Positions 1 to 52,695 are shown, counted from the first letter of the stretch. The stretch: DNA of 52,695 nucleotides from Candidatus Heimdallarchaeota archaeon (GCA_019056785.1 DXJV01000091.1:1-52695), one strand, 5' to 3'. Notes: generated by a model from the sequence alone, not told the origin. Program-made: numbers and translations.

Positions 1-585
1 ACTTTGAGCCATATAGGTCATACGTTTATTGAGATCTCCTTTCATACCATAAACAAGTCCTAAGCAAATGTAGCATTCTGCCCTCTCAAACTTCTCGTTA
101 TTAATTGTATAATACTTAAGACATGTGTTAATGTTGTTAATAGCTTGAGTTAAATTACCTGTAGTTTTAAATATGATGCCTTTTTGATAAAGGAATCTCA
201 TCTTATAACATTCCAATGCTTTCTCATCAAGTGTCATAGGATTAATCAATAAATTCTCTAGTTTAGAAAGCATTCTCTGACTCTTCTGAATATCTCCTAA
301 ATGAGTTAAAGATTCTACAATATTAAAAATGGAATCAATCTGAAGTTCTTCTTTCTCAAATTTCTTACTCCATTCGTATGTTCTCTCTCCAAATTCGAGT
401 GCTTTTTTAAAAAAACCCACAGCATTCAAAATCTTTGCTTTGAAATTTGTAATGAGGATTTTCTCTTCTAGTTGAAGGGTGTTACTTTCCTCTAGTTTCA
501 CTACTTCTTCTAAGGCTAAGTCATAATCTCCTTTTTCAATTAGTTTACTAATAAATTCTCTCTGTTCTAAATTCATAATTGCCAT
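1..585 (-). CDS. TPR-repeat protein (5' part; runs off window start)
   Basis: Not in ORF track. Open minus frame from ATG at 585 (GGGGA upstream): MAIMNLEQREFISKLIEKGDYDLALEEV...KGIIFKTTGNLTQAINNI...AECYICLGLVYGMKGDL, showing TPR-like helical repeats. Divergent from the Arf-like GTPase. Confidence 0.75.
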   Translation of the reverse strand, partial: MAIMNLEQREFISKLIEKGDYDLALEEVVKLEESNTLQLEEKILITNFKAKILNAVGFFKKALEFGERTYEWSKKFEKEELQIDSIFNIVESLTHLGDIQKSQRMLSKLENLLINPMTLDEKALECYKMRFLYQKGIIFKTTGNLTQAINNINTCLKYYTINNEKFERAECYICLGLVYGMKGDLNKRMTYMAQS

Positions 586-712
586 TCTATCATCCCCAAT
601 AGTGCCTTTTCTATTTGGTAATATAAAAGTAATTATTAAGGTAAACTTGCCACATTGTTAAAACTTTAAAAGCAGTAAATTATTAATTAATATATTAATT
701 TGGGGGTTTTCC

Positions 713-1645
713 ATGAGTAAAAAACGCTCTATTGGTTGGCTGAGAAATACTAAATCGATTGTTTTATTGGGACTTGAAAATGCTGGGAAAACAACTCTTT
801 TGAGCCAATGGGTTCGAGGTAGTACTTCAAAAACTACAACTACAATTGGTTTGGATATTGAACATGTTGAGGTTGGTTCTGAAATTTTTAATTTGATTGA
901 TCTTGGAGGACAACAACCCTTCAGGATGACCCTTTGGAAAACATATGCACAAATGGCTAGTGCAATTATCTTTGTCTTTGATATTACCGATCAAGCTAAA
1001 ACCAGCAACGCTGTTAAATGGTTCTGGCAAGTAGCTGAATGGGTTCCTGATAATGTTCCCATAATGTTTTGTGCCAATAAAATTGACTTGAAGAAGGGCA
1101 ACGAGAAAATTGCCATGAGTTTGGAAGAAATCATCACTAATTTCAACCTGAAAAAATTCGGTAGTGATGAGGCAAGGCATTCATTTAGGATTTATGAAAT
1201 CTCTGCCCTTACTGGCGAAAATGTCGAGGTTGCTATGTCATGGCTTTTAAGTCGTTTACAGGTTTCAGAAAAATCCCCAGATCTACGGAAACTAGTCATT
1301 GCAAAATCTGATGGCACAATTGTCACTGAAATTTCATTCATTAACCCTACAGAATTAAATGCTGATACGATGGAAATCAATGAAATTTTGGAACTTAATA
1401 AGAATATCACTACAAAGCAAAATACCATGCAATTTTATGAGAGTAACAATTCCATCAAATTCCTTGTTATGAGCAGCGACTATGTTTGCATTTTAAGTGC
1501 TCGGAAGGATGCAGACTTTAATTCAGTGCGTATTGTTGCAGAGACAATTCTCTCTATGTATCTTACTCAAGTTTCTGATGGTACATTTGATGAAACACTC
1601 TTTCGTGAGCTTATTGTCAACAATTTCGGTAAAACTCTCACTTAA
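713..1645 (+). CDS. Arf-related small GTPase fused to a C-terminal roadblock/longin-like domain
   Basis: G1 GLENAGKTT, G2 TTIG, G3 DLGGQ, LWKTY, G4 NKID and G5 SALTGEN are Arf-like. An extra ~120 aa (LVIAKSDGTIV...) has a roadblock/profilin-like pattern. Confidence 0.85.
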   Translation: MSKKRSIGWLRNTKSIVLLGLENAGKTTLLSQWVRGSTSKTTTTIGLDIEHVEVGSEIFNLIDLGGQQPFRMTLWKTYAQMASAIIFVFDITDQAKTSNAVKWFWQVAEWVPDNVPIMFCANKIDLKKGNEKIAMSLEEIITNFNLKKFGSDEARHSFRIYEISALTGENVEVAMSWLLSRLQVSEKSPDLRKLVIAKSDGTIVTEISFINPTELNADTMEINEILELNKNITTKQNTMQFYESNNSIKFLVMSSDYVCILSARKDADFNSVRIVAETILSMYLTQVSDGTFDETLFRELIVNNFGKTLT

Positions 1646-1767
1646 TATTAATTGTCGCTTTTAGCTTTTTCTCTCTCTCAAGCTACATGAGTGACAGTTC
1701 ACATAAACTTTTTTTATGATAAAGGGTTTTTATTTCAAGTTTAACGAGAAAGGACTGAAATAGTAAA

Positions 1768-3564
1768 ATGGCTGCAATGTGGCTTGGGATTATTTTAATT
1801 CTCCTCCCGTTTGTGAGTGCTTTGCTTTTATTGACTATTGCTAAATGGAAAGCTGATACTACAGGTTTTGTCATGTGGATTTTTGTGATTATTCTTGCTT
1901 TGACTTATTTCAAAACAAATGCAGGTGTCATTTTTCTTGCATCAATTGCTGGTTTCATAAAATCGTACCCCATCGCTTTAATGGTTTGTACAAGTATCTT
2001 TATGATTACTTATATGCAAAAAACGGGTGCTCTAGATAGGATTATTATTGCTTTTAAGACACTTGGTGGGGAAGGGAAGGAACCTTTTCAAATAATGTTT
2101 ATAAACATTGGTCTTGGTTGCTTCTTAGTCTCCATAGGTGCCACTCCAGTAACAATGCTACCACCAATTATGGTTGCCCTAGGGTATTCTTCTATGGCTG
2201 CTGTGGCTCTCCCGGCAATTGGTTATGATCCTTTGACAACATTTGCCTTGCTAGCTATTCCAGCAGTTATTTTTCAATCGGTAATTTCCAAGTTATTTGG
2301 AGGACTTTATCCAAGTCTTGCAGAGTGTGGCTTCATCTTCTCACTTTTTATGCCAATTGTTACAACTGGCATTGCTTTTGGGATGATGTTTATTGCAGGA
2401 GGTAAGAAACTCTTATTTCAAAAAAATACTCTTATCTTTGCAAGTGTTGGAGGGGTAACTGCTGGGGGAACTTCTATCCTTGTGAATGGTTTAGCAAAGC
2501 TCCTAGCTAATGATGGGTTAGTGCAATTAACTGGTTTAATTGTAGGCCTTTTTACTTGTATCATGATGCTCCTCTTGGCAAAAATAATGGGGTATAAAAT
2601 CTTTGACCGATCAAACCTTACTGAAGCAGATCTGGAGATTGAAAAGAAAATGCCTTTATGGAAAGCATTAATGCCCTGGATTATCCTTGTGGTTCTTTGT
2701 GGGGTTACTAATTTTGTTCCACAAATTCATAGTTATTTATTTAACACGCTCGCAATGAACATTAAAATCAGCGGAGCAAATCCAATCCCTCTTCGAGTAT
2801 TTTGGAATGCTTGGTTCTGGGTGATTATTGCAACTGTTATTTCCATGCCTTTCTTAGGAGTGAAAAAGGGCATATTAAAAGACTCGCTACGCACTTGGGC
2901 TAAACGAGCCATTCGTCCTGTTTTTTCAGCAGCAATTTTCTTTTCTATTGCATTTGTTATGAATTGGTCTGGAGCAACAGGAGCTATTGATAGTGCCACA
3001 GGGTTATGGATTCGCCTTCCTGAAAATAATATGATAACATTACTTGCAGATATAAGTGCAATTGTCTTTGGTAATTTTTATCCTTTAATCGTTCCATTTA
3101 TTGGTCTTTTGGGTGGCTTTGTCAGCGGGAGTGAAACATCGGCTATCGCCATGTTTACTCAGTACCAATTTACCACCGGAAAAAACCTTGGATTATTGGA
3201 CAAGAGTATTGTAGTTTTAGGTGCTGCGAATGGTGTTGGTGGTGGTCTTGCAAGTGTATTGAGCCCGGCAAAAATACAAAATGCTACAGCAGTGATTGAT
3301 AAGCAAGGAATTGAAGGAGATGTCATCAAAAAAACTTCCCCAATTGCATTGCTAATGACCACTTCTGTTGCAGTGCTCACTCTTTGCTGGGTGAATCGTT
3401 ACGCATGGTACTATTGGATTGCAGCTTTTGCAGCAGAAATTTGTCTTTTATTAATTCTCTATTTACTTGTTATGGGCGTCCAAAAACTACTCAAGAAACG
3501 AACCGCCCTTAAACAAACTGCACAAGCTACAGCAGAAGAGAAAAAGGAGGAAGAAAGCAAATGA
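1768..3564 (+). CDS. lctP: L-lactate permease family transporter
   Basis: Polytopic membrane protein with LctP-type motifs GLLGGFVSGSETSAIAMF and GGGLASVLSPAKI. Confidence 0.8.
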   Translation: MAAMWLGIILILLPFVSALLLLTIAKWKADTTGFVMWIFVIILALTYFKTNAGVIFLASIAGFIKSYPIALMVCTSIFMITYMQKTGALDRIIIAFKTLGGEGKEPFQIMFINIGLGCFLVSIGATPVTMLPPIMVALGYSSMAAVALPAIGYDPLTTFALLAIPAVIFQSVISKLFGGLYPSLAECGFIFSLFMPIVTTGIAFGMMFIAGGKKLLFQKNTLIFASVGGVTAGGTSILVNGLAKLLANDGLVQLTGLIVGLFTCIMMLLLAKIMGYKIFDRSNLTEADLEIEKKMPLWKALMPWIILVVLCGVTNFVPQIHSYLFNTLAMNIKISGANPIPLRVFWNAWFWVIIATVISMPFLGVKKGILKDSLRTWAKRAIRPVFSAAIFFSIAFVMNWSGATGAIDSATGLWIRLPENNMITLLADISAIVFGNFYPLIVPFIGLLGGFVSGSETSAIAMFTQYQFTTGKNLGLLDKSIVVLGAANGVGGGLASVLSPAKIQNATAVIDKQGIEGDVIKKTSPIALLMTTSVAVLTLCWVNRYAWYYWIAAFAAEICLLLILYLLVMGVQKLLKKRTALKQTAQATAEEKKEEESK

Positions 3565-3701
3565 TAGCAGAGATTCTTGCGTATATATCTGTCGGTATCA
3601 TCACACTTGCCTGGCTTATTGTAGTTATACACTCGATGGTGAAGACTTTAATGGCTAAAAGAAAAGCAAAACAAACTACTAGTGGTGAAGAACTTGAATG
3701 A
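3561..3701 (+). CDS. 46-aa single-TM microprotein
   Basis: ATGA overlap with the lctP stop and GGAGG upstream. Sequence MIAEILAYISVGIITLAWLIVVIHSMVKTLMAKRKAKQTTSGEELE (hydrophobic helix plus basic tail). Confidence 0.65.
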   Translation: MIAEILAYISVGIITLAWLIVVIHSMVKTLMAKRKAKQTTSGEELE

Positions 3702-3828
3702 GATTGCAACTTTAGCAGTAACAATTGTAGGAATTAGCATCATTTTGGCGACAGTTGGGATTATGTTTTTCTTTATCATTGAAGACTTGGTAAAAACTTT
3801 GCTAAAAAAGCAAGAAAAAATCAATTGA
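3694..3828 (+). CDS. 44-aa single-TM microprotein
   Basis: TTG start with GGTGA upstream, overlapping the previous stop. Sequence MNEIATLAVTIVGISIILATVGIMFFFIIEDLVKTLLKKQEKIN. Confidence 0.6.
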   Translation: MNEIATLAVTIVGISIILATVGIMFFFIIEDLVKTLLKKQEKIN

Positions 3829-3871
3829 TAATAAAAAAGAGTGGAGAAGTTTAGGGAAAAGAGAACGAAGT

Positions 3872-6800
3872 TCACCATTTTTCGCTAATTTCTCTGATCC
3901 AAATAGTTGATGCTTTTTCGGCTGCAATTCTAAATGTTTCATTATCGCCTTGTGTACCACTATCTATAGCATTTACAAGTTCTTTTGAGATGGTGAAAAG
4001 TGACTGTATCACAGGATTAATCTGTTCTGGGAGGTTCTCAGATGTCAAGAGTATTTCTAATTTCTCGAGTAATTTTGCATTTAACTCTCGTGTCATGTCA
4101 AAATCTCGCTCAAGTATTGCACTAAGTGCTTGCTGGGTTTCCTGGATTAATTGAATAAATACTTGTTGCATTTCCGGCTCAAGTTTTGCGATCAATTGTT
4201 CTATGGAATCCACTTGTATGCGTTCTTTCGGCAGTGTTTCTTCTTGAATTGCTGGTGTCGTTTCCTCAGCCATCTCTATTGGTTGTTGTGGCGGTTCCTC
4301 TTTTACTAAAGGTTGCTGATAGCTTTCTTCTGTTGTTGTGGTATACTCTTGTGCTGGTGGTTGATATTCTTGTTGAGTTGAATACTCTGCAAATTCAGAT
4401 GATAATTCTACTTCCTCGTACTCACTTTCATCAATAAGCTCTGCTGTGTCGCTAATGCCAAAGTGGACCTGTACTAAGATATTCGCTCCTGGGAAGGTAT
4501 TAGGTGTTATCAGTAAATCTTCTTGCTGAAGGATTTCACCATAATCCTGTTCAAAGGCTTTAGTGAATTCCAAGATCTTCTGTTTGTGGATTGGCTTTAT
4601 CTTGTTGACCATCAAAACTGAATCACCATAATTCCCAGGGCAAATAAGCACTTTTTTATCACCAATGTCTACGCTTTGGATTTTCATCTTGGATTTTTCC
4701 CCAGTTATCTCTTCCAACACACCGCGAATACCGGTCATTGCCCCTCCAAAGAGTAAATCACCTTTTACCAATTCAGGTTTATTCATCATATAGACACAAG
4801 GTAGACCGTTTAAAATATAAGCGATAGTAATGATCTCATTTTTCCATCCTAAATTCATCACTCGTTTACGGATGGCAACACTAAGAACAATGATTAGAAT
4901 AATAAAGAGTACTACTCCGGCGGCTATATAAATTAGGTTGTTTCCTTGCAAAATCCAAGGAATAATTGTTTTTTCTGTCAAAGATACTTGATAATTGTGA
5001 ATTAAAGTATTCCCTGCCAGGTCACTTACAATTACTTGGATAGTATAATCAGCCAAAGGTATTTGGACAATACTAAAGGTGATGCTATATACGCCTAAAG
5101 TTGGTGTGCTTGTATTTGTCGGTGTAAGGAGAAAACTTTGGTTAATTTCACTATTCATAATTCGGATTGAAACTGTTTGTAATCCAACATTATCATTAAC
5201 AGTTATTGTTATTGTAAAGTTTGTTGTGCCAGGCTCAAATTCAATTTTTACCGGTTCACCCCCGCTGCCATTACTAAGTGATTGGTCATTGATTAAAATG
5301 CCAAGAACATTTGGTGTCTGAGCATCGACAATGATTGTTTGTTCTAAAAGGGTTTCTCGTTTTTGAGAATCTTCAACAACAATAATCAAAGTATGACTTC
5401 CTTCACTAGCAGTATAGTGTGTTGATGCCAAGATAGCGAACTCGAGTGCAAATGGTTGGGTTTGTATGCTTGCCGAGTAATCATAAGTATAAATTTTAGC
5501 CCCGTCAATAAAAATGGTTATTCCTTGGACGCCGATCTGCGGTTCTGAAATTGTCAATTCTACGCCGAATGAACCGGTATTTGTGTAGTAGGGGTTTGAG
5601 AGATTGACTGAAAAGGTTGGTAGTAAGAGATACAATTGGAGCACGATTTTTTCCTGGGCTATGTTTGTGGCAAAATCTTCGGCTTGAATAGTAATCGTTA
5701 CCACACTTGTTGTTGTATTTAAGAACAGATATTGCTCTGTTTGACTGCTTGACCAATTATAATACGCAATACCATCAACAAATATTGTAAATCTTTTAAC
5801 GCCACTTCCAGAGTCGTCCCCGGTCCAGACGAGATAAATAGTTGAATCATAAATCATTGAATTATTTGCTGGGTTACTTATCGAAATTACCGGTCCTTGC
5901 TGGTCGATTGTTATCCAACACATGGCAGAATAATTAACTCCTGTAGTGATTGCCATAACGGTCAAGTTGTATAAAGGATATTCATCTAAGGGAATTGGTC
6001 CAAAATTAACTAATAGATTAGTTGTGGTATTATCATTTATCGTATAATTGATTGTACCATTAATGTAAATGATAAATCCTTGTAAATTAGTGAGGTCATT
6101 CCAATCCCAACTGACAGCTACATCTGTTGTGGAGGAGAAATAATGATCAGACACAGGAAAAGTAATAATCAATTGTGCCAATGACGCGACTCTGTTTACA
6201 AAGATAGTATCACTTGTTGTATGATTTAACATATCGAGTGCCCGAACAGTAATGGTATAACTCTTTACAGTCGGAAGTGTAATCGTCGCATATGTTTGAT
6301 CTTCATTTGTAATGGTTGTTTGAAGAGTTCCATCAACATAAATTTGATACTCACGCAAGCCCGCGCCTGCATCGTAGCTCTCCCAATTAAGATTGATGTA
6401 ATCGAAACTTGTATTATAATTATTTACCGGCTTCAAAATGTTGACATAGGGTCCCACTCGGTCAACAATTAGCGTTATAACATCTTCTTTACTATTTCCT
6501 GCAAGGTCAAAGGCAGTTGCTGAAACAACCTTATACCCATCATCCACAAGATCTATAACAGCAGATGTATCTAATCCGGAATACGCCGGTGCACCATTGA
6601 CTGTTATTTCGGTATGATCGATTCCTGTGCCGTCAAAATTATCTGCTACGGTCCATTCTAAAAGAATGCTCGTTGTTTCAATAACAGCATAATCCAAATG
6701 AGAGGTTATCTCGATTGTCGGGGCAATTGAATCTTTTGTTATCGTTATCGTTGCAGAGTTGCTGTTTCCTGCCCGATCAAATGCCCAAACAGCAATTGTA

Positions 6801-9556
6801 TATTGGGCATCTATACCAAGAGTAACAATGAATGAACTGGAAGATGTGGTTCCATTAAGAACACCATTAAGGAATATTTGATAATAGTCAATGCCACTTA
6901 AAGCGTCACTACCAGACCACTGTACTTGAACTGTTGCCAGTTTAACAGCTGCACCATCCAAAGGAGTGATAATAGTAATTGTAGGGTTAGTGAGGTCTCG
7001 AATAATGAAAATCGTATCTCTTCCCGTGTTAAGTGCCAAGTCAACCGCAATAACAGTAATATTAAAAATCCCTTCATCTAAGCCAAGAGCAACAAAATCA
7101 ATTACTTGGCTATTAGTAGAATTGGTATATACAGGAAAAGAACTATTAATATAAATATCATAATGATCAAAATCGCCATTTTTATCTGAATAGGTGAGCA
7201 GCAGAGTAACTGTGTCTTTATTTGTTACATAATTGTTGCTCGGTTGAAGTATAGTTACTTCTGGTGAAGCAAGATTAATGGTAACAGTAATTGAAGCAGT
7301 ATCGAACTTGCCAGTAATTCCTGTCCCATTAACAAGAATGGTGTTCTGCCCTTCTAACAAGGGCAGGAGAATTCCTCTTTGCGCTCCCCCGGTACGGGCA
7401 TAAAATGTTCCGTTAATATAAATATCAAAATGATGGAGGGTATAACTATCAACAGCGGACCATTGAACAAAAACATTTGGATCCTTTTTAACTGAACCAT
7501 CACTTGGAGATGTAATGGTTACTACCGGTGAAGCGGATTTTCCAAGGCTGATAATTTGCCCATAGGTATCACCAACGAAGAGTTCTGTTTCGCCATCTTT
7601 ATCTAAATCGACTAACTGAATGGCTCCTCTCTTTCCAACGGTATCGCCAATGTCGCCGGACCATTCAATAGTGTAGGAAAGATTATCAGAGCCTGTGTCT
7701 GTGACGTTCATTATGTAGAGGGTTCCATTACTTGCACCAAAAATTAATTCATTTGCACCATCGCCGTCGATATCACCAATTGCAGCACCGCCGCCCATGA
7801 TCGGTTTATTGGTATTATTTATGAGAAATTCAATGGGGGGGTTAGCATTAGAAAAGGTATTGTTCCTAAATACCCGCAAATAATTTCTACCTACGAAAAC
7901 ACTTTCATTTACCCCGTTGTTGTCAACATCTCCTACTAGAATTGTATGGATAAATTGATCCTTAGTTGTGGTTGATGACCCTCCAGAGAGGTCATCTTGT
8001 TGATTGTCTTCAAATATTGAAAAAAAACCGCTATTTTCGAAAATTTGTACTCCTACTAAGGATAAATTATCTCTATTATCATATTGTGCTGCTGTTAAAA
8101 GTTCCAATTTGTTGTCATTATCCATATCACCAATTTGCACAGCATGATACCCTGAAGCTTTGCTTCCAAAAATGTTGGGCAGATCATTGGCAGTTAAACT
8201 GTCTTGCAAGCTAAAAGTATCAGAAGCACTATCATAATTAATAATAAATATGCACGCATCTACAAATGTGGTCCGGTGGGCACTAACAACAATTTGAGGT
8301 TCATTGCCTAAGTTTAAGATATCGCCTATGGCTATAAAGCCCATAAGATTTCTAGCAGCAGTAAAAATATATTCAGAAGTATCGAAATCTTGAGTTGTAG
8401 CATTCCAATCCGTAAACCGAAGTATTCGATGGGTATTACTTACAATATAGATTTCATCTTCACCGTTGCCATCAAAATCATAGGTGGCAATTCCTAGGGG
8501 TTTGATCATTTTCGATTGATGAGCTGTTGTCCAGGACGCCCATATGCGAGTAAATTCATTACTTATATAATCATAAATTGCCAGAAGATTCTCACTTCCG
8601 GTGACGGTGCTATTTGACCCCACAATTAATTCTTGATCGCCATTCCCATCAATATCTCCCAATGCAAGAAAAGTTGCATTATTCCACCCAAGAACACCAT
8701 CTTTAATGTTCGTATTTTCTTCAATTATATATTGGGTATATGCTGTTTCTTCCCCAAGATAGAGGTCACCCCATTTGTTCGCCTCTTCCCGGATTTCTGA
8801 AGGGCTGCTACTAACAAAGGGCCAAGTAATTGTTGCAGAAAGACTTAAGAAATTATCAAATCCTTCACAAGCGAAGCCTAATATTTCACCCGGAGACTTT
8901 AATAGTAAACTTAAAGGAAACCTAATCTCGTATTGTCGATGATTCGCGCTGTTAAAATAAGAGGAACCAAAAGCGCTATTGATAAGGATTTTTGAATTTG
9001 TTAGGGGGGTACCAAGAACACCATTTTCCAATTCGCTCCATTGTCTCGAGGATTCAGAATAGCCTTTTAGTAAAACAAATTGCCCTGTGTTCCCAGTGAG
9101 CGAGGTATTGTCAATAAATAGTATTTGTCGGTCACCTGTAGTTAAAATACCATTATGATCTAAATCAAAATAAAGTGCCATTCCCCAAGGATTAGCTGGT
9201 GTCTGAACAAGGTAATCGGTCATGTCTAACCCAAAAAAGAAGTAGCTATTATTATTTTGAATGAGTAATTTACCCGTTACAGTTTGTGTGTTATCATACA
9301 ATGAATAAACAGCTGCTCCGGACCACTCGGCTGCAATATTTGTTAGATTAAAGTTAATCAACCCATCAATTACTGGAGCAGTATTATTCCACAACGAGAA
9401 TAGCTCCAGTGGTTCGGCATTTTTTGAATGGGCATCACCAAAATTACTCGGTGAGGTATAAATTAAAATAGTAAAAATAGTTGAAATGCAAATTACTGCA
9501 AGAATTAATGAACTCTTTATTTGATATTTTTTAAATAATAATTTTCCGGTGGTCAT
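3872..9556 (-). CDS. Giant type-I membrane protein: DOMON/CBM9-like domain, seven FG-GAP-like repeats, Ig-like repeats, TM, cytoplasmic longin-like domain, acidic linker, helical C-domain
   Basis: Likely start ATG 9556 (GGAG upstream). Hydrophobic N-terminal signal, seven FG-GAP-like repeats (most with DxDx(D/N)G-type loops), repeated PxVxIxxP Ig units, TM LIYIAAGVVLFIILIIVLSVAI followed by RKR, longin-like LFGGAMTGIRGVLEEI...IQSVDIGDKKVLI. Confidence 0.85.
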   Translation of the reverse strand: MTTGKLLFKKYQIKSSLILAVICISTIFTILIYTSPSNFGDAHSKNAEPLELFSLWNNTAPVIDGLINFNLTNIAAEWSGAAVYSLYDNTQTVTGKLLIQNNNSYFFFGLDMTDYLVQTPANPWGMALYFDLDHNGILTTGDRQILFIDNTSLTGNTGQFVLLKGYSESSRQWSELENGVLGTPLTNSKILINSAFGSSYFNSANHRQYEIRFPLSLLLKSPGEILGFACEGFDNFLSLSATITWPFVSSSPSEIREEANKWGDLYLGEETAYTQYIIEENTNIKDGVLGWNNATFLALGDIDGNGDQELIVGSNSTVTGSENLLAIYDYISNEFTRIWASWTTAHQSKMIKPLGIATYDFDGNGEDEIYIVSNTHRILRFTDWNATTQDFDTSEYIFTAARNLMGFIAIGDILNLGNEPQIVVSAHRTTFVDACIFIINYDSASDTFSLQDSLTANDLPNIFGSKASGYHAVQIGDMDNDNKLELLTAAQYDNRDNLSLVGVQIFENSGFFSIFEDNQQDDLSGGSSTTTKDQFIHTILVGDVDNNGVNESVFVGRNYLRVFRNNTFSNANPPIEFLINNTNKPIMGGGAAIGDIDGDGANELIFGASNGTLYIMNVTDTGSDNLSYTIEWSGDIGDTVGKRGAIQLVDLDKDGETELFVGDTYGQIISLGKSASPVVTITSPSDGSVKKDPNVFVQWSAVDSYTLHHFDIYINGTFYARTGGAQRGILLPLLEGQNTILVNGTGITGKFDTASITVTINLASPEVTILQPSNNYVTNKDTVTLLLTYSDKNGDFDHYDIYINSSFPVYTNSTNSQVIDFVALGLDEGIFNITVIAVDLALNTGRDTIFIIRDLTNPTITIITPLDGAAVKLATVQVQWSGSDALSGIDYYQIFLNGVLNGTTSSSSFIVTLGIDAQYTIAVWAFDRAGNSNSATITITKDSIAPTIEITSHLDYAVIETTSILLEWTVADNFDGTGIDHTEITVNGAPAYSGLDTSAVIDLVDDGYKVVSATAFDLAGNSKEDVITLIVDRVGPYVNILKPVNNYNTSFDYINLNWESYDAGAGLREYQIYVDGTLQTTITNEDQTYATITLPTVKSYTITVRALDMLNHTTSDTIFVNRVASLAQLIITFPVSDHYFSSTTDVAVSWDWNDLTNLQGFIIYINGTINYTINDNTTTNLLVNFGPIPLDEYPLYNLTVMAITTGVNYSAMCWITIDQQGPVISISNPANNSMIYDSTIYLVWTGDDSGSGVKRFTIFVDGIAYYNWSSSQTEQYLFLNTTTSVVTITIQAEDFATNIAQEKIVLQLYLLLPTFSVNLSNPYYTNTGSFGVELTISEPQIGVQGITIFIDGAKIYTYDYSASIQTQPFALEFAILASTHYTASEGSHTLIIVVEDSQKRETLLEQTIIVDAQTPNVLGILINDQSLSNGSGGEPVKIEFEPGTTNFTITITVNDNVGLQTVSIRIMNSEINQSFLLTPTNTSTPTLGVYSITFSIVQIPLADYTIQVIVSDLAGNTLIHNYQVSLTEKTIIPWILQGNNLIYIAAGVVLFIILIIVLSVAIRKRVMNLGWKNEIITIAYILNGLPCVYMMNKPELVKGDLLFGGAMTGIRGVLEEITGEKSKMKIQSVDIGDKKVLICPGNYGDSVLMVNKIKPIHKQKILEFTKAFEQDYGEILQQEDLLITPNTFPGANILVQVHFGISDTAELIDESEYEEVELSSEFAEYSTQQEYQPPAQEYTTTTEESYQQPLVKEEPPQQPIEMAEETTPAIQEETLPKERIQVDSIEQLIAKLEPEMQQVFIQLIQETQQALSAILERDFDMTRELNAKLLEKLEILLTSENLPEQINPVIQSLFTISKELVNAIDSGTQGDNETFRIAAEKASTIWIREISEKW
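7570..8670 (-). repeat. Seven FG-GAP/VCBS-like repeats (predicted 7-bladed beta-propeller)
   Basis: GDIDGNGDQELIVG, YDFDGNGEDEIYIV, GDILNLGNEPQIVV, GDMDNDNKLELLTA, GDVDNNGVNESVFVG, GDIDGDGANELIFG, VDLDKDGETELFVG. Boundaries approximate. Confidence 0.8.
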
Positions 9557-9744
9557 TGGAAATTCTCCGGTTTCTATATTGGAATTTTTTACTTTAAATA
9601 GAAACAAATTCAAAATTATTTTGTTCTTTCTTTATGTAAGCTTTTCTATGAATAATTAATACCTTTTTGGTAGACGCAAAAAAGGAAAAAGAGTTATGAA
9701 AGCAGTTGAGTCTTCACTACCACTTGCAAATAAGGATAGAAATT

Positions 9745-10648
9745 TTACTCGAGTAATTTTTCTTTAATTTTCTCAACAAGTGCCACACTTTTTGCAGAAC
9801 CATCGGTGATATACTCTATGTCTTTTGGGTCGTTAATCCCTAGGCCAAGTTCAACGGCTCGTGCGATTTGTTCTTGCTCAAAAATCGGCCCTTTCATCAC
9901 TTCTGGTGTTGTTCCTAAAATTCGCAAGATTGCAACTCCTGTAGCATCAATTGCTATTTTATCAGTACCGGCCACAAAGACATTTGCTTCTTTTATTGTT
10001 CCTTCCATAGGACCGCCGTCTACAAAAGTTAAAATACCATCCATAATGATCAGGTCCCATTTATACGCGGAATTTATTTCAGCAATCATTTTTCGTTAAT
10101 GTGGTGATGAATGCAACTCTCGCATATATTCGTATCCATCTCGTGGGACAAGCGCCGTAGCATTTTTTAATGAAAGAGTGAAATGCCCGCCATACATGTG
10201 CGTCTTTAAGCAACATGTTTCTACAACACATTCAGCTTCCCTATAGATCTTCGCAAATAAGAAACCATCCTTCCAATGGCTCCCCTCAGGGGTAATTTTA
10301 ACATACGCATCTTTTGGCAAAGTGGAGAGGTCTATGATTTCAAAATCAAGTTCTTTTGCAAGGTTGTAAATGCCTTTTTTCTTAAAAGTCTCGGCAGTTT
10401 TGGCAGGGCCACTTCTTTCTGCTAAAAACAATTGCTTTTGCACCCATTTCTTTTAACTTGCTAATTATTTGCCAGATAGTTTCGATATGTGATGATACTG
10501 GTGGAGGGTCAGCTGTGTTGAAATTTGGTTTAAAGATAACCTTTTTCCCTTTCATAGAATTAATGCCCAACAATTCTATAGATTTCTTTACACCATAAAC
10601 GCGGTCATTTATTGAAATAACAACTACTCTAGTCATTTTTGTCACCAA
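9745..10648 (-). pseudogene. DUF362 family (Fe-S-associated) protein, disrupted
   Basis: KPNFN, CLKTH...FTLSLKN and IMDG motifs are spread over three ORFs. One extra base in the A5 run at 10424-10428 (removing it restores AIVLAERSG), and an in-frame TAA at 10096-10098 in LHSSPH*RKMIAEIN (probably CAA>TAA). Confidence 0.8.
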
Positions 10649-10799
10649 GAAGTCTGTAGCTTAAAATACTGTCAGTATATTATAAATTTTTATTAAATTC
10701 GAGTCTTATTCTTATGAGTGTGAGGATTTCTACAACAAACTATTTATTGCTTAAAACTGCTATAATAGTACTAAAGCTTTGTAGCTTTGAAGAAGTGAT

Positions 10800-11609
10800 T
10801 TGATGAAAAAAATTTTTATGAGAATCATTTTTGGTACTCTTCTTTTGGGTCTTTTCTTTTCCTCCATAACTATTTCTGCTATAAATAATGTTGGCCCTCT
10901 ATACACTTGCCCTGCAAATCCGGATCCAATTGTTGACGGTACGATAGATAAAATTGTTGAATGGAAGGCAGGAGTGCCTTTAACAGTGGTGCTGTTTGAT
11001 CTAACCAATCAAGCTAATAAAATTGTTATTGAGATTATGTCAGTGTACGGCAATAATTATATTCTCTATTGGGCTGTAACTATTCCCGATACGGCTATTA
11101 ATCCCAAGGATTATTTCTTCATTGTTATTCGTACGCATGAAGTGAACCCCATTGTCGTGGACCCCACGCCTAATGGGAAATTTGGCGCTGAACATGATAT
11201 TAAATTCATATGGCTATATAATAACGATACAATGGATGCCTTTACTTCCGGTGTGGCTTTCACTTGGAAAGATGACATTAGTAATCTCGGAACGAATGAT
11301 TGCGTCGGGAAAGCACGAAATAATCGAACACATACTACCATCGAAATGAGTACGCCATTCAATTCCGGTGATGCAAATGGTTATGATTTCAATACTTATG
11401 TGAATGGCACAATTGATATTTTCTTATGGTATCATGATGAAGATAACCATGTGGATTATACCCAAATTAGAGAATCAGATGTTGATTGGGATTATATTGA
11501 ACAAAAAATTCAATGTACTAAAACATCACCAATTTCCATTTATGCAATTTTCTTAAGCCTTCTTTCCACGGCAGTTTTTGTAATTCTGGTACGTAAGAGA
11601 AAAAGATGA
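10800..11609 (+). CDS. Secreted DOMON/CBM9-like protein with C-terminal TM anchor
   Basis: Signal peptide, PIVDGTID..EW motif, and C-terminal ISIYAIFLSLLSTAVFVILV-RKRKR. Confidence 0.7.
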   Translation: MMKKIFMRIIFGTLLLGLFFSSITISAINNVGPLYTCPANPDPIVDGTIDKIVEWKAGVPLTVVLFDLTNQANKIVIEIMSVYGNNYILYWAVTIPDTAINPKDYFFIVIRTHEVNPIVVDPTPNGKFGAEHDIKFIWLYNNDTMDAFTSGVAFTWKDDISNLGTNDCVGKARNNRTHTTIEMSTPFNSGDANGYDFNTYVNGTIDIFLWYHDEDNHVDYTQIRESDVDWDYIEQKIQCTKTSPISIYAIFLSLLSTAVFVILVRKRKR

Positions 11610-11634
11610 CTTTTTTTCTCTTTCCTTTTTTTTC
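11610..11634 (+). terminator. T-rich tract between convergent genes
   Basis: ctttttttctctttccttttttttc directly after the stop; oligo-T tracts terminate transcription in archaea. Confidence 0.4.
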
Positions 11635-13080
11635 TCAAGTCTCGATTTTTTCTTCTTGAATTAGTACGTCTGATTGTTCGAAAGTATTTGTCAGATTTTC
11701 CTCAACCTCAGCTAATTCAAGGGATGGTCCATTCTCAACTTTACGTTCTCTTTCCAAAGCTTCTCTTTCTTTTCCAACGAGAGGTATTAAAAGGATAATT
11801 GGAACTAAGCCAAGAATGTAAATAAAGGTCGTTATTGAAAAGCAGAGATTATAGTTATTGTCACCAACTAAGAACCCTCCAACAAGAGCTGAGACATTCC
11901 AAAACAGCCCCCAAGCAATCGCTTCGATTGAATTCCATTTTCCTCGATTGTGTTTTGGAATGATATCCATCAAAATTGACCTGCTTAAAGGTTGAGCTGC
12001 ATTCATAAACGACCCTCGGATAATGAAAATCGGTATTAATACCCCTAAAGGTGGATAAATAGCAATAACAAGTAAAGAAGCTGTTGCCAAGTATTGTGCT
12101 AGAAAAATCGTTTGCACACGACCAATTTTCAACGAAGCTTTTTGTGACGCTACTGCCAATAGGCCGGTTGCAAGAGAGGTTCCCCCCATAATCCCTTGAA
12201 TGGCTATCGGTGAAATGAGGTAAATGTCCTTAAAGAAAATGGGGAAATATTTGATAGTCATCCCCGCACCAATACCAATAATAACATTACCAGTAATTAA
12301 TAAATAAGGAATCAATTTAGCAGCTTTTTTCGAATCCAACTGAGTAAGGCGCCCAAGTTTTATTTCTTGATTGACAGCAGCAACCTCTTCAGCTATAGCT
12401 TCACTTTCTTTTCCCAAAGCACGATCATCTTTGAATAAAAAGAGAAGGATAATAGAGACAAAACTGAGAGCAAAGCCGATCCCCATCACTTTCCGGAGGA
12501 CAGAGAGATTGTAATTATTCCCAATAATGGCAAAAAGTCCGATATTAAGAAAAGGGCCTATCGCCATTGCAACTTCTCGAATGAGATGTGCCCAAGAATA
12601 GATTTTAGAGCGATAACCTGATTCAACTGAATCCGCGAAAATGGACTCAAGGGTGGGTCTAACAAAGGCATTAAATAACCCCCAAAGAAGCATCGAAACC
12701 AAAATAAAAACAATTGACTTCCCGAGAATTAAGAATAACAAACCGGCAACGCCAATAAATGTTGAAAGGCGCAAAATACTATCTCGTCGAAACTTGTCAG
12801 CAAAATATCCTGCCGGAAAGACGAATAAAGTCATGGTGATTCCTGACGCTGCAGAGGTTATACCTAAAATCTCATTTTCTGACAGCCCAAAAAAATCGCT
12901 ACCACTAGCAAAAATGTTAATGTACAAACTAAGAACAGACCCCATCCACATGCTCCTGCTTAAGGAACTTATTGCATAAAAGCTAAAAGTTAATTTTACA
13001 TTATAATTCATCGAACGAATTACTTCTTTCACGGTGATCCTCGAGTTCATTTTTTGGGTCATAGAGGCACGCCAATTCAA
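11635..13080 (-). CDS. MFS transporter
   Basis: About 12 TM; motif A GYFADKFRRD and second-half KIGRV. True start probably slightly downstream. Confidence 0.9.
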   Translation of the reverse strand: MNWRASMTQKMNSRITVKEVIRSMNYNVKLTFSFYAISSLSRSMWMGSVLSLYINIFASGSDFFGLSENEILGITSAASGITMTLFVFPAGYFADKFRRDSILRLSTFIGVAGLLFLILGKSIVFILVSMLLWGLFNAFVRPTLESIFADSVESGYRSKIYSWAHLIREVAMAIGPFLNIGLFAIIGNNYNLSVLRKVMGIGFALSFVSIILLFLFKDDRALGKESEAIAEEVAAVNQEIKLGRLTQLDSKKAAKLIPYLLITGNVIIGIGAGMTIKYFPIFFKDIYLISPIAIQGIMGGTSLATGLLAVASQKASLKIGRVQTIFLAQYLATASLLVIAIYPPLGVLIPIFIIRGSFMNAAQPLSRSILMDIIPKHNRGKWNSIEAIAWGLFWNVSALVGGFLVGDNNYNLCFSITTFIYILGLVPIILLIPLVGKEREALERERKVENGPSLELAEVEENLTNTFEQSDVLIQEEKIET

Positions 13081-13358
13081 TTTGTATTGAACGATAAAGT
13101 TTGATTAAATGTTTTTAAAATATAGGGAAACTATTAAAATTTACTGCTTGCGGATTTTAAATTTCTTCTAGTGAAAAATCATTATTCATTGCTTTACAAT
13201 TAATCGTCTGAAATGAGGGAATATATTTTGAAAGGAGCAGACTTTTTTACAAGAATCTCCTTTTTATAGTAAATACGTAAAAAACATGAATTTCATGAAA
13301 ACAAGAGTAGCTTTTAAAAAGAGGAAAAATAACACCAATCCTATTAGGGTGAAATTAA

Positions 13359-13901
13359 TTGACATTAAAATGCATGTGCCTTGTAAGCTTTGATGAAAAC
13401 AAAAAACCCCTCACAGCTTTTGTTTATCCCCATGTTCTCAATCCTTCTCTTATTAGAAAAATCACTTTAAATTGTTTTCCGGCATCTCTCACAGGCACCC
13501 ACTATTTTCACACATCCAAGTATAAGCGGTTTCACCTCTCCAGTTTCTTTTTTCTTGCACCTGTAGAGGAAACCATCCGAACATGTGCAATAATTGCCAT
13601 TTATGATAAACCTATTTCCTCAACGATTGATCAGCAAGAAATCCTTCAAAGAGCTGTTAACGATCTTCTCCACAAAAACAAAGATGAGAGTTGTAAATAT
13701 ACTGAAATTCTTCCGAAAATTTACAAAAGTTTGAAAATGGACCAGGTAACTACCAAAGTTTCCGGAAGCGTAACTATTGAGATTAGCACAGAACGCCCTA
13801 AGAAAAAACAAAAAGATGAAATGGCTATTTTTAAGGATGTTTGGATAGAGAAAGAGGAAAGTAAAAAAGAAGAAGAAAACAACCAAGAATCTCTCTCTTA
13901 A
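13359..13901 (+). CDS. Stand-alone longin/uDENN-like protein with charged tail
   Basis: N-terminal CLVSFDENKKPLTAFVYP resembles the hhhxFDxxxGPxxxxxYP start of uDENN/longin domains. Confidence 0.55.
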   Translation: MTLKCMCLVSFDENKKPLTAFVYPHVLNPSLIRKITLNCFPASLTGTHYFHTSKYKRFHLSSFFFLAPVEETIRTCAIIAIYDKPISSTIDQQEILQRAVNDLLHKNKDESCKYTEILPKIYKSLKMDQVTTKVSGSVTIEISTERPKKKQKDEMAIFKDVWIEKEESKKEEENNQESLS

Positions 13902-13994
13902 GTAAAATTGTTTTTCTAGTATAAAAAACCACTTAAAAATCAATGAACAATCTTTTTATTCTTCTAATTATATTTTTTTTCAATAATTGGTGGG

Positions 13995-15002
13995 ATGATT
14001 TATCGAATGGCTTTTGAAAAATATATAATTACCGGGAAAAAATCAAACGATGAGCCAATCTCATTTACAGTACGGGGAAACGAGTATGTGCTTCAATTAA
14101 GTGAAAAGGACTTGAAAGAAATTGTTTTAAGCGTGCTTGCAAATGTTAAGAAGCTCATGCATTTGGAACTAAATAAAAACAGCTTGACTGAAATAGATCT
14201 TTCTCCTCTCACTGATTTAACAAATCTTAATGCACTCATACTCAGTAACAACCAACTAGCAGCAATCGATCTTACTAATTTGCAAAATTGTAACAAGTTA
14301 ACATTATTACATTTAACCAACAATAATATCCGAGAACTTGACCTTTCTCCCCTTCAAAATTTTCCAAACCTTGAAACTTTATCTATTGGGGGTAACCCTT
14401 TAACAAAGATTGATTTATCACCTTTAACAGCATGTACTAAACTTCAGAATTTATATTTGGACAATTGTCAAATTGAAAGCATAGATTTAACGCCATTAAG
14501 TGGTCTGACAAATTTACAAACTTTACACCTTTCAGGAAATCGGTTAACTAAGGTTGATTTATCACCATTAAGTAGCCTTACGAAGTTGCAATACTTCTTT
14601 CTTTCGGGGAACCAGTTAACTGAGGTTGATTTATCGCCTTTAGCTTCTTGGACCAACCTTGAAAGATTGGAACTGAACAAGAATAGCCTGAAAAAACTAG
14701 ACCTTTCACCGTTAGCTCACTGTAAAAACCTGCGAATGTTGATTCTCGAGAACAATCAGCTTTCTGAGCTTGATCTTTCACCTCTCAAAGAAAACAAAAA
14801 AATCACAACGGTAACTCTTACCAACAATAAACTGAAGCAAATCGATGTTACACCTATGCTAAATTGGCCAGAATTCCTTCTGTTAAAAGTTGATGAGAAA
14901 GTTGTTCCCCTTATCACTTCCGTAGACTTTCCTAAAAAGAAAAAACTCCCCAAAGGCTTGCAGAATTACTATAAAAAACTGAAGCATATAACTAAGGCTT
15001 GA
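13995..15002 (+). CDS. Leucine-rich repeat protein
   Basis: About 10-11 tandem 22-aa units, IDLSPLxxLxNLxxLxLxxNxL. No signal peptide. Confidence 0.95.
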   Translation: MIYRMAFEKYIITGKKSNDEPISFTVRGNEYVLQLSEKDLKEIVLSVLANVKKLMHLELNKNSLTEIDLSPLTDLTNLNALILSNNQLAAIDLTNLQNCNKLTLLHLTNNNIRELDLSPLQNFPNLETLSIGGNPLTKIDLSPLTACTKLQNLYLDNCQIESIDLTPLSGLTNLQTLHLSGNRLTKVDLSPLSSLTKLQYFFLSGNQLTEVDLSPLASWTNLERLELNKNSLKKLDLSPLAHCKNLRMLILENNQLSELDLSPLKENKKITTVTLTNNKLKQIDVTPMLNWPEFLLLKVDEKVVPLITSVDFPKKKKLPKGLQNYYKKLKHITKA

Positions 15003-15132
15003 TTGGTTCCTTATGCTATCTTTTTTTTGTTATTTTTTTTAAGATGATTTTTTTATTTAAAGTGTACATCACTCTTTCTTACATATAACAAAAAAATTAA
15101 TAAGGATTTTAGAACTTACAAAACTGATTGAA

Positions 15133-15946
15133 ATGGTGACTTCTGAAAAGGGATTTCGGGCTTATAATGTTGTTAGTGTGCAGGTTGAGCGAGGGTTATC
15201 CCTTTTTGGTGTAGGCCTTTTTATTTTCGGTATTAATTTTCTTCTGAAAATCATTTCTGATGCGATTGCTGTTTCCTTTCTTTTATCGGAAATCTTTGAA
15301 AGGCCTTTGGTTGGGTTTGAAGAGATTATTTTTCAAATAGGTTTTAGTTACTTAGAACCTTTGATAGGTTTAACCGGGAGCATTATTGCTATTACTGGCT
15401 TATCGATACTAACCGGTCAATTACAAGGCCAACACCTCTTGCCTTTTTTACGGTTGAAAAAGTTGTTTATTATCAGTATTGTCCTTGAAGTTGTTTTAAC
15501 GCTCTCTACGCCCACCCTATTTTTATTCTTGTTGTTTAATGTAAATGCTCAATCCTTACGAATTATTTTTGTTATTTTTGAAGTTCTCGAGTTACGGTCA
15601 GTATATTCTTTTTCTCTTTTTGTTTATTTTTCTTTATCAGGCCATGCTCACTATTGATAAAATTTCTAATTCAGACCTTACTTCGAAAAAAGGTTTTATT
15701 GCTATTTTCGTTCTCACCGGCATTCAAATTGTCCTTTATGCTATTAGCGTTTTAAATCGCTTGTCTGAATTACAACTCTTTTTAGGTGTTGCTATTAGTA
15801 TCTCTTACTTGATTAGTACCATTTATCAAGTAGTTTTCAACTTAATTTTAAGCATTTATTTTATGAGTTATGCTAATTGGTTCCGTAATGTGCTTCTCTT
15901 TCCTAATATTCTTCATTTACCTCCTGATCCGAGTGTGAAGGAATAA
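15133..15946 (+). pseudogene. Polytopic membrane protein split by a frameshift
   Basis: Two overlapping hydrophobic ORFs (15133-15657 and 15545-15946) that join into one ~270-aa protein with a shift near 15570-15590. Confidence 0.55.
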
Positions 15947-15987
15947 CTCCTGGCAACATATTATCGTAGCGAGATGATTTTTTATTC

Positions 15988-16716
15988 TTACTCCATTGGT
16001 TCTTCTTTAAACAGCTGCATTTCTTTCCTGTAATTTATTAGTAGGGTAAAATAGTAAATTAGCCAGATGAAATACATTATTGCCCCAAGAGACGCGGCGA
16101 AACTCAGAACATAGCCGGCTGTGTTTTCCAAGAAATAACCTATTTTTCCCAGGGCTAAAACACCTGTTAAAATCCCTAGCCATGAAATGTTTGGCTTCAC
16201 TGCATTGGTTTTTATTGTAAGGATACTGGTCATCCCTGCACCTAAAGTATAAACCAAGATATAAACTATAACTGAAAGAATATCAGAAATCCTAGTAAGA
16301 GAGAGGAAGTAGTTCAGAATTGGTTCTTTATTCGTTGCTGCCATATAGTTTGTTGCTACAGAAAAGATGAGGTAGAATTTCAAACTATAAAGGCCAACAA
16401 CTAAAAGAGCACCTATGATTGTAGCAATCAATGGGAAGAAGAGAAGGGGTTTGATCTTTCCGCCAATTTCTTCTCGCAAAAAAAAGAATATGCCTAAAAA
16501 AGCTGGGAAAAGGGTGACTCCCATGAACAAATTAATCATTGTTTCTGCAGAATGGATCCAACGATTGGTTGCAAAACTGATCAATACTTCTTCGTAAGAT
16601 GTCAACTGATACCGGTAGCTCAGAATATAGCTCAAAATGATAGTTAATATTGAGCAAAGAACAACTGCACCTATTGAAATAATGCTTAGAATAGTTATTT
16701 TTCGTTTGAAAGTCAC
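15988..16716 (-). CDS. Hypothetical ~6-TM membrane protein (DUF4386-like)
   Basis: About six hydrophobic segments; family call is tentative. Confidence 0.65.
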   Translation of the reverse strand: MTFKRKITILSIISIGAVVLCSILTIILSYILSYRYQLTSYEEVLISFATNRWIHSAETMINLFMGVTLFPAFLGIFFFLREEIGGKIKPLLFFPLIATIIGALLVVGLYSLKFYLIFSVATNYMAATNKEPILNYFLSLTRISDILSVIVYILVYTLGAGMTSILTIKTNAVKPNISWLGILTGVLALGKIGYFLENTAGYVLSFAASLGAIMYFIWLIYYFTLLINYRKEMQLFKEEPME

Positions 16717-16941
16717 GCGAACCAGTCCTCAAATATTGCCATTATTATTTTCTTTTCCTTTATTAATCTCTTGTTTTTTCTTTACAATTCGAACAATTAA
16801 GTGGTTCGTGAAAGGCGATATATTCCTTTTACCAAATAATTCTTTCTCGGAACCTTTTTTAAAGAAACCCTTTTAAAAATCGTAAAAAATTAATTAACTA
16901 AGAATTCTTTTACCACAAGAAAAACAACGCGAGGGTAAAAT

Positions 16942-17928
16942 TTGAAAGCAACAGCCTTAGCCCATTCGAATACAGCGCTAATCAAATATTTGGGGAAAAA
17001 GGATGAACAATTAATCATCCCTATGAATAATAGTATATCTATTACCATAGATGCACTAAGTACAATAACCACAGTTGAATTTTCCCCTCAATACACAGAG
17101 GATGTCTTTATTCTCAACGATAAAAAAGCAACTGGACAAGCTTATCAGAGAGTAGTAAAACATCTTGACTTACTCCGGCAAGAAGCACAGAGGAAACTTA
17201 AAGCGAAGGTTGTTTCAAAGAATAATTTTCCAACAGCTATGGGGCTTGCCTCTTCTGCGTCAGGTTTTGCGGCTCTAACAGTGGCAGCTTGTGCTGCTTT
17301 AGGTTTGAAAAAAACCCCTCAAGAGCTTTCAATGCTATCCCGGCAGGGCTCCGGTTCTTCTTGCAGGTCGATTTTTGGTGGTTTTGTTGAATGGGTTAAA
17401 GATGATGGCACAGGCAAGTCTTACGCCATTCAATTAGCCGATGAGGATTGGTGGGACTTGCGAGATATTGTACTTATCCTCGAGGAGAAGGAACAACGTC
17501 AATATAGCACTCGTGAAGCAATGCGACTCTCAATGAAAACCAGCCCATTTTTTGCTGCTCGTTTGGCCGCCACTGAAAGTAATCTCGACAAAATGCGGCG
17601 AGCAATTAAAAAGCGAGATTTTACGTTATTGGGGACTGTTGCTGAACATGACTGCTTATTGATGCATGCTGTTGCTTTAACTTCTAATCCTTGGCAACTC
17701 TTTTGGACAAGTGCGACAGTTAAAATGATGAAGCTTGTTCCACAACTACGTGAGAAAGGGCTCCCGTGTTATTTCACAATCGATTCTGGAGCAAATATGC
17801 ACCTCTTGACTCTTCCGGAGCATCAAGAAAGCATTTTAGCTGAGCTTGAAAAGCATCATTTCATAAAAAAGATTGTTTGTGCCCGTCTAGCAGGAGGAGC
17901 AACGATTATTTCTGACCACCTCTTTTAA
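16942..17928 (+). CDS. mvaD: Diphosphomevalonate decarboxylase (GHMP family)
   Basis: NTALIKYLGK, PMNNSISIT, NNFPTAMGLASSASGFAAL, RQGSGSSCRSIFGGFVEW, FTIDSGAN. Confidence 0.9.
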   Translation: MKATALAHSNTALIKYLGKKDEQLIIPMNNSISITIDALSTITTVEFSPQYTEDVFILNDKKATGQAYQRVVKHLDLLRQEAQRKLKAKVVSKNNFPTAMGLASSASGFAALTVAACAALGLKKTPQELSMLSRQGSGSSCRSIFGGFVEWVKDDGTGKSYAIQLADEDWWDLRDIVLILEEKEQRQYSTREAMRLSMKTSPFFAARLAATESNLDKMRRAIKKRDFTLLGTVAEHDCLLMHAVALTSNPWQLFWTSATVKMMKLVPQLREKGLPCYFTIDSGANMHLLTLPEHQESILAELEKHHFIKKIVCARLAGGATIISDHLF

Positions 17929-17960
17929 GATGTGTCTTAAGGGTCCACACAAAAAATGTT

Positions 17961-19466
17961 TTACTGTTCCTTAGTGAAAAAGGCAAGATTTACTGAAATT
18001 TTATTGCTCATACCATAAGCTTCTTTCTTAACTAAGCCTTTAACTACCAGACGATTTACACAGCGAGAAATGGTTGATTTCGATAATTGTGTTCGACGGC
18101 AGATTTCTGCTTGACTTATTCCATTACTTTTGCATATTTCTTCAAAAATAAGAAATTCTTTTCGAGTGAGAATTTCTCTCCATTTCGAGAGGTCAATTTC
18201 CTCCAAAGTTCTTGTGGTGTTCTCTGGCTTTGCCTGTTCCTTGCTCTTTATCTTAGAAGTTTTACTTGCAATCTTTCCTTTTTTAGTTAAAATAGTTAGA
18301 GTGATTATTGCTGCCATTAAAATAAATGTCCCGAATGTTATAAGAAGAAGGACTTTTACATCAAATTGCGGGACGATCTGCCCTGTCACTTTAATTGTAA
18401 CAGGATCAGCATTTAAAGTACTTTGGAGGGTTATATTACCTTTGATTTCGCCGATTGTTTTCGGATGAATGACTGCTTTGAAGTAAAGCTGTTCTCCAAC
18501 GGCAAGAGACCAATGACTGATATTCAATTCGATCCAGTCGGGGGCAGAAATGCTTCCTTCGAGAAAAGAATTTTCATTATTTACTATTTGAAACACTTGC
18601 TCAATCACCATATTTCGACGTATTGTCCCCAAAGACCATGTTGACGGTGTAATAATTAAGTTATCTAAAGTAATTGGTGCGGAAAAATCAATTTTTACAG
18701 AAAAACTCAGTCTGTTCACCTCAAACCACGAAAGAATTAAACGGTCGCCTATCGAAGAGATCACATGTGGTTTTGGCATAGAATTAATAAGTGAAAGCCC
18801 CTTATCAAAAATCACTCTTGCTTTTTGAGAACCTATGCGCCTTAACCAATCGACTCCTAATTCATAATAAAACAGTGTATCTACCTGTGTTGTTTCCTGA
18901 ATGAAATTGATGCGAACATTTCGACTGAATCCTATGGGGATGGGTTTTGTAAGTGCGAATTGAATTTTTGTGCTTCCATTCAAGTCTATTTCTGTATGTT
19001 GAAGAGTATAATTATTTGCTTCGATAATTGTCACCTCTCGAACCGCTCCTGCAACAATAATTGACTCGAGGGTAGTGTTCTCACTTTCTCGCTCTTCCTT
19101 AGAAGTGAAAAGGGAATTATTCGTAGTATTTGTTCCAACAAATTCGATATTTATTTGGATATGAGCTGTTTTTCGATGAAGAAAACAAATAATTTCTCCT
19201 GTGGAAATATCATTCTGGTTTTCAATTCGAGAATCATTAGAAGCCAATACTGGTCTAAATGACTGAGAGAAGAGATTCTCATGTTTTTGATAAGGAGAGG
19301 AAGAAAGATATGGTTCAATACTAGCTTGGGAATTTCCCATCTGAAAAGCATTCTGATAATTAAGGGTAGAGAATAATGATGTAAAAAGAAACACCCCAAG
19401 TAAGAATACGGCGGGCATCCATAGCAATCGTCGTTGACTCATAGTTTTTTCTCCATGTCGTGACAT
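17961..19466 (-). CDS. Membrane-anchored transcriptional regulator (ectodomain, TM, C-terminal MarR-like winged HTH)
   Basis: Signal/TM at the N-terminus, beta-rich ectodomain, TM VLLLITFGTFILMAAIITLTIL, then GISQAEICRRTQLSKSTISRCVNRLVVKGLV. Confidence 0.8.
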   Translation of the reverse strand: MSRHGEKTMSQRRLLWMPAVFLLGVFLFTSLFSTLNYQNAFQMGNSQASIEPYLSSSPYQKHENLFSQSFRPVLASNDSRIENQNDISTGEIICFLHRKTAHIQINIEFVGTNTTNNSLFTSKEERESENTTLESIIVAGAVREVTIIEANNYTLQHTEIDLNGSTKIQFALTKPIPIGFSRNVRINFIQETTQVDTLFYYELGVDWLRRIGSQKARVIFDKGLSLINSMPKPHVISSIGDRLILSWFEVNRLSFSVKIDFSAPITLDNLIITPSTWSLGTIRRNMVIEQVFQIVNNENSFLEGSISAPDWIELNISHWSLAVGEQLYFKAVIHPKTIGEIKGNITLQSTLNADPVTIKVTGQIVPQFDVKVLLLITFGTFILMAAIITLTILTKKGKIASKTSKIKSKEQAKPENTTRTLEEIDLSKWREILTRKEFLIFEEICKSNGISQAEICRRTQLSKSTISRCVNRLVVKGLVKKEAYGMSNKISVNLAFFTKEQ

Positions 19467-19540
19467 TTAAATAAACAATCACAAATATTTATTATAATTT
19501 GTCAAGTTCTTGCTTACTTGATAAATTCTGTAGATAAAAG

Positions 19541-19585
19541 ATAAGAGTTGAACTGCAGTCATCTTGACTTACAGTTCAACCTTAT
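19541..19585. terminator. Stem-loop downstream of the PepSY-repeat gene
   Basis: gttgaactg (19547-19555) pairs with cagttcaac (19572-19580), with inner agtca/tgact and outer ataag/cttat. Confidence 0.55.
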
Positions 19586-19615
19586 TTATGCTTGTTTTTG
19601 GGAAAGGTTGTAGGA

Positions 19616-20755
19616 TTAACTGTCAGTGAGGATCTCAAAGTAAGTTACTTCGCCGGTTGCATCATTTATCTCCACGAATGCAGAATTCATCCAGTTATTG
19701 TTGTCCCAGAAATTAACATACCAGTTGCCTGTAAAGGGATCAAACCAAACTGACGTTTCATAACTTGTTAAGCTTGCTAAGAATGTTTGAATCTCCGGGA
19801 TTGCTTCTGCTATGGCTAAAACTTCCTCTGCCGTTAAAGTTGGTTCCAAGGTTTGTTCGATTGCTAACACTTCACCTGTGGTGTCATCAATAGTTACTCC
19901 GAGCCATTTGCACCAATAAGAGTCGTTGTCCCAGGCCCAAAAGTCGACGTACCAAAGGCTTTCATTTACACCAAAGAAGACATCAAATGAGTCATCAAAG
20001 ATTTCAGTAAAGTTTTCAAGATCAATCGACTCGTCCCAATAAGTTGAGCTCATATAAGTGACCGTCATTTCGTAATCGGGGTTCTCTGCAATCCAGGCTT
20101 GGACTTCCGGCAACGCTTCTACAATGGCGACTATCTCGTCTTTTGTATGTGTTGCACCAGCATATGGATAATAGATATCATAATAGTCTACTGAACCATC
20201 TTTATCGGAAATAACTACCCATGCCCAGCTTTCAGACGCGTAGTAGTCTACAAACCAGTATTCATAGCCATCGAACCACACAAACGTTTCCATGTCTGTT
20301 TGCTCGTCCAACCAAGCAGCAATCTCTGGGATTGCACCGGCAATCGAGAGTATCTCACTTTCAGTATAGTTTGGTTCAACTTGTTCGAATACTTCGTAGT
20401 AAAGAACTTCACCTGTAGTGGCATCAATTTCTACGTAAGCATAGTTAAATCCGTAGTAAAAAGTATCGTCAAAATCAAATGACATCGTAATGAATTCGAC
20501 AACCCAAAAACTATCATAGAAGTAAGCATCGATAGTGGTATTTGGGTGATTTTCCAGAAATGTTGCCACCTCAGGAATGGCGCTGGCAATGGCAATTGCT
20601 TCTTGTTCATCGATCGTCTCTGCTGTAGTGTATCCATCTTGATCTTTAACCGTTAAAGTTCCTGCTAAAGATGCAGAACCAATTAAAAGAGAGCCAAAGA
20701 TAAGCATTCCGATGAGAAGTATTTTCCCTCGTTTTGATAGTAGCGTTTTTTTCAT
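19616..20755 (-). CDS. Secreted acidic protein with four PepSY-like repeats
   Basis: Signal peptide and four ~75-aa units, EAIAIAxxIPE(V/I)...W(Y/F)VxF...VxIDxxTGEV. Confidence 0.75.
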   Translation of the reverse strand: MKKTLLSKRGKILLIGMLIFGSLLIGSASLAGTLTVKDQDGYTTAETIDEQEAIAIASAIPEVATFLENHPNTTIDAYFYDSFWVVEFITMSFDFDDTFYYGFNYAYVEIDATTGEVLYYEVFEQVEPNYTESEILSIAGAIPEIAAWLDEQTDMETFVWFDGYEYWFVDYYASESWAWVVISDKDGSVDYYDIYYPYAGATHTKDEIVAIVEALPEVQAWIAENPDYEMTVTYMSSTYWDESIDLENFTEIFDDSFDVFFGVNESLWYVDFWAWDNDSYWCKWLGVTIDDTTGEVLAIEQTLEPTLTAEEVLAIAEAIPEIQTFLASLTSYETSVWFDPFTGNWYVNFWDNNNWMNSAFVEINDATGEVTYFEILTDS

Positions 20756-20834
20756 TGCTTCAACTCCAAGTTTCTATGTTTTGTACATTTGAATAGTAAC
20801 TATAATTCCCATGAAACAACCTAAAAACCTAGTG

Positions 20835-20864
20835 TTATAAAATGGTTCCATTTTTTTGAACCAT
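20835..20864. promoter_or_regulatory. TATA-like box with adjacent inverted repeat ATGGTTC-N9-GAACCAT
   Basis: Perfect 7-bp IR at 20842-20848/20858-20864 abutting a minus-strand TTTTATAA, about 80 bp upstream of the PepSY gene. Confidence 0.45.
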
Positions 20865-20982
20865 ATAGAAGAGTGAAAAATTATTAAGGAAAAGAAGTAT
20901 TAATCATTTGTTTTCTTTGCTTGTAAGGAAAATCTTTCGAAAAATAATCGCTTAGAGATAATAACGAGAAATTAACTTTTGG

Positions 20983-21942
20983 ATGGACATGAAAATGGTT
21001 AAAGTAATAAGTTCTGCCCCAGGAAAACTCATTCTTTTTGGTGAGCATGCAAGTAGCAGAGGAAAACCGGCGATCGTTTTTGCGGTGAATCAACGTTTAG
21101 AAGTGAAAATTTTCCCATGTCAAAAACACAAGATCTTGATTACGAGTGAAAATTTCAAAGTCTACAAAGAAGAATATCCTACTGCTAAACTAGATATTGT
21201 TACAAACATTCTTTCGACTTTCTTTAAAAAGTACAATATCGCCGAAAGGCCAATTGAAATCGAAATCTCCTCTACTATTAAACCTGGTTTCGGAAGTTCT
21301 GCTGCGCTTATTATTGCACTCTTTGATGCATTATTTACATATTTCAACTGCCATCCCTCAAAATTAGAATTTCTACAAATCTGCATCGAGTTTAATCAGT
21401 CTTTGAAAGGTTACGGGAGTGGTTTGGATATTGCATGTGCCCTTTACGGTGGTATGATCAAATTTCAGCAGGGACGAAAACCGGAACCTTTGCCCTTCGA
21501 GCAGCTTAATTTTTTAGTTGGTTCTACAGGGTTTAAAGCGCCCAGTGGACCCATAATAAAAGCAGTCCGTGAATTAGAAGTAAAGGATCCCATTATCACC
21601 GGGAAAATTTTCACACGAATAGGAGAGCTTGTTAGTTTAGGGGAGGACGCAATTTTAAAGAATAACCAAAGATTATTGGGAGAATTGATGAATGAAAATC
21701 ACAAGCTCCTCCAAAAGTTAGGAGTTAGTTCCCCAATTCTCGATCAAATGGTGAATGCTGCACGAAAGGCAGGGGCTCTTGGTGCTAAACTTTCAGGGGC
21801 GGGGAAAGGAGATAATATACTTGCTTTGGTTCCAAACGAAAGAGTGGGAGAAGTTATCCAGGCATTAAATGCCACAAAAGGTTCTGCACTTCCAGAAGTA
21901 ATTATTGAACCAGAAGGATTAAAAACAGAAAAAATTGAGTGA
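20983..21942 (+). CDS. mvk: Mevalonate kinase (GHMP family)
   Basis: SAPGKLILFGEH, PGFGSSAA, GSGLD, GAKLSGAGKGD. Confidence 0.85.
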   Translation: MDMKMVKVISSAPGKLILFGEHASSRGKPAIVFAVNQRLEVKIFPCQKHKILITSENFKVYKEEYPTAKLDIVTNILSTFFKKYNIAERPIEIEISSTIKPGFGSSAALIIALFDALFTYFNCHPSKLEFLQICIEFNQSLKGYGSGLDIACALYGGMIKFQQGRKPEPLPFEQLNFLVGSTGFKAPSGPIIKAVRELEVKDPIITGKIFTRIGELVSLGEDAILKNNQRLLGELMNENHKLLQKLGVSSPILDQMVNAARKAGALGAKLSGAGKGDNILALVPNERVGEVIQALNATKGSALPEVIIEPEGLKTEKIE

Positions 21943-21965
21943 AAAAAATTCTTGAAAGAAATTGT

Positions 21966-22316
21966 CTAAGCAAGCCATTTCTCTCGAGGACGTCTTTCGG
22001 GTATACCCTCTGGCATTTTTCCTGATTTATGAAATTCTTCTGAAGTATATAACCCACAATAGCAATGGCCAAATTCTTCAAGGTCGGGTTTACAATAGTC
22101 GCATGGGCAGATAACATCTGCATCTTTTTCGCGGATACCTTCATGCATTCTACAAGGGCACGCAAAATATTCATATCGATTATAATTTGTCTGCAAACCT
22201 TCTATCAACATTTCTAAAAAATCCTCATCCGGGTGGAGATACCAACCATTTTTCTTAGCAACCATCTCGATGAATTTTCTGACTTCTTCTTTTGTTTTTT
22301 GTTTCTTTTCTGTCAT
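21966..22316 (-). CDS. Ferredoxin-thioredoxin reductase catalytic subunit-like protein
   Basis: CPCR...CPC...CYCGLY signature. Confidence 0.9.
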   Translation of the reverse strand: MTEKKQKTKEEVRKFIEMVAKKNGWYLHPDEDFLEMLIEGLQTNYNRYEYFACPCRMHEGIREKDADVICPCDYCKPDLEEFGHCYCGLYTSEEFHKSGKMPEGIPERRPREKWLA

Positions 22317-22337
22317 CTTTCTATTCCACCTTTTTAA

Positions 22338-22640
22338 TTATTGTAAGAATGCTTCCTCATATTTTGTTTCTGTGAACCCTACGAGAACTTTTTCACCACC
22401 ATCTATTACTGCGAATGGAAACCCAATTCGTTCTTCAAATTTTGCCATAAGGTCGCGCTTAACTTTTTGACGCAAATCATAAGATAATTGATCAACGTAA
22501 ATATATCTGAAAGTTATTTTATTGTTACGTAAGAATGCGAGTGCTCGACGGCAAAAACCGCATGTGGAGAGAGCATATATCCGGATATCGCACGGTTCTT
22601 TTTCACCTTCAACTTCTGCAAATTCTAAATTCTTATGCAT
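22338..22640 (-). CDS. Glutaredoxin-like (NrdH-type) protein
   Basis: YALSTCGFC active site, FP motif, VLVGF. Confidence 0.9.
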   Translation of the reverse strand: MHKNLEFAEVEGEKEPCDIRIYALSTCGFCRRALAFLRNNKITFRYIYVDQLSYDLRQKVKRDLMAKFEERIGFPFAVIDGGEKVLVGFTETKYEEAFLQ

Positions 22641-22837
22641 TGTTTTTCTAAAACCTCATTTTTTCTTGTTATTTTAAACAATATTTGGCCATCATTTAAA
22701 AGCTTTTGAAAAAAAAGCTAAAGTTCACAGCAAACTAAATGGTAGTTTTTAATAGAAGCTTAAAAGAGCCAGTTGAAGAGAAAAAGCGAATTTTTAGAAA
22801 GATTAAACTATTTAAGGATAAACACTATACGTTAGCT

Positions 22838-23245
22838 ATGGCAAAGAAACTTACCGTTCGCCATCTTGAAAGATGTGTTGGTTGCTTAAATTGTGTTATG
22901 GCTTGCGCTCGTGAGAGGTTTAATAAGCTTTCTATTGACCAGGCTGCTATTGCTGTAAAGGCAGCTGGACAAACTGCATATTATTCTATCATCGTCTGCC
23001 GTGGTTGTCAAGATCCTGTTTGCTTGCGAGCATGTCCAACAGGAGCGCTACGAAAGCGACCAGGCGGTGGTGTCATTCTCAATAAGGCTAAATGTGATGC
23101 ATGTGGTCTTTGTAAAGATGCGTGCATTCTTGGGGCAATCAAATTAGACCAGATAACTGGCATGCCTATCATTTGCATTCATTGTGGCCAATGTGTTGAC
23201 TTTTGTCCTCATGGGATATTGGTTATGGAGGAAGTTGAAGATTGA
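22838..23245 (+). CDS. Multi-[4Fe-4S] ferredoxin subunit (DmsB/HycB-like)
   Basis: Four Cys clusters: CVGCLNCVMAC, CRGCQDPVCLRACP, CDACGLCKDAC, CIHCGQCVDFCP. Start ATG 22838 preferred (TATA-like tttaag ~25 nt upstream). Confidence 0.9.
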   Translation: MAKKLTVRHLERCVGCLNCVMACARERFNKLSIDQAAIAVKAAGQTAYYSIIVCRGCQDPVCLRACPTGALRKRPGGGVILNKAKCDACGLCKDACILGAIKLDQITGMPIICIHCGQCVDFCPHGILVMEEVED

Positions 23246-24990
23246 AGATCGCTGATATTAATTTGACCACTCGTAAAGTCAAAATACTCGAGGATGAAAA
23301 GTACAATGCCTTTCTAGGTGGTGTAAGTCTTGCCACAGAGCTGTTTGTTAATAATTGCAAACCTGACATTGACCCCTTAGGAAAAGAGAATATTATTGTC
23401 TTTGCCAAAGGACCTCTTACTGCTGCTTTTCCCACAGCATCGAAAGCTGTAGCTCTGTTTAAATCCCCTGTGAGTAATGAGTTAGGCGAAAGTTATGCTG
23501 GTGGACGGATGGCTTCTGCAATGCGCTTTTCTGGGTATGATGCTCTTCTCATTCGCGGGAAAGCTTCTCATCCCGTTTATATTGCAATTCACGATGATAC
23601 TATTGCAATAAAGAATGCTGAATTACTCTGGAATCTCCGCAGTGTTTTCGTAGTTGGGCGTGTATTACGTGATGCTGAACCTCAAGGCCCCGGGCGGAGA
23701 AGTTTCATCCGTTCTGGCCGTGCGGGAGACCGGCTAATTCGATATGCGAATTTAAATGTTGATAATTACCGCCATTTTGGGCGATTAGGTTTGGGGGCTG
23801 TTTTTGGTTCAAAAAATCTAAAGGCACTTGTTATTGAAGGGACAAAAGATTTCAAATTTGCTGATATGAAAGCCTATAAAACTGCCTATCGAGAAGTATA
23901 TAACTATTTGACCCACAGCGATGTGATGGATAAGTATCATATTTTAGGAACGTCTGCTGGCATTCTGCCTATTAATGCAATGGGTGCTCTTCCGACAAGA
24001 AATTACAGCATAGGAACATTTGAAGCCGCAGAGCAAATTTCCGGTGAATATTATGCCGAAAATCTTCTTTTACGAAAAATCGCTTGTTCGCAATGCCCTG
24101 TTGGTTGTATCCATATTGCCTATCTTCGAATTCCCTATCGAAAAGAAGAGTATGATGTAGAAACAACTTTTGTGCCCTATGATTATGAACTAATTTATGC
24201 TCTGGGAACAAACCTGGGTGTTTCTGATGCTAAGGATGTTCTTCGTTTGATTGAACTTGCTGATCGTAATGGCGTAGATATTATCTCTCTTGGCGGAATT
24301 CTCGGTTGGGCTACAGATGCTTTTGCCAATGGCTTAATAACCATAAATGATACTTTGGGCGTTAAGTTTGAGTTTGGGGATGTCTCAAATTATTTAACAG
24401 CAATTAGTCTTATAATTCGTCGGGAAAACGAATTTTATCGCACACTGGGTGAAGGTCTGGATGCTTGCGTAGAAAAATATGGTGGAGCAGAGTATGCCAT
24501 CCGCATTGGTGGGCAAACACCAGCGGGGTATATGACCGGTCCGGCAAGTATCCTGGGGCACATCATTGGCCAACGGCATTCTCATCTCTGTAATGGTGGC
24601 TACAGTTATGATCAAAAAACTTTCGGGAAAAAAATAGGCTACAAGGAAATGGTTGATGCCCTTGTCACTGAAGAAAAATGGCGGCAGATACTGAACTCTC
24701 TTGTCATTTGTTTGTTTGCTCGAAAGGTCTTTACTATTGACCGGACTTTGAAAAGTTTGAGCTCTATTGGAATTGCTTTTACTAAAGAAGAGCTGTTAAC
24801 ACTTGCTAATGAAACCTATGAAAAGAAAAATGCTTGGAAAAAAGCCGCAGGACAAATTATCAGTCAAAAAAATCTTGCAAAAAAGATCTATTCGTTTAAA
24901 ACGCCGCATGGTTTTATTAAAAAGAATTTTCTCCAGAAAGCCATTGAATATTACTCGGAGCTTTCTGGAATTCCATACGAGGTAGGATAA
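23242..24990 (+). CDS. aor: Aldehyde ferredoxin oxidoreductase family (tungsto/molybdopterin) enzyme
   Basis: KSP...GESYAGG, GYDAL, GRLGLGAVFGSKNLKA, CSQCPVGC, DYE, GVDIIS. Overlaps the ferredoxin stop. Confidence 0.9.
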   Translation: MKIADINLTTRKVKILEDEKYNAFLGGVSLATELFVNNCKPDIDPLGKENIIVFAKGPLTAAFPTASKAVALFKSPVSNELGESYAGGRMASAMRFSGYDALLIRGKASHPVYIAIHDDTIAIKNAELLWNLRSVFVVGRVLRDAEPQGPGRRSFIRSGRAGDRLIRYANLNVDNYRHFGRLGLGAVFGSKNLKALVIEGTKDFKFADMKAYKTAYREVYNYLTHSDVMDKYHILGTSAGILPINAMGALPTRNYSIGTFEAAEQISGEYYAENLLLRKIACSQCPVGCIHIAYLRIPYRKEEYDVETTFVPYDYELIYALGTNLGVSDAKDVLRLIELADRNGVDIISLGGILGWATDAFANGLITINDTLGVKFEFGDVSNYLTAISLIIRRENEFYRTLGEGLDACVEKYGGAEYAIRIGGQTPAGYMTGPASILGHIIGQRHSHLCNGGYSYDQKTFGKKIGYKEMVDALVTEEKWRQILNSLVICLFARKVFTIDRTLKSLSSIGIAFTKEELLTLANETYEKKNAWKKAAGQIISQKNLAKKIYSFKTPHGFIKKNFLQKAIEYYSELSGIPYEVG

Positions 24991-25027
24991 ATTTGGTGAG
25001 GAATCCTCGAGTTTTTTTCGCTGCCAG

Positions 25028-25942
25028 TTAGTCTTTCTCTAAAATCCAATTTGGATCGAATTCACCAACATAGCCATAGGCCAATAATTTTCGACCGGTG
25101 AAAAAGGCATTCAACACACCACTTTCTTGAATAATAATTTCTTTCTTTTGAGGGTTGTGCTCGAGTAAATATTGTTGTAATTCTTCTGCTGCTTCAGGCC
25201 AGCGAGAGTGTGCTATGAAGAAAGTTCTTACTTCCGGATGCATCTTTTCCAAGGCATTTCTCCCGAATTTTTTCATTTGTTTTAATATAAGTTTATCTTC
25301 CGCTCGGAGCTGGCCATAGATATGTATTTCATCCTCTTCAAAACCAACTACGGGTTTGAACTTGAAAATATCTGCGAAAAATTTCTTCGTCTTCGAAAGT
25401 CGTCCGGTTCGAACGAGATTGTCCAATTTGTTAATGATACCTGCGTATTGCACTTTTGGGAGCCAACTTTCAATTTTTCTTACTAGTTCTTCTTTTGACA
25501 TTCCATCAGCTGCTAATCTTGCAGCTTCAACCACTAAGGTGGCGATTCCTACACTATTTACACCTGTTTGATAGGTTGTAATATCTTTGTCTGTCATGTA
25601 TTGTTCAATAACCATTTTTGCTGTGTTATAAACTGCCGACATCTTTTGAGAAATGAACAAGCCGATCAATGAGTCGCCGATTTCCAGAGCTTTCTCAAAC
25701 GTTTGTTTAAAAATCCCGGGAGAGGGGATAGCAGTTGTTGGCACTTCTGTTTCGATTATCCGGTAAAATTCCTCCCAAGTTAATCCTTTTTCGATCCCCC
25801 TGTATTTATATGATTTCTCTTTGAAATTTATAAGTATTGGTAAGATTGTTATCTTGTATTTTTCCTCTAACTCAGGGGGGATATCTGCAGACGCATCGGT
25901 TACAATAGCTACATGTTGTTTAGTCATTATCAATAACACCAA
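25028..25942 (-). CDS. DegV/FakB family fatty-acid-binding protein
   Basis: AIVTDASADIP, PTTAIPSPG, ISQKMSAVYN, LDNLVRTGRL, FKPVV. Real start likely MTKQH (25927). Confidence 0.9.
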   Translation of the reverse strand: MVLLIMTKQHVAIVTDASADIPPELEEKYKITILPILINFKEKSYKYRGIEKGLTWEEFYRIIETEVPTTAIPSPGIFKQTFEKALEIGDSLIGLFISQKMSAVYNTAKMVIEQYMTDKDITTYQTGVNSVGIATLVVEAARLAADGMSKEELVRKIESWLPKVQYAGIINKLDNLVRTGRLSKTKKFFADIFKFKPVVGFEEDEIHIYGQLRAEDKLILKQMKKFGRNALEKMHPEVRTFFIAHSRWPEAAEELQQYLLEHNPQKKEIIIQESGVLNAFFTGRKLLAYGYVGEFDPNWILEKD

Positions 25943-26042
25943 TTATTAATATGAGATATTTTTCTTTCTAACCTTTTTTAATCTTTATATAGTAAAATTC
26001 CGTTAAATTAAATAGAGAAAAAGTGTTAGAAAGTGCCCTGAA

Positions 26043-26591
26043 ATGCCTACAAATAATAGCGCTATTCGTAAACAATTGCTCAAAGCGAGAGAGATACTAT
26101 GGCAAGAGAAGCTTGAACTTTCGAAAAAATCCAACAAAGTGATTGCCTCTTTACAATTGAATGTTCCAGGCTGGCCAAAAACGACACAAAGAATTGAGAG
26201 AGTAAAAGACACTGTTATTACTAGTTTTTACAATTTTTTAGTGCAAAAAGGCATTGAGTCTACCTATACTTTCTTTTCCAACAATGTTTTTGGAACGGTT
26301 CCGTTCTTTCTTTTTGATTCACCTGCTGACAAAATAAAACAATTAGCTATAGACTTTGAAGAAAACTATCCAATTGGTCGCTTTATAGATATAGACATTT
26401 TGAACAAAAAGCAAGAATTCGTTGAACGCGAAAAAAAACGGCAGTGCTTTTTTTGTGGTAGGCTAGCAATTGATTGCATGCGAGAAAAAAGACATTCTAT
26501 TGAAGATTTGCGCCGGTATTTTGACGAAAAATTGAGTGATTTTTTAGCTGCCCAGCCTTTTAATTCTATGTCTTTTCATTTATTGGAATAA
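26043..26591 (+). CDS. citX: Apo-citrate lyase phosphoribosyl-dephospho-CoA transferase-like protein
   Basis: LNVPGWPK, EENYPIGRFIDIDI, RQCFFC...CMREKRH. Confidence 0.8.
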   Translation: MPTNNSAIRKQLLKAREILWQEKLELSKKSNKVIASLQLNVPGWPKTTQRIERVKDTVITSFYNFLVQKGIESTYTFFSNNVFGTVPFFLFDSPADKIKQLAIDFEENYPIGRFIDIDILNKKQEFVEREKKRQCFFCGRLAIDCMREKRHSIEDLRRYFDEKLSDFLAAQPFNSMSFHLLE

Positions 26592-26667
26592 CTTTTTTTT
26601 TCTTGAGAACCTTTTTCCTTTTCTAATTAATATAACAGCTGAAAGAAAAAGAAGGGAAGATTGACTT

Positions 26668-27453
26668 TTAGTTTATAATAATAACTTCTTCAAATAGGGA
26701 AGGGTCATTAACGACGAAGTTTATCATTTCGAGATATTCATTTAAAGCCTCATAGGCAAATTCACGAGACTTAAATCGGGTGGAAATTTTCAGAACATTA
26801 ATCATATCTAACCCCTCAAGTCGAACAACTCCTTCTGCAAAGGAAATAATGAATAATACCCAATTTACATTATTTTCCCCAAAAACAGATGACCTCGGAA
26901 AAGGTTTCGCAAAAACTATTTTTGCTTTTCCTTTAAACTCATCGCCAATCTCGTTTAGAATACTCCGCGCTTCAATTATCCTGAGGTTCTTATAGCTATT
27001 CTTGGTAATTGCTGCTTCCAGCCTTTTTATCCAGTCATATCGCAATATGATCTTGCTCTCAGGATTATCCTCAAGATATTTCCAAATTGGGCAAAACTGG
27101 TGTCGTTCTTGACCGAATAATCGTTCTGGCAAGTAGGCGGTCCAGAGGTTCTCTCGAAGTTTCATCATATCAATTTTTACCGGCCCTTTCCTGAATGACT
27201 CTTTATTAACCTTATTTTGGAGTTCCTCTTGCCTTTGCTGTAATTTCTTCTCTGCTTTCTCTTTTGAATAAATAATCCCTTCAAGTATTACCATACCAAA
27301 TTCTTGAATAATAATTTTTGAGAGAGTAGTTACTGGAATTTGTGTAACAGTTTTTAGCCATTCTAAATTAACCTCGTCCCTATTGCCAATAAGCCTTTCA
27401 ATGGACTTGATCATTTCAGGTGTTATTGCTTCTTGAGAGGGGCTTGGACACAC
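26668..27453 (-). CDS. Hypothetical protein
   Basis: 261-aa ORF with GGTGA upstream of the GTG start; no family recognised. Confidence 0.65.
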   Translation of the reverse strand: MCPSPSQEAITPEMIKSIERLIGNRDEVNLEWLKTVTQIPVTTLSKIIIQEFGMVILEGIIYSKEKAEKKLQQRQEELQNKVNKESFRKGPVKIDMMKLRENLWTAYLPERLFGQERHQFCPIWKYLEDNPESKIILRYDWIKRLEAAITKNSYKNLRIIEARSILNEIGDEFKGKAKIVFAKPFPRSSVFGENNVNWVLFIISFAEGVVRLEGLDMINVLKISTRFKSREFAYEALNEYLEMINFVVNDPSLFEEVIIIN

Positions 27454-27536
27454 GACAAATTCACCAATTATAATTGTACTGAGAATAATTCTTTTTAAAA
27501 CTCTTTCCTTGGCTCATAATTCAACAATTTTTTTAT

Positions 27537-27896
27537 TTATTTTTCTATTTGCTCAGAAAAATACAACTCTTTCCCTTCTACTAACATTTCAGCCATTTTT
27601 CTTCTAGCTGAATTGATGAGTCGCCAAAGTGCTGTTTTTGACAGCGCCATTTTTCTGCCGGCTTCTTCTTGTGTCAAGCCTAAAAGGTCTACAAGACGTA
27701 AAGCCTCGTATTCTGCTATGGTAAGCCTAATTGGTTCTTCGGAGATTTTTGGTTTTGGCACCACACGCCTTATTTTTGGCAGCTCATAGATTACAATCTC
27801 TTTTAAGGGTCGCCCTCTTCTCTGCCCTTTAGGGCATTCGCGCTCTTCACAAAATCGTTTTCGTTTCTTTTCACATCGGAAATGATAATAGCGCAT
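27537..27896 (-). CDS. DUF134/UPF0251 putative DNA-binding protein
   Basis: GRP...LTIAEYEALRLVDLLGLTQEEAGRKMALS...LINSARRKMAEMLVEGK. Confidence 0.9.
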   Translation of the reverse strand: MRYYHFRCEKKRKRFCEERECPKGQRRGRPLKEIVIYELPKIRRVVPKPKISEEPIRLTIAEYEALRLVDLLGLTQEEAGRKMALSKTALWRLINSARRKMAEMLVEGKELYFSEQIEK

Positions 27897-28035
27897 TTTT
27901 CACCGGATCCACATTTTAGTTGCTAGTGCCCTTTGTTCACAAATAAATTTTTTGGGATATGTTCCAAAAATTTAAAAAGGAGTATGTTCTTCAACATTTT
28001 TGGGAAATAACCCAAAAATCTGTGGTGAAAAAAAT

Positions 28036-28404
28036 ATGACAATCATTGCATTTCCGACAATCGATGCGAATGGTGAGAAGAGTAAAATTTCCAACCATTT
28101 TGGACGAGCACCATATTATGTGCTTTATGAAAAAGAGACAAAGCAATTTTCTGTTATAAATAATAAAAGCGAACATTTCGGTGGTGGGTATAAAGCACCG
28201 TCTCTTTTAGAAGACAATCACGTAAATGTTCTAATTTGCCAAGGCCTTGGGCAACGTGCCCTTCAGCGCTTCAATGAATCTAATGTTGCTGTTTATTTAA
28301 CAACAAAAACACTAGTAGAAGAGGCTCTCCGGGACTTTAATGATGGGAAATTAACCCTTTGCACTGAATCCGAAGCCTGCGAAGGAAAAGGGAAGCATCA
28401 TTAA
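28036..28404 (+). CDS. NifB/NifX (FeMo-cofactor-binding-like) family protein
   Basis: IIAFPT...ISNHFGRAPYY...VLICQGLGQRA; ATG at 28036 with GGTGA upstream. Confidence 0.9.
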   Translation: MTIIAFPTIDANGEKSKISNHFGRAPYYVLYEKETKQFSVINNKSEHFGGGYKAPSLLEDNHVNVLICQGLGQRALQRFNESNVAVYLTTKTLVEEALRDFNDGKLTLCTESEACEGKGKHH

Positions 28405-28417
28405 TCCAAATGCAGTT

Positions 28418-28460
28418 ACTTTTTCTTTCTTTCTTTTCTTTCTTTCCTTTCTTTCTTTCC
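28418..28460 (+). terminator. Polypyrimidine (TTTC)n tract
   Basis: About 40 nt of T/C only, just after the NifX-like stop. Confidence 0.45.
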
Positions 28461-28477
28461 AAAGAATAATCTTAAAA

Positions 28478-30208
28478 ATGATAAAGTGTAAAGAAAGTAG
28501 AACGAGAAGCTTTTATGAGAGATTTTTATCAATGGGAAACCTTACAGAAATGAATAATAACCAAGTCATTCGTGTTTTTTCTTTCTACTGTGATATCTGT
28601 CATAAAAAAATAGAAGTCCCAATACTGAAAAAGGACAAAGAACGACAAGTTGGTGGGATTTTTCGCAAGATTGTCATCCATCAATGTGAAAAAGAACCTT
28701 TAGCATTTTTCCTCTATTTTGATGAACATTATGCACTCCGGCAAAAGATTACTCGTGAAGTAACTTTTGAAAAAATTGATGCTGTTAATGGTTTTTCCCA
28801 CGAAGAATTAGAGGATATTAAAGTAAAGTATGGCTTCAATTATTTTTACAAGATTTTTGGTGATGAATTTTCAAAGGTTATTTTTGCTATCCTCATTGGG
28901 CAACAAGTGATAATAGCAGGAGAGAGGAGTGTTGTTTCTTCTTTGATAAACACTCTCAAAATTTTCACCGAAATTCGTAATTGCAAGATAACTTACTGGT
29001 CAAAAGAGGTTGAGTTACTTTCTGATATTGTAGGAACACCTGGAATAAACAGACAAAAATTTCCAAATTCAATAATTGTGGACCTAAAAAATAAACAAAT
29101 CAAGAATGGAATTTCAAACAAATATTCGCTTAAATTCTTACAGAAAATTATTCGAGAATTGGAGATCAATTCTATTTCAAATACTATTCTTAAAGAACTC
29201 CATCGTTTGGACAGCTATGTTAAATCCTTTATTCGAGTAAAAAGTGTAGACGAGGTCGAACTTTTTCTGGAGTCGTTAGCTTTTGAAATTCAAGATGTTG
29301 CGCTCCTCGAAATTTTAGTGATTATTGGTACCCAATTAAACCCACTCATAGCACAATATTACCGTTACAATTATCAGAATTTGAAAGAAATCGATTTGAA
29401 TACTGTCCTCCCGTTTAAAATCTGGTGTTTACAGGAAAAAAAGAGGGCACCTCCAATGACTATCGTGCCGGATAGCTTACCAAATTTCAAAGAATTCTTA
29501 ATTATCAAACGGATCCAAACGCAAGCGAAATGCAATCAATTTTCTCTAAAATTGTTTGAATTCTTCACTCCCAAGAATCATTATATCTTCATTCCCCAAG
29601 GACAAAATACATTTGTATTCTCTTTTCCGCGATATAATGAAGATTTCACTCTCATTTCGAATGCCTTAAAATGTCATTTTGCATTTCAAAAAGAAGCTAA
29701 AAGCAAAAAACTCAATAATGAACATGTTAAAAACAGAATTCTCGAGTCATGGAATGAGATAACAAAAAAAACAACTATTCCGAAAAAATACCAACATTTG
29801 TTAGAAATAAGACAGGAACTACCCTTATTAATAGAACATTCAATTCTCGAAAGCTATTTCTTTGAAATTACCTATGATTTTGCGAATTTCCGTTCATTAA
29901 CGACGGCATTACTCGAAAGATTGGAAGAGACCTTCCAAGTCGAGCTTAAAATTATTCATACTAAGAGCTTGTACACTATTTCTTCCGCTCTTCCATCGCA
30001 ATGGCCAGATAATCCCAAGGTGCAACAAACAATTACTGTCAATTTCAATATCCATTTGTATAACAAAGAGTTGGAGTCCCCTAACAAGTCGGCTATTGTG
30101 CTTGACTTGTTTGTCGACCCTGAAAATATGACTTTAGGTTTAGAATGCCAAAAACTTTTTTCAGATCTTTGTCAAAAATTCTTGAATTGCTTTTCAAAGA
30201 TATTTTGA
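28478..30208 (+). CDS. Putative Cys/His metal-binding domain plus folliculin-like DENN-core protein
   Basis: N-terminal CDIC...HQC...DEHY. FSKVIFAILIGQQVIIAG resembles the cDENN helix-strand (recalled folliculin HVLMGNQVIW), followed by DIVG...IIVDL. Confidence 0.55.
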   Translation: MIKCKESRTRSFYERFLSMGNLTEMNNNQVIRVFSFYCDICHKKIEVPILKKDKERQVGGIFRKIVIHQCEKEPLAFFLYFDEHYALRQKITREVTFEKIDAVNGFSHEELEDIKVKYGFNYFYKIFGDEFSKVIFAILIGQQVIIAGERSVVSSLINTLKIFTEIRNCKITYWSKEVELLSDIVGTPGINRQKFPNSIIVDLKNKQIKNGISNKYSLKFLQKIIRELEINSISNTILKELHRLDSYVKSFIRVKSVDEVELFLESLAFEIQDVALLEILVIIGTQLNPLIAQYYRYNYQNLKEIDLNTVLPFKIWCLQEKKRAPPMTIVPDSLPNFKEFLIIKRIQTQAKCNQFSLKLFEFFTPKNHYIFIPQGQNTFVFSFPRYNEDFTLISNALKCHFAFQKEAKSKKLNNEHVKNRILESWNEITKKTTIPKKYQHLLEIRQELPLLIEHSILESYFFEITYDFANFRSLTTALLERLEETFQVELKIIHTKSLYTISSALPSQWPDNPKVQQTITVNFNIHLYNKELESPNKSAIVLDLFVDPENMTLGLECQKLFSDLCQKFLNCFSKIF

Positions 30209-30231
30209 GAGCTTTTAGTAAAATTCCTCTC

Positions 30232-30903
30232 TTAGCTGTTTTCAACCGGTGTGTTTCTTTTCTTCCTCTCAGTATAGCTCTTTTTTTCAGTTTGAAGGAT
30301 ATTCTGGCACAAAATCTCAAATGTTTCTCTTACATTAATATTGGATTTTGATGACGTTTCCAAAAAGTCAACGATGTTAAGCTGCAAGTCTTCCTTCGAA
30401 TTGATGAAATCTTTGACAATTGCAGGGTCAACTTCTCTTTCATCTTCTAAGTCATTTTTTGTGGAGACAAGGATTATTGGAATGTCTTTCTCACAATTCG
30501 CTTTAATCAGCGGGATCCAGGTGTGATAGAGCGAAAAGAAAGTATCAATTACTGTACTATCATATGCCAGAATAATCCCTTTACATCCTTTCAGAAAACG
30601 ATCCATAATTTGTTGAAACTGTGGTTGCCCGGCAAGATCCCAAACAGAGAGCACCACCGACCCATTGTCTGTCTCTAGAGTGTGAGTGAAAAATTGCACC
30701 CCAATAGTTATTTTATAATTATCAAAGTAATCATCTAAAATATGCCCCATTGCTCGTTGACACAAAGTGGTTTTTCCGACTCCTCCAACACCAGCAATTG
30801 CAACCTTTATGATCTTGTTTTTTTCCTTTTCCAAAGGCAAATCTGTTTCAAGGTTCTTACTTGTTAAGACTCTTTTGTGTCGTTTTGATTCTATCTGTTG
30901 CAT
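30232..30903 (-). CDS. Rab-like small GTPase
   Basis: GVGGVGKTT, YKITIGVQF, WDLAGQ, FLKGC, LAYDST, TKND, TSSK. No C-terminal prenylation Cys motif. Confidence 0.9.
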   Translation of the reverse strand: MQQIESKRHKRVLTSKNLETDLPLEKEKNKIIKVAIAGVGGVGKTTLCQRAMGHILDDYFDNYKITIGVQFFTHTLETDNGSVVLSVWDLAGQPQFQQIMDRFLKGCKGIILAYDSTVIDTFFSLYHTWIPLIKANCEKDIPIILVSTKNDLEDEREVDPAIVKDFINSKEDLQLNIVDFLETSSKSNINVRETFEILCQNILQTEKKSYTERKKRNTPVENS

Positions 30904-30976
30904 GTCTTTTTATTAGCAAGAACTTATTTTTAACTGCTTTGCTGATAAAAAATCCCTCGAGACAACAAATAGTCCC

Positions 30977-31417
30977 TTAGTTTAGATTGCGTAATGCCTG
31001 CATAATTTGCTTCGCTTTAACAATTGCCACAGGCAATTTCGTTGTTTTCCGTTCACATTGGACAAAAAGGAGGAGCTTCTGTTGTGTTAGAACAAGAAGG
31101 GTTACTTCTTCCATTTGTATAAGTAAATGTTCCATCGAATTTTCTGTCATTTTTTTCAAGCGAGTTTTAACGCCCCCTACAAGTTCAATAATCTCTTTAA
31201 ACTCGAGGGTTTTCTCCCTTTTCCCCCATCGTTGATAATCATAGATCACCCTTTTTGGTTCAAGACAAATACAAAGACGAATAATGCCACGCATTGATAT
31301 TAATTCAGAAACAATTTTCTCGATATTTTGAGGCGCTTTTTCAGACAAAAAAATTACCGGTTCAATATAAATATCTGCATTCAATTTTTCCGCAACCTTA
31401 CTCTTCTTTTTAATCAT
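30977..31417 (-). CDS. Roadblock/LC7-like protein
   Basis: Roadblock-type alpha/beta pattern (GIIRLCIC...MEHLLIQMEEVTLLV...LLLFVQC...LPVAIVKAKQIMQAL), directly upstream of the Rab-like gene. Confidence 0.65.
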   Translation of the reverse strand: MIKKKSKVAEKLNADIYIEPVIFLSEKAPQNIEKIVSELISMRGIIRLCICLEPKRVIYDYQRWGKREKTLEFKEIIELVGGVKTRLKKMTENSMEHLLIQMEEVTLLVLTQQKLLLFVQCERKTTKLPVAIVKAKQIMQALRNLN

Positions 31418-31660
31418 TGTTCCCCTTATCCATTCTTCTTCGTGCTTTTATTTTTTACTTAATAGTCTTTTTTTATTGTTTAAATTTTCCGCTTGTCCCT
31501 TTCGGATTACTGTCTTTTTTTGTCAATTTTTTCCTATTTCTTTTTTAGTTTCCAACGTACTTTTTTGTTTCTCGCTGCAAATGAAAAAGTAAAAACATTT
31601 TCCTGAAATAATTAGTTTATTGTTTCACAATTTGTTTGTGGTTCTTTCTCTTCTTTTTTT

Positions 31661-31678
31661 TCGTCGAAAAATCGACGA
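31661..31678. repeat. Palindromic element TCGTCGA-AAAA-TCGACGA, copy 1
   Basis: Perfect 7-bp IR, identical to the copy at 36611. Confidence 0.85.
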
Positions 31679-31991
31679 GAAAAATTATTTAAAAAACGAT
31701 TTAATTAAATGACGTATTTAATAAATAACTCACAAACAAACAAATTCTTTGTTAAAATGAATTTTTGATAAAAGGTATTGGCTATTTGAAGTATTAAAAA
31801 AATGAGACTGAGAGACATTTTTTCTTAATTTAGCAATTATAAATTAAGTGTACAAAAAATAAGAGCGTAAAAAAACAAAGATTTAGTTAAGTAATTTTAC
31901 AATAATTATAACTATGAAAAATATTGTTAAGAAAAATTATTATTGAAAAAAACCTTCTTTTTATTTAGAAGAAACTTTGAGGTGAGAACTG

Positions 31992-32924
31992 ATGTCTCGT
32001 GAAAGAAAATATTTTAAACCACTTCTGTTTGTTAATCTTTTACTAATTGGAATTGCCTTTCAAGATTGTTCCTTAATTCAAGCCACTCAAATAACTTTTG
32101 ATGATCATTTCACGTTTAATGCAATTTTTACTGTTAATGATTTTGGTAACTTTTCACGTTTTAAAGATGATTCCCGGATTTACAGTTATAACGGTGGGTC
32201 TTCAATTGAATTTGAATATCTAAGAGGAGTAGTTTCCGAGAATGTTTCTGAAATTTACATATTATCCTTAGGTGATTTAGGAAATGTTTCTGATTTTTCG
32301 TTAAGCGTTGTCGTGAATTACACCTTTGTTGATCTTTACGACATTGCCAGTTCCTATGCAATTGTTGGCAGCTATTATAATAATGATCTGGAATGGGTTG
32401 GTTATCCTCAAGATGCTCAGAGCCCTGTTTGTATATTGGGCTATCAAGACTTCTGGCGAAACTCTTCAGGCCGGATTTTTACAACCGCATATCAATATGA
32501 TATAGAAGAAACAAATACTACGGAACTAAATGCTACTGCTCTTTCAGGCGAACTTTTGTTAGAAGTTTCAAGAAATACTACCGGCTTGTTTACCAAAATC
32601 TCGTTTAATAATAATTATACTGAGATTGTTACTAAACAAGTAGTACATGGTATTTGGAAACCTGTTAATTATCTCCTGCTCTCCTTCATCTCTTCGGGTA
32701 ATACCACTGAAAATGCCAAAGCAATCTGGAAAGATTTTACTGCCGCATTTACGATCGAAAACGTTGGTCCAGTTATCCCGCCTAATACCTCTACGGGACC
32801 GAAATTCACCATCCCCAGCTTTAGCATTCCGGGATACACGTTAGTTATTGCCTTTTCAAGTACCATATTTCTTGCAGTGATTGTTTTCCTTAGAAAACGA
32901 ACTGAAAAAGCAGTAGTTTCTTAA
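31992..32924 (+). CDS. Secreted surface protein with IPGY-TM-basic C-terminal anchor
   Basis: Signal peptide, many NxS/T sequons, Pro/Thr linker, IPGYTLVIAFSSTIFLAVIVFL-RKR. Confidence 0.75.
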   Translation: MSRERKYFKPLLFVNLLLIGIAFQDCSLIQATQITFDDHFTFNAIFTVNDFGNFSRFKDDSRIYSYNGGSSIEFEYLRGVVSENVSEIYILSLGDLGNVSDFSLSVVVNYTFVDLYDIASSYAIVGSYYNNDLEWVGYPQDAQSPVCILGYQDFWRNSSGRIFTTAYQYDIEETNTTELNATALSGELLLEVSRNTTGLFTKISFNNNYTEIVTKQVVHGIWKPVNYLLLSFISSGNTTENAKAIWKDFTAAFTIENVGPVIPPNTSTGPKFTIPSFSIPGYTLVIAFSSTIFLAVIVFLRKRTEKAVVS

Positions 32925-33084
32925 TGCGAAAAGTGGCGGTCTTGAAAAAATAAGACCCCCATTTCCCTCCTTATTTTTTTTGAGATATTTGCCATAGATA
33001 AAGAAAGAAGGTCGTAAAGTAAAGCGGGGATAATAATTAATTGAGCATTGAATAGAGAATTAATGTAAATCACTCGAGGTTTTT

Positions 33085-34078
33085 TTAAAGGAAAATGAGT
33101 CGTTGAAAGGGAATGTAATTTAAATGCTCATAGAGAGCAACACCATTTTTATTGATCTCAGGGGTACCAACGAAAGAATAGTCAAAGCCCATTTGTAAGA
33201 ATGTCTTTTCAATTGTAGTTATAAGTGCTTTTGCCACACCCCTCCCACGAAAGTTTGGATGCACACCCAACACACCTATAACACCAACTTGTAAGCCGTC
33301 CTCTCTTTTGGGCGAAAAAGCGACAAGTATTCCTGCAGGTTCTTGCTCTATCTATCTGGGCAATCAACTAAAATTCCAGAGGCGAATACCCAAACATTCC
33401 TGCGACAATGCATTTGTTTAATTCCAGACAATGTTCATAATTACTGACAATCGGGTCCCAGGAATGGATACTTTTGTCTTCTTCTAGTGTACTAAAAGCT
33501 TGAACTGTTAAGTCGCAGAAAGTCTAGAGAGAATAGTGGCTGCATGTTTTGAAAGTAATAACATTCCCTTCTATAGAGTCTATTTCCTCACTGCTTTGCT
33601 CTGTTAGTTACTTATAAAATTGCTTTGTGAGAGGAACCTTTTCATTAAATCCTACTGAATTGAAAAGCTCTAATAAAGGCGCCACACTACTAAGCTCATC
33701 AAGCATATATTTGAAAGATGTTTCAAGCCATTTCACACCTCGGCGCTTTAAGAGGGTAAGTCCTTCCTCGAGTAATTTTCCGGCGACCGTTTTAAACGAA
33801 GCTTGTTCTTTGACTAAGGGTTCCCACCGTTTAGTTTTTGCTTCGTCCTTTCTGATCAGTATCTCCATGCAGCCAACAAATGCTTGTTGCTCCTCTGAAA
33901 ATGCTACAAGAAAGAAGTTTTCCTTCTTTTGGAATTGTTTTTGTAATTCTGCTAATTCTTCTTCTTTATTATAAAACATAAATCGATTTGTTTTTCCCCA
34001 AGGAGTAGTTTTAACGCATTCTTTCTAAAGTTTTTGATAATCATTCCATGTAGATAGCTCTTTAACACTAATTTTCAC
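33085..34078 (-). pseudogene. Tandem GNAT acetyltransferase pseudogene
   Basis: GTG at 34078. In-frame stops (TAG 34025-34027, TAA 33608-33610, two further TAG) and a frameshift near 33350. The C-terminal LGVHPNFRGRGVA...N..GVALYE is a GNAT motif. Confidence 0.8.
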
Positions 34079-34088
34079 CTTCTACACC

Positions 34089-34166
34089 TACCCTAAGAAG
34101 GGTAAAGTCTATACTATAGCCCATTATTTAGTTTATTGGTGTAAAAAAACCCTTGGGCTATAGTGT
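34089..34166. promoter_or_regulatory. Two adjacent inverted repeats
   Basis: TACCCT/AGGGTA (34089-34104) and perfect 11-bp ACTATAGCCCA/TGGGCTATAGT (34113-34123/34154-34164). Confidence 0.45.
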
Positions 34167-34361
34167 GCTTTTGATTGTACTGCTCGTTATATGATAATGA
34201 GTATTATCATATATCCTTCTTTTAAATAAAAAGCCATAAAAAACACGCATTTTACTTTTAATACCAAAGAGTTAATAACCTTTAGGAACCGAACAAAAAA
34301 TAATTACTTTAGCCTTAATAAAAAAGAATTAAAATAAAAAAGCAATTAATATTGTTATCGA

Positions 34362-36548
34362 GTGACCCAAGGAGGGTGCCCATTGAGCTTTGACGCAACA
34401 GACATTATACCCATCGAATATCAATCGTTATTTAGGATTATTTCACCTATAGAAAAATCAGGGATTTTAAAAATACTCCGGGAGAAATACTCTTCATTAA
34501 AAGATAAATATGAAGCATTTTTTCAAGCATTAAAAGACTATCTGATTAATTATCAGTCAGAAGATATTTCTTCTCTTTCCTTTATTATGTTCGGGCAAAT
34601 ATCACTTGATCTGTTAAAAAATGAAAAAATTACTCAAATGCTTGAACTTTATCCGAACTCATCAGAGCTGAAATTCTATAATATTCAATTACAGGTTGAT
34701 AAAGGCATTTTTGAAGGGGTAAATGAAGTTATCAAAGCGAGCCGGTTAAAACCGACTGAGCGAAACATGATTTTCAATCGTTTAGTTGCTGCAGATAAAC
34801 TTGCCAGAATAATTTTAGATCTGCAAAGTTTTCTCCTGGAAATAATGTTTTATTCAATGAAACAAGATTATGAAAAAGCAATGAGTATTTTCACAGAAGC
34901 AGAAGATATTTGGCATCGAATTTTAAATTGGATTAAAGATAAAGAAATAACCTTTGTAACAGAACTCGTTATCAGAGCAATTTTACAGAAATGCCAAATT
35001 CTACTTTCTGCGAAAGGGCTAGATGTTGCTATCAAATACTATGAAACAGATGAGATTCAAAGTGTGCTAAAAAAAGCAAAGAGCTTTGTTACTAAAGCAA
35101 ATATCCTTCATGTCGCGGCTATGCTTTATTATAGCGCCGGCCAACCAAAGAAAGGGTTGAAATATCTCGAGAAAGCAATTAAAAATCTCAAGAAAGTTCA
35201 TGGAAGAAACTCATGGAAATCAACTTTTTATCACAACTTGGCATATATGTATACACTACTTGACAAAAACAAGTCAATTGAAGCATATGAAAAATGCATT
35301 GAATTATTGGAAGGGACGGATGATTTACAAACACTAGCTTCAGTTCTTAGTAATCTTATTGGACTTCATACGCAAGCAAACCGGAAGGGAGAAGCACGAA
35401 AACGCCTTAAACAGTTAGTTGAAATTTTAGATCAAAGTGATGAGCTTGTTACTTCCTTCAGAGCCTATGCTGTTGCTTCTAATGCCATGAGTTTGGATGA
35501 CTATCAACTAGCCAAAAAATATTTGAAAATTCTGGAAGAAAAAGTAGAACAAGCTCCAACTTTAATGAATAAAGCTATTAAAGCAAGTGCCTATTTTGCT
35601 TACTATCTTGATGTTGAAATTAATTCAGAAAAGGCCTATAAATATGGTGAAGAAGCTCTGTTCTACATTACAAAACAAAAAGATTACTTAAATGCTCTTG
35701 GAATTGTTTTTAATCTGGTAACAACTGATTTGCAATTTTATAAAATAACGGAAAAAGATCGCTACTTGAATAATGCTAAAAGAAGATTAAAAGAGCTTTT
35801 AACGTTGGTTGGCGCGTTAAATCAACCAAAATGGAAAGCAGATAAAAATATTGTTCAAGCAAGTTTCGAAATTCTTTCACAAAACTACGACCAAGCAAAA
35901 TCATTTATCTCAATTATTCCGAAAACAACTGACAAAAAGGTAAATGCAAAGAAAAAAATGCTCAAACAATTACTCGAATTTTCTAAACGAAAAGAAAGCA
36001 AACCGGATGAGGAAACCACTCCTGAGCCTTTTCCAGACCAACCATTACTAAATGAACTTGCAACAAATAAAGATGCTACTAAAATAATGGTGATGCACAT
36101 ACTTGAACAAACCCTTGAGGAATTAGTCCAATTACCACAACAAGTTGATCCAATAAAAGCAGACATAAAACTTATTCTTCTTATTAATGACGCAGGGCTT
36201 ACTATTTATACAAAAGTCTTCGATATTCAAAAAATGAACCAACAACTGATTTCTAACTTTATTTCTGCTATTGATTCATTCGGGAAACAGCTGTTTGGTA
36301 CTACAGAACCCTACTTCTCTATTACTCGAGGTAACAATATTATCCTCTATCGAAATATTAACGATAACTTAAATCTCGCCCTTATCGTTTCTCAAGAAAA
36401 CTTTGATGCCATTATGAAGCTAAACACTTTAGCACTCGATATTGCTAGCTATCTTAAAGAAACTCCCACTGATCTTAATCATGAACTTACATCTACTGAT
36501 CACTTCCATACATGGTTAGAAACCAAAGTCGATGAAATGCTAAAATAA
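34362..36548 (+). CDS. TPR-solenoid protein with C-terminal longin domain
   Basis: TPR-like YHNLAYMY..., LSNLIGLH...; C-terminal IKLILLINDAGLTIY...QLISNFISAIDSFGKQLFG is longin-like. Confidence 0.8.
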   Translation: MTQGGCPLSFDATDIIPIEYQSLFRIISPIEKSGILKILREKYSSLKDKYEAFFQALKDYLINYQSEDISSLSFIMFGQISLDLLKNEKITQMLELYPNSSELKFYNIQLQVDKGIFEGVNEVIKASRLKPTERNMIFNRLVAADKLARIILDLQSFLLEIMFYSMKQDYEKAMSIFTEAEDIWHRILNWIKDKEITFVTELVIRAILQKCQILLSAKGLDVAIKYYETDEIQSVLKKAKSFVTKANILHVAAMLYYSAGQPKKGLKYLEKAIKNLKKVHGRNSWKSTFYHNLAYMYTLLDKNKSIEAYEKCIELLEGTDDLQTLASVLSNLIGLHTQANRKGEARKRLKQLVEILDQSDELVTSFRAYAVASNAMSLDDYQLAKKYLKILEEKVEQAPTLMNKAIKASAYFAYYLDVEINSEKAYKYGEEALFYITKQKDYLNALGIVFNLVTTDLQFYKITEKDRYLNNAKRRLKELLTLVGALNQPKWKADKNIVQASFEILSQNYDQAKSFISIIPKTTDKKVNAKKKMLKQLLEFSKRKESKPDEETTPEPFPDQPLLNELATNKDATKIMVMHILEQTLEELVQLPQQVDPIKADIKLILLINDAGLTIYTKVFDIQKMNQQLISNFISAIDSFGKQLFGTTEPYFSITRGNNIILYRNINDNLNLALIVSQENFDAIMKLNTLALDIASYLKETPTDLNHELTSTDHFHTWLETKVDEMLK

Positions 36549-36606
36549 TTAATTTTCTTTTTTATTAAATAGTTTTTCATTTTGTATTATTTTTTTAAGA
36601 CCGATA

Positions 36607-36632
36607 ATTTTCGTCGAAAAATCGACGAAAAT
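36607..36632. repeat. Palindromic element copy 2 (ATTTTCGTCGA-AAAA-TCGACGAAAAT)
   Basis: 11-bp perfect IR between convergent genes; core identical to 31661-31678. Confidence 0.85.
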
Positions 36633-36723
36633 CAAGAATGGTTAAAAAAACATTTAAATAAAAGAATGATTGAAAAAATAAACGAAAAGAAAAGAAAACA
36701 ACTTATAAAAAGAAGAAAAAAAA

Positions 36724-37203
36724 TTAGCTGCAGACTTTAGAAATCCATTGTGAAGCAATAGTAAGAAGAGAGGAGATATTAACTTTCTCTTTTTCGAGTA
36801 ATTGAAGGGTGTCTTTAGTAAAGGAATCAAAAATAGTTTTGGGTTTAAGAAGAATTAAATGGTACTGTTGATCATTAGTTTTAAGTGATATAGGAACCAA
36901 CCAAATTAAATGACTATGGGAAATGAAGAAGGCGACTTGTATAGGGCTTGTTAAGAGATAATCAGAAATTCTATTACAAGTGCTACTGATGAGGGAAGCT
37001 GTAGCAGCAAGATGTTCTTTCGAATCTCGTCTGTGAATTGCTTCAGCGATCACTAAGCCGGTTTCATCTGTCAAGACGCACGATTGTAATGATCCTGCTT
37101 TTCGCAATTCTTTTAAGATGAAACTTAAAGCACTATTGGTTGATATAGTCTTTTTGGTTAAATATTTTGCGAGTTTTTTCTTGAACTTTGCAATGGAACC
37201 CAT
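36724..37203 (-). CDS. Roadblock/LC7 (MglB/LAMTOR-like) protein
   Basis: LQSCVLTDETGLVIAE...EHLAATASLI. Likely start ATG 37203 (GGGTG upstream). Confidence 0.8.
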   Translation of the reverse strand: MGSIAKFKKKLAKYLTKKTISTNSALSFILKELRKAGSLQSCVLTDETGLVIAEAIHRRDSKEHLAATASLISSTCNRISDYLLTSPIQVAFFISHSHLIWLVPISLKTNDQQYHLILLKPKTIFDSFTKDTLQLLEKEKVNISSLLTIASQWISKVCS

Positions 37204-37350
37204 GAATAGATAACACCCTATTAAATGAAAAATGACAAACAATAAAGGAGTAGCTGAAAGATTTTAAGAACCTTGTGTTTGAAGTAAATTCAAAGCCCAG
37301 ATAGGGAAAGACTTTAAACAAACCAAAGCTAATAACTGATACGTGAAAAA

Positions 37351-38736
37351 ATGGCAATACAAGAAAGCTTTGCTGACCTGGAAGGATTTATTGCTAATCT
37401 AATGCAAGAGACAAAGATCCCTGGGCTCAGTGTTATGGTTCTTAAGAAAGATGAAATTATTTACGCTCGTGGTTTTGGTGCCCGTTCTTTAGAGGGAAAC
37501 TTGCCGGCAACAGAAAATACACTCTTTGGCATTGGTTCAATAACAAAGTCATTCACTTGTTTGGCAATTCAAATACTCCAGGAGCAAAGAAAATTAAACA
37601 TAGAAGACCCTATTGAGAAGTATCTTCCGGTAACAATTGATGCAAAAGAGGAACCTATAAGAATCAAACATCTAATGTCACATACTTCGGGTTTACCGGA
37701 CCTGGGAATGGCATCTGTTTTAATTTGTCGTCATTCAGTTCTCACGAAAGAGAAAATGATTCCCTTTAGTAGTGATGAGGATGTATATCTTCATATTAAC
37801 AATGCTGCCCAGGAGTTGTTTTCTCCCCCTGATAAACGATTCTTTTATTTCAATTCTGGTTTTCTTTTACTTGGAAAGATCATCGAGAAAGTTACTAACC
37901 AAGACCTCGGAACAGTTTTTAAGGAAATGATTTTGCAGCGATTAAAAATGAACCGAACAACGTTTGAAAAAGAGGATTTTGAAAAAGACAATGATCATAT
38001 GACGGCGTATTATTTAACTCCTGAAGGAAAGTTAAAGCCTACAAATCATCCATTTGATAAGTTCATTTATGCTGCGGGAGGCTTGCTTTCATCTGTCAAA
38101 GAGCTCGGAAATTATCTACAATTATACTTAAATGAGGGGACTTTTGGAGGGGAAAATGTACTTTCGAAAGCAAAAATTGCTCAACTGTATGAACCGTATA
38201 TTGAACGTCCTTTAGAATCCTTTTTCGGGAAAGAAAGCTATGGATTTGGTTGGGCAATTACAGAAAACTTTTTTAGAGAAAGATTGATCAGTCATGGCGG
38301 CTCGACAGGCGTCTCAAGTGGTTACCTTGCCTTTCTTCCGGAGAAAAAACTTGCGTGTGCTGTTCTAGGGAATGTTGGGAATTGTCAAGGTGGGCTCGTA
38401 GCTCAACTTTTCCTTGCAGCCCTTTTAGGGAAAGAAGCACTTAAAGAGCATCCCATGTTACAATACGAAACAAAAATAGGCCCCCTACTAGGCGAGTATC
38501 AAACCTACAAAGGAATTAACCAATTGAAGGTGTTCAAAGAAGGATTAACACTTAAAATAAAATTCCAAGAAGAAGGACAACCACCATTAACCCTTGTGCC
38601 AGAAAGGCTAACAGAAGAGGAATATGCTTTCTGGACTCCCCAGGGGCCATTGAAATTTCCAATCAATTTCTTTAGAGACCAAAAGACAGGAAAAGTTGAT
38701 TTAATTATCGAACGAAGCATCTATCATAAAAAATAA
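37351..38736 (+). CDS. Serine hydrolase, beta-lactamase class C/CubicO peptidase family
   Basis: GSITK (SxxK), LMSHTSGL, YFN, HGG motifs. Confidence 0.9.
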   Translation: MAIQESFADLEGFIANLMQETKIPGLSVMVLKKDEIIYARGFGARSLEGNLPATENTLFGIGSITKSFTCLAIQILQEQRKLNIEDPIEKYLPVTIDAKEEPIRIKHLMSHTSGLPDLGMASVLICRHSVLTKEKMIPFSSDEDVYLHINNAAQELFSPPDKRFFYFNSGFLLLGKIIEKVTNQDLGTVFKEMILQRLKMNRTTFEKEDFEKDNDHMTAYYLTPEGKLKPTNHPFDKFIYAAGGLLSSVKELGNYLQLYLNEGTFGGENVLSKAKIAQLYEPYIERPLESFFGKESYGFGWAITENFFRERLISHGGSTGVSSGYLAFLPEKKLACAVLGNVGNCQGGLVAQLFLAALLGKEALKEHPMLQYETKIGPLLGEYQTYKGINQLKVFKEGLTLKIKFQEEGQPPLTLVPERLTEEEYAFWTPQGPLKFPINFFRDQKTGKVDLIIERSIYHKK

Positions 38737-38860
38737 GGATAGGAGAAGTAATAAATCATTATTATAAGCTCTTTTTTTAAGCTTGAAAGAAATCTGTAAT
38801 AAAGGAATTATAATTATCAAAAGTAATAAATATAATAAGAAAAGGTTGTTAAAAAGAAAA

Positions 38861-39099
38861 ATGTCACTTGAAAAAAAAGGAAAATTGCAATAATACTTAC
38901 TATTATTGCTACAGTGCTTCTAATATCAGGCATCATAGATCTAATAGTTGGAACCGCCTATGCCGTTACAGGCAAGTTGGCTTTATTTTGGGCATCACTC
39001 ACAGGGATTCTACCAGTCTCCATTATTGTAGCAATTGCAGCATTAATAGTTGATATTTCTTTTCGAAAAGAGAAAAGGGCTCTGAAAGAATTAAAGTAA
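38861..39099 (+). pseudogene. Small two-TM protein with a frameshift in an A8 run
   Basis: Adding one A to 38871-38878 gives MSLEKKRKIAIILTIIATVLLISGII...KELK. Confidence 0.55.
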
Positions 39100-39110
39100 C
39101 AATTAATTTA

Positions 39111-39929
39111 TCAAATCTCATTTAAATCATCTGCAACTGATAGAAGAAGTTGCTTGAATAATTTATTTTCCCTTAAAAAGCTAAGATTTTTTGTTACTGG
39201 TGAGATGCTTATTTTATTCTTAAGTATCGCATGAAGGTCTGTTCCTGGAGGTGCTTCAAGAATGGCATCCCCCCATAGGAAATAGTAATCATTCTCTCTT
39301 GGGTCCTTATGTTTTATTGGTTTGAAGGTTAGTGATCTGTCAGCTAGTGAAGTGATTTCGATTAATGTTTCCCGTGTTATTTGTTTGGGAAAGTTAACAT
39401 TGAAAAAAGCTAGCTCTGGGGGGAACTGCTTTCCCAGGAGTTTTTCGACCATCTTCGCAGCCAGTTCAGTAGCCACTTTAAAGGCTTCCTTTGGTGGTGT
39501 TACAAAGAAATTCGCTTGGTGAACATCCATTGAAAAGGCTATTGCTGGGACATTCATGTATGCTGCTTCAAATGCTGCTGCACATGTTCCTGAGGTTAAG
39601 ATGATGTGTGAAGAAATATTCAATCCTTGATTAATACCTGCAACAACCATATCAAAAGGTCTCTCTGACAAAGATTGCAACCCAAAAATCACCGCATCTG
39701 CTGATGAGCCATCAATAGTATACCCTTGAATGTTCTCTGAAATAACTTCTTTTTCAACATGAAGAATTTGATTAATTGTTATAGCTTTACCTTCGGCACT
39801 TCTTTGGATGTGAGGGGTGATAATTGTCACTCGAGCAATTTTTTTCAGGGCTTTATAGAGCATAATTAAACCATTACTTCTCAACCCGTCATCACAAGTA
39901 AGCAAAATTTTGTATTTTTTTTCTGTCAT
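39111..39929 (-). CDS. surE: 5'/3'-nucleotidase SurE
   Basis: ILLTCDDG, GSSADAV, GINQGLN, SGTCAAAFEA, NVNFP. Confidence 0.93.
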   Translation of the reverse strand: MTEKKYKILLTCDDGLRSNGLIMLYKALKKIARVTIITPHIQRSAEGKAITINQILHVEKEVISENIQGYTIDGSSADAVIFGLQSLSERPFDMVVAGINQGLNISSHIILTSGTCAAAFEAAYMNVPAIAFSMDVHQANFFVTPPKEAFKVATELAAKMVEKLLGKQFPPELAFFNVNFPKQITRETLIEITSLADRSLTFKPIKHKDPRENDYYFLWGDAILEAPPGTDLHAILKNKISISPVTKNLSFLRENKLFKQLLLSVADDLNEI

Positions 39930-40058
39930 TGTATGAACCTACACTTTAAAAAACATATAATTGTTTTTAAATTTCAGTTTATTTCAGTATTTTATAGGAA
40001 AAGAAAAGTATGTTAGTTAATAAAAATATGAAAGAGTTTCATTATCTGTGGTATTAAA

Positions 40059-40456
40059 ATGGCTCACTCCAATCCATTAGAGTCTAAAGTAATAGTTTTA
40101 GGGCTATCCCAGTCCGGCAAGACATCGATTAAACAAGTTGTTTTGAAGGGTTTACTCCGCAGGCAACCGCACTTAATCAGACCACTGTACGAATTAATCG
40201 AAAATTGTTTAATTTAGCCGGTGGCAACATCAATCTTTTTGATATTTATGGCAAACGAATACAAAAATCAGCTTTAGATGTTGCTTTGGAAAATGCAGAA
40301 CAACTAGAAAGAGGATTTAATGTTAAAAGTGGTTTTGGGACAACTACAATAGAAATGTATCTCATTCATGATTGTGTCGAGGAGTTGCGTCTAATCCCTG
40401 TAATTCTGGATCAAAATCCTGAGTATCGACGATATGAAAAGAGCCGTCCGATGTGA
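40059..40456 (+). pseudogene. Rag/Gtr-like GTPase remnant
   Basis: ATG 40059 gives MAHSNPLESKVIVLGLSQSGKTSIKQVV. One T is missing at 40141-40144, then FEG...TTVRINRK...INLFDI; the remainder of G3, G4 and G5 are absent (internal deletion). Confidence 0.7.
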
Positions 40457-40485
40457 GGGATTTTTCCTCTCTTTTTTAACGATGG

Positions 40486-42363
40486 TTACTTGTTTTCACC
40501 GGAACTTGATTGAGCTTTCACTAGAAAATCAGCCATTTCTTGTACTTCTTCCTCAGTCATCTCGAGTTTTTCTTCTGCTTTTTCTTTTGCCTTTTTAATT
40601 TCCACTTGCCGTATAAGATATCTCTGTTCTTCTTCACGCAAACGTTGTAAGAACCTCGACTTTGGTTTTGGCTCCTCGTGTGGCACTTCTTCTTCTTCTT
40701 TCACGACAATTGATATTTCTTGTATAGGCTCCACTTTTGTTTCTTGGACATTACTTGCCGGTTCTTCTGGAATTAATTGTTGTTTTTGCACAATCGGAGG
40801 AGGATGTGAGGATTCTTTAACTAGTTTCTCTTTCTCTTCCTCTTCTTCTGGCAATTTTCCTTCTTCAATTAATTCTTCAGTACGCAATTTGTTTAAAAAT
40901 GAGAACATACTTTTTTCTTCGAGAGGTTTTTCTTTAATTTCAATTTCCATTTTTTTAGTTGGTTCTTCATTAGATGCGGTAGTTATCGGTGGTGAAATTT
41001 GAAGTGGTGGTGTATCCAGAGATTCTGTCGAAGGCAAAGAGGGGGAAGTTTTTATTTCAAGTGGTTCAGTAGTAATTTCAGCCATATCCTTTCCTGGCAC
41101 TTTTTCAGGCTCTACAATTGGAGGTTGGATTGTTGATTTGGTGATTTCAGCTGATGATGTAATTGATGATTTTGCTTTATCCGCTGATATTTTTACAAGT
41201 TCTTTTCTAGTTTTTGTTGCTATTGGAGGTTCAACCTTTGGTTTTGTGCTTACTTTTGTCGGAGCCTTATCTTTCTGAGAGGGATCAAGAGATTTTGCAA
41301 ACTTTCTAATTAACTCGTAAAATATTTGAGTTTTCTCTAACGTGATAGGATAAAAACTCGTAATTAAAAGGAATTTACTTACAAGATCAACAATCATACC
41401 ATGTACTTTTCCACTTGAGGAAGTAACAATACTAATTGTTGAATCATCATCTGTGGGTTTGTTTTTTAAAGCGTCCTTAAATTCCTGGAGAGCAATAATA
41501 TAATCCATGGTTTGTTCAACATCCGCCACTTCATAGGAAGAAATACCAGTAATGGGTGAATAGGTCGCTTTATCGATGAGGACGATTTCAATTATTTTGT
41601 ATTCTGAAAGATCTATTTCAATAGTTCTTTCACCAAAGGAGGGGAGAACTCTTTGCGGTTTAGGGGTTAAAAACGCCATTAATTGTTTAATGCGTGGGTC
41701 ATCACGATGCTCGACAACATATTTCTGAAATTCATCTGATTGCTTAACTTTTTGGCCAATATTGGTTATAAGCTCAAAGCGTTTAGTGTTGAGGTTTGCC
41801 TCCTTCATTAATTGATTAATCAATTCCTTAAGAGAATCTTTATAATAAATGCTTGTCGCTTCAAAACGGATTTTGAATTTCGGGTCACTAAATTCGTTCT
41901 TAACTCGCTCCAATAAGGGGACAAGTTCTTCAGGTGAAATAAGGTCAACTTTATGACAAAGAACAGCAATATAGCCATCAGGGTTTTCTTTTTTAAACTG
42001 ACGAATAGTAAAACTAAAACGACGCTCAGATTCTTCAAATAAATCTTCCCGGGTCATATCAACAACCCATAAAAGAAGTTTAACATTTGAAAAAATGAGA
42101 TGACGAAAGTGAGTCACAGCTTCATTCCAATAACTTTCTTGTCCATCGGCATCAGTTATCAAATTCTTTTTCTCTTTGTCGATAAGTTGCCGTTCATAAT
42201 GGATCGTTGCTATATAATTTTCAACCAATTCGGGATCCTTCCCAAAAAACACAACGTCTTTAATAGCTGTCTTGCCTGCTTGTTGTAATCCCATCAAAAG
42301 GATCTTGTCTTCAATTGGTGCGCCTTCTTTTTTTCCTTTTAACTCATCAAACAGATAAGACAA
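40486..42363 (-). CDS. Rag/Gtr-like GTPase with roadblock/longin-like domain and long P/E/K-rich tail
   Basis: KILLMGLQQAGKTAIKDVVF, ATI, DADGQ, HKVD and TSIY match Rag-type motifs (KVLLMG..GKT, HKxD, TSI). Confidence 0.85.
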   Translation of the reverse strand: MSYLFDELKGKKEGAPIEDKILLMGLQQAGKTAIKDVVFFGKDPELVENYIATIHYERQLIDKEKKNLITDADGQESYWNEAVTHFRHLIFSNVKLLLWVVDMTREDLFEESERRFSFTIRQFKKENPDGYIAVLCHKVDLISPEELVPLLERVKNEFSDPKFKIRFEATSIYYKDSLKELINQLMKEANLNTKRFELITNIGQKVKQSDEFQKYVVEHRDDPRIKQLMAFLTPKPQRVLPSFGERTIEIDLSEYKIIEIVLIDKATYSPITGISSYEVADVEQTMDYIIALQEFKDALKNKPTDDDSTISIVTSSSGKVHGMIVDLVSKFLLITSFYPITLEKTQIFYELIRKFAKSLDPSQKDKAPTKVSTKPKVEPPIATKTRKELVKISADKAKSSITSSAEITKSTIQPPIVEPEKVPGKDMAEITTEPLEIKTSPSLPSTESLDTPPLQISPPITTASNEEPTKKMEIEIKEKPLEEKSMFSFLNKLRTEELIEEGKLPEEEEEKEKLVKESSHPPPIVQKQQLIPEEPASNVQETKVEPIQEISIVVKEEEEVPHEEPKPKSRFLQRLREEEQRYLIRQVEIKKAKEKAEEKLEMTEEEVQEMADFLVKAQSSSGENK

Positions 42364-42447
42364 CTTTTCACACCTTGAATTATTTTTATTTCTTTATTTT
42401 TTATCGCCTTTATAACTATCTTGTTCTTTCGGCAAATGGTGGGCTAT

Positions 42448-43290
42448 TTATATTTTTGTAACTCTTTTTTTATCCTTTTTTGCATTTTTTAAAGCAGCAT
42501 CCATGATAATTACTGAGCGACGGCGAATGGTATCTAGAAGTACCTTAATTTCAGCCAATGGTTTCTTCTTTTTTGAGGCGGTTATTAGCTCATCAATCTC
42601 CGGATATTGGAATTCTTGATTTGCTATTAAAAAAAACACCAAAAGCTGCGTCAGCAAGAACAATAAGTGAAAGGTTCTCAAAACCTCCACGCATTAATTT
42701 ATTCTCGAGTTGAATCCCGTGGATAAAGGCAACCATGTCTTCATTTGGAAGATTTATAGAACCAATGCGTCATCGTTCATCGTGTTCTTCAAATCCAAGT
42801 GAGGAATAAGCATAGTTACAAATCTTTAAGAGAAAATTCTCAACACCAATGCGCATACGGGGTTTATAATAGGGGTCTTCTAAAGAATGATTGCCCACTA
42901 AAGGTATGGGTCCTTTTATCTGGTCAAAAAATAGACAGAAACACACTGAGTGACATTTTCAAAGTATTCTCTTCGATCTCTTCTTCTGAAACCTTCTCCA
43001 TTAATTCTTCAAATAATCGAGCTCTTACTAAATGATAAATAACAAACCCCATAACAATAGAAAATAAGACTGCTGCAGCTATAATTATATGAATCATTTG
43101 TAAAGAGAGCCCGCCAGAAACAGCCAGGATTTCTGAACCAAAAACTTCTTGCAAGGGATCATATTTGTTGCCACCTGCAAAAGTTGCTTTCATAATTATT
43201 ACTTCCATACCTTAACAATTCTATAGTTGATTATTGCCTTACCACTTGTATCTGTTTGAGTTGTGCGATCGACCTCTTGGATTGTGTCTT
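42448..43290 (-). pseudogene. Remnant of an Ig-like/TM/uDENN-longin receptor
   Basis: Frame-corrected read: TDTSGKA...ATFAGGNKYDP (Ig-like), TM IHIIIAAAVLFSIVMGFVIY, then VFLSIFDQIKGPIP...ENKLMRGGFENLSLIVL. Shifts near 43205, 42926-42931 and 42629-42636, and a TGA at 42770-42772. Confidence 0.65.
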
Positions 43291-43857
43291 TTTTGCTCAA
43301 GATAAACCCCCTAACAAAGTCTTTGGCTCCAAGGATGTGCTCTTCTGTCACAACTGCATGTTCTTTCAAGTCGAGATGTGTTCCCAGAATGATAATGGAA
43401 GTAAAATCCATAATAAAATCACGTTTAATAGCTTTGCTGAGCCAATATTCTAATTCTTGGAAAGTATTCAGTTCGGTAATTTTATTTGTTAAAACAAGTG
43501 CTATAACTACATTCGTTGGGCAGTGGACAAGAAGAGATCAGCAGCATCTTCAAAAGCAAGCCCCGAACCTTTTTCAGCACGGCCTTTCTGCCCGGGGAGA
43601 ATGAAAAATTGTGAGCTAGTAGTCAAATTATATTCTTCAATATACGATTGAAAGATAAAAAAATCTAACTCTAAATTGATAGATTTTCGCAAATTATCGC
43701 CCTTTTGATAATACCATTTCCCTTTAGCACTAGTAAGATTCATCGCAGTGTGGGTTTTCCCTGTGCCACCATCGCCAATAAAGACAACCCCACCAGTACA
43801 AGTAATTTTATTGTCAGTTAAGCGAATGAGATTTGCTAAAGTGGTATCAAGAGTCAT
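43291..43857 (-). pseudogene. Atypical (MglA-like) small GTPase, frameshifted and 3'-truncated
   Basis: G1 GDGGTGKT, G3 ILPGQ (lacks Asp, like MglA TVPGQ), frameshift near 43520, then TFQELEYWL...IIILGTHLD (G4). No G5. Confidence 0.7.
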
Positions 43858-44028
43858 CTACAATGCAGCTCAATTTAAGACTTGTAAAAGTTACTGTCTT
43901 TTCTTTCTAGAGCACAATTTATTATCTTTTCTTTTGCGGAAAAAGCAAAATCAAAAGTTCTCCTAAAATTTAAATTAATTAATGGTTAATTATACATAGT
44001 TCAAAGCATAAGAGCTTGTTTAAAATAA

Positions 44029-45912
44029 TTGGAAGGGAGAAAGATGAATAAAAAAATCACTATGTTTTTTTGTTTGTTATTAATAAGTAGCTTTGTTATC
44101 TATACCCCAAAAACAAAATCTATTGAACCTTTTTTCACTCTTTTTGTCTTAGCACTTAATACTAACTCCGACTATCATTTGGATTACTTTAATCTTTTAA
44201 GACAACAACTGATAAGAATTGGTATTGACCTTGAAATTATCTTAATTGGTTGTTGGGGCGAATACATTCTGCAATTGGTTATATATCATAATTTTGACAT
44301 CTGTTTTTTCCCAATGCTACCTAGTACTACCGGTCTTGACTATTCTTGTTTATACAGCGAAAATGGAGGCTTAAATATTTTTGGTTATGACACTGGAATG
44401 GATTGGGAAGAGTCTTTGGGTACAGGGAGGAATGAATGGTATCTTCAACAAGGAAAAGAATTATTTCCGCCGAATAGTCAGGAACGAATAGAACATTATT
44501 GGGCGTGGCAACAGCATTTAATGACAAACCTATGCTTTATTTATCCACTCTTTTCAGAGAAAGAATACGTTGCCTATTATTCCAATTTAGAAGGCTACAA
44601 GCTTAGCAATAGTCTTTATCAAATTTGGGGGAAAATGTTTTGGGTAGGAACACATCGTGGACAAAAGGATGTTACAGAATTAGTGCAATATGGAGGGGCG
44701 GTTACTCCCAGTCTTGACTATTTCTTTATGACTGATGCAGGGAAAAATAACGTCTTTTCAGCGCTTTTAGATCCCATCATATGGATTGACGATGATCAAA
44801 CAATTTGGCCTCATCTCGCTGAAAGTGTGACATTTATCAATAAGACTACCATAGAAATTAAAACTCGGGAAGGAATTAAATGGGCAACCGACCCAGACGG
44901 GAATTTTACTGATGAATACTTTGATGCTCGAGATATTTATTTCACACTCTACTGTTGGAAATATCTCTCTTTAGATGCCCGACGTTGGCGCTGGCTCTCA
45001 AAGATGGAGTTGTTGGATAGTAAAACTATTAGGTTGTATATAGATGCCAACCCATTAACCATCACTAAAGAACCCGAACCGGAGATTTTTTACAAATTAA
45101 ATACCTATATACTCCCAGAACACTATTTGAACCAATCACAGCTTGAGGATGGGAAAACACCTGATATGAACCATCTTGCGTGGGATCATTACAAAACGCA
45201 TCCATTTGGTACAGGACTTTTCTCACTTACAAACTTCAAAAAGAATGCTGAAATAGAACTAACCGTGCGCCCATCTTGTTGGTGGCTTAACCAAAGTATA
45301 ACAGTAGACCCTAACTTGGCATGGGAGAAACGCTTTGGAACCTTCGTAAACCCTATAAGGAAACTACGATTACTTTATTATCCTAATCAATACCTTGCTT
45401 TAGAAAAATTCGAAAAAGGACAACTAGATCTAATAAATATTAATAGCTTTCCAGAGAAAGTAAGAGAATATGACGATGAATCAATTATTGCAGTACAAGC
45501 AAAGCCTAAGAAGCAATTTAGCTATTTTGGCCTTAACGTTCGAGAAGAGCGACCAGAGTTAGGCAATAGATTAAAGAGCGCCTATGATCCGACAATATCC
45601 AGAGGACTGGCTTACCGGAAAGCAATTTTTTATGCCATTGATAAAACAGAAATGAATAACGTCATTCATCAGAACATGTTAGAATCTGTCTACTGGCCGA
45701 TCCCAAAGACAATGGGAATTTGGTGTAATCCCAACATAATTCGTTATGAAAAAGCACAAATAACCAAAGCAGGAGAATATATGCATCTTGCCGGAATCGG
45801 TTGTGATTGTCCCGTTCCTACTCCCATTATAGGTCAAGGAATTGTTTTGTATGCGATATCTGTTTTTTGTGTTTTGGAGGTAATTGTTTTAATTTCCAAG
45901 AAAAGAAGATGA
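44029..45912 (+). CDS. ABC solute-binding protein family 5 (OppA/DppA-like), circularly permuted, C-terminally anchored
   Basis: PHLAES, REGIKW, DARDIYFT, PFGTG and RKAIFYAIDK motifs, with the QQLIRIGIDLEI segment at the N-terminus. Signal peptide and C-terminal TM plus KKRR. Confidence 0.85.
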   Translation: MEGRKMNKKITMFFCLLLISSFVIYTPKTKSIEPFFTLFVLALNTNSDYHLDYFNLLRQQLIRIGIDLEIILIGCWGEYILQLVIYHNFDICFFPMLPSTTGLDYSCLYSENGGLNIFGYDTGMDWEESLGTGRNEWYLQQGKELFPPNSQERIEHYWAWQQHLMTNLCFIYPLFSEKEYVAYYSNLEGYKLSNSLYQIWGKMFWVGTHRGQKDVTELVQYGGAVTPSLDYFFMTDAGKNNVFSALLDPIIWIDDDQTIWPHLAESVTFINKTTIEIKTREGIKWATDPDGNFTDEYFDARDIYFTLYCWKYLSLDARRWRWLSKMELLDSKTIRLYIDANPLTITKEPEPEIFYKLNTYILPEHYLNQSQLEDGKTPDMNHLAWDHYKTHPFGTGLFSLTNFKKNAEIELTVRPSCWWLNQSITVDPNLAWEKRFGTFVNPIRKLRLLYYPNQYLALEKFEKGQLDLININSFPEKVREYDDESIIAVQAKPKKQFSYFGLNVREERPELGNRLKSAYDPTISRGLAYRKAIFYAIDKTEMNNVIHQNMLESVYWPIPKTMGIWCNPNIIRYEKAQITKAGEYMHLAGIGCDCPVPTPIIGQGIVLYAISVFCVLEVIVLISKKRR

Positions 45913-46073
45913 ACAATCCAAAAAGAGGATCACTTCTTTTCTTTTTTCTCTACTACTTTTTGTTTTAAATAGTCAAATTCAAAACACCTTGCCTTTGGTA
46001 GCCTTCGACTTGCCGGATATGCTAATGTGAGTGGTATGTAGCTTTCAATTAACATTTTCGTTTCTATTAGATG

Positions 46074-46739
46074 CTATTCTTCAATCAGCAGTCCATTTCT
46101 TAATCTATGACTAACATCAACAATTTCTTTTATGGATTCATCATGACTAACAATTATAATTGTTAACCCTTTTCTTTTAAGATCCAAAATTAACTCCCAT
46201 ACTTTAGCGCGGTTGTCATAATCTAAAGAACCGGTGGGTTCATCAAGCAATAATAATTCTATGTCCTTTGTTAAGATACTTGCTAAAGCAATTCTTTGTT
46301 TTTCTCCCCCACTTAAGTGCTCACAGATCTCATTCAGTAAATTTTCAATCTTAAATTCTTGAAAGATTTCTTTCGCACGCTTCTCTGCAGTCGAGAGACC
46401 AATATCTGCTAAGGAAGTTTGGAGCTCAATAAATTCTTTGGCTGTTAACTCGGCAGGAAGATAAGGTGATTGGAAGAGATAACCAATCTTTGCCCTAGTT
46501 TTAGTAAGTTTCTCGATAGAAGGATTATTGGAAATCATTTCATTAAAAATTTGCCTTTCTCCTTCTGTTTGGTGAAGAATTGTTCCAATAATTTGAAGTA
46601 AAGTGGTCTTTCCAGAGCCGGAGGGGCCGGTAATAAGGTGCATTTCTCCTTTTTTTACTAATAGGTCTACCTTTCTTAAAATCGGTAATTCTCTATTTCG
46701 TTTATTGAATACTGAAAATGTAATTCCTTTTAAGTTCAC
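46074..46739 (-). CDS. ABC ATP-binding protein (LolD/MacB-like)
   Basis: GPSGSGKT, LSGGE, LLLDEPTGSLD, VSHD. Confidence 0.93.
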   Translation of the reverse strand: MNLKGITFSVFNKRNRELPILRKVDLLVKKGEMHLITGPSGSGKTTLLQIIGTILHQTEGERQIFNEMISNNPSIEKLTKTRAKIGYLFQSPYLPAELTAKEFIELQTSLADIGLSTAEKRAKEIFQEFKIENLLNEICEHLSGGEKQRIALASILTKDIELLLLDEPTGSLDYDNRAKVWELILDLKRKGLTIIIVSHDESIKEIVDVSHRLRNGLLIEE

Positions 46740-47437
46740 TATTGACGTCGTATAACCCTCCTTTCATCTATTTCAAATAAAGGATTTTTCCCAATAATCG
46801 AATGATTGTGTGTTGCAACAATTATTAAGATCTCATAAAGTTCATGTGCTTTTTGTATGGTCTCAAGAACAATTTGCTTGTTTTCTGTGTCTAATTGCGC
46901 TGTGGGCTCATCACAAAGTAAAATTGAGGGAGTAAAAACTATACTACAAGCAAACCCGACTCGCCGTAGTTCGCCTCCAGATAAATGACGGAGTTTCTTA
47001 TCACGTAAATTATTAATGTTTAAATTTGAAATTAATTCATTTATTTTCTTTTTCCGGACTTCTCGTTGAAGCTTACAGTAAAGTATCAGTGTTTGTTCTA
47101 AGTTTTGAAATACAGAGAGGTTCATTGAAAGATATTTCGCAGGAAATTGATCCAGAAACCCGAGTGAACGCAAGTAGCGAAGCTTTTCTTTTCCTCTTAA
47201 ATTGTGAATCGTCATTTCATCCAAATATAGCTCGCCGGCATTAATTCCTTCTAAACTTGAGATAATTCTTAGTAACGTTGTTTTTCCTGAACCTGAAACT
47301 CCTACGAGAAAATTAACTTTTTTTGCATCAATTTGAAATGATGCAGCAGCAAAGAGGGGGATTTGGACATCCTTTTTGTAAGGATGTGGGAATATTTTTG
47401 TTAATTCAATTGCTCGTAAAGTTCTTACTGTCGTCAT
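46739..47437 (-). CDS. ABC ATP-binding protein (LolD/MacB-like)
   Basis: GVSGSGKT, LSGGE, LLCDEPTAQLD, ATH. Confidence 0.93.
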   Translation of the reverse strand: MTTVRTLRAIELTKIFPHPYKKDVQIPLFAAASFQIDAKKVNFLVGVSGSGKTTLLRIISSLEGINAGELYLDEMTIHNLRGKEKLRYLRSLGFLDQFPAKYLSMNLSVFQNLEQTLILYCKLQREVRKKKINELISNLNINNLRDKKLRHLSGGELRRVGFACSIVFTPSILLCDEPTAQLDTENKQIVLETIQKAHELYEILIIVATHNHSIIGKNPLFEIDERRVIRRQ

Positions 47438-47449
47438 TTCTCTTCACCT

Positions 47450-50176
47450 TTACTCCGGAAATCGATAAATCTGTCCAAGATTGATTTTTCTGAATCTTAG
47501 ATATTCAGCGGCATTTTGAATTATCAGCAATAAGGGATAAAAAAGAAGTAAAAATAACTGATTAAAGAAAGTGTATTTTGAAACGGCAATTGTCTTTATA
47601 GCATATATTAAACCCGTACCTAACAAAAAACTGAACGTTAGAATATACAATAATCCAAAAACGACTAAAAAGGCGGCATAAAAAACAATTGTCTCAGCTA
47701 CCTTAAAGCGAGTTAAAATCTGCCGGTAATTTTTGGTTAATGCGATCATTCCAAGTCTTTTTCCATGATCACTTTCCTCTGTTCTGACAAAATTATTTAA
47801 AAGAAAAATACTACCCCAAAGAAGCAGGAAAAGTTGGGCAATAATGACAATCGGTTCCAAGAAAATTTTGCGCAAACCAACAAAAACACTTTGATCAAGA
47901 TAGCTCATTTCAATTATATTATAAGAAGTCAGCAATGCATTCAATTCTTCGGCTGTAGACTTGATATCTTTTTCAGCAGTATGGACGCGATATCTGACAT
48001 AATAATCAATTTTCTTGGAAGTTAAATATGTTTGAAGAACATCATAGCTTTGAATGACGATAAACTGTTCTTTGCTTTCAGTGCCGAATTGCCCGGTAAT
48101 TGTTGGCCAAACGGTAAAAATTCCCTGTATTAGCAATGGATTTGAATTATTTACAAAATTGATCGTGCTACCAATGTCAATACCATCATCTAGAAATTTT
48201 TTGCTAAGAAAAACTGAATTCTTCATTGGCGAATTTATTTCTCCTTTTGAAAGCCAACTCTCCTTTTTCCAAGAAGAGTAAAATTCGAAATAGTCAGAGT
48301 AATTAATCCCAATCAACCACTCAATTCTCTCATTTAAAAAGGTTGAATTCACTTCCGTAAGCGTATTATTAATTAAGGCAAACTCGATATAATCATCTTG
48401 TATGATATATTGATGGAAGAAGATCATTTTAGTATAATCAACGATCTCAGGAATTAAAGCAAGTTTTTCATCCACTTGAGAGGTATTCGTCGAAGGCGCC
48501 CAAAAAACAATTTCACCCCCATACCACCAGAGATATTCTGTACGCTTGGCATCTGCAGTAAAGTTAGCAAAAAGAAAGGAAGAACTAATTAAAGTTAAAA
48601 TGAAGGTAAATAAAAAGAACTTTCTGGTCAAGCCCGTTTTCCAAAGCTTGAGCAAAACATAGAAAGGTGAGAGTGGTTTATCCGCTCTTTTTCTTTTTTT
48701 GTAGAAAACCTTTCCACTCAAAATTATTAGCCCTTTAAACAGTAAAAATACCAAATAGGAAACAATCAAAGCAGCTAAAGTAAAGAGAACAAAAGCCAAA
48801 AGAGAGATAGTGTTTCTATTCTGTAACCAGATAATTAGTAAAACTAAAGCCGGAAATGCGAGCTTAATATAAAGAGGGATCGTTGAGAAAGGCCGGTAAG
48901 TATCAGCTTTTGCTTGGGAATTAATGCATCTTTTAAGGTAAAATTCAAAATCTAGATAACTAAGAAACAAACCAATAAAAAGTATACCTGCAATAATTAA
49001 TGCTTTAGGGACCACGGATAAATTGAAGATTAAATAAACACCAAAAAGACTCTCAAGATTAATAAATAAATAGAGAAATAGTAATGCAAAACCACTACCG
49101 ACAATAATAATAAACAGTGTTTCAATAAAATGGGTTAGAAGACGTTGAAACCAATTTTGGCCGGCAAAAAGAGTCTTTAATTCTTGATTTTTTCTGGTTG
49201 TTTGAATTTTCGCTACAGTTAAACAACCAATGACTAAAGAGAGACTCCAAATTAATATTTGTAACCCTCTAAGAAAAGAAAATACAATATTAACAAATAA
49301 AGCAGTATCACCATAATAGTTAAAATAAAAAGTGATTCGGATAGAAGGCTCTTGCTGTTGAAGATAGCCCGTTAATGCTTTTTCAAAGTGGTCAATTTTA
49401 TGCGGAGAATCAATTGACCAATAAATTACATTCTTTTGCTCATCTTCGAAATTAACATATCCATGAAGGAAATAATATGGAAATATTGGATCATCTGTAA
49501 TATAAGAACCGAATTTTGAAACAAAGTCTGTCACTTCAATAAAAAAACACCTGAATGAATTTCTTTTAAAGACCCCTAAATAATTATAAAGTTTTGAAAA
49601 AGTAGATTCGAAAATATTCCTAGGAAGTTGTTGATTTACATTTAAGGTAATGTTATTTTCACGGAAAACAGCTGAATAATTTCCAAGAGGATCACTGTCG
49701 AAATCTGTTACGATGATTGCACCCTCTTGAGAATAATTACCAGAAGAATAAGCCTGAAGCTGTGTAAAAACATCTGTTGCAACTGCAAAAACAAAACCAC
49801 CCATAGCAGTGTTATTAGTAATGCTGGTATTTTGAATGGTAATAAATTCCTTTGCAACTATAAAATAGCTCTCCGGTTGATATAAATCGAAAGCGTCCAT
49901 TGATGCCTTTTCTAGGGAGACAGGAAAATCATTAATAAATAGAGGAGATTCTGCGAAAATATCTATGTTAAAATCTGTTACTAACGAATCATTAGTATTA
50001 GTGATAAAAGTTGCCCCATCATTTAATTTGTTTAAATATTTTCCCAAAATTTGGGGATCGGCTAATTGGGGGAGAAAAAGAACAACAAACGAACAAGTCA
50101 ATATCAAACTAACAATAACAATACTTTTGAAAAGCAGATCCCATCTACTTCTAAAACGATAAAATATTCCCTTCAT
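47450..50176 (-). CDS. FtsX/MacB-type (type VII) ABC permease
   Basis: Duplicated TM-large ectodomain-3TM topology, co-oriented upstream of two LolD-like ATPases. Confidence 0.75.
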   Translation of the reverse strand: MKGIFYRFRSRWDLLFKSIVIVSLILTCSFVVLFLPQLADPQILGKYLNKLNDGATFITNTNDSLVTDFNIDIFAESPLFINDFPVSLEKASMDAFDLYQPESYFIVAKEFITIQNTSITNNTAMGGFVFAVATDVFTQLQAYSSGNYSQEGAIIVTDFDSDPLGNYSAVFRENNITLNVNQQLPRNIFESTFSKLYNYLGVFKRNSFRCFFIEVTDFVSKFGSYITDDPIFPYYFLHGYVNFEDEQKNVIYWSIDSPHKIDHFEKALTGYLQQQEPSIRITFYFNYYGDTALFVNIVFSFLRGLQILIWSLSLVIGCLTVAKIQTTRKNQELKTLFAGQNWFQRLLTHFIETLFIIIVGSGFALLFLYLFINLESLFGVYLIFNLSVVPKALIIAGILFIGLFLSYLDFEFYLKRCINSQAKADTYRPFSTIPLYIKLAFPALVLLIIWLQNRNTISLLAFVLFTLAALIVSYLVFLLFKGLIILSGKVFYKKRKRADKPLSPFYVLLKLWKTGLTRKFFLFTFILTLISSSFLFANFTADAKRTEYLWWYGGEIVFWAPSTNTSQVDEKLALIPEIVDYTKMIFFHQYIIQDDYIEFALINNTLTEVNSTFLNERIEWLIGINYSDYFEFYSSWKKESWLSKGEINSPMKNSVFLSKKFLDDGIDIGSTINFVNNSNPLLIQGIFTVWPTITGQFGTESKEQFIVIQSYDVLQTYLTSKKIDYYVRYRVHTAEKDIKSTAEELNALLTSYNIIEMSYLDQSVFVGLRKIFLEPIVIIAQLFLLLWGSIFLLNNFVRTEESDHGKRLGMIALTKNYRQILTRFKVAETIVFYAAFLVVFGLLYILTFSFLLGTGLIYAIKTIAVSKYTFFNQLFLLLFYPLLLIIQNAAEYLRFRKINLGQIYRFPE

Positions 50177-50458
50177 TAAATTCCCTCTAAAATCTTTCCG
50201 ATGTAATATTTCTAAATGTTTTCATTTATTTTATTTTGGAAATTGAAAAAAAGGAAAAAGATAGATTTACCCTCTTCTCTTTCAGACAAGAACGGTTTTC
50301 ATGCTGACCTAAAGTTTTTCATTAAATTTCGAAAAATTCAATTCAAAACTATAAAAATGTGCATCATAACTTATATTAGTCAACTATGTACTTACACTCT
50401 TGGAGCTCCCATTCTTATTTCTATGATAATTGGGGGGTATTAAGAGAGGTAATTAAAC

Positions 50459-50788
50459 ATGAACGATGAGAAGATAACAGACCAAGCTAAATTTGCAAAC
50501 AAACAGATCAAGACAAAGATATCTTTTATTCTTGGAATGATTTTGATTATACTATTAGCAATTGTTTTTACAATAATCCATGTCGTAAATAAACCAAATT
50601 CTTGGCTTTTTGTTGCTATCTATATTGTATTTATTATTGCAGGAATAACCGGTATTGTGTTTGCGAGTTTATCCTTGAAAGAAGAAAGGAACGTTTTCAA
50701 CATCTTGGGATTACTATGTAATATAGCTGTTTCAATAACATTTATAGCTGCTTTGATAGTTCTTGCAACATTAATACCTCAATTGTAA
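50459..50788 (+). CDS. Small three-TM membrane protein
   Basis: GAGG upstream; three hydrophobic helices. Confidence 0.7.
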   Translation: MNDEKITDQAKFANKQIKTKISFILGMILIILLAIVFTIIHVVNKPNSWLFVAIYIVFIIAGITGIVFASLSLKEERNVFNILGLLCNIAVSITFIAALIVLATLIPQL

Positions 50789-50904
50789 TCAAAGTAGCAT
50801 TCCCATTTTTTTCTTATTTTAATTGTTGTTAAAACATAAAACTGTGAATAAAAGGGAGCTAACAAGTGTCAATTTGAAAAAGAAATTATTTTGGAATGAA
50901 TGTT

Positions 50905-52416
50905 TTATTCATTCCAATTAGTTAATAATTCCAGCATTAACCTTACTGCCGGTCCTTTGCTTCCTTTGGGGTTATAGCCGTCATCATTTTCCTGACTTGC
51001 GTAGCCGGCGATATCCATATGTACCCATGGTTTATCTTCGACAAACTTGCTTAGAAAGCGTGCTGCGGTTATTGCTCCTCCAGGGCGTCCACCTGTGTGT
51101 TTAAAGTCTGCGACATCACTTTTCAGTTGTTTATCGTATACTTCCCAAAGGGGGAACCGCCACACCCGCTCGCCACTCAATTTTGATGCTTCTTCTACCT
51201 TCTTTGCTAATTGATCATCGTTTGCGAAATAGCCAATGGCATGATTTCCTAGCGCGACCATCATTGAACCTGTTAAAGTAGCAAAGTCAAACATTGCTTT
51301 TGGGTCATAATTTCTGGCAGCATAGGTTAAAGCATCATTTATGATCATTCTTCCTTCAGCGTCAGTACTGATAACTTCGATAGTTTGCCCGCTGTAGCTT
51401 TTGATGATATCACCTGGGTGGTAAGCTTTTCCTGAGGGCATATTATCTGTCGCCGGCACAAGGCCAACAACATGTACTTTTGGTTTCAGCTGGGCTAAAG
51501 CTTCCATAATAGCAAGTACCACCGCACCGCCGGTCATATCCGCTTTCATATTTAGCATGTTTAGGCTTGGTTTCAGGCTTATTCCACCAGTATCGAAGGT
51601 TATTCCTTTACCAATGAGAGCAATCGTATCGACATCTTTAAGCTTTGAACCATAGTCCATGATGATAAATTTCGGTGGTTCCTCTGTTCCCTGTGCTACT
51701 GCAAGGAAACTGTGTAAGCCAATTTCTTGACATTTTGCCCGATCAAAAACGGTCGTTGTAATGCTATCATATTGTTTGGCGATTCGTTCTGCTTCTTTCG
51801 CTAAGTAAGTAGGGGTAATATAATTTGCCGGACTCCAAGCAAGATCCCGACAGAAGTTTACTGCAGCAGCAATAATCTCTCCTTCTTTAATTCCTTTAGA
51901 GAAGCTTGCTACAAGATGTGTTTCACTTATAATAGATAATTCCTCTATTTGCTTGAATTTCTCGAGATTCTTTGTTTTATAAGCAGTATTTTGATAGGTG
52001 CCTAAAATCATTGCTTCTGTTAATGTTTTTGCTACTTTTTCCGTCGCAAAATTCCCTCTGCAGAATGATTCGAGAAGCAAAGCAACCTTTTTCAAGCCCC
52101 TGTCTCTTATCACTCGAGACTTTGCACCAACAATACTTCGAATATCTTCTAAAGTAAGCTCCTTCTCCTTTCCCAGGCCAATGAGCATAATTCTCTTTAC
52201 TTTAAGAAGCTCATCAGTATATGTCAATGCGTATTCTTCTTGTTCCCCCTTAAAATCGCCAAGAGCAATGAGCTTTTTAACTTTTTCTTGAAGCTCCGGC
52301 TCAATTGTTGTTAAAAAGGGGTCCTTTGTTGCTGGTTCGGTTAACCCAATCACCAAAATTGGCGTTTCTAGATTTTTTATGCTTGTTTTTACTGCTTTAA
52401 CCTTCATAGTAATCAT
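50905..52416 (-). CDS. pepA: Leucyl aminopeptidase (M17)
   Basis: IGKGITFDTGG, MKADM, STDAEGR, ATLTG, WVHMDIAG. Confidence 0.95.
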   Translation of the reverse strand: MITMKVKAVKTSIKNLETPILVIGLTEPATKDPFLTTIEPELQEKVKKLIALGDFKGEQEEYALTYTDELLKVKRIMLIGLGKEKELTLEDIRSIVGAKSRVIRDRGLKKVALLLESFCRGNFATEKVAKTLTEAMILGTYQNTAYKTKNLEKFKQIEELSIISETHLVASFSKGIKEGEIIAAAVNFCRDLAWSPANYITPTYLAKEAERIAKQYDSITTTVFDRAKCQEIGLHSFLAVAQGTEEPPKFIIMDYGSKLKDVDTIALIGKGITFDTGGISLKPSLNMLNMKADMTGGAVVLAIMEALAQLKPKVHVVGLVPATDNMPSGKAYHPGDIIKSYSGQTIEVISTDAEGRMIINDALTYAARNYDPKAMFDFATLTGSMMVALGNHAIGYFANDDQLAKKVEEASKLSGERVWRFPLWEVYDKQLKSDVADFKHTGGRPGGAITAARFLSKFVEDKPWVHMDIAGYASQENDDGYNPKGSKGPAVRLMLELLTNWNE

Positions 52417-52576
52417 TTTACTAACGACACTTAACTTGATAAATGTTATCAGATAAAAAGGAAATTCAGTTGATATTGATCAAGGGATTGTTTTCTGGAA
52501 AAATTTTGAAATAAATGTACAATCTGAAGAGGAATGACAATAGAAATTACAATTCAGACGCCGAACGTAACGAAAA

Positions 52577-52695
52577 CTACATCATCTGGTTGATAAAGGC
52601 TATTCCTTCCTCACTGAATTCCAAGTCAAGAGTAATTTCATTTGCCTTCGGAGCAATAAGATTTGCAAACGGTTGGTCCCACCAATTCGTAAGAT
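52577..52695 (-). CDS. Possible 3' end of a gene running off the window
   Basis: Open frame LTNWWDQPFANLIAPKANEITLDLEFSEEGIAFINQMM*; too short to identify. Confidence 0.3.
   Translation of the reverse strand, partial: LTNWWDQPFANLIAPKANEITLDLEFSEEGIAFINQMM

Follow-up and report, generated by a model that had tools for sequence, protein, structure and literature searches.

[quoted passage not shown] The window is AT-rich, with a GC content of 32 to 39%, and the best-named homologues are from MAGs labeled "Candidatus Heimdallarchaeota" and "Asgard group." The sequencing runs listed for this material are of sediment and hydrothermal-vent DNA, with none of RNA. All three open reading frames were confirmed exactly where an earlier note on this DNA had placed them (Table 1). 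The DENN and GTPase genes are convergent, with 23 bp separating their stop codons; the roadblock gene has the same orientation as the GTPase gene and precedes it by 73 bp. The DENN gene lies on the other strand and so does not share a transcript with these two. The true start of the DENN protein may be Met19 or Met25, given that its orthologues are 555 to 576 aa long.

Table 1. Predicted genes and protein domains at the locus, in coordinates of the window
Feature	Coordinates	Strand	Evidence
261-aa protein, conserved neighbor, divergent from DENN gene	26668..27453	-	tblastn synteny
Predicted DENN protein, folliculin/SMCR8-like, 576 aa, four domains	28478..30208	+	ORF, AF2 model, orthologues
N-domain, residues 30-94	28565..28759	+	AF2 secondary structure, invariant columns
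Predicted cDENN + dDENN domain, residues 115-299	28820..29374	+	AF2 fold
Third domain, residues 303-447, alpha/beta, tentatively longin-like	29384..29818	+	
C-terminal domain, residues 455-576, b-a-b-b-b-b-a	29840..30205	+	
Rab-like small GTPase, 223 aa	30232..30903	-	Pfam Ras 1.5e-33, PDB matches, orthologue alignment
Predicted roadblock-fold protein, 146 aa	30977..31417	-	AF2 model, Foldseek, orthologue alignment
TPR protein, 728 aa, conserved neighbor	34362..36548	+	Pfam TPR_12 9.2e-12, tblastn synteny

The AF2 model of the 576-aa protein, built from 143 sequences, is a confident one (pLDDT 91.7, pTM 0.82) and contains an alpha/beta cDENN core followed by a helical dDENN domain. Foldseek returned its set of structural matches at a probability of 1.00, and a search of the ESM Atlas recovered Heimdall clusters carrying the Pfam family Folliculin, along with eukaryotic SMCR8 and DENND10. 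The sequence signals for a DENN identity are individually weak and uniform in direction. Folliculin_C aligned to residues 129 to 163 in our local copy of Pfam (E 0.0039; 17.2 bits, below the curated cutoff of 27); a precomputed SMCR8_C match (PF27109), listed without a score, falls on P0001 and on its 58%-identical orthologue P0002; the best PDB match of the DENN family profile was the DENN core of SMCR8 (E 0.0077); and among 125 distant relatives the commonest Pfam families were Folliculin_C (five proteins, best 5.9e-6), C9orf72-like, Folliculin, and the longin families. A single-sequence search of the PDB with the 576-aa protein returned no matches. On the strength of the predicted structure, we regard the DENN fold of this protein, closest to the folliculin/SMCR8 branch, as established; the lack of such a fold was one of the two outcomes that the earlier note had named as refuting its reading.

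The canonical uDENN-cDENN-dDENN arrangement is not recognizable around this core, because the N-domain is not demonstrably a longin. DENND1A/B with Rab35 is the canonical DENN Rab GEF system; DENND1A/B is a weaker structural match to the archaeal protein than FLCN or SMCR8, and its uDENN longin has no demonstrable counterpart here. The archaeal protein also differs from FLCN and SMCR8 themselves, in having neither a demonstrable N-terminal longin nor a GP motif and in carrying extra longin-like and KA1-like domains after the DENN domain. The last of these resembles KA1, TBP-like, and Bet v 1-like folds.

The N-domain is modeled as five beta-strands followed by a long helix, with no alpha1 helix. 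Eight residues (C38, C41, G59, G60, H68, C70, D82, and R88) do not vary in 21 sequences, among them paralogues and stand-alone 70-aa proteins, and C38, C41, H68, and C70 are likewise constant in all aligned relatives covering the domain, in keeping with the Cys/His N-domain first noticed in the sequence. The CxxC pair lies in the beta1-beta2 hairpin and the HxC pair ends beta3, a placement that a pair of zinc knuckles would fit. Homologues of the N-domain also occur alone, as Asgard mini-proteins of 70 to 95 aa. Searched against PDB sequences and Pfam, a profile of the domain matched nothing meaningful (best, zf_C2H2_13 at E 0.0034, in three paralogues). A putative N-terminal Cys/His zinc module has been described in folliculin and Lst7 (PMC3438538, PMC4703059). 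Because the spacing differs, CxxC-x26-HxC here versus HxCx2H...Cx2C in FLCN, we note a resemblance between the two and claim no homology. The invariance of three cysteines and one histidine, together with the putative module of folliculin, makes a metal site plausible, and the Cys3His cluster is most likely a structural zinc site, with a redox sensor the less likely candidate; nothing supports the redox input to the module that the earlier note had entertained.

Comparison of the N-domain with Asgard GP-motif longins by hhalign gave a probability of 0.16%, and the sole stretch aligned, which is not significant, pairs Arg88 with the RGG arginine of those longins. In longin GAPs of the FLCN/SMCR8 type, the GP motif lies between beta1 and beta2. 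It is absent from the N-domain, where Val or Ile followed by an invariant Pro48 stands in the loop; more distant relatives carry FD..GP and RGG motifs. The invariant R88 is a candidate for a catalytic or a binding role.

The best 60 PDB sequence matches of the GTPase are all Rab/Ypt proteins or Thorarchaeota Rab, with Rab35 first (7e-24). Motifs G1 to G5 are complete and invariant among 11 orthologues (P-loop GVGGVGKT, T66, DLAGQ, TKND for G4, and ETSSK for G5), and the aligned orthologues are 63 to 79% identical. Switch II reads DLAGQ, with Gln93, and a glycine occupies the Ras-G12 position; these residues and the intact P-loop make the enzyme compatible with GAP-stimulated hydrolysis. The earlier note had credited the protein with all five RabF segments. 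In an alignment with Rab35, RabF1 (IGVQF versus IGVDF) and RabF5 (LAYDST versus VVYDVT) do agree well, whereas RabF2 (VLSVW/KLQIW), RabF3 (QFQQIM/RFRTIT), and RabF4 (FLKGC/YYRGT) agree partially, each retaining one or two residues, so that the claim was overstated for these three. A prenylatable C-terminal cysteine is absent from the GTPase, which ends in ...KKRNTPVENS, and from the tail of every aligned orthologue, a further difference from the DENND1A/B-Rab35 system. Lysine and arginine abound in the C-terminal tail, and the G domain is preceded by a conserved LPLEK motif. Judged from these motifs, the protein is best described as Rab-like, outside the definition of a true Rab. An identity as MglA was also considered and was rejected in view of the normal DxxGQ motif and of best matches that are all Rabs.

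The 146-aa protein matched no family in Pfam (E ≤ 1) or NCBIfam, and the Robl_LC7 model was among those left unmatched. Its AF2 model, made from six orthologues, has a mean pLDDT of 72, rising to about 80 in the core from residue 31 onward, and its secondary structure runs a-b-b-a-b-b-b-a. Among the 50 best Foldseek matches listed for the model, all are roadblock proteins or domains, at a probability of 1.00 and E values of ~1e-4; they include LAMTOR/Ragulator subunits, MglB, and Thorarchaeota and Prometheoarchaeum (MK-D1) Roadblock proteins, with TM scores by target of 0.6 to 0.7. A Y-x-Y-x-RWG motif is invariant among the orthologues, whose N termini are lysine-rich and disordered. As modeled, the protein has a roadblock fold, so the upstream roadblock gene proposed from the sequence is upheld despite the empty Pfam search.

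Two known systems offer themselves for comparison with the roadblock-GTPase pair. As in MglA-MglB, a small-GTPase gene directly follows a roadblock gene of the same orientation, and MglB structures (1j3w, 3t1r, and 6h5b) are among the best structural matches of the roadblock model. MglA supplies its own catalytic arginine; unlike MglA, the GTPase here is Rab-like, with a normal DxxGQ switch II and no arginine seen in the switch I stretch, and identity of the roadblock protein to MglB is only 12 to 18%. The likeness to Ragulator (LAMTOR2-5) and the Rags lies in the first-ranked Foldseek match of the roadblock model, the Ragulator subunit 5y3a_G. There is a single roadblock gene here, however, versus a pentamer in Ragulator, and the GTPase lacks the C-terminal roadblock domain that Rags have.

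Two further genes belong to the conserved neighborhood and remain within ~6 kb at related loci, their products being 55 to 74% identical there for the 261-aa protein and 61 to 75% for the TPR protein. The 261-aa protein has no significant match in Pfam (best E 0.028), and an atlas search gave no usable one. The C-terminal ~110 aa of the TPR protein are similar to the longin-type domain at the N terminus of Asgard longin+DENN proteins (phmmer of residues 586 to 728, searched against the DENN relatives that had been retrieved, with E 4.8e-8 for a set of 147 sequences).

When 1.8 billion representatives were searched by profile, about a dozen orthologues of the DENN protein were recovered at full length, along with more than 100 proteins that share the DENN core only, many of which have an N-terminal longin-type domain of their own and eleven of which carry FD..GP. 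Full-length orthologues are present in 12 of 12 genomes of one Heimdall family, the source genome included, and whole-genome searches of other families of the class yielded DENN-core paralogues only. The GTPase follows the same distribution: with a cutoff of E ≤ 1e-40, 2 of the 151 genomes sampled across the phylum contained an orthologue, and the two belong to this family. Related loci were also gathered with the GTPase alignment, and tblastn was used for synteny. Wherever an orthologous locus has sufficient flanking sequence (L001-L006, L008-L011, and L028-L035, all from the one family), the order of roadblock gene, GTPase gene, and convergent DENN gene is kept, and the 23-bp and 73-bp spacing around the GTPase gene is retained across the family. 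The outer flanks vary, with citrate lyase genes at L002, cbiMQ at L003, and DUF134 and NifX-like genes at the source locus, and the DENN protein falls to 28% identity among loci at which the GTPase stays at 63 to 79%. The conserved linkage on which the earlier note had staked its reading is thus present in all orthologous loci examined; since all of them come from one family, shared ancestry alone could explain part of this synteny. Elsewhere in the source genome, short paralogues made up of the N-domain and DENN domain only lie at sites that lack a neighboring GTPase, which means that an adjacent GTPase is not always required by DENN proteins of this type. In another family, a Ras-family GTPase is ~5 kb away from the nearest DENN homologue, and the genes in between are unrelated.

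Liu et al. [quoted passage not shown] Our locus is of this type: the three families are adjacent, the arrangement is conserved within one family, and the same link to folliculin, Rag, and Ragulator suggests itself. Going by that description, the operon type and the GEF proposal are already in print (10.1101/2020.10.19.343400), and our finding is a rediscovery. Set against the published operon as described there, the orthologous group here is confined to one Heimdall family among the genomes searched, and the DENN gene is always convergent and outside the GTPase transcript. A zinc-type N-domain and two extra C-terminal domains of the DENN protein were not found in the operon description. What we add is structural confirmation, by prediction, of the DENN and roadblock folds for this Heimdall lineage; a four-domain DENN architecture with an uncharacterized, putatively zinc-type N-domain; and an orthologous set restricted, among the genomes searched, to one Heimdall family and embedded in a wider conserved neighborhood.

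Taken with the folds and motifs, this linkage suggests, with fair probability, that the locus is a small-GTPase switch module, in which the neighbors are most likely the GTPase's own regulators. The three proteins would then bind one another, and the module may associate with a membrane. The earlier note went further and proposed a "complete" switch, with the DENN protein as GEF and the roadblock protein as GAP, which is an argument from analogy. We tentatively prefer a similar assignment, which Liu et al. also proposed. The roadblock protein, probably dimeric, would bind the GTP form of the GTPase and act as an MglB-like GAP or as a platform, a role favored because the order of roadblock gene and GTPase gene mirrors mglB-mglA; the DENN protein, by complement, would be the second regulator and drive nucleotide exchange. 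A complex prediction for the DENN protein with the GTPase scored 0.00, without a verdict, and we have not counted it either way.

The two roles could be reversed, because FLCN and SMCR8, the closest DENN relatives, belong, as subunits, to GAP complexes that work through an arginine finger, and a 2025 survey suggests that Asgard longins of the FLCN/SMCR8 type may themselves be GAPs (PMC12290439). The DENN protein would then be a folliculin-like, single-chain GAP acting through Arg88, and the roadblock protein would be an anchor or exchange platform like Ragulator/LAMTOR. Arg88 is invariant in the N-domain, and the Gly and Gln that a GAP-dependent enzyme should have are both present in the GTPase. 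The arginine fingers inserted into the GTPase active site are Arg164 in FLCN and Arg147 in SMCR8, and Arg88 may be positionally equivalent to the former. Against a reversal, the N-domain has neither detectable homology to GP-motif longins nor their motif. FLCN and SMCR8, moreover, work as heterodimers with FNIP and C9orf72, and no partner of either type was identified at this locus, where the neighboring GTPase is Rab-like and neither a Rag nor an Arf. We judge the reversed assignment somewhat unlikely.

The preferred assignment of a roadblock GAP or platform and a DENN exchange factor must also be weighed against a role for both neighbors as effectors or scaffolds, for example in a membrane-tethering assembly with the TPR-longin and 261-aa proteins, the GEF and GAP being encoded elsewhere. 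The conservation of these two additional neighbors speaks for such an assembly, as does the report of Tran et al., who solved Asgard Rab-like and roadblock structures, that operons uniting an Asgard GTPase with its regulators are generally not seen (PMC10933270). The tight spacing kept on both sides of the GTPase gene speaks against it. The DENN domain of FLCN and SMCR8 serves mainly for dimerization, which would suit a scaffold, but to our knowledge every characterized roadblock or DENN protein is a direct partner of a small GTPase, and we consider a purely structural role quite unlikely. That the linkage is a phylogenetic leftover of close relatives, without functional meaning, would agree with full-length orthologues in one family and with a DENN homologue not adjacent to a GTPase in other families, but it is very improbable, given a core left intact amid repeatedly reshuffled flanks, an arrangement unchanged at 28% DENN identity, and the same three-family combination reported across Asgard lineages in the operon description of Liu et al. 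(10.1101/2020.10.19.343400).

A more specific version of the reversed roles, which we think unlikely as a whole, would make the 576-aa protein an archaeal equivalent, in a single chain, of the FLCN-FNIP GAP. It would unite a zinc-stabilized arginine-finger N-domain, a DENN domain, and a longin-like domain; its target would be the Rab-like GTPase seated on a Ragulator-like roadblock protein, and the TPR protein would provide a longin-type domain in trans. If this were true, the lysosomal folliculin-Rag-Ragulator nutrient switch would have a prokaryotic forerunner in this locus, and the stand-alone zinc modules of 70 to 95 aa would represent minimal GTPase regulators of a new class.

With the operon type already published, the value of this locus lies in its testability. 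Pairing an Asgard GTPase with its regulators by gene order is usually impossible (PMC10933270); this compact, conserved locus names one GTPase and two candidate regulators and is therefore a practical starting point for biochemistry, which could settle whether archaeal folliculin-type DENN proteins act as GEFs or as GAPs. Eukaryotic membrane trafficking and folliculin-Rag-Ragulator nutrient signaling depend centrally on DENN, roadblock, and Rab-like proteins, and the Asgard versions of these proteins give the best view of how such switches originated.

The Cys/His N-domain of the folliculin/SMCR8-like DENN protein, for which zinc binding is predicted, was also retrieved standing alone, in relatives of 70 to 166 aa (P0138, P0146, P0147, P0119, and P0130). 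No Pfam family was found on similar Asgard clusters of 75 to 95 aa from Promethearchaeota and Thorarchaeota, and the domain looks like an undescribed small putative zinc module. The window's own genome (G000) also encodes paralogues of 244 to 286 aa that consist only of a zinc-type N-domain and a DENN domain, and a GTPase is absent within about 6 kb of both paralogues listed in the table.

The closest non-orthologous GTPases, at about 35% identity, are arranged as tandem pairs in Promethearchaeota MAGs, and neither a roadblock nor a DENN gene adjoins the pairs at the three loci examined. An entire Heimdall-type module is present at L028 (DATKZI010000061.1), on a contig labelled "Candidatus Bathyarchaeia archaeon," where the GTPase is 75% identical to that of the window; the MAG has probably been mislabelled or mis-binned. 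The DENN gene of one relative is broken into two open reading frames: it is a pseudogene, or the break stems from a faulty assembly.

Features of the module, its neighbourhood, and its relatives (L, related locus; G, genome; C, contig within genome)
Feature	Position	Strand	Remarks
Cys/His N-domain of DENN protein	window 28565-28759		CxxC...GG...HxC...D...R
Short DENN paralogue	G000:C65:34785-35612 (= L024:5785-6612)		surrounded by metabolic genes
Short DENN paralogue	G000:C11:128250-128918		
Tandem GTPase pairs, Promethearchaeota MAGs	L037:6347-7657; L038:4818-6104; L039:1184-2781		
Split DENN gene	L032:7674-9389; G007:C8:47640-49325		in-frame TAA
DUF134 regulator and NifX/NifB-type (Nitro_FeMo-Co) genes	window 27537-28404		between 261-aa and DENN genes
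RING-finger proteins	L002:9785-11535; L003:13259-13692		near module
310-aa protein	window 31992-32924	+	hydrophobic N- and C-terminal segments; many N-x-S/T sites
261-aa protein	window 26668-27453	-	no recognised family; 55-74% identity across related loci
TPR protein C-terminus (residues 586-728)	window 36120-36548		resembles longin-type domain

Because the DUF134 and NifX/NifB-type genes occur at this position only in the window and at L001, the pair looks like a recent insertion into a conserved neighbourhood. RING-finger proteins (zf-RING_2 or Prok-RING_1) lie near the module in two relatives, and the 310-aa protein beside it is loosely conserved (28 to 44% identity in L001, L003, L028, and L029). 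The 261-aa gene, usually divergent from the DENN gene at related loci, may encode a fourth component of the module. At the C-terminus of the conserved 728-aa TPR neighbour is a stretch that resembles the longin-type domain found N-terminally in Asgard longin-plus-DENN proteins (P0030, P0087, and P0042). This stretch might provide, in trans, the domain of uDENN type that the 576-aa protein appears to lack.

What the first reader, a model, noticed from the sequence alone, without database searches (positions are those of the whole stretch)
40059..43857. Hidden, decaying receptor-GTPase operon: MglA-like GTPase, Ig-TM-uDENN receptor and Rag-like GTPase, facing a second Rag-like remnant
Seen: six short ORFs resolve, after frame correction, into an atypical GTPase, an Ig-TM-uDENN receptor remnant (FDQIKGP...RGG motifs) and a convergent Rag-like remnant, around an intact Rag-like gene. 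Known: eukaryotic Rags work as heterodimers regulated by longin/DENN proteins (FLCN-FNIP, GATOR1 NPRL2/3). Inference: an ancestral membrane-receptor-to-Rag-pair signalling module now being lost. Intact versions in relatives would define an undescribed system.
Basis: partly seen in the sequence, partly recalled or inferred. Interest (0 to 1): 0.85.

Follow-up and report, generated by a model that had tools for sequence, protein, structure and literature searches.

The report
Decaying receptor-Rag GTPase gene cluster
In this Heimdall-group (Asgard) archaeon, a four-gene cluster that relatives keep intact is being destroyed by deletions, frameshifts and a stop codon, leaving only one Rag-like gene whole; the cluster encodes a small GTPase, a giant surface receptor with a folliculin-like tail and two Rag-like GTPases.

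Summary
Window 40059-43857 holds eight short ORF fragments around one intact Rag-like gene (40486-42363, minus strand). Against relatives they resolve into three broken genes:
- A Ras-type small GTPase with one frameshift and its 3' end deleted.
- The last roughly 250 residues of a 1440-1600-aa single-pass receptor: an Ig stub, the TM helix and a cytosolic longin domain. It carries three frameshifts and one TGA. About 4 kb of ectodomain is missing.
- A convergent second Rag-like gene with one frameshift and an in-frame 813-nt deletion.

Twenty-eight Heimdallarchaeota species carry this small GTPase gene. In 13 of the 14 loci that reach far enough past the receptor, all four genes are intact and adjacent.

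The lesions are real. Three independent metagenomes reproduce them. A fourth, from a strain about 99% identical, lacks exactly the three longin-domain lesions but has two extra stop codons in the Rag remnant.

The receptor tail of an orthologue folds confidently as a folliculin/SMCR8/NPRL2-type longin domain, with an invariant GP motif and an invariant Arg. "MglA-like" is not supported; the small GTPase is a divergent Ras-family member.

This scan has already found and followed up the intact cluster on other genomes. New here are the stepwise natural loss and the co-decay of three partners. I found no paper describing the cluster.

The parts
40059..40456 (+). Pseudogene of the second Rag-like GTPase (RagL2). 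The P-loop GLSQSGKTS is kept. There is a -1 frameshift in a T-run at about 40140-40145 and an in-frame 813-nt deletion (orthologue residues 78-348, from G3 to the C-terminal CxxC) at about 40245-40250. The last 70 residues are kept.
   Evidence: Pfam Gtr1_RagA gives only 17.4 bits for the first fragment. tblastn places orthologue residues 15-43, 39-77 and 349-419 in two frames. Alignment A6 shows the gap. Intact orthologues are 406-432 aa and score 113-117 bits on Gtr1_RagA. The X4 strain adds two stop codons, at 40301 and 40310.
40486..42363 (-). Intact Rag-like GTPase (RagL1), 625 aa. It has a G domain, a conserved middle domain to about residue 380, and a low-complexity tail of about 245 aa. 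G3 reads DADGQ (42153-42139), against DSGGQ in all 12 orthologues.
   Evidence: Pfam Gtr1_RagA 84.9 bits, cut-off 22. The best solved relatives are Gtr1, RagA and RagC, E about 1e-9. Against strain X4 there are 7 synonymous and 7 non-synonymous differences.
42448..43025 (-). Broken cytosolic longin domain of the receptor (folliculin/SMCR8/NPRL2 type). The GP motif is at 42928-42908 and the RGG arginine at 42691-42683. Lesions: +1 at 42926-42928, TGA at 42772-42770, +1 at 42627-42629.
   Evidence: tblastn gives 79% identity to G007 receptor residues 1279-1378, read through the stop and across frames. The AF2 model of the orthologous tail has pLDDT 87. VIA Z-scores: 12.2 to the Loki longin 8yqg, 11.6 to Lst4, 11.0-11.1 to FLCN. 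Strain X4 lacks all three lesions.
43026..43109 (-). The single transmembrane helix of the receptor remnant.
   Evidence: A hydrophobic stretch aligned to the TM helix of the orthologous receptors.
43110..43264 (-). Stub of the last Ig-like ectodomain repeat, in two frames with a 1-nt frameshift at about 43213. Everything upstream (signal peptide and about 1150-1290 aa of ectodomain) is deleted.
   Evidence: Frame-by-frame comparison with the membrane-proximal region of the G008/G010 receptors. The fragment from 43208 aligns at 45% identity over 95 aa. Orthologues are 1438-1617 aa.
43265..43857 (-). Pseudogene of the cluster's small GTPase, a divergent Ras-family member. G1 is GDGGTGKTH, G3 is LPGQ without Asp, G4 is THLD. 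There is a -1 frameshift in a C-run at 43519-43522. G5 and the C-terminus were lost to the large deletion.
   Evidence: 62-66% identity to intact 243-257-aa orthologues in the same genus. All 11 orthologues scanned match Pfam Ras weakly. The frameshift is present in all four metagenome assemblies.

Best explanation
This locus is a dying copy of a four-gene cluster that two families of Heimdallarchaeia keep intact. The usual order is small Ras-type GTPase, then one or two giant type-I surface receptors (signal peptide, Ig-rich ectodomain of about 1200 aa, one TM helix, cytosolic longin tail of about 195 aa), then Rag-like GTPase 1, facing a convergent Rag-like GTPase 2.

Shown:
- In this species one deletion of about 4 kb removed the end of the small GTPase gene and almost the whole receptor ectodomain.
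- A second deletion gutted Rag-like 2.
- Single-base slips in homopolymer runs and a CGA-to-TGA change then broke what was left.
- The order is partly readable from a sister strain. The two deletions and the frameshifts in the GTPase and in Rag-like 2 came first. The three longin-domain lesions are later and specific to the window's lineage.
- Only Rag-like 1 is still open.

Inferred, for the intact cluster:
- The receptor tail carries the GP motif and the invariant arginine that mark the catalytic longin domains of folliculin, NPRL2 and SMCR8.
- It therefore most likely acts at the membrane as a GTPase-activating (or at least GTPase-binding) module for the co-encoded Rag-like pair. This would tie what the ectodomain binds outside the cell to the nucleotide state of the Rag-like dimer inside.
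- The small GTPase would be a further switch or the membrane-recruiting element.
- Once the receptor lost its ectodomain, its partners became dispensable and decayed together.

I put about 0.9 on the relic reading and about 0.45 on the GAP-for-Rag mechanism.
For: Relic reading:
- Lesion map against intact orthologues.
- 28 species-level Heimdallarchaeota loci carry the small GTPase gene. In 13 of the 14 loci that extend far enough past the receptor, all four genes are intact and adjacent. Two more loci show the start of Rag-like 1 at the contig end. One genome has a rearranged order that still keeps all four genes together.
- Flanking synteny with surE matches that of relatives.
- Logan contigs of three independent metagenomes match the window at every lesion they cover. 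Strain X4 (about 99% identical) has one T fewer at 42629 and at 42926 and has CGA instead of TGA at 42772-42770. That gives an open 263-aa TM-longin frame. X4 keeps both deletions and the other frameshifts and has two further stop codons in the Rag-like 2 remnant.
- Between the two strains the Rag-like 2 remnant diverges three times faster than Rag-like 1: 2.3% against 0.75%, Fisher p = 0.011.
- The longin remnant differs at 5 of 48 positions that are invariant in 21 orthologues.
- No second copy of the tail or of the small GTPase was found in this 82.5%-complete genome.

Mechanism:
- The tail is the best-conserved part of the receptor (70% mean column identity, against 31-50% identity for the ectodomain).
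- The AF2 model has pLDDT 87 and pTM 0.83 with longin topology.
- Its best structural matches are the longin-GAP group: Loki longin Z 12.2, Lst4 11.6, C9orf72-SMCR8 11.3, FLCN 11.0-11.1, GATOR1 NPRL 9.3. Atlas clusters carry the Folliculin and C9orf72 Pfam families.
- KGP before strand 2 and RGG in the strand 4-5 loop are invariant. They persist in paralogues of about 25% identity from another family and another class.
- PMC12290439 reports exactly this GP-plus-arginine signature as specific to GAP longins and present in Heimdall longins, and asks which GTPase they act on.
- In a different class (G063), a 2337-aa receptor with the same tail is again flanked by two Gtr1/RagA-family genes in another arrangement.
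Against: - No binding, GAP activity or expression has been measured.
- The Pfam Folliculin model matches two orthologues only below threshold: 16.7 and 14.2 bits against a cut-off of 23.3.
- The profile of the tail finds no solved chain by sequence.
- I could not check residue by residue that the invariant Arg is equivalent to FLCN Arg164.
- Eukaryotic longin GAPs work as heterodimers with DENN domains. This tail has neither a DENN part nor a known second subunit.
- In family f3, paralogous receptors with the same motifs have no Rag-like gene within about 10 kb. One f2 locus (L041) has the small GTPase and the receptor but no Rag pair. Rag linkage is therefore not universal.
- Rag-like 1 survives here although its presumed partners are gone.
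Confidence: 0.8

Rival explanations
1. The frameshifts, the stop codon and the deletions are sequencing or assembly artefacts of a metagenome-assembled genome, and the genes are really intact.
For: Four of the single-base lesions lie in homopolymer runs. The genome is a 102-contig MAG.
Against: Independent assemblies from three studies match the window at every lesion they cover. A fourth strain keeps both deletions and three of the frameshifts, and differs only at three lesions, each time in the direction that restores the orthologous reading. The neighbouring long genes in the contig are open, including ORFs of 1913, 908 and 728 aa. Assembly error cannot produce two clean deletions flanked by correct synteny.
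Confidence: 0.03
2. The cluster is reduced, not dead. A headless receptor (short stub, TM helix, longin tail) together with Rag-like 1 still works as a ligand-independent switch, either in this strain through frameshifting or read-through, or only in the sister strain.
For: In strain X4 the TM-longin frame is open for 263 aa with both signature motifs. Rag-like 1 is open in both strains, with 7 synonymous against 7 non-synonymous differences, which is fewer non-synonymous than neutrality predicts.
Against: In the window's lineage the tail carries three independent disabling changes of two kinds. The remnant lacks a signal peptide and its own promoter context. It differs at five positions invariant in 21 orthologues, including two next to the GP motif. 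Rag-like 1 has a unique G3 change, DSGGQ to DADGQ.
Confidence: 0.07
3. In the intact cluster the longin tail is not a GAP for the Rag-like pair. It could be a membrane anchor or scaffold for their roadblock domains, as Ragulator is. It could be an exchange factor, as other longin platforms are (TRAPP, Mon1-Ccz1, DENN). Or its client could be the adjacent small Ras-type GTPase.
For: Most longin platforms are exchange factors or scaffolds (PMC12290439). The small GTPase gene is immediately upstream of the receptor in every locus, including the rearranged one. That GTPase keeps the catalytic Gln but lacks the G3 Asp, so it is an unusual switch. Family f3 paralogues carry the motifs without nearby Rag genes.
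Against: The GP motif plus arginine is reported as specific to the GAP longins and absent from exchange-factor longins. The structural neighbours are the Rag and Arf GAP longins. In class-distant G063 the tail is flanked by two Rag-like genes, and the one neighbouring ORF I compared (270 aa) is not the small GTPase.
Confidence: 0.3

Closest known systems
Folliculin-FNIP (yeast Lst7-Lst4), the longin-DENN GAP complex for RagC/D (Gtr2); also GATOR1 NPRL2-NPRL3 (GAP for RagA/B) and C9orf72-SMCR8 (GAP for Arf)
   Same: The longin fold of the receptor tail matches with VIA Z 9-12. It has a GP motif before strand 2 and an invariant arginine in the strand 4-5 loop. Its gene is linked to two Rag/Gtr-family GTPases.
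   Different: The tail is a lone 195-aa longin domain without the central and C-terminal DENN parts. It is fused to a single-pass surface receptor instead of being soluble. No second longin subunit is known. The Pfam Folliculin model is matched only below threshold. Activity is untested. In this window the domain is a pseudogene.
GP-motif 'FLCN/SMCR8-type' longin proteins of Heimdallarchaeia described in Traffic 2025 (PMC12290439)
   Same: The same signature (GP motif plus arginine finger), the same clade, and the same open question of the client GTPase.
   Different: That paper gives no genomic context and no receptor architecture: the words 'operon', 'genomic context' and 'transmembrane' do not occur in it. 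Here the domain is the tail of a giant receptor in a conserved cluster with two Rag-like genes.
Asgard Rag-like GTPases (Tran et al. 2024, PMC10933270; solved LokiRagM 9m28)
   Same: Rag-like 1 and Rag-like 2 are Gtr1/RagA-family G domains with further C-terminal domains. A pair encoded side by side is also reported for MK-D1 and predicted to heterodimerise.
   Different: That paper states that MK-D1 GTPase genes generally do not lie in operons with roadblock or longin genes. Here they do. Rag-like 1 has a low-complexity tail of about 245 aa, and Rag-like 2 has a C-terminal CxxC...HxC motif.
MglA-MglB polarity switch of Myxococcus
   Same: The small GTPase lacks the G3 aspartate (xPGQ), as MglA does (my own knowledge of MglA). 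It sits next to a roadblock/longin-superfamily domain.
   Different: No MglA chain is among the best 60 profile hits. The nearest are Rab21, Sec4 and Cdc42, and more distant relatives pass Pfam Ras. G4 is THLD.

Membership tests
Rag/Gtr GTPases (Pfam PF04670) | The G domain matches the Gtr1_RagA model above its curated cut-off. | tested here: met
   Rag-like 1 of the window scores 84.9 bits against 22. Intact Rag-like 2 orthologues score 113-117 bits. The window's Rag-like 2 fragment alone scores 17.4 bits, below the cut-off, but it is orthologous by tblastn.
Rag/Gtr GTPases (Pfam PF04670) | Rag-type G3 (DxGGQ) and G4 (HKxD) motifs. | tested here: inconclusive
   Orthologues have DSGGQ or DIGGQ, and HKVD or HKMD. 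The window's Rag-like 1 has HKVD but DADGQ, unique among 13 sequences.
Rag/Gtr GTPases (Pfam PF04670) | A C-terminal roadblock domain that mediates heterodimerisation of two different Rags. | tested here: inconclusive
   There is only a weak feature-based lead: residues 185-385 score 0.81 to Gtr1_RagA fragment clusters. The domain was not folded, and dimer formation was not tested.
Longin-domain GAPs (FLCN, NPRL2, SMCR8; uDENN type) | Longin fold (two strands, helix, three strands, helices). | tested here: met
   The AF2 model of the orthologous tail has pLDDT 87 and element order E-E-H-E-E-E-H-H. VIA Z is 11.0-11.1 to FLCN, 11.6 to Lst4 and 12.2 to the Loki longin.
Longin-domain GAPs (FLCN, NPRL2, SMCR8; uDENN type) | GP motif at the start of strand 2, reported as specific to the GAP longins (PMC12290439). 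| tested here: met
   G51 is invariant, and P52 is present in at least 90%, among 21 orthologues. GP is kept in 8 distant paralogues. It sits at the strand 1-2 turn of the model. It is present in the window at 42928-42908.
Longin-domain GAPs (FLCN, NPRL2, SMCR8; uDENN type) | A catalytic arginine finger structurally equivalent to FLCN Arg164, NPRL2 Arg78 or SMCR8 Arg147. | tested here: inconclusive
   An invariant Arg in RGG lies in the strand 4-5 loop in all 29 sequences. The tools gave no residue-level superposition on FLCN. The equivalence to Arg164 rests on my memory of the FLCN sequence.
Longin-domain GAPs (FLCN, NPRL2, SMCR8; uDENN type) | Sequence membership in Pfam Folliculin (PF11704). 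| tested here: not met
   The best matches are 16.7 and 14.2 bits against a cut-off of 23.3, in two of eight orthologues scanned.
Longin-domain GAPs (FLCN, NPRL2, SMCR8; uDENN type) | The full tripartite DENN architecture (longin plus central and C-terminal DENN) and a second longin subunit. | tested here: not met
   The cytosolic part is only about 195 aa and is filled by the longin domain. No second soluble longin gene is conserved in the cluster.
Longin-domain GAPs (FLCN, NPRL2, SMCR8; uDENN type) | Stimulation of GTP hydrolysis by a client GTPase. | not testable with these tools
   This needs biochemistry.
MglA-type GTPases | Sequence or profile similarity to MglA. | tested here: inconclusive
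   The profile of 11 orthologues lists Rab21, Sec4, Thor-Rab, Rab9 and Cdc42, and no MglA, among the best 60 of 135 weak hits. Relatives pass Pfam Ras. The AF2 model was too poor (pLDDT 50) for a fold search.
Pseudogene (decaying locus) | Disabling changes relative to intact orthologues, reproduced in independent data. | tested here: met
   Five frameshifts, one nonsense codon and two deletions. They are reproduced in 3-4 metagenomes. The Rag-like 2 remnant has a faster substitution rate and further stop codons in the sister strain.

The most novel reading that the evidence does not exclude
The intact form of this cluster is an archaeal forerunner of the folliculin/GATOR1-Rag nutrient switch, wired directly to the cell surface. 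A giant receptor's own cytosolic longin tail would use its GP motif and arginine to switch off a co-encoded Rag-like heterodimer. The joint decay seen here of the receptor, the small GTPase and one Rag-like gene would then be a natural knock-out showing that these proteins work as one unit.
Probability: 0.4. Interest if true: 0.85.

Novelty: new variant of a known kind. Interest (0 to 1): 0.55.

Why it matters
Rag GTPases and their longin-domain GAPs (folliculin, GATOR1) are the core of eukaryotic amino-acid sensing at the lysosome. A 2025 study found the GAP-longin signature in Heimdall archaea and asked which GTPases those longins serve.

The conserved cluster behind this relic suggests an answer that can be tested at the bench. 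The longin domain is the tail of a surface receptor, and its gene stays beside two Rag-like GTPase genes.

This window adds something the intact copies cannot show. When the receptor lost its ectodomain, the small GTPase and one Rag-like gene decayed with it. Two closely related strains catch this at different stages. That is co-loss evidence for functional coupling. It also shows that the cluster is dispensable in at least one lineage, and it hints that Rag-like 1 has a role of its own.

The locus itself is dead, so experiments must use relatives such as Ca. Heimdallarchaeum aukensis.

Tried and rejected
- Complex prediction of two copies of the longin tail with the small GTPase, GTP and Mg gave 'no answer' (score 0.00). 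This is no evidence either way.
- The AF2 model of the small GTPase from 11 sequences was poor (pLDDT 49.7), so I made no fold search of it.
- hhalign of the small GTPase profile against both Rag-like profiles found no significant relation.
- The profile of the tail and a single tail sequence found no solved chain by sequence, even at E = 10. I therefore could not print a residue-level alignment to folliculin.
- NCBIfam gave nothing useful.
- A 270-aa ORF beside the G063 receptor is not the small GTPase.
- No RNA holder was listed among the public runs, so expression could not be examined.
- G009, which lacked matches to the tail and the small GTPase, is not a second loss: its Rag-like 1 gene is cut by a contig end.
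- Programmed frameshifting and TGA recoding are rejected. The lesions are of different kinds, they are absent in a sister strain, and they accompany two large deletions.
- Genes upstream of the cluster in relatives (Band 7, M17 peptidase, nitroreductase; a weak roadblock match in H. aukensis) are not conserved between genera. I do not count them as part of the cluster.


Full report
**What is in the window**

The window is one whole contig (C74, 52,695 bp) of a 2.87-Mb, 102-contig, 82.5%-complete metagenome-assembled genome. Its relatives are all labelled Candidatus Heimdallarchaeota. One relative in a sister family is the closed genome of Ca. Heimdallarchaeum aukensis PM71.

Between 40059 and 43857 the ORF list shows one long open gene (40486-42363, minus strand, 625 aa). 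Around it are eight fragments of 47-116 aa. Pfam places the long gene in Gtr1/RagA (84.9 bits). It gives the first plus-strand fragment a sub-threshold Gtr1/RagA match through its P-loop.

**Intact orthologues and synteny**

The 116-aa minus-strand fragment (43507-43857) finds open frames of 239-261 aa at 52-66% identity. These are in 8 of 10 other genomes of the same genus and in a sister family.

Fetching those loci shows four intact genes. In all but one fetched locus the order is: small GTPase (239-255 aa), receptor (1438-1600 aa), Rag-like 1 (490-604 aa), and a convergent Rag-like 2 (407-419 aa).

A scan of one genome per species found 28 loci with the small GTPase gene.
- In 13 of the 14 loci that extend far enough past the receptor, all four genes are present, open and adjacent.
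- Two further loci show the start of Rag-like 1 at the contig end.
- Three loci have two tandem receptor paralogues.
- One genome (G030, L034) has a different order (Rag-like 1 divergent upstream, Rag-like 2 downstream of the receptor) yet keeps all four genes together.

**Lesion map**

Laying the intact proteins on the window gives the following.
- Small GTPase: the reading frame switches at 43519-43522, where a C-run is one base short. Homology ends at about residue 190-205.
- A deletion of about 3.8-4.2 kb joins that point to the last Ig-like repeat of the receptor. It removes the GTPase's G5 and C-terminus, the intergenic region, the signal peptide and about 1150-1290 residues of ectodomain.
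- The remaining receptor piece is an Ig stub, the TM helix and the cytosolic domain. It carries a 1-nt frameshift at about 43213, an extra base in a T-run at 42926-42928, a TGA at 42772-42770 where all orthologues have Arg, and an extra base in a T8 run at 42627-42629.
- Rag-like 2 lacks one base in a T-run at about 40140-40145. It also has an in-frame 813-nt deletion from just after the Asp of G3 to the C-terminal CxxC.

The surE-like gene next to the Rag-like 2 remnant is the same neighbour as in relatives, so the contig is not chimeric here.

**Are the lesions real?**

Seventeen public runs hold part of this stretch. Six of them hold half or more of its sampled words, and all are sediment or hydrothermal-vent metagenomes. 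I laid the Logan contigs of four of them, from four different studies, on 39900-44000.

Runs X1, X2 and X3 match the window without gaps at every lesion they cover. All three read A instead of G at 40061, which turns the ATG of the Rag-like 2 remnant into ATA.

Run X4 carries a strain about 99% identical.
- It has one base fewer at 42629 and one fewer at 42926, and G instead of A at 42772, which makes the TGA a CGA.
- Those are exactly the three lesions of the longin domain, each changed towards the orthologous reading. With them the frame is open for 263 aa, from the TM stub through the whole longin domain.
- X4 keeps both deletions and the frameshifts in the small GTPase and in Rag-like 2.
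- It has two additional stop codons in the Rag-like 2 remnant, at 40301 and 40310.

That ten random differences in 761 nt would hit those three sites has a probability of about 2e-6. So the lesions are mutations, not errors, and decay is stepwise: the deletions and two frameshifts came first, and lineage-specific hits followed.

Between the strains the Rag-like 2 remnant has diverged 2.3%, against 0.75% for Rag-like 1 (p = 0.011). The longin remnant differs at 5 of 48 positions that are invariant in 21 orthologues. That equals the most divergent orthologue and exceeds the 0-1 seen in the other members of its own genus.

No other copy of the tail or of the small GTPase was found in this genome. 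The genome is only 82.5% complete.

**The receptor**

Orthologues have an N-terminal signal-peptide-like hydrophobic segment. Then comes an ectodomain of about 1200-1300 aa with weak Big_13 and PKD (Ig-like) matches, one TM helix, and a cytosolic tail of about 195 aa.

The tail is far better conserved than the ectodomain: 70% mean column identity, against 31-50% pairwise identity.

AlphaFold2 on 21 tails gives a confident model (pLDDT 87.2, pTM 0.83) with two strands, a helix, three strands and two long helices.

The best matches from Foldseek and the VIA second look are:

| Match | VIA Z |
|---|---|
| Lokiarchaeal longin domain (8yqg) | 12.2 |
| Lst4 longin | 11.6 |
| C9orf72-SMCR8 | 11.3 |
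| Folliculin | 11.0-11.1 |
| GATOR1 NPRL subunits | 9.3 |

SNARE, TRAPP and Ragulator/MglB roadblock folds score lower. The ESM Atlas search returns clusters carrying the Folliculin, C9orf72 and NPR2 Pfam families. Pfam's Folliculin model is matched only below threshold.

Two motifs are invariant. KGP lies at the turn before strand 2. RGG lies in the loop between strands 4 and 5. Both persist in paralogues of about 25% identity from family f3 and from a genome of another class.

A 2025 paper reports exactly this pair, a GP motif and an arginine finger. It describes them as specific to the catalytic longins of folliculin, GATOR1 and C9orf72-SMCR8 and present in Heimdall longins. It asks whether Arf-related or Rag GTPases are their clients, and it gives no genomic context (PMC12290439).

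There is no room in 195 aa for the rest of a DENN module.

**The GTPases**

Rag-like 1 and Rag-like 2 are clear Gtr1/RagA-family members. Their G3 motifs are DSGGQ and DIGGQ, and their G4 motifs are HKVD and HKMD.

The window's Rag-like 1 is open, but it reads DADGQ, unique among 13 sequences. It also has M51I at another otherwise invariant site, where the sister strain still has Met. Its count of private changes (5 of 92) is not unusual for an isolated branch, so I cannot say that it is decaying. The genome holds other Rag-family genes that it might pair with.

The small GTPase has GDGxTGKTH, xPGQ without the usual Asp, and THLD.
- Its profile hits Rab21, Sec4, Thor-Rab and Cdc42 only weakly, and no MglA appears among the best 60.
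- All 11 orthologues scanned match Pfam Ras weakly. Most are near or below the 21.6-bit cut-off, although the H. aukensis orthologue reaches 27.6 bits.
- A HMMER pass over 1.84 billion representatives finds only 50 relatives. The ten more distant ones that I scanned all pass the Pfam Ras cut-off.

It is a narrow, divergent Ras-family lineage. 'MglA-like' is not supported.

**Distribution**

The orthologous tail (E about 1e-100) is found in 7 of 10 genomes of family f1 and 20 of 29 of family f2. Distant paralogues occur in 18 of 21 genomes of family f3 and in one genome of another class. It was not found in the other roughly 240 genomes of the phylum that were sampled.

In f3 the paralogues are tandem giant receptors without a Rag-like gene within about 10 kb. 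In the other-class genome, G063, a 2337-aa receptor is flanked by two Gtr1/RagA genes.

Public databases call these proteins 'hypothetical' or 'Ig-like domain-containing'.

**How it most likely works**

Shown: the architecture, the conservation, the fold and the linkage. Inferred: that the tail acts on the co-encoded Rag-like pair as a GAP or a binding platform at the membrane, and that the small GTPase is a further switch. The single complex prediction I could run gave no verdict.

For this window the functional statement is simple. The receptor, the small GTPase and Rag-like 2 are pseudogenes, and only Rag-like 1 can still make a full-length protein.

**Relation to earlier work**

The papers I could search describe Asgard Rag-like GTPases, including a pair in one operon in MK-D1. 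They state that GTPase genes there generally do not sit with longin or roadblock genes (PMC10933270). They also describe a roadblock/Rab-like/DENN operon (bioRxiv 2020.10.19.343400) and GP-motif longins (PMC12290439).

None of these papers describes a receptor with such a tail beside a Rag pair.

This scan had already reported and followed up the intact cluster in several other genomes, with the same reading. Those notes are not independent evidence. I reached the fold, motif and synteny results here before reading them.

Noticed in passing
L041 9753-20469 (BPTO01000022.1, Heimdallarchaeota 8H_bin2): A possible second decaying copy. The receptor is split by an in-frame stop into ORFs of 603 and 981 aa. 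No Rag-like genes follow; the downstream genes are hydrolases, a nucleotidyl transferase and an MFS transporter.
   Followed up: partly
L053 7853-18548 (G063, another class of the phylum): A 2337-aa receptor with the same GP/RGG longin tail lies between two Gtr1/RagA-family genes (325 and 384 aa), in a different arrangement. A long coiled-coil gene lies next to them.
   Followed up: partly
L049-L052, L054 (family f3 genomes): Tandem pairs of giant receptors (about 1320-2350 aa) have tails that keep FFDQxxGPVP and ARGGxENL. In four of these five loci the pair is followed by a 960-1030-aa ORF (a weak DUF7743 match in the one scanned). No Rag-like gene lies within about 10 kb.
   Followed up: partly
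window 40250-40456 and alignment A6 (Rag-like 2 C-terminus): Rag-like 2 orthologues end in a conserved CDVCG...H(E/D)C motif that looks like a metal-binding site. I know of no counterpart in eukaryotic Rags. In the window the first Cys is lost to the deletion and the second is Tyr; the sister strain still has Cys there.
   Followed up: no
window 42464-42470: An A-run (minus strand) near the stop codon of the receptor varies between strains. The window has one base more than the reading that matches the orthologues' C-terminal KKDKKEIKKYQ, and strain X4 has two more.
   Followed up: partly
window 40061: Three metagenomes read A instead of G, which turns the ATG of the Rag-like 2 remnant into ATA.
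   Followed up: yes
window 43858-44028 compared with L017 689-7510: In congeners about 5 kb of unrelated genes (nitroreductase, M17 aminopeptidase, Band 7 and others) separate the small GTPase gene from the OppA-like 627-aa gene. In the window the two are only 171 bp apart, so this flank was also rearranged or deleted.
   Followed up: partly
Its last 332 residues show no profile similarity to the folliculin-like tail family (hhalign probability 0.1).
   Followed up: partly
window 40486-41180: Rag-like 1 carries a Pro/Glu/Lys-rich low-complexity tail of about 245 aa that ends in a conserved charged segment. The tail is present, with variable length, in all orthologues (490-686 aa in total).
   Followed up: no
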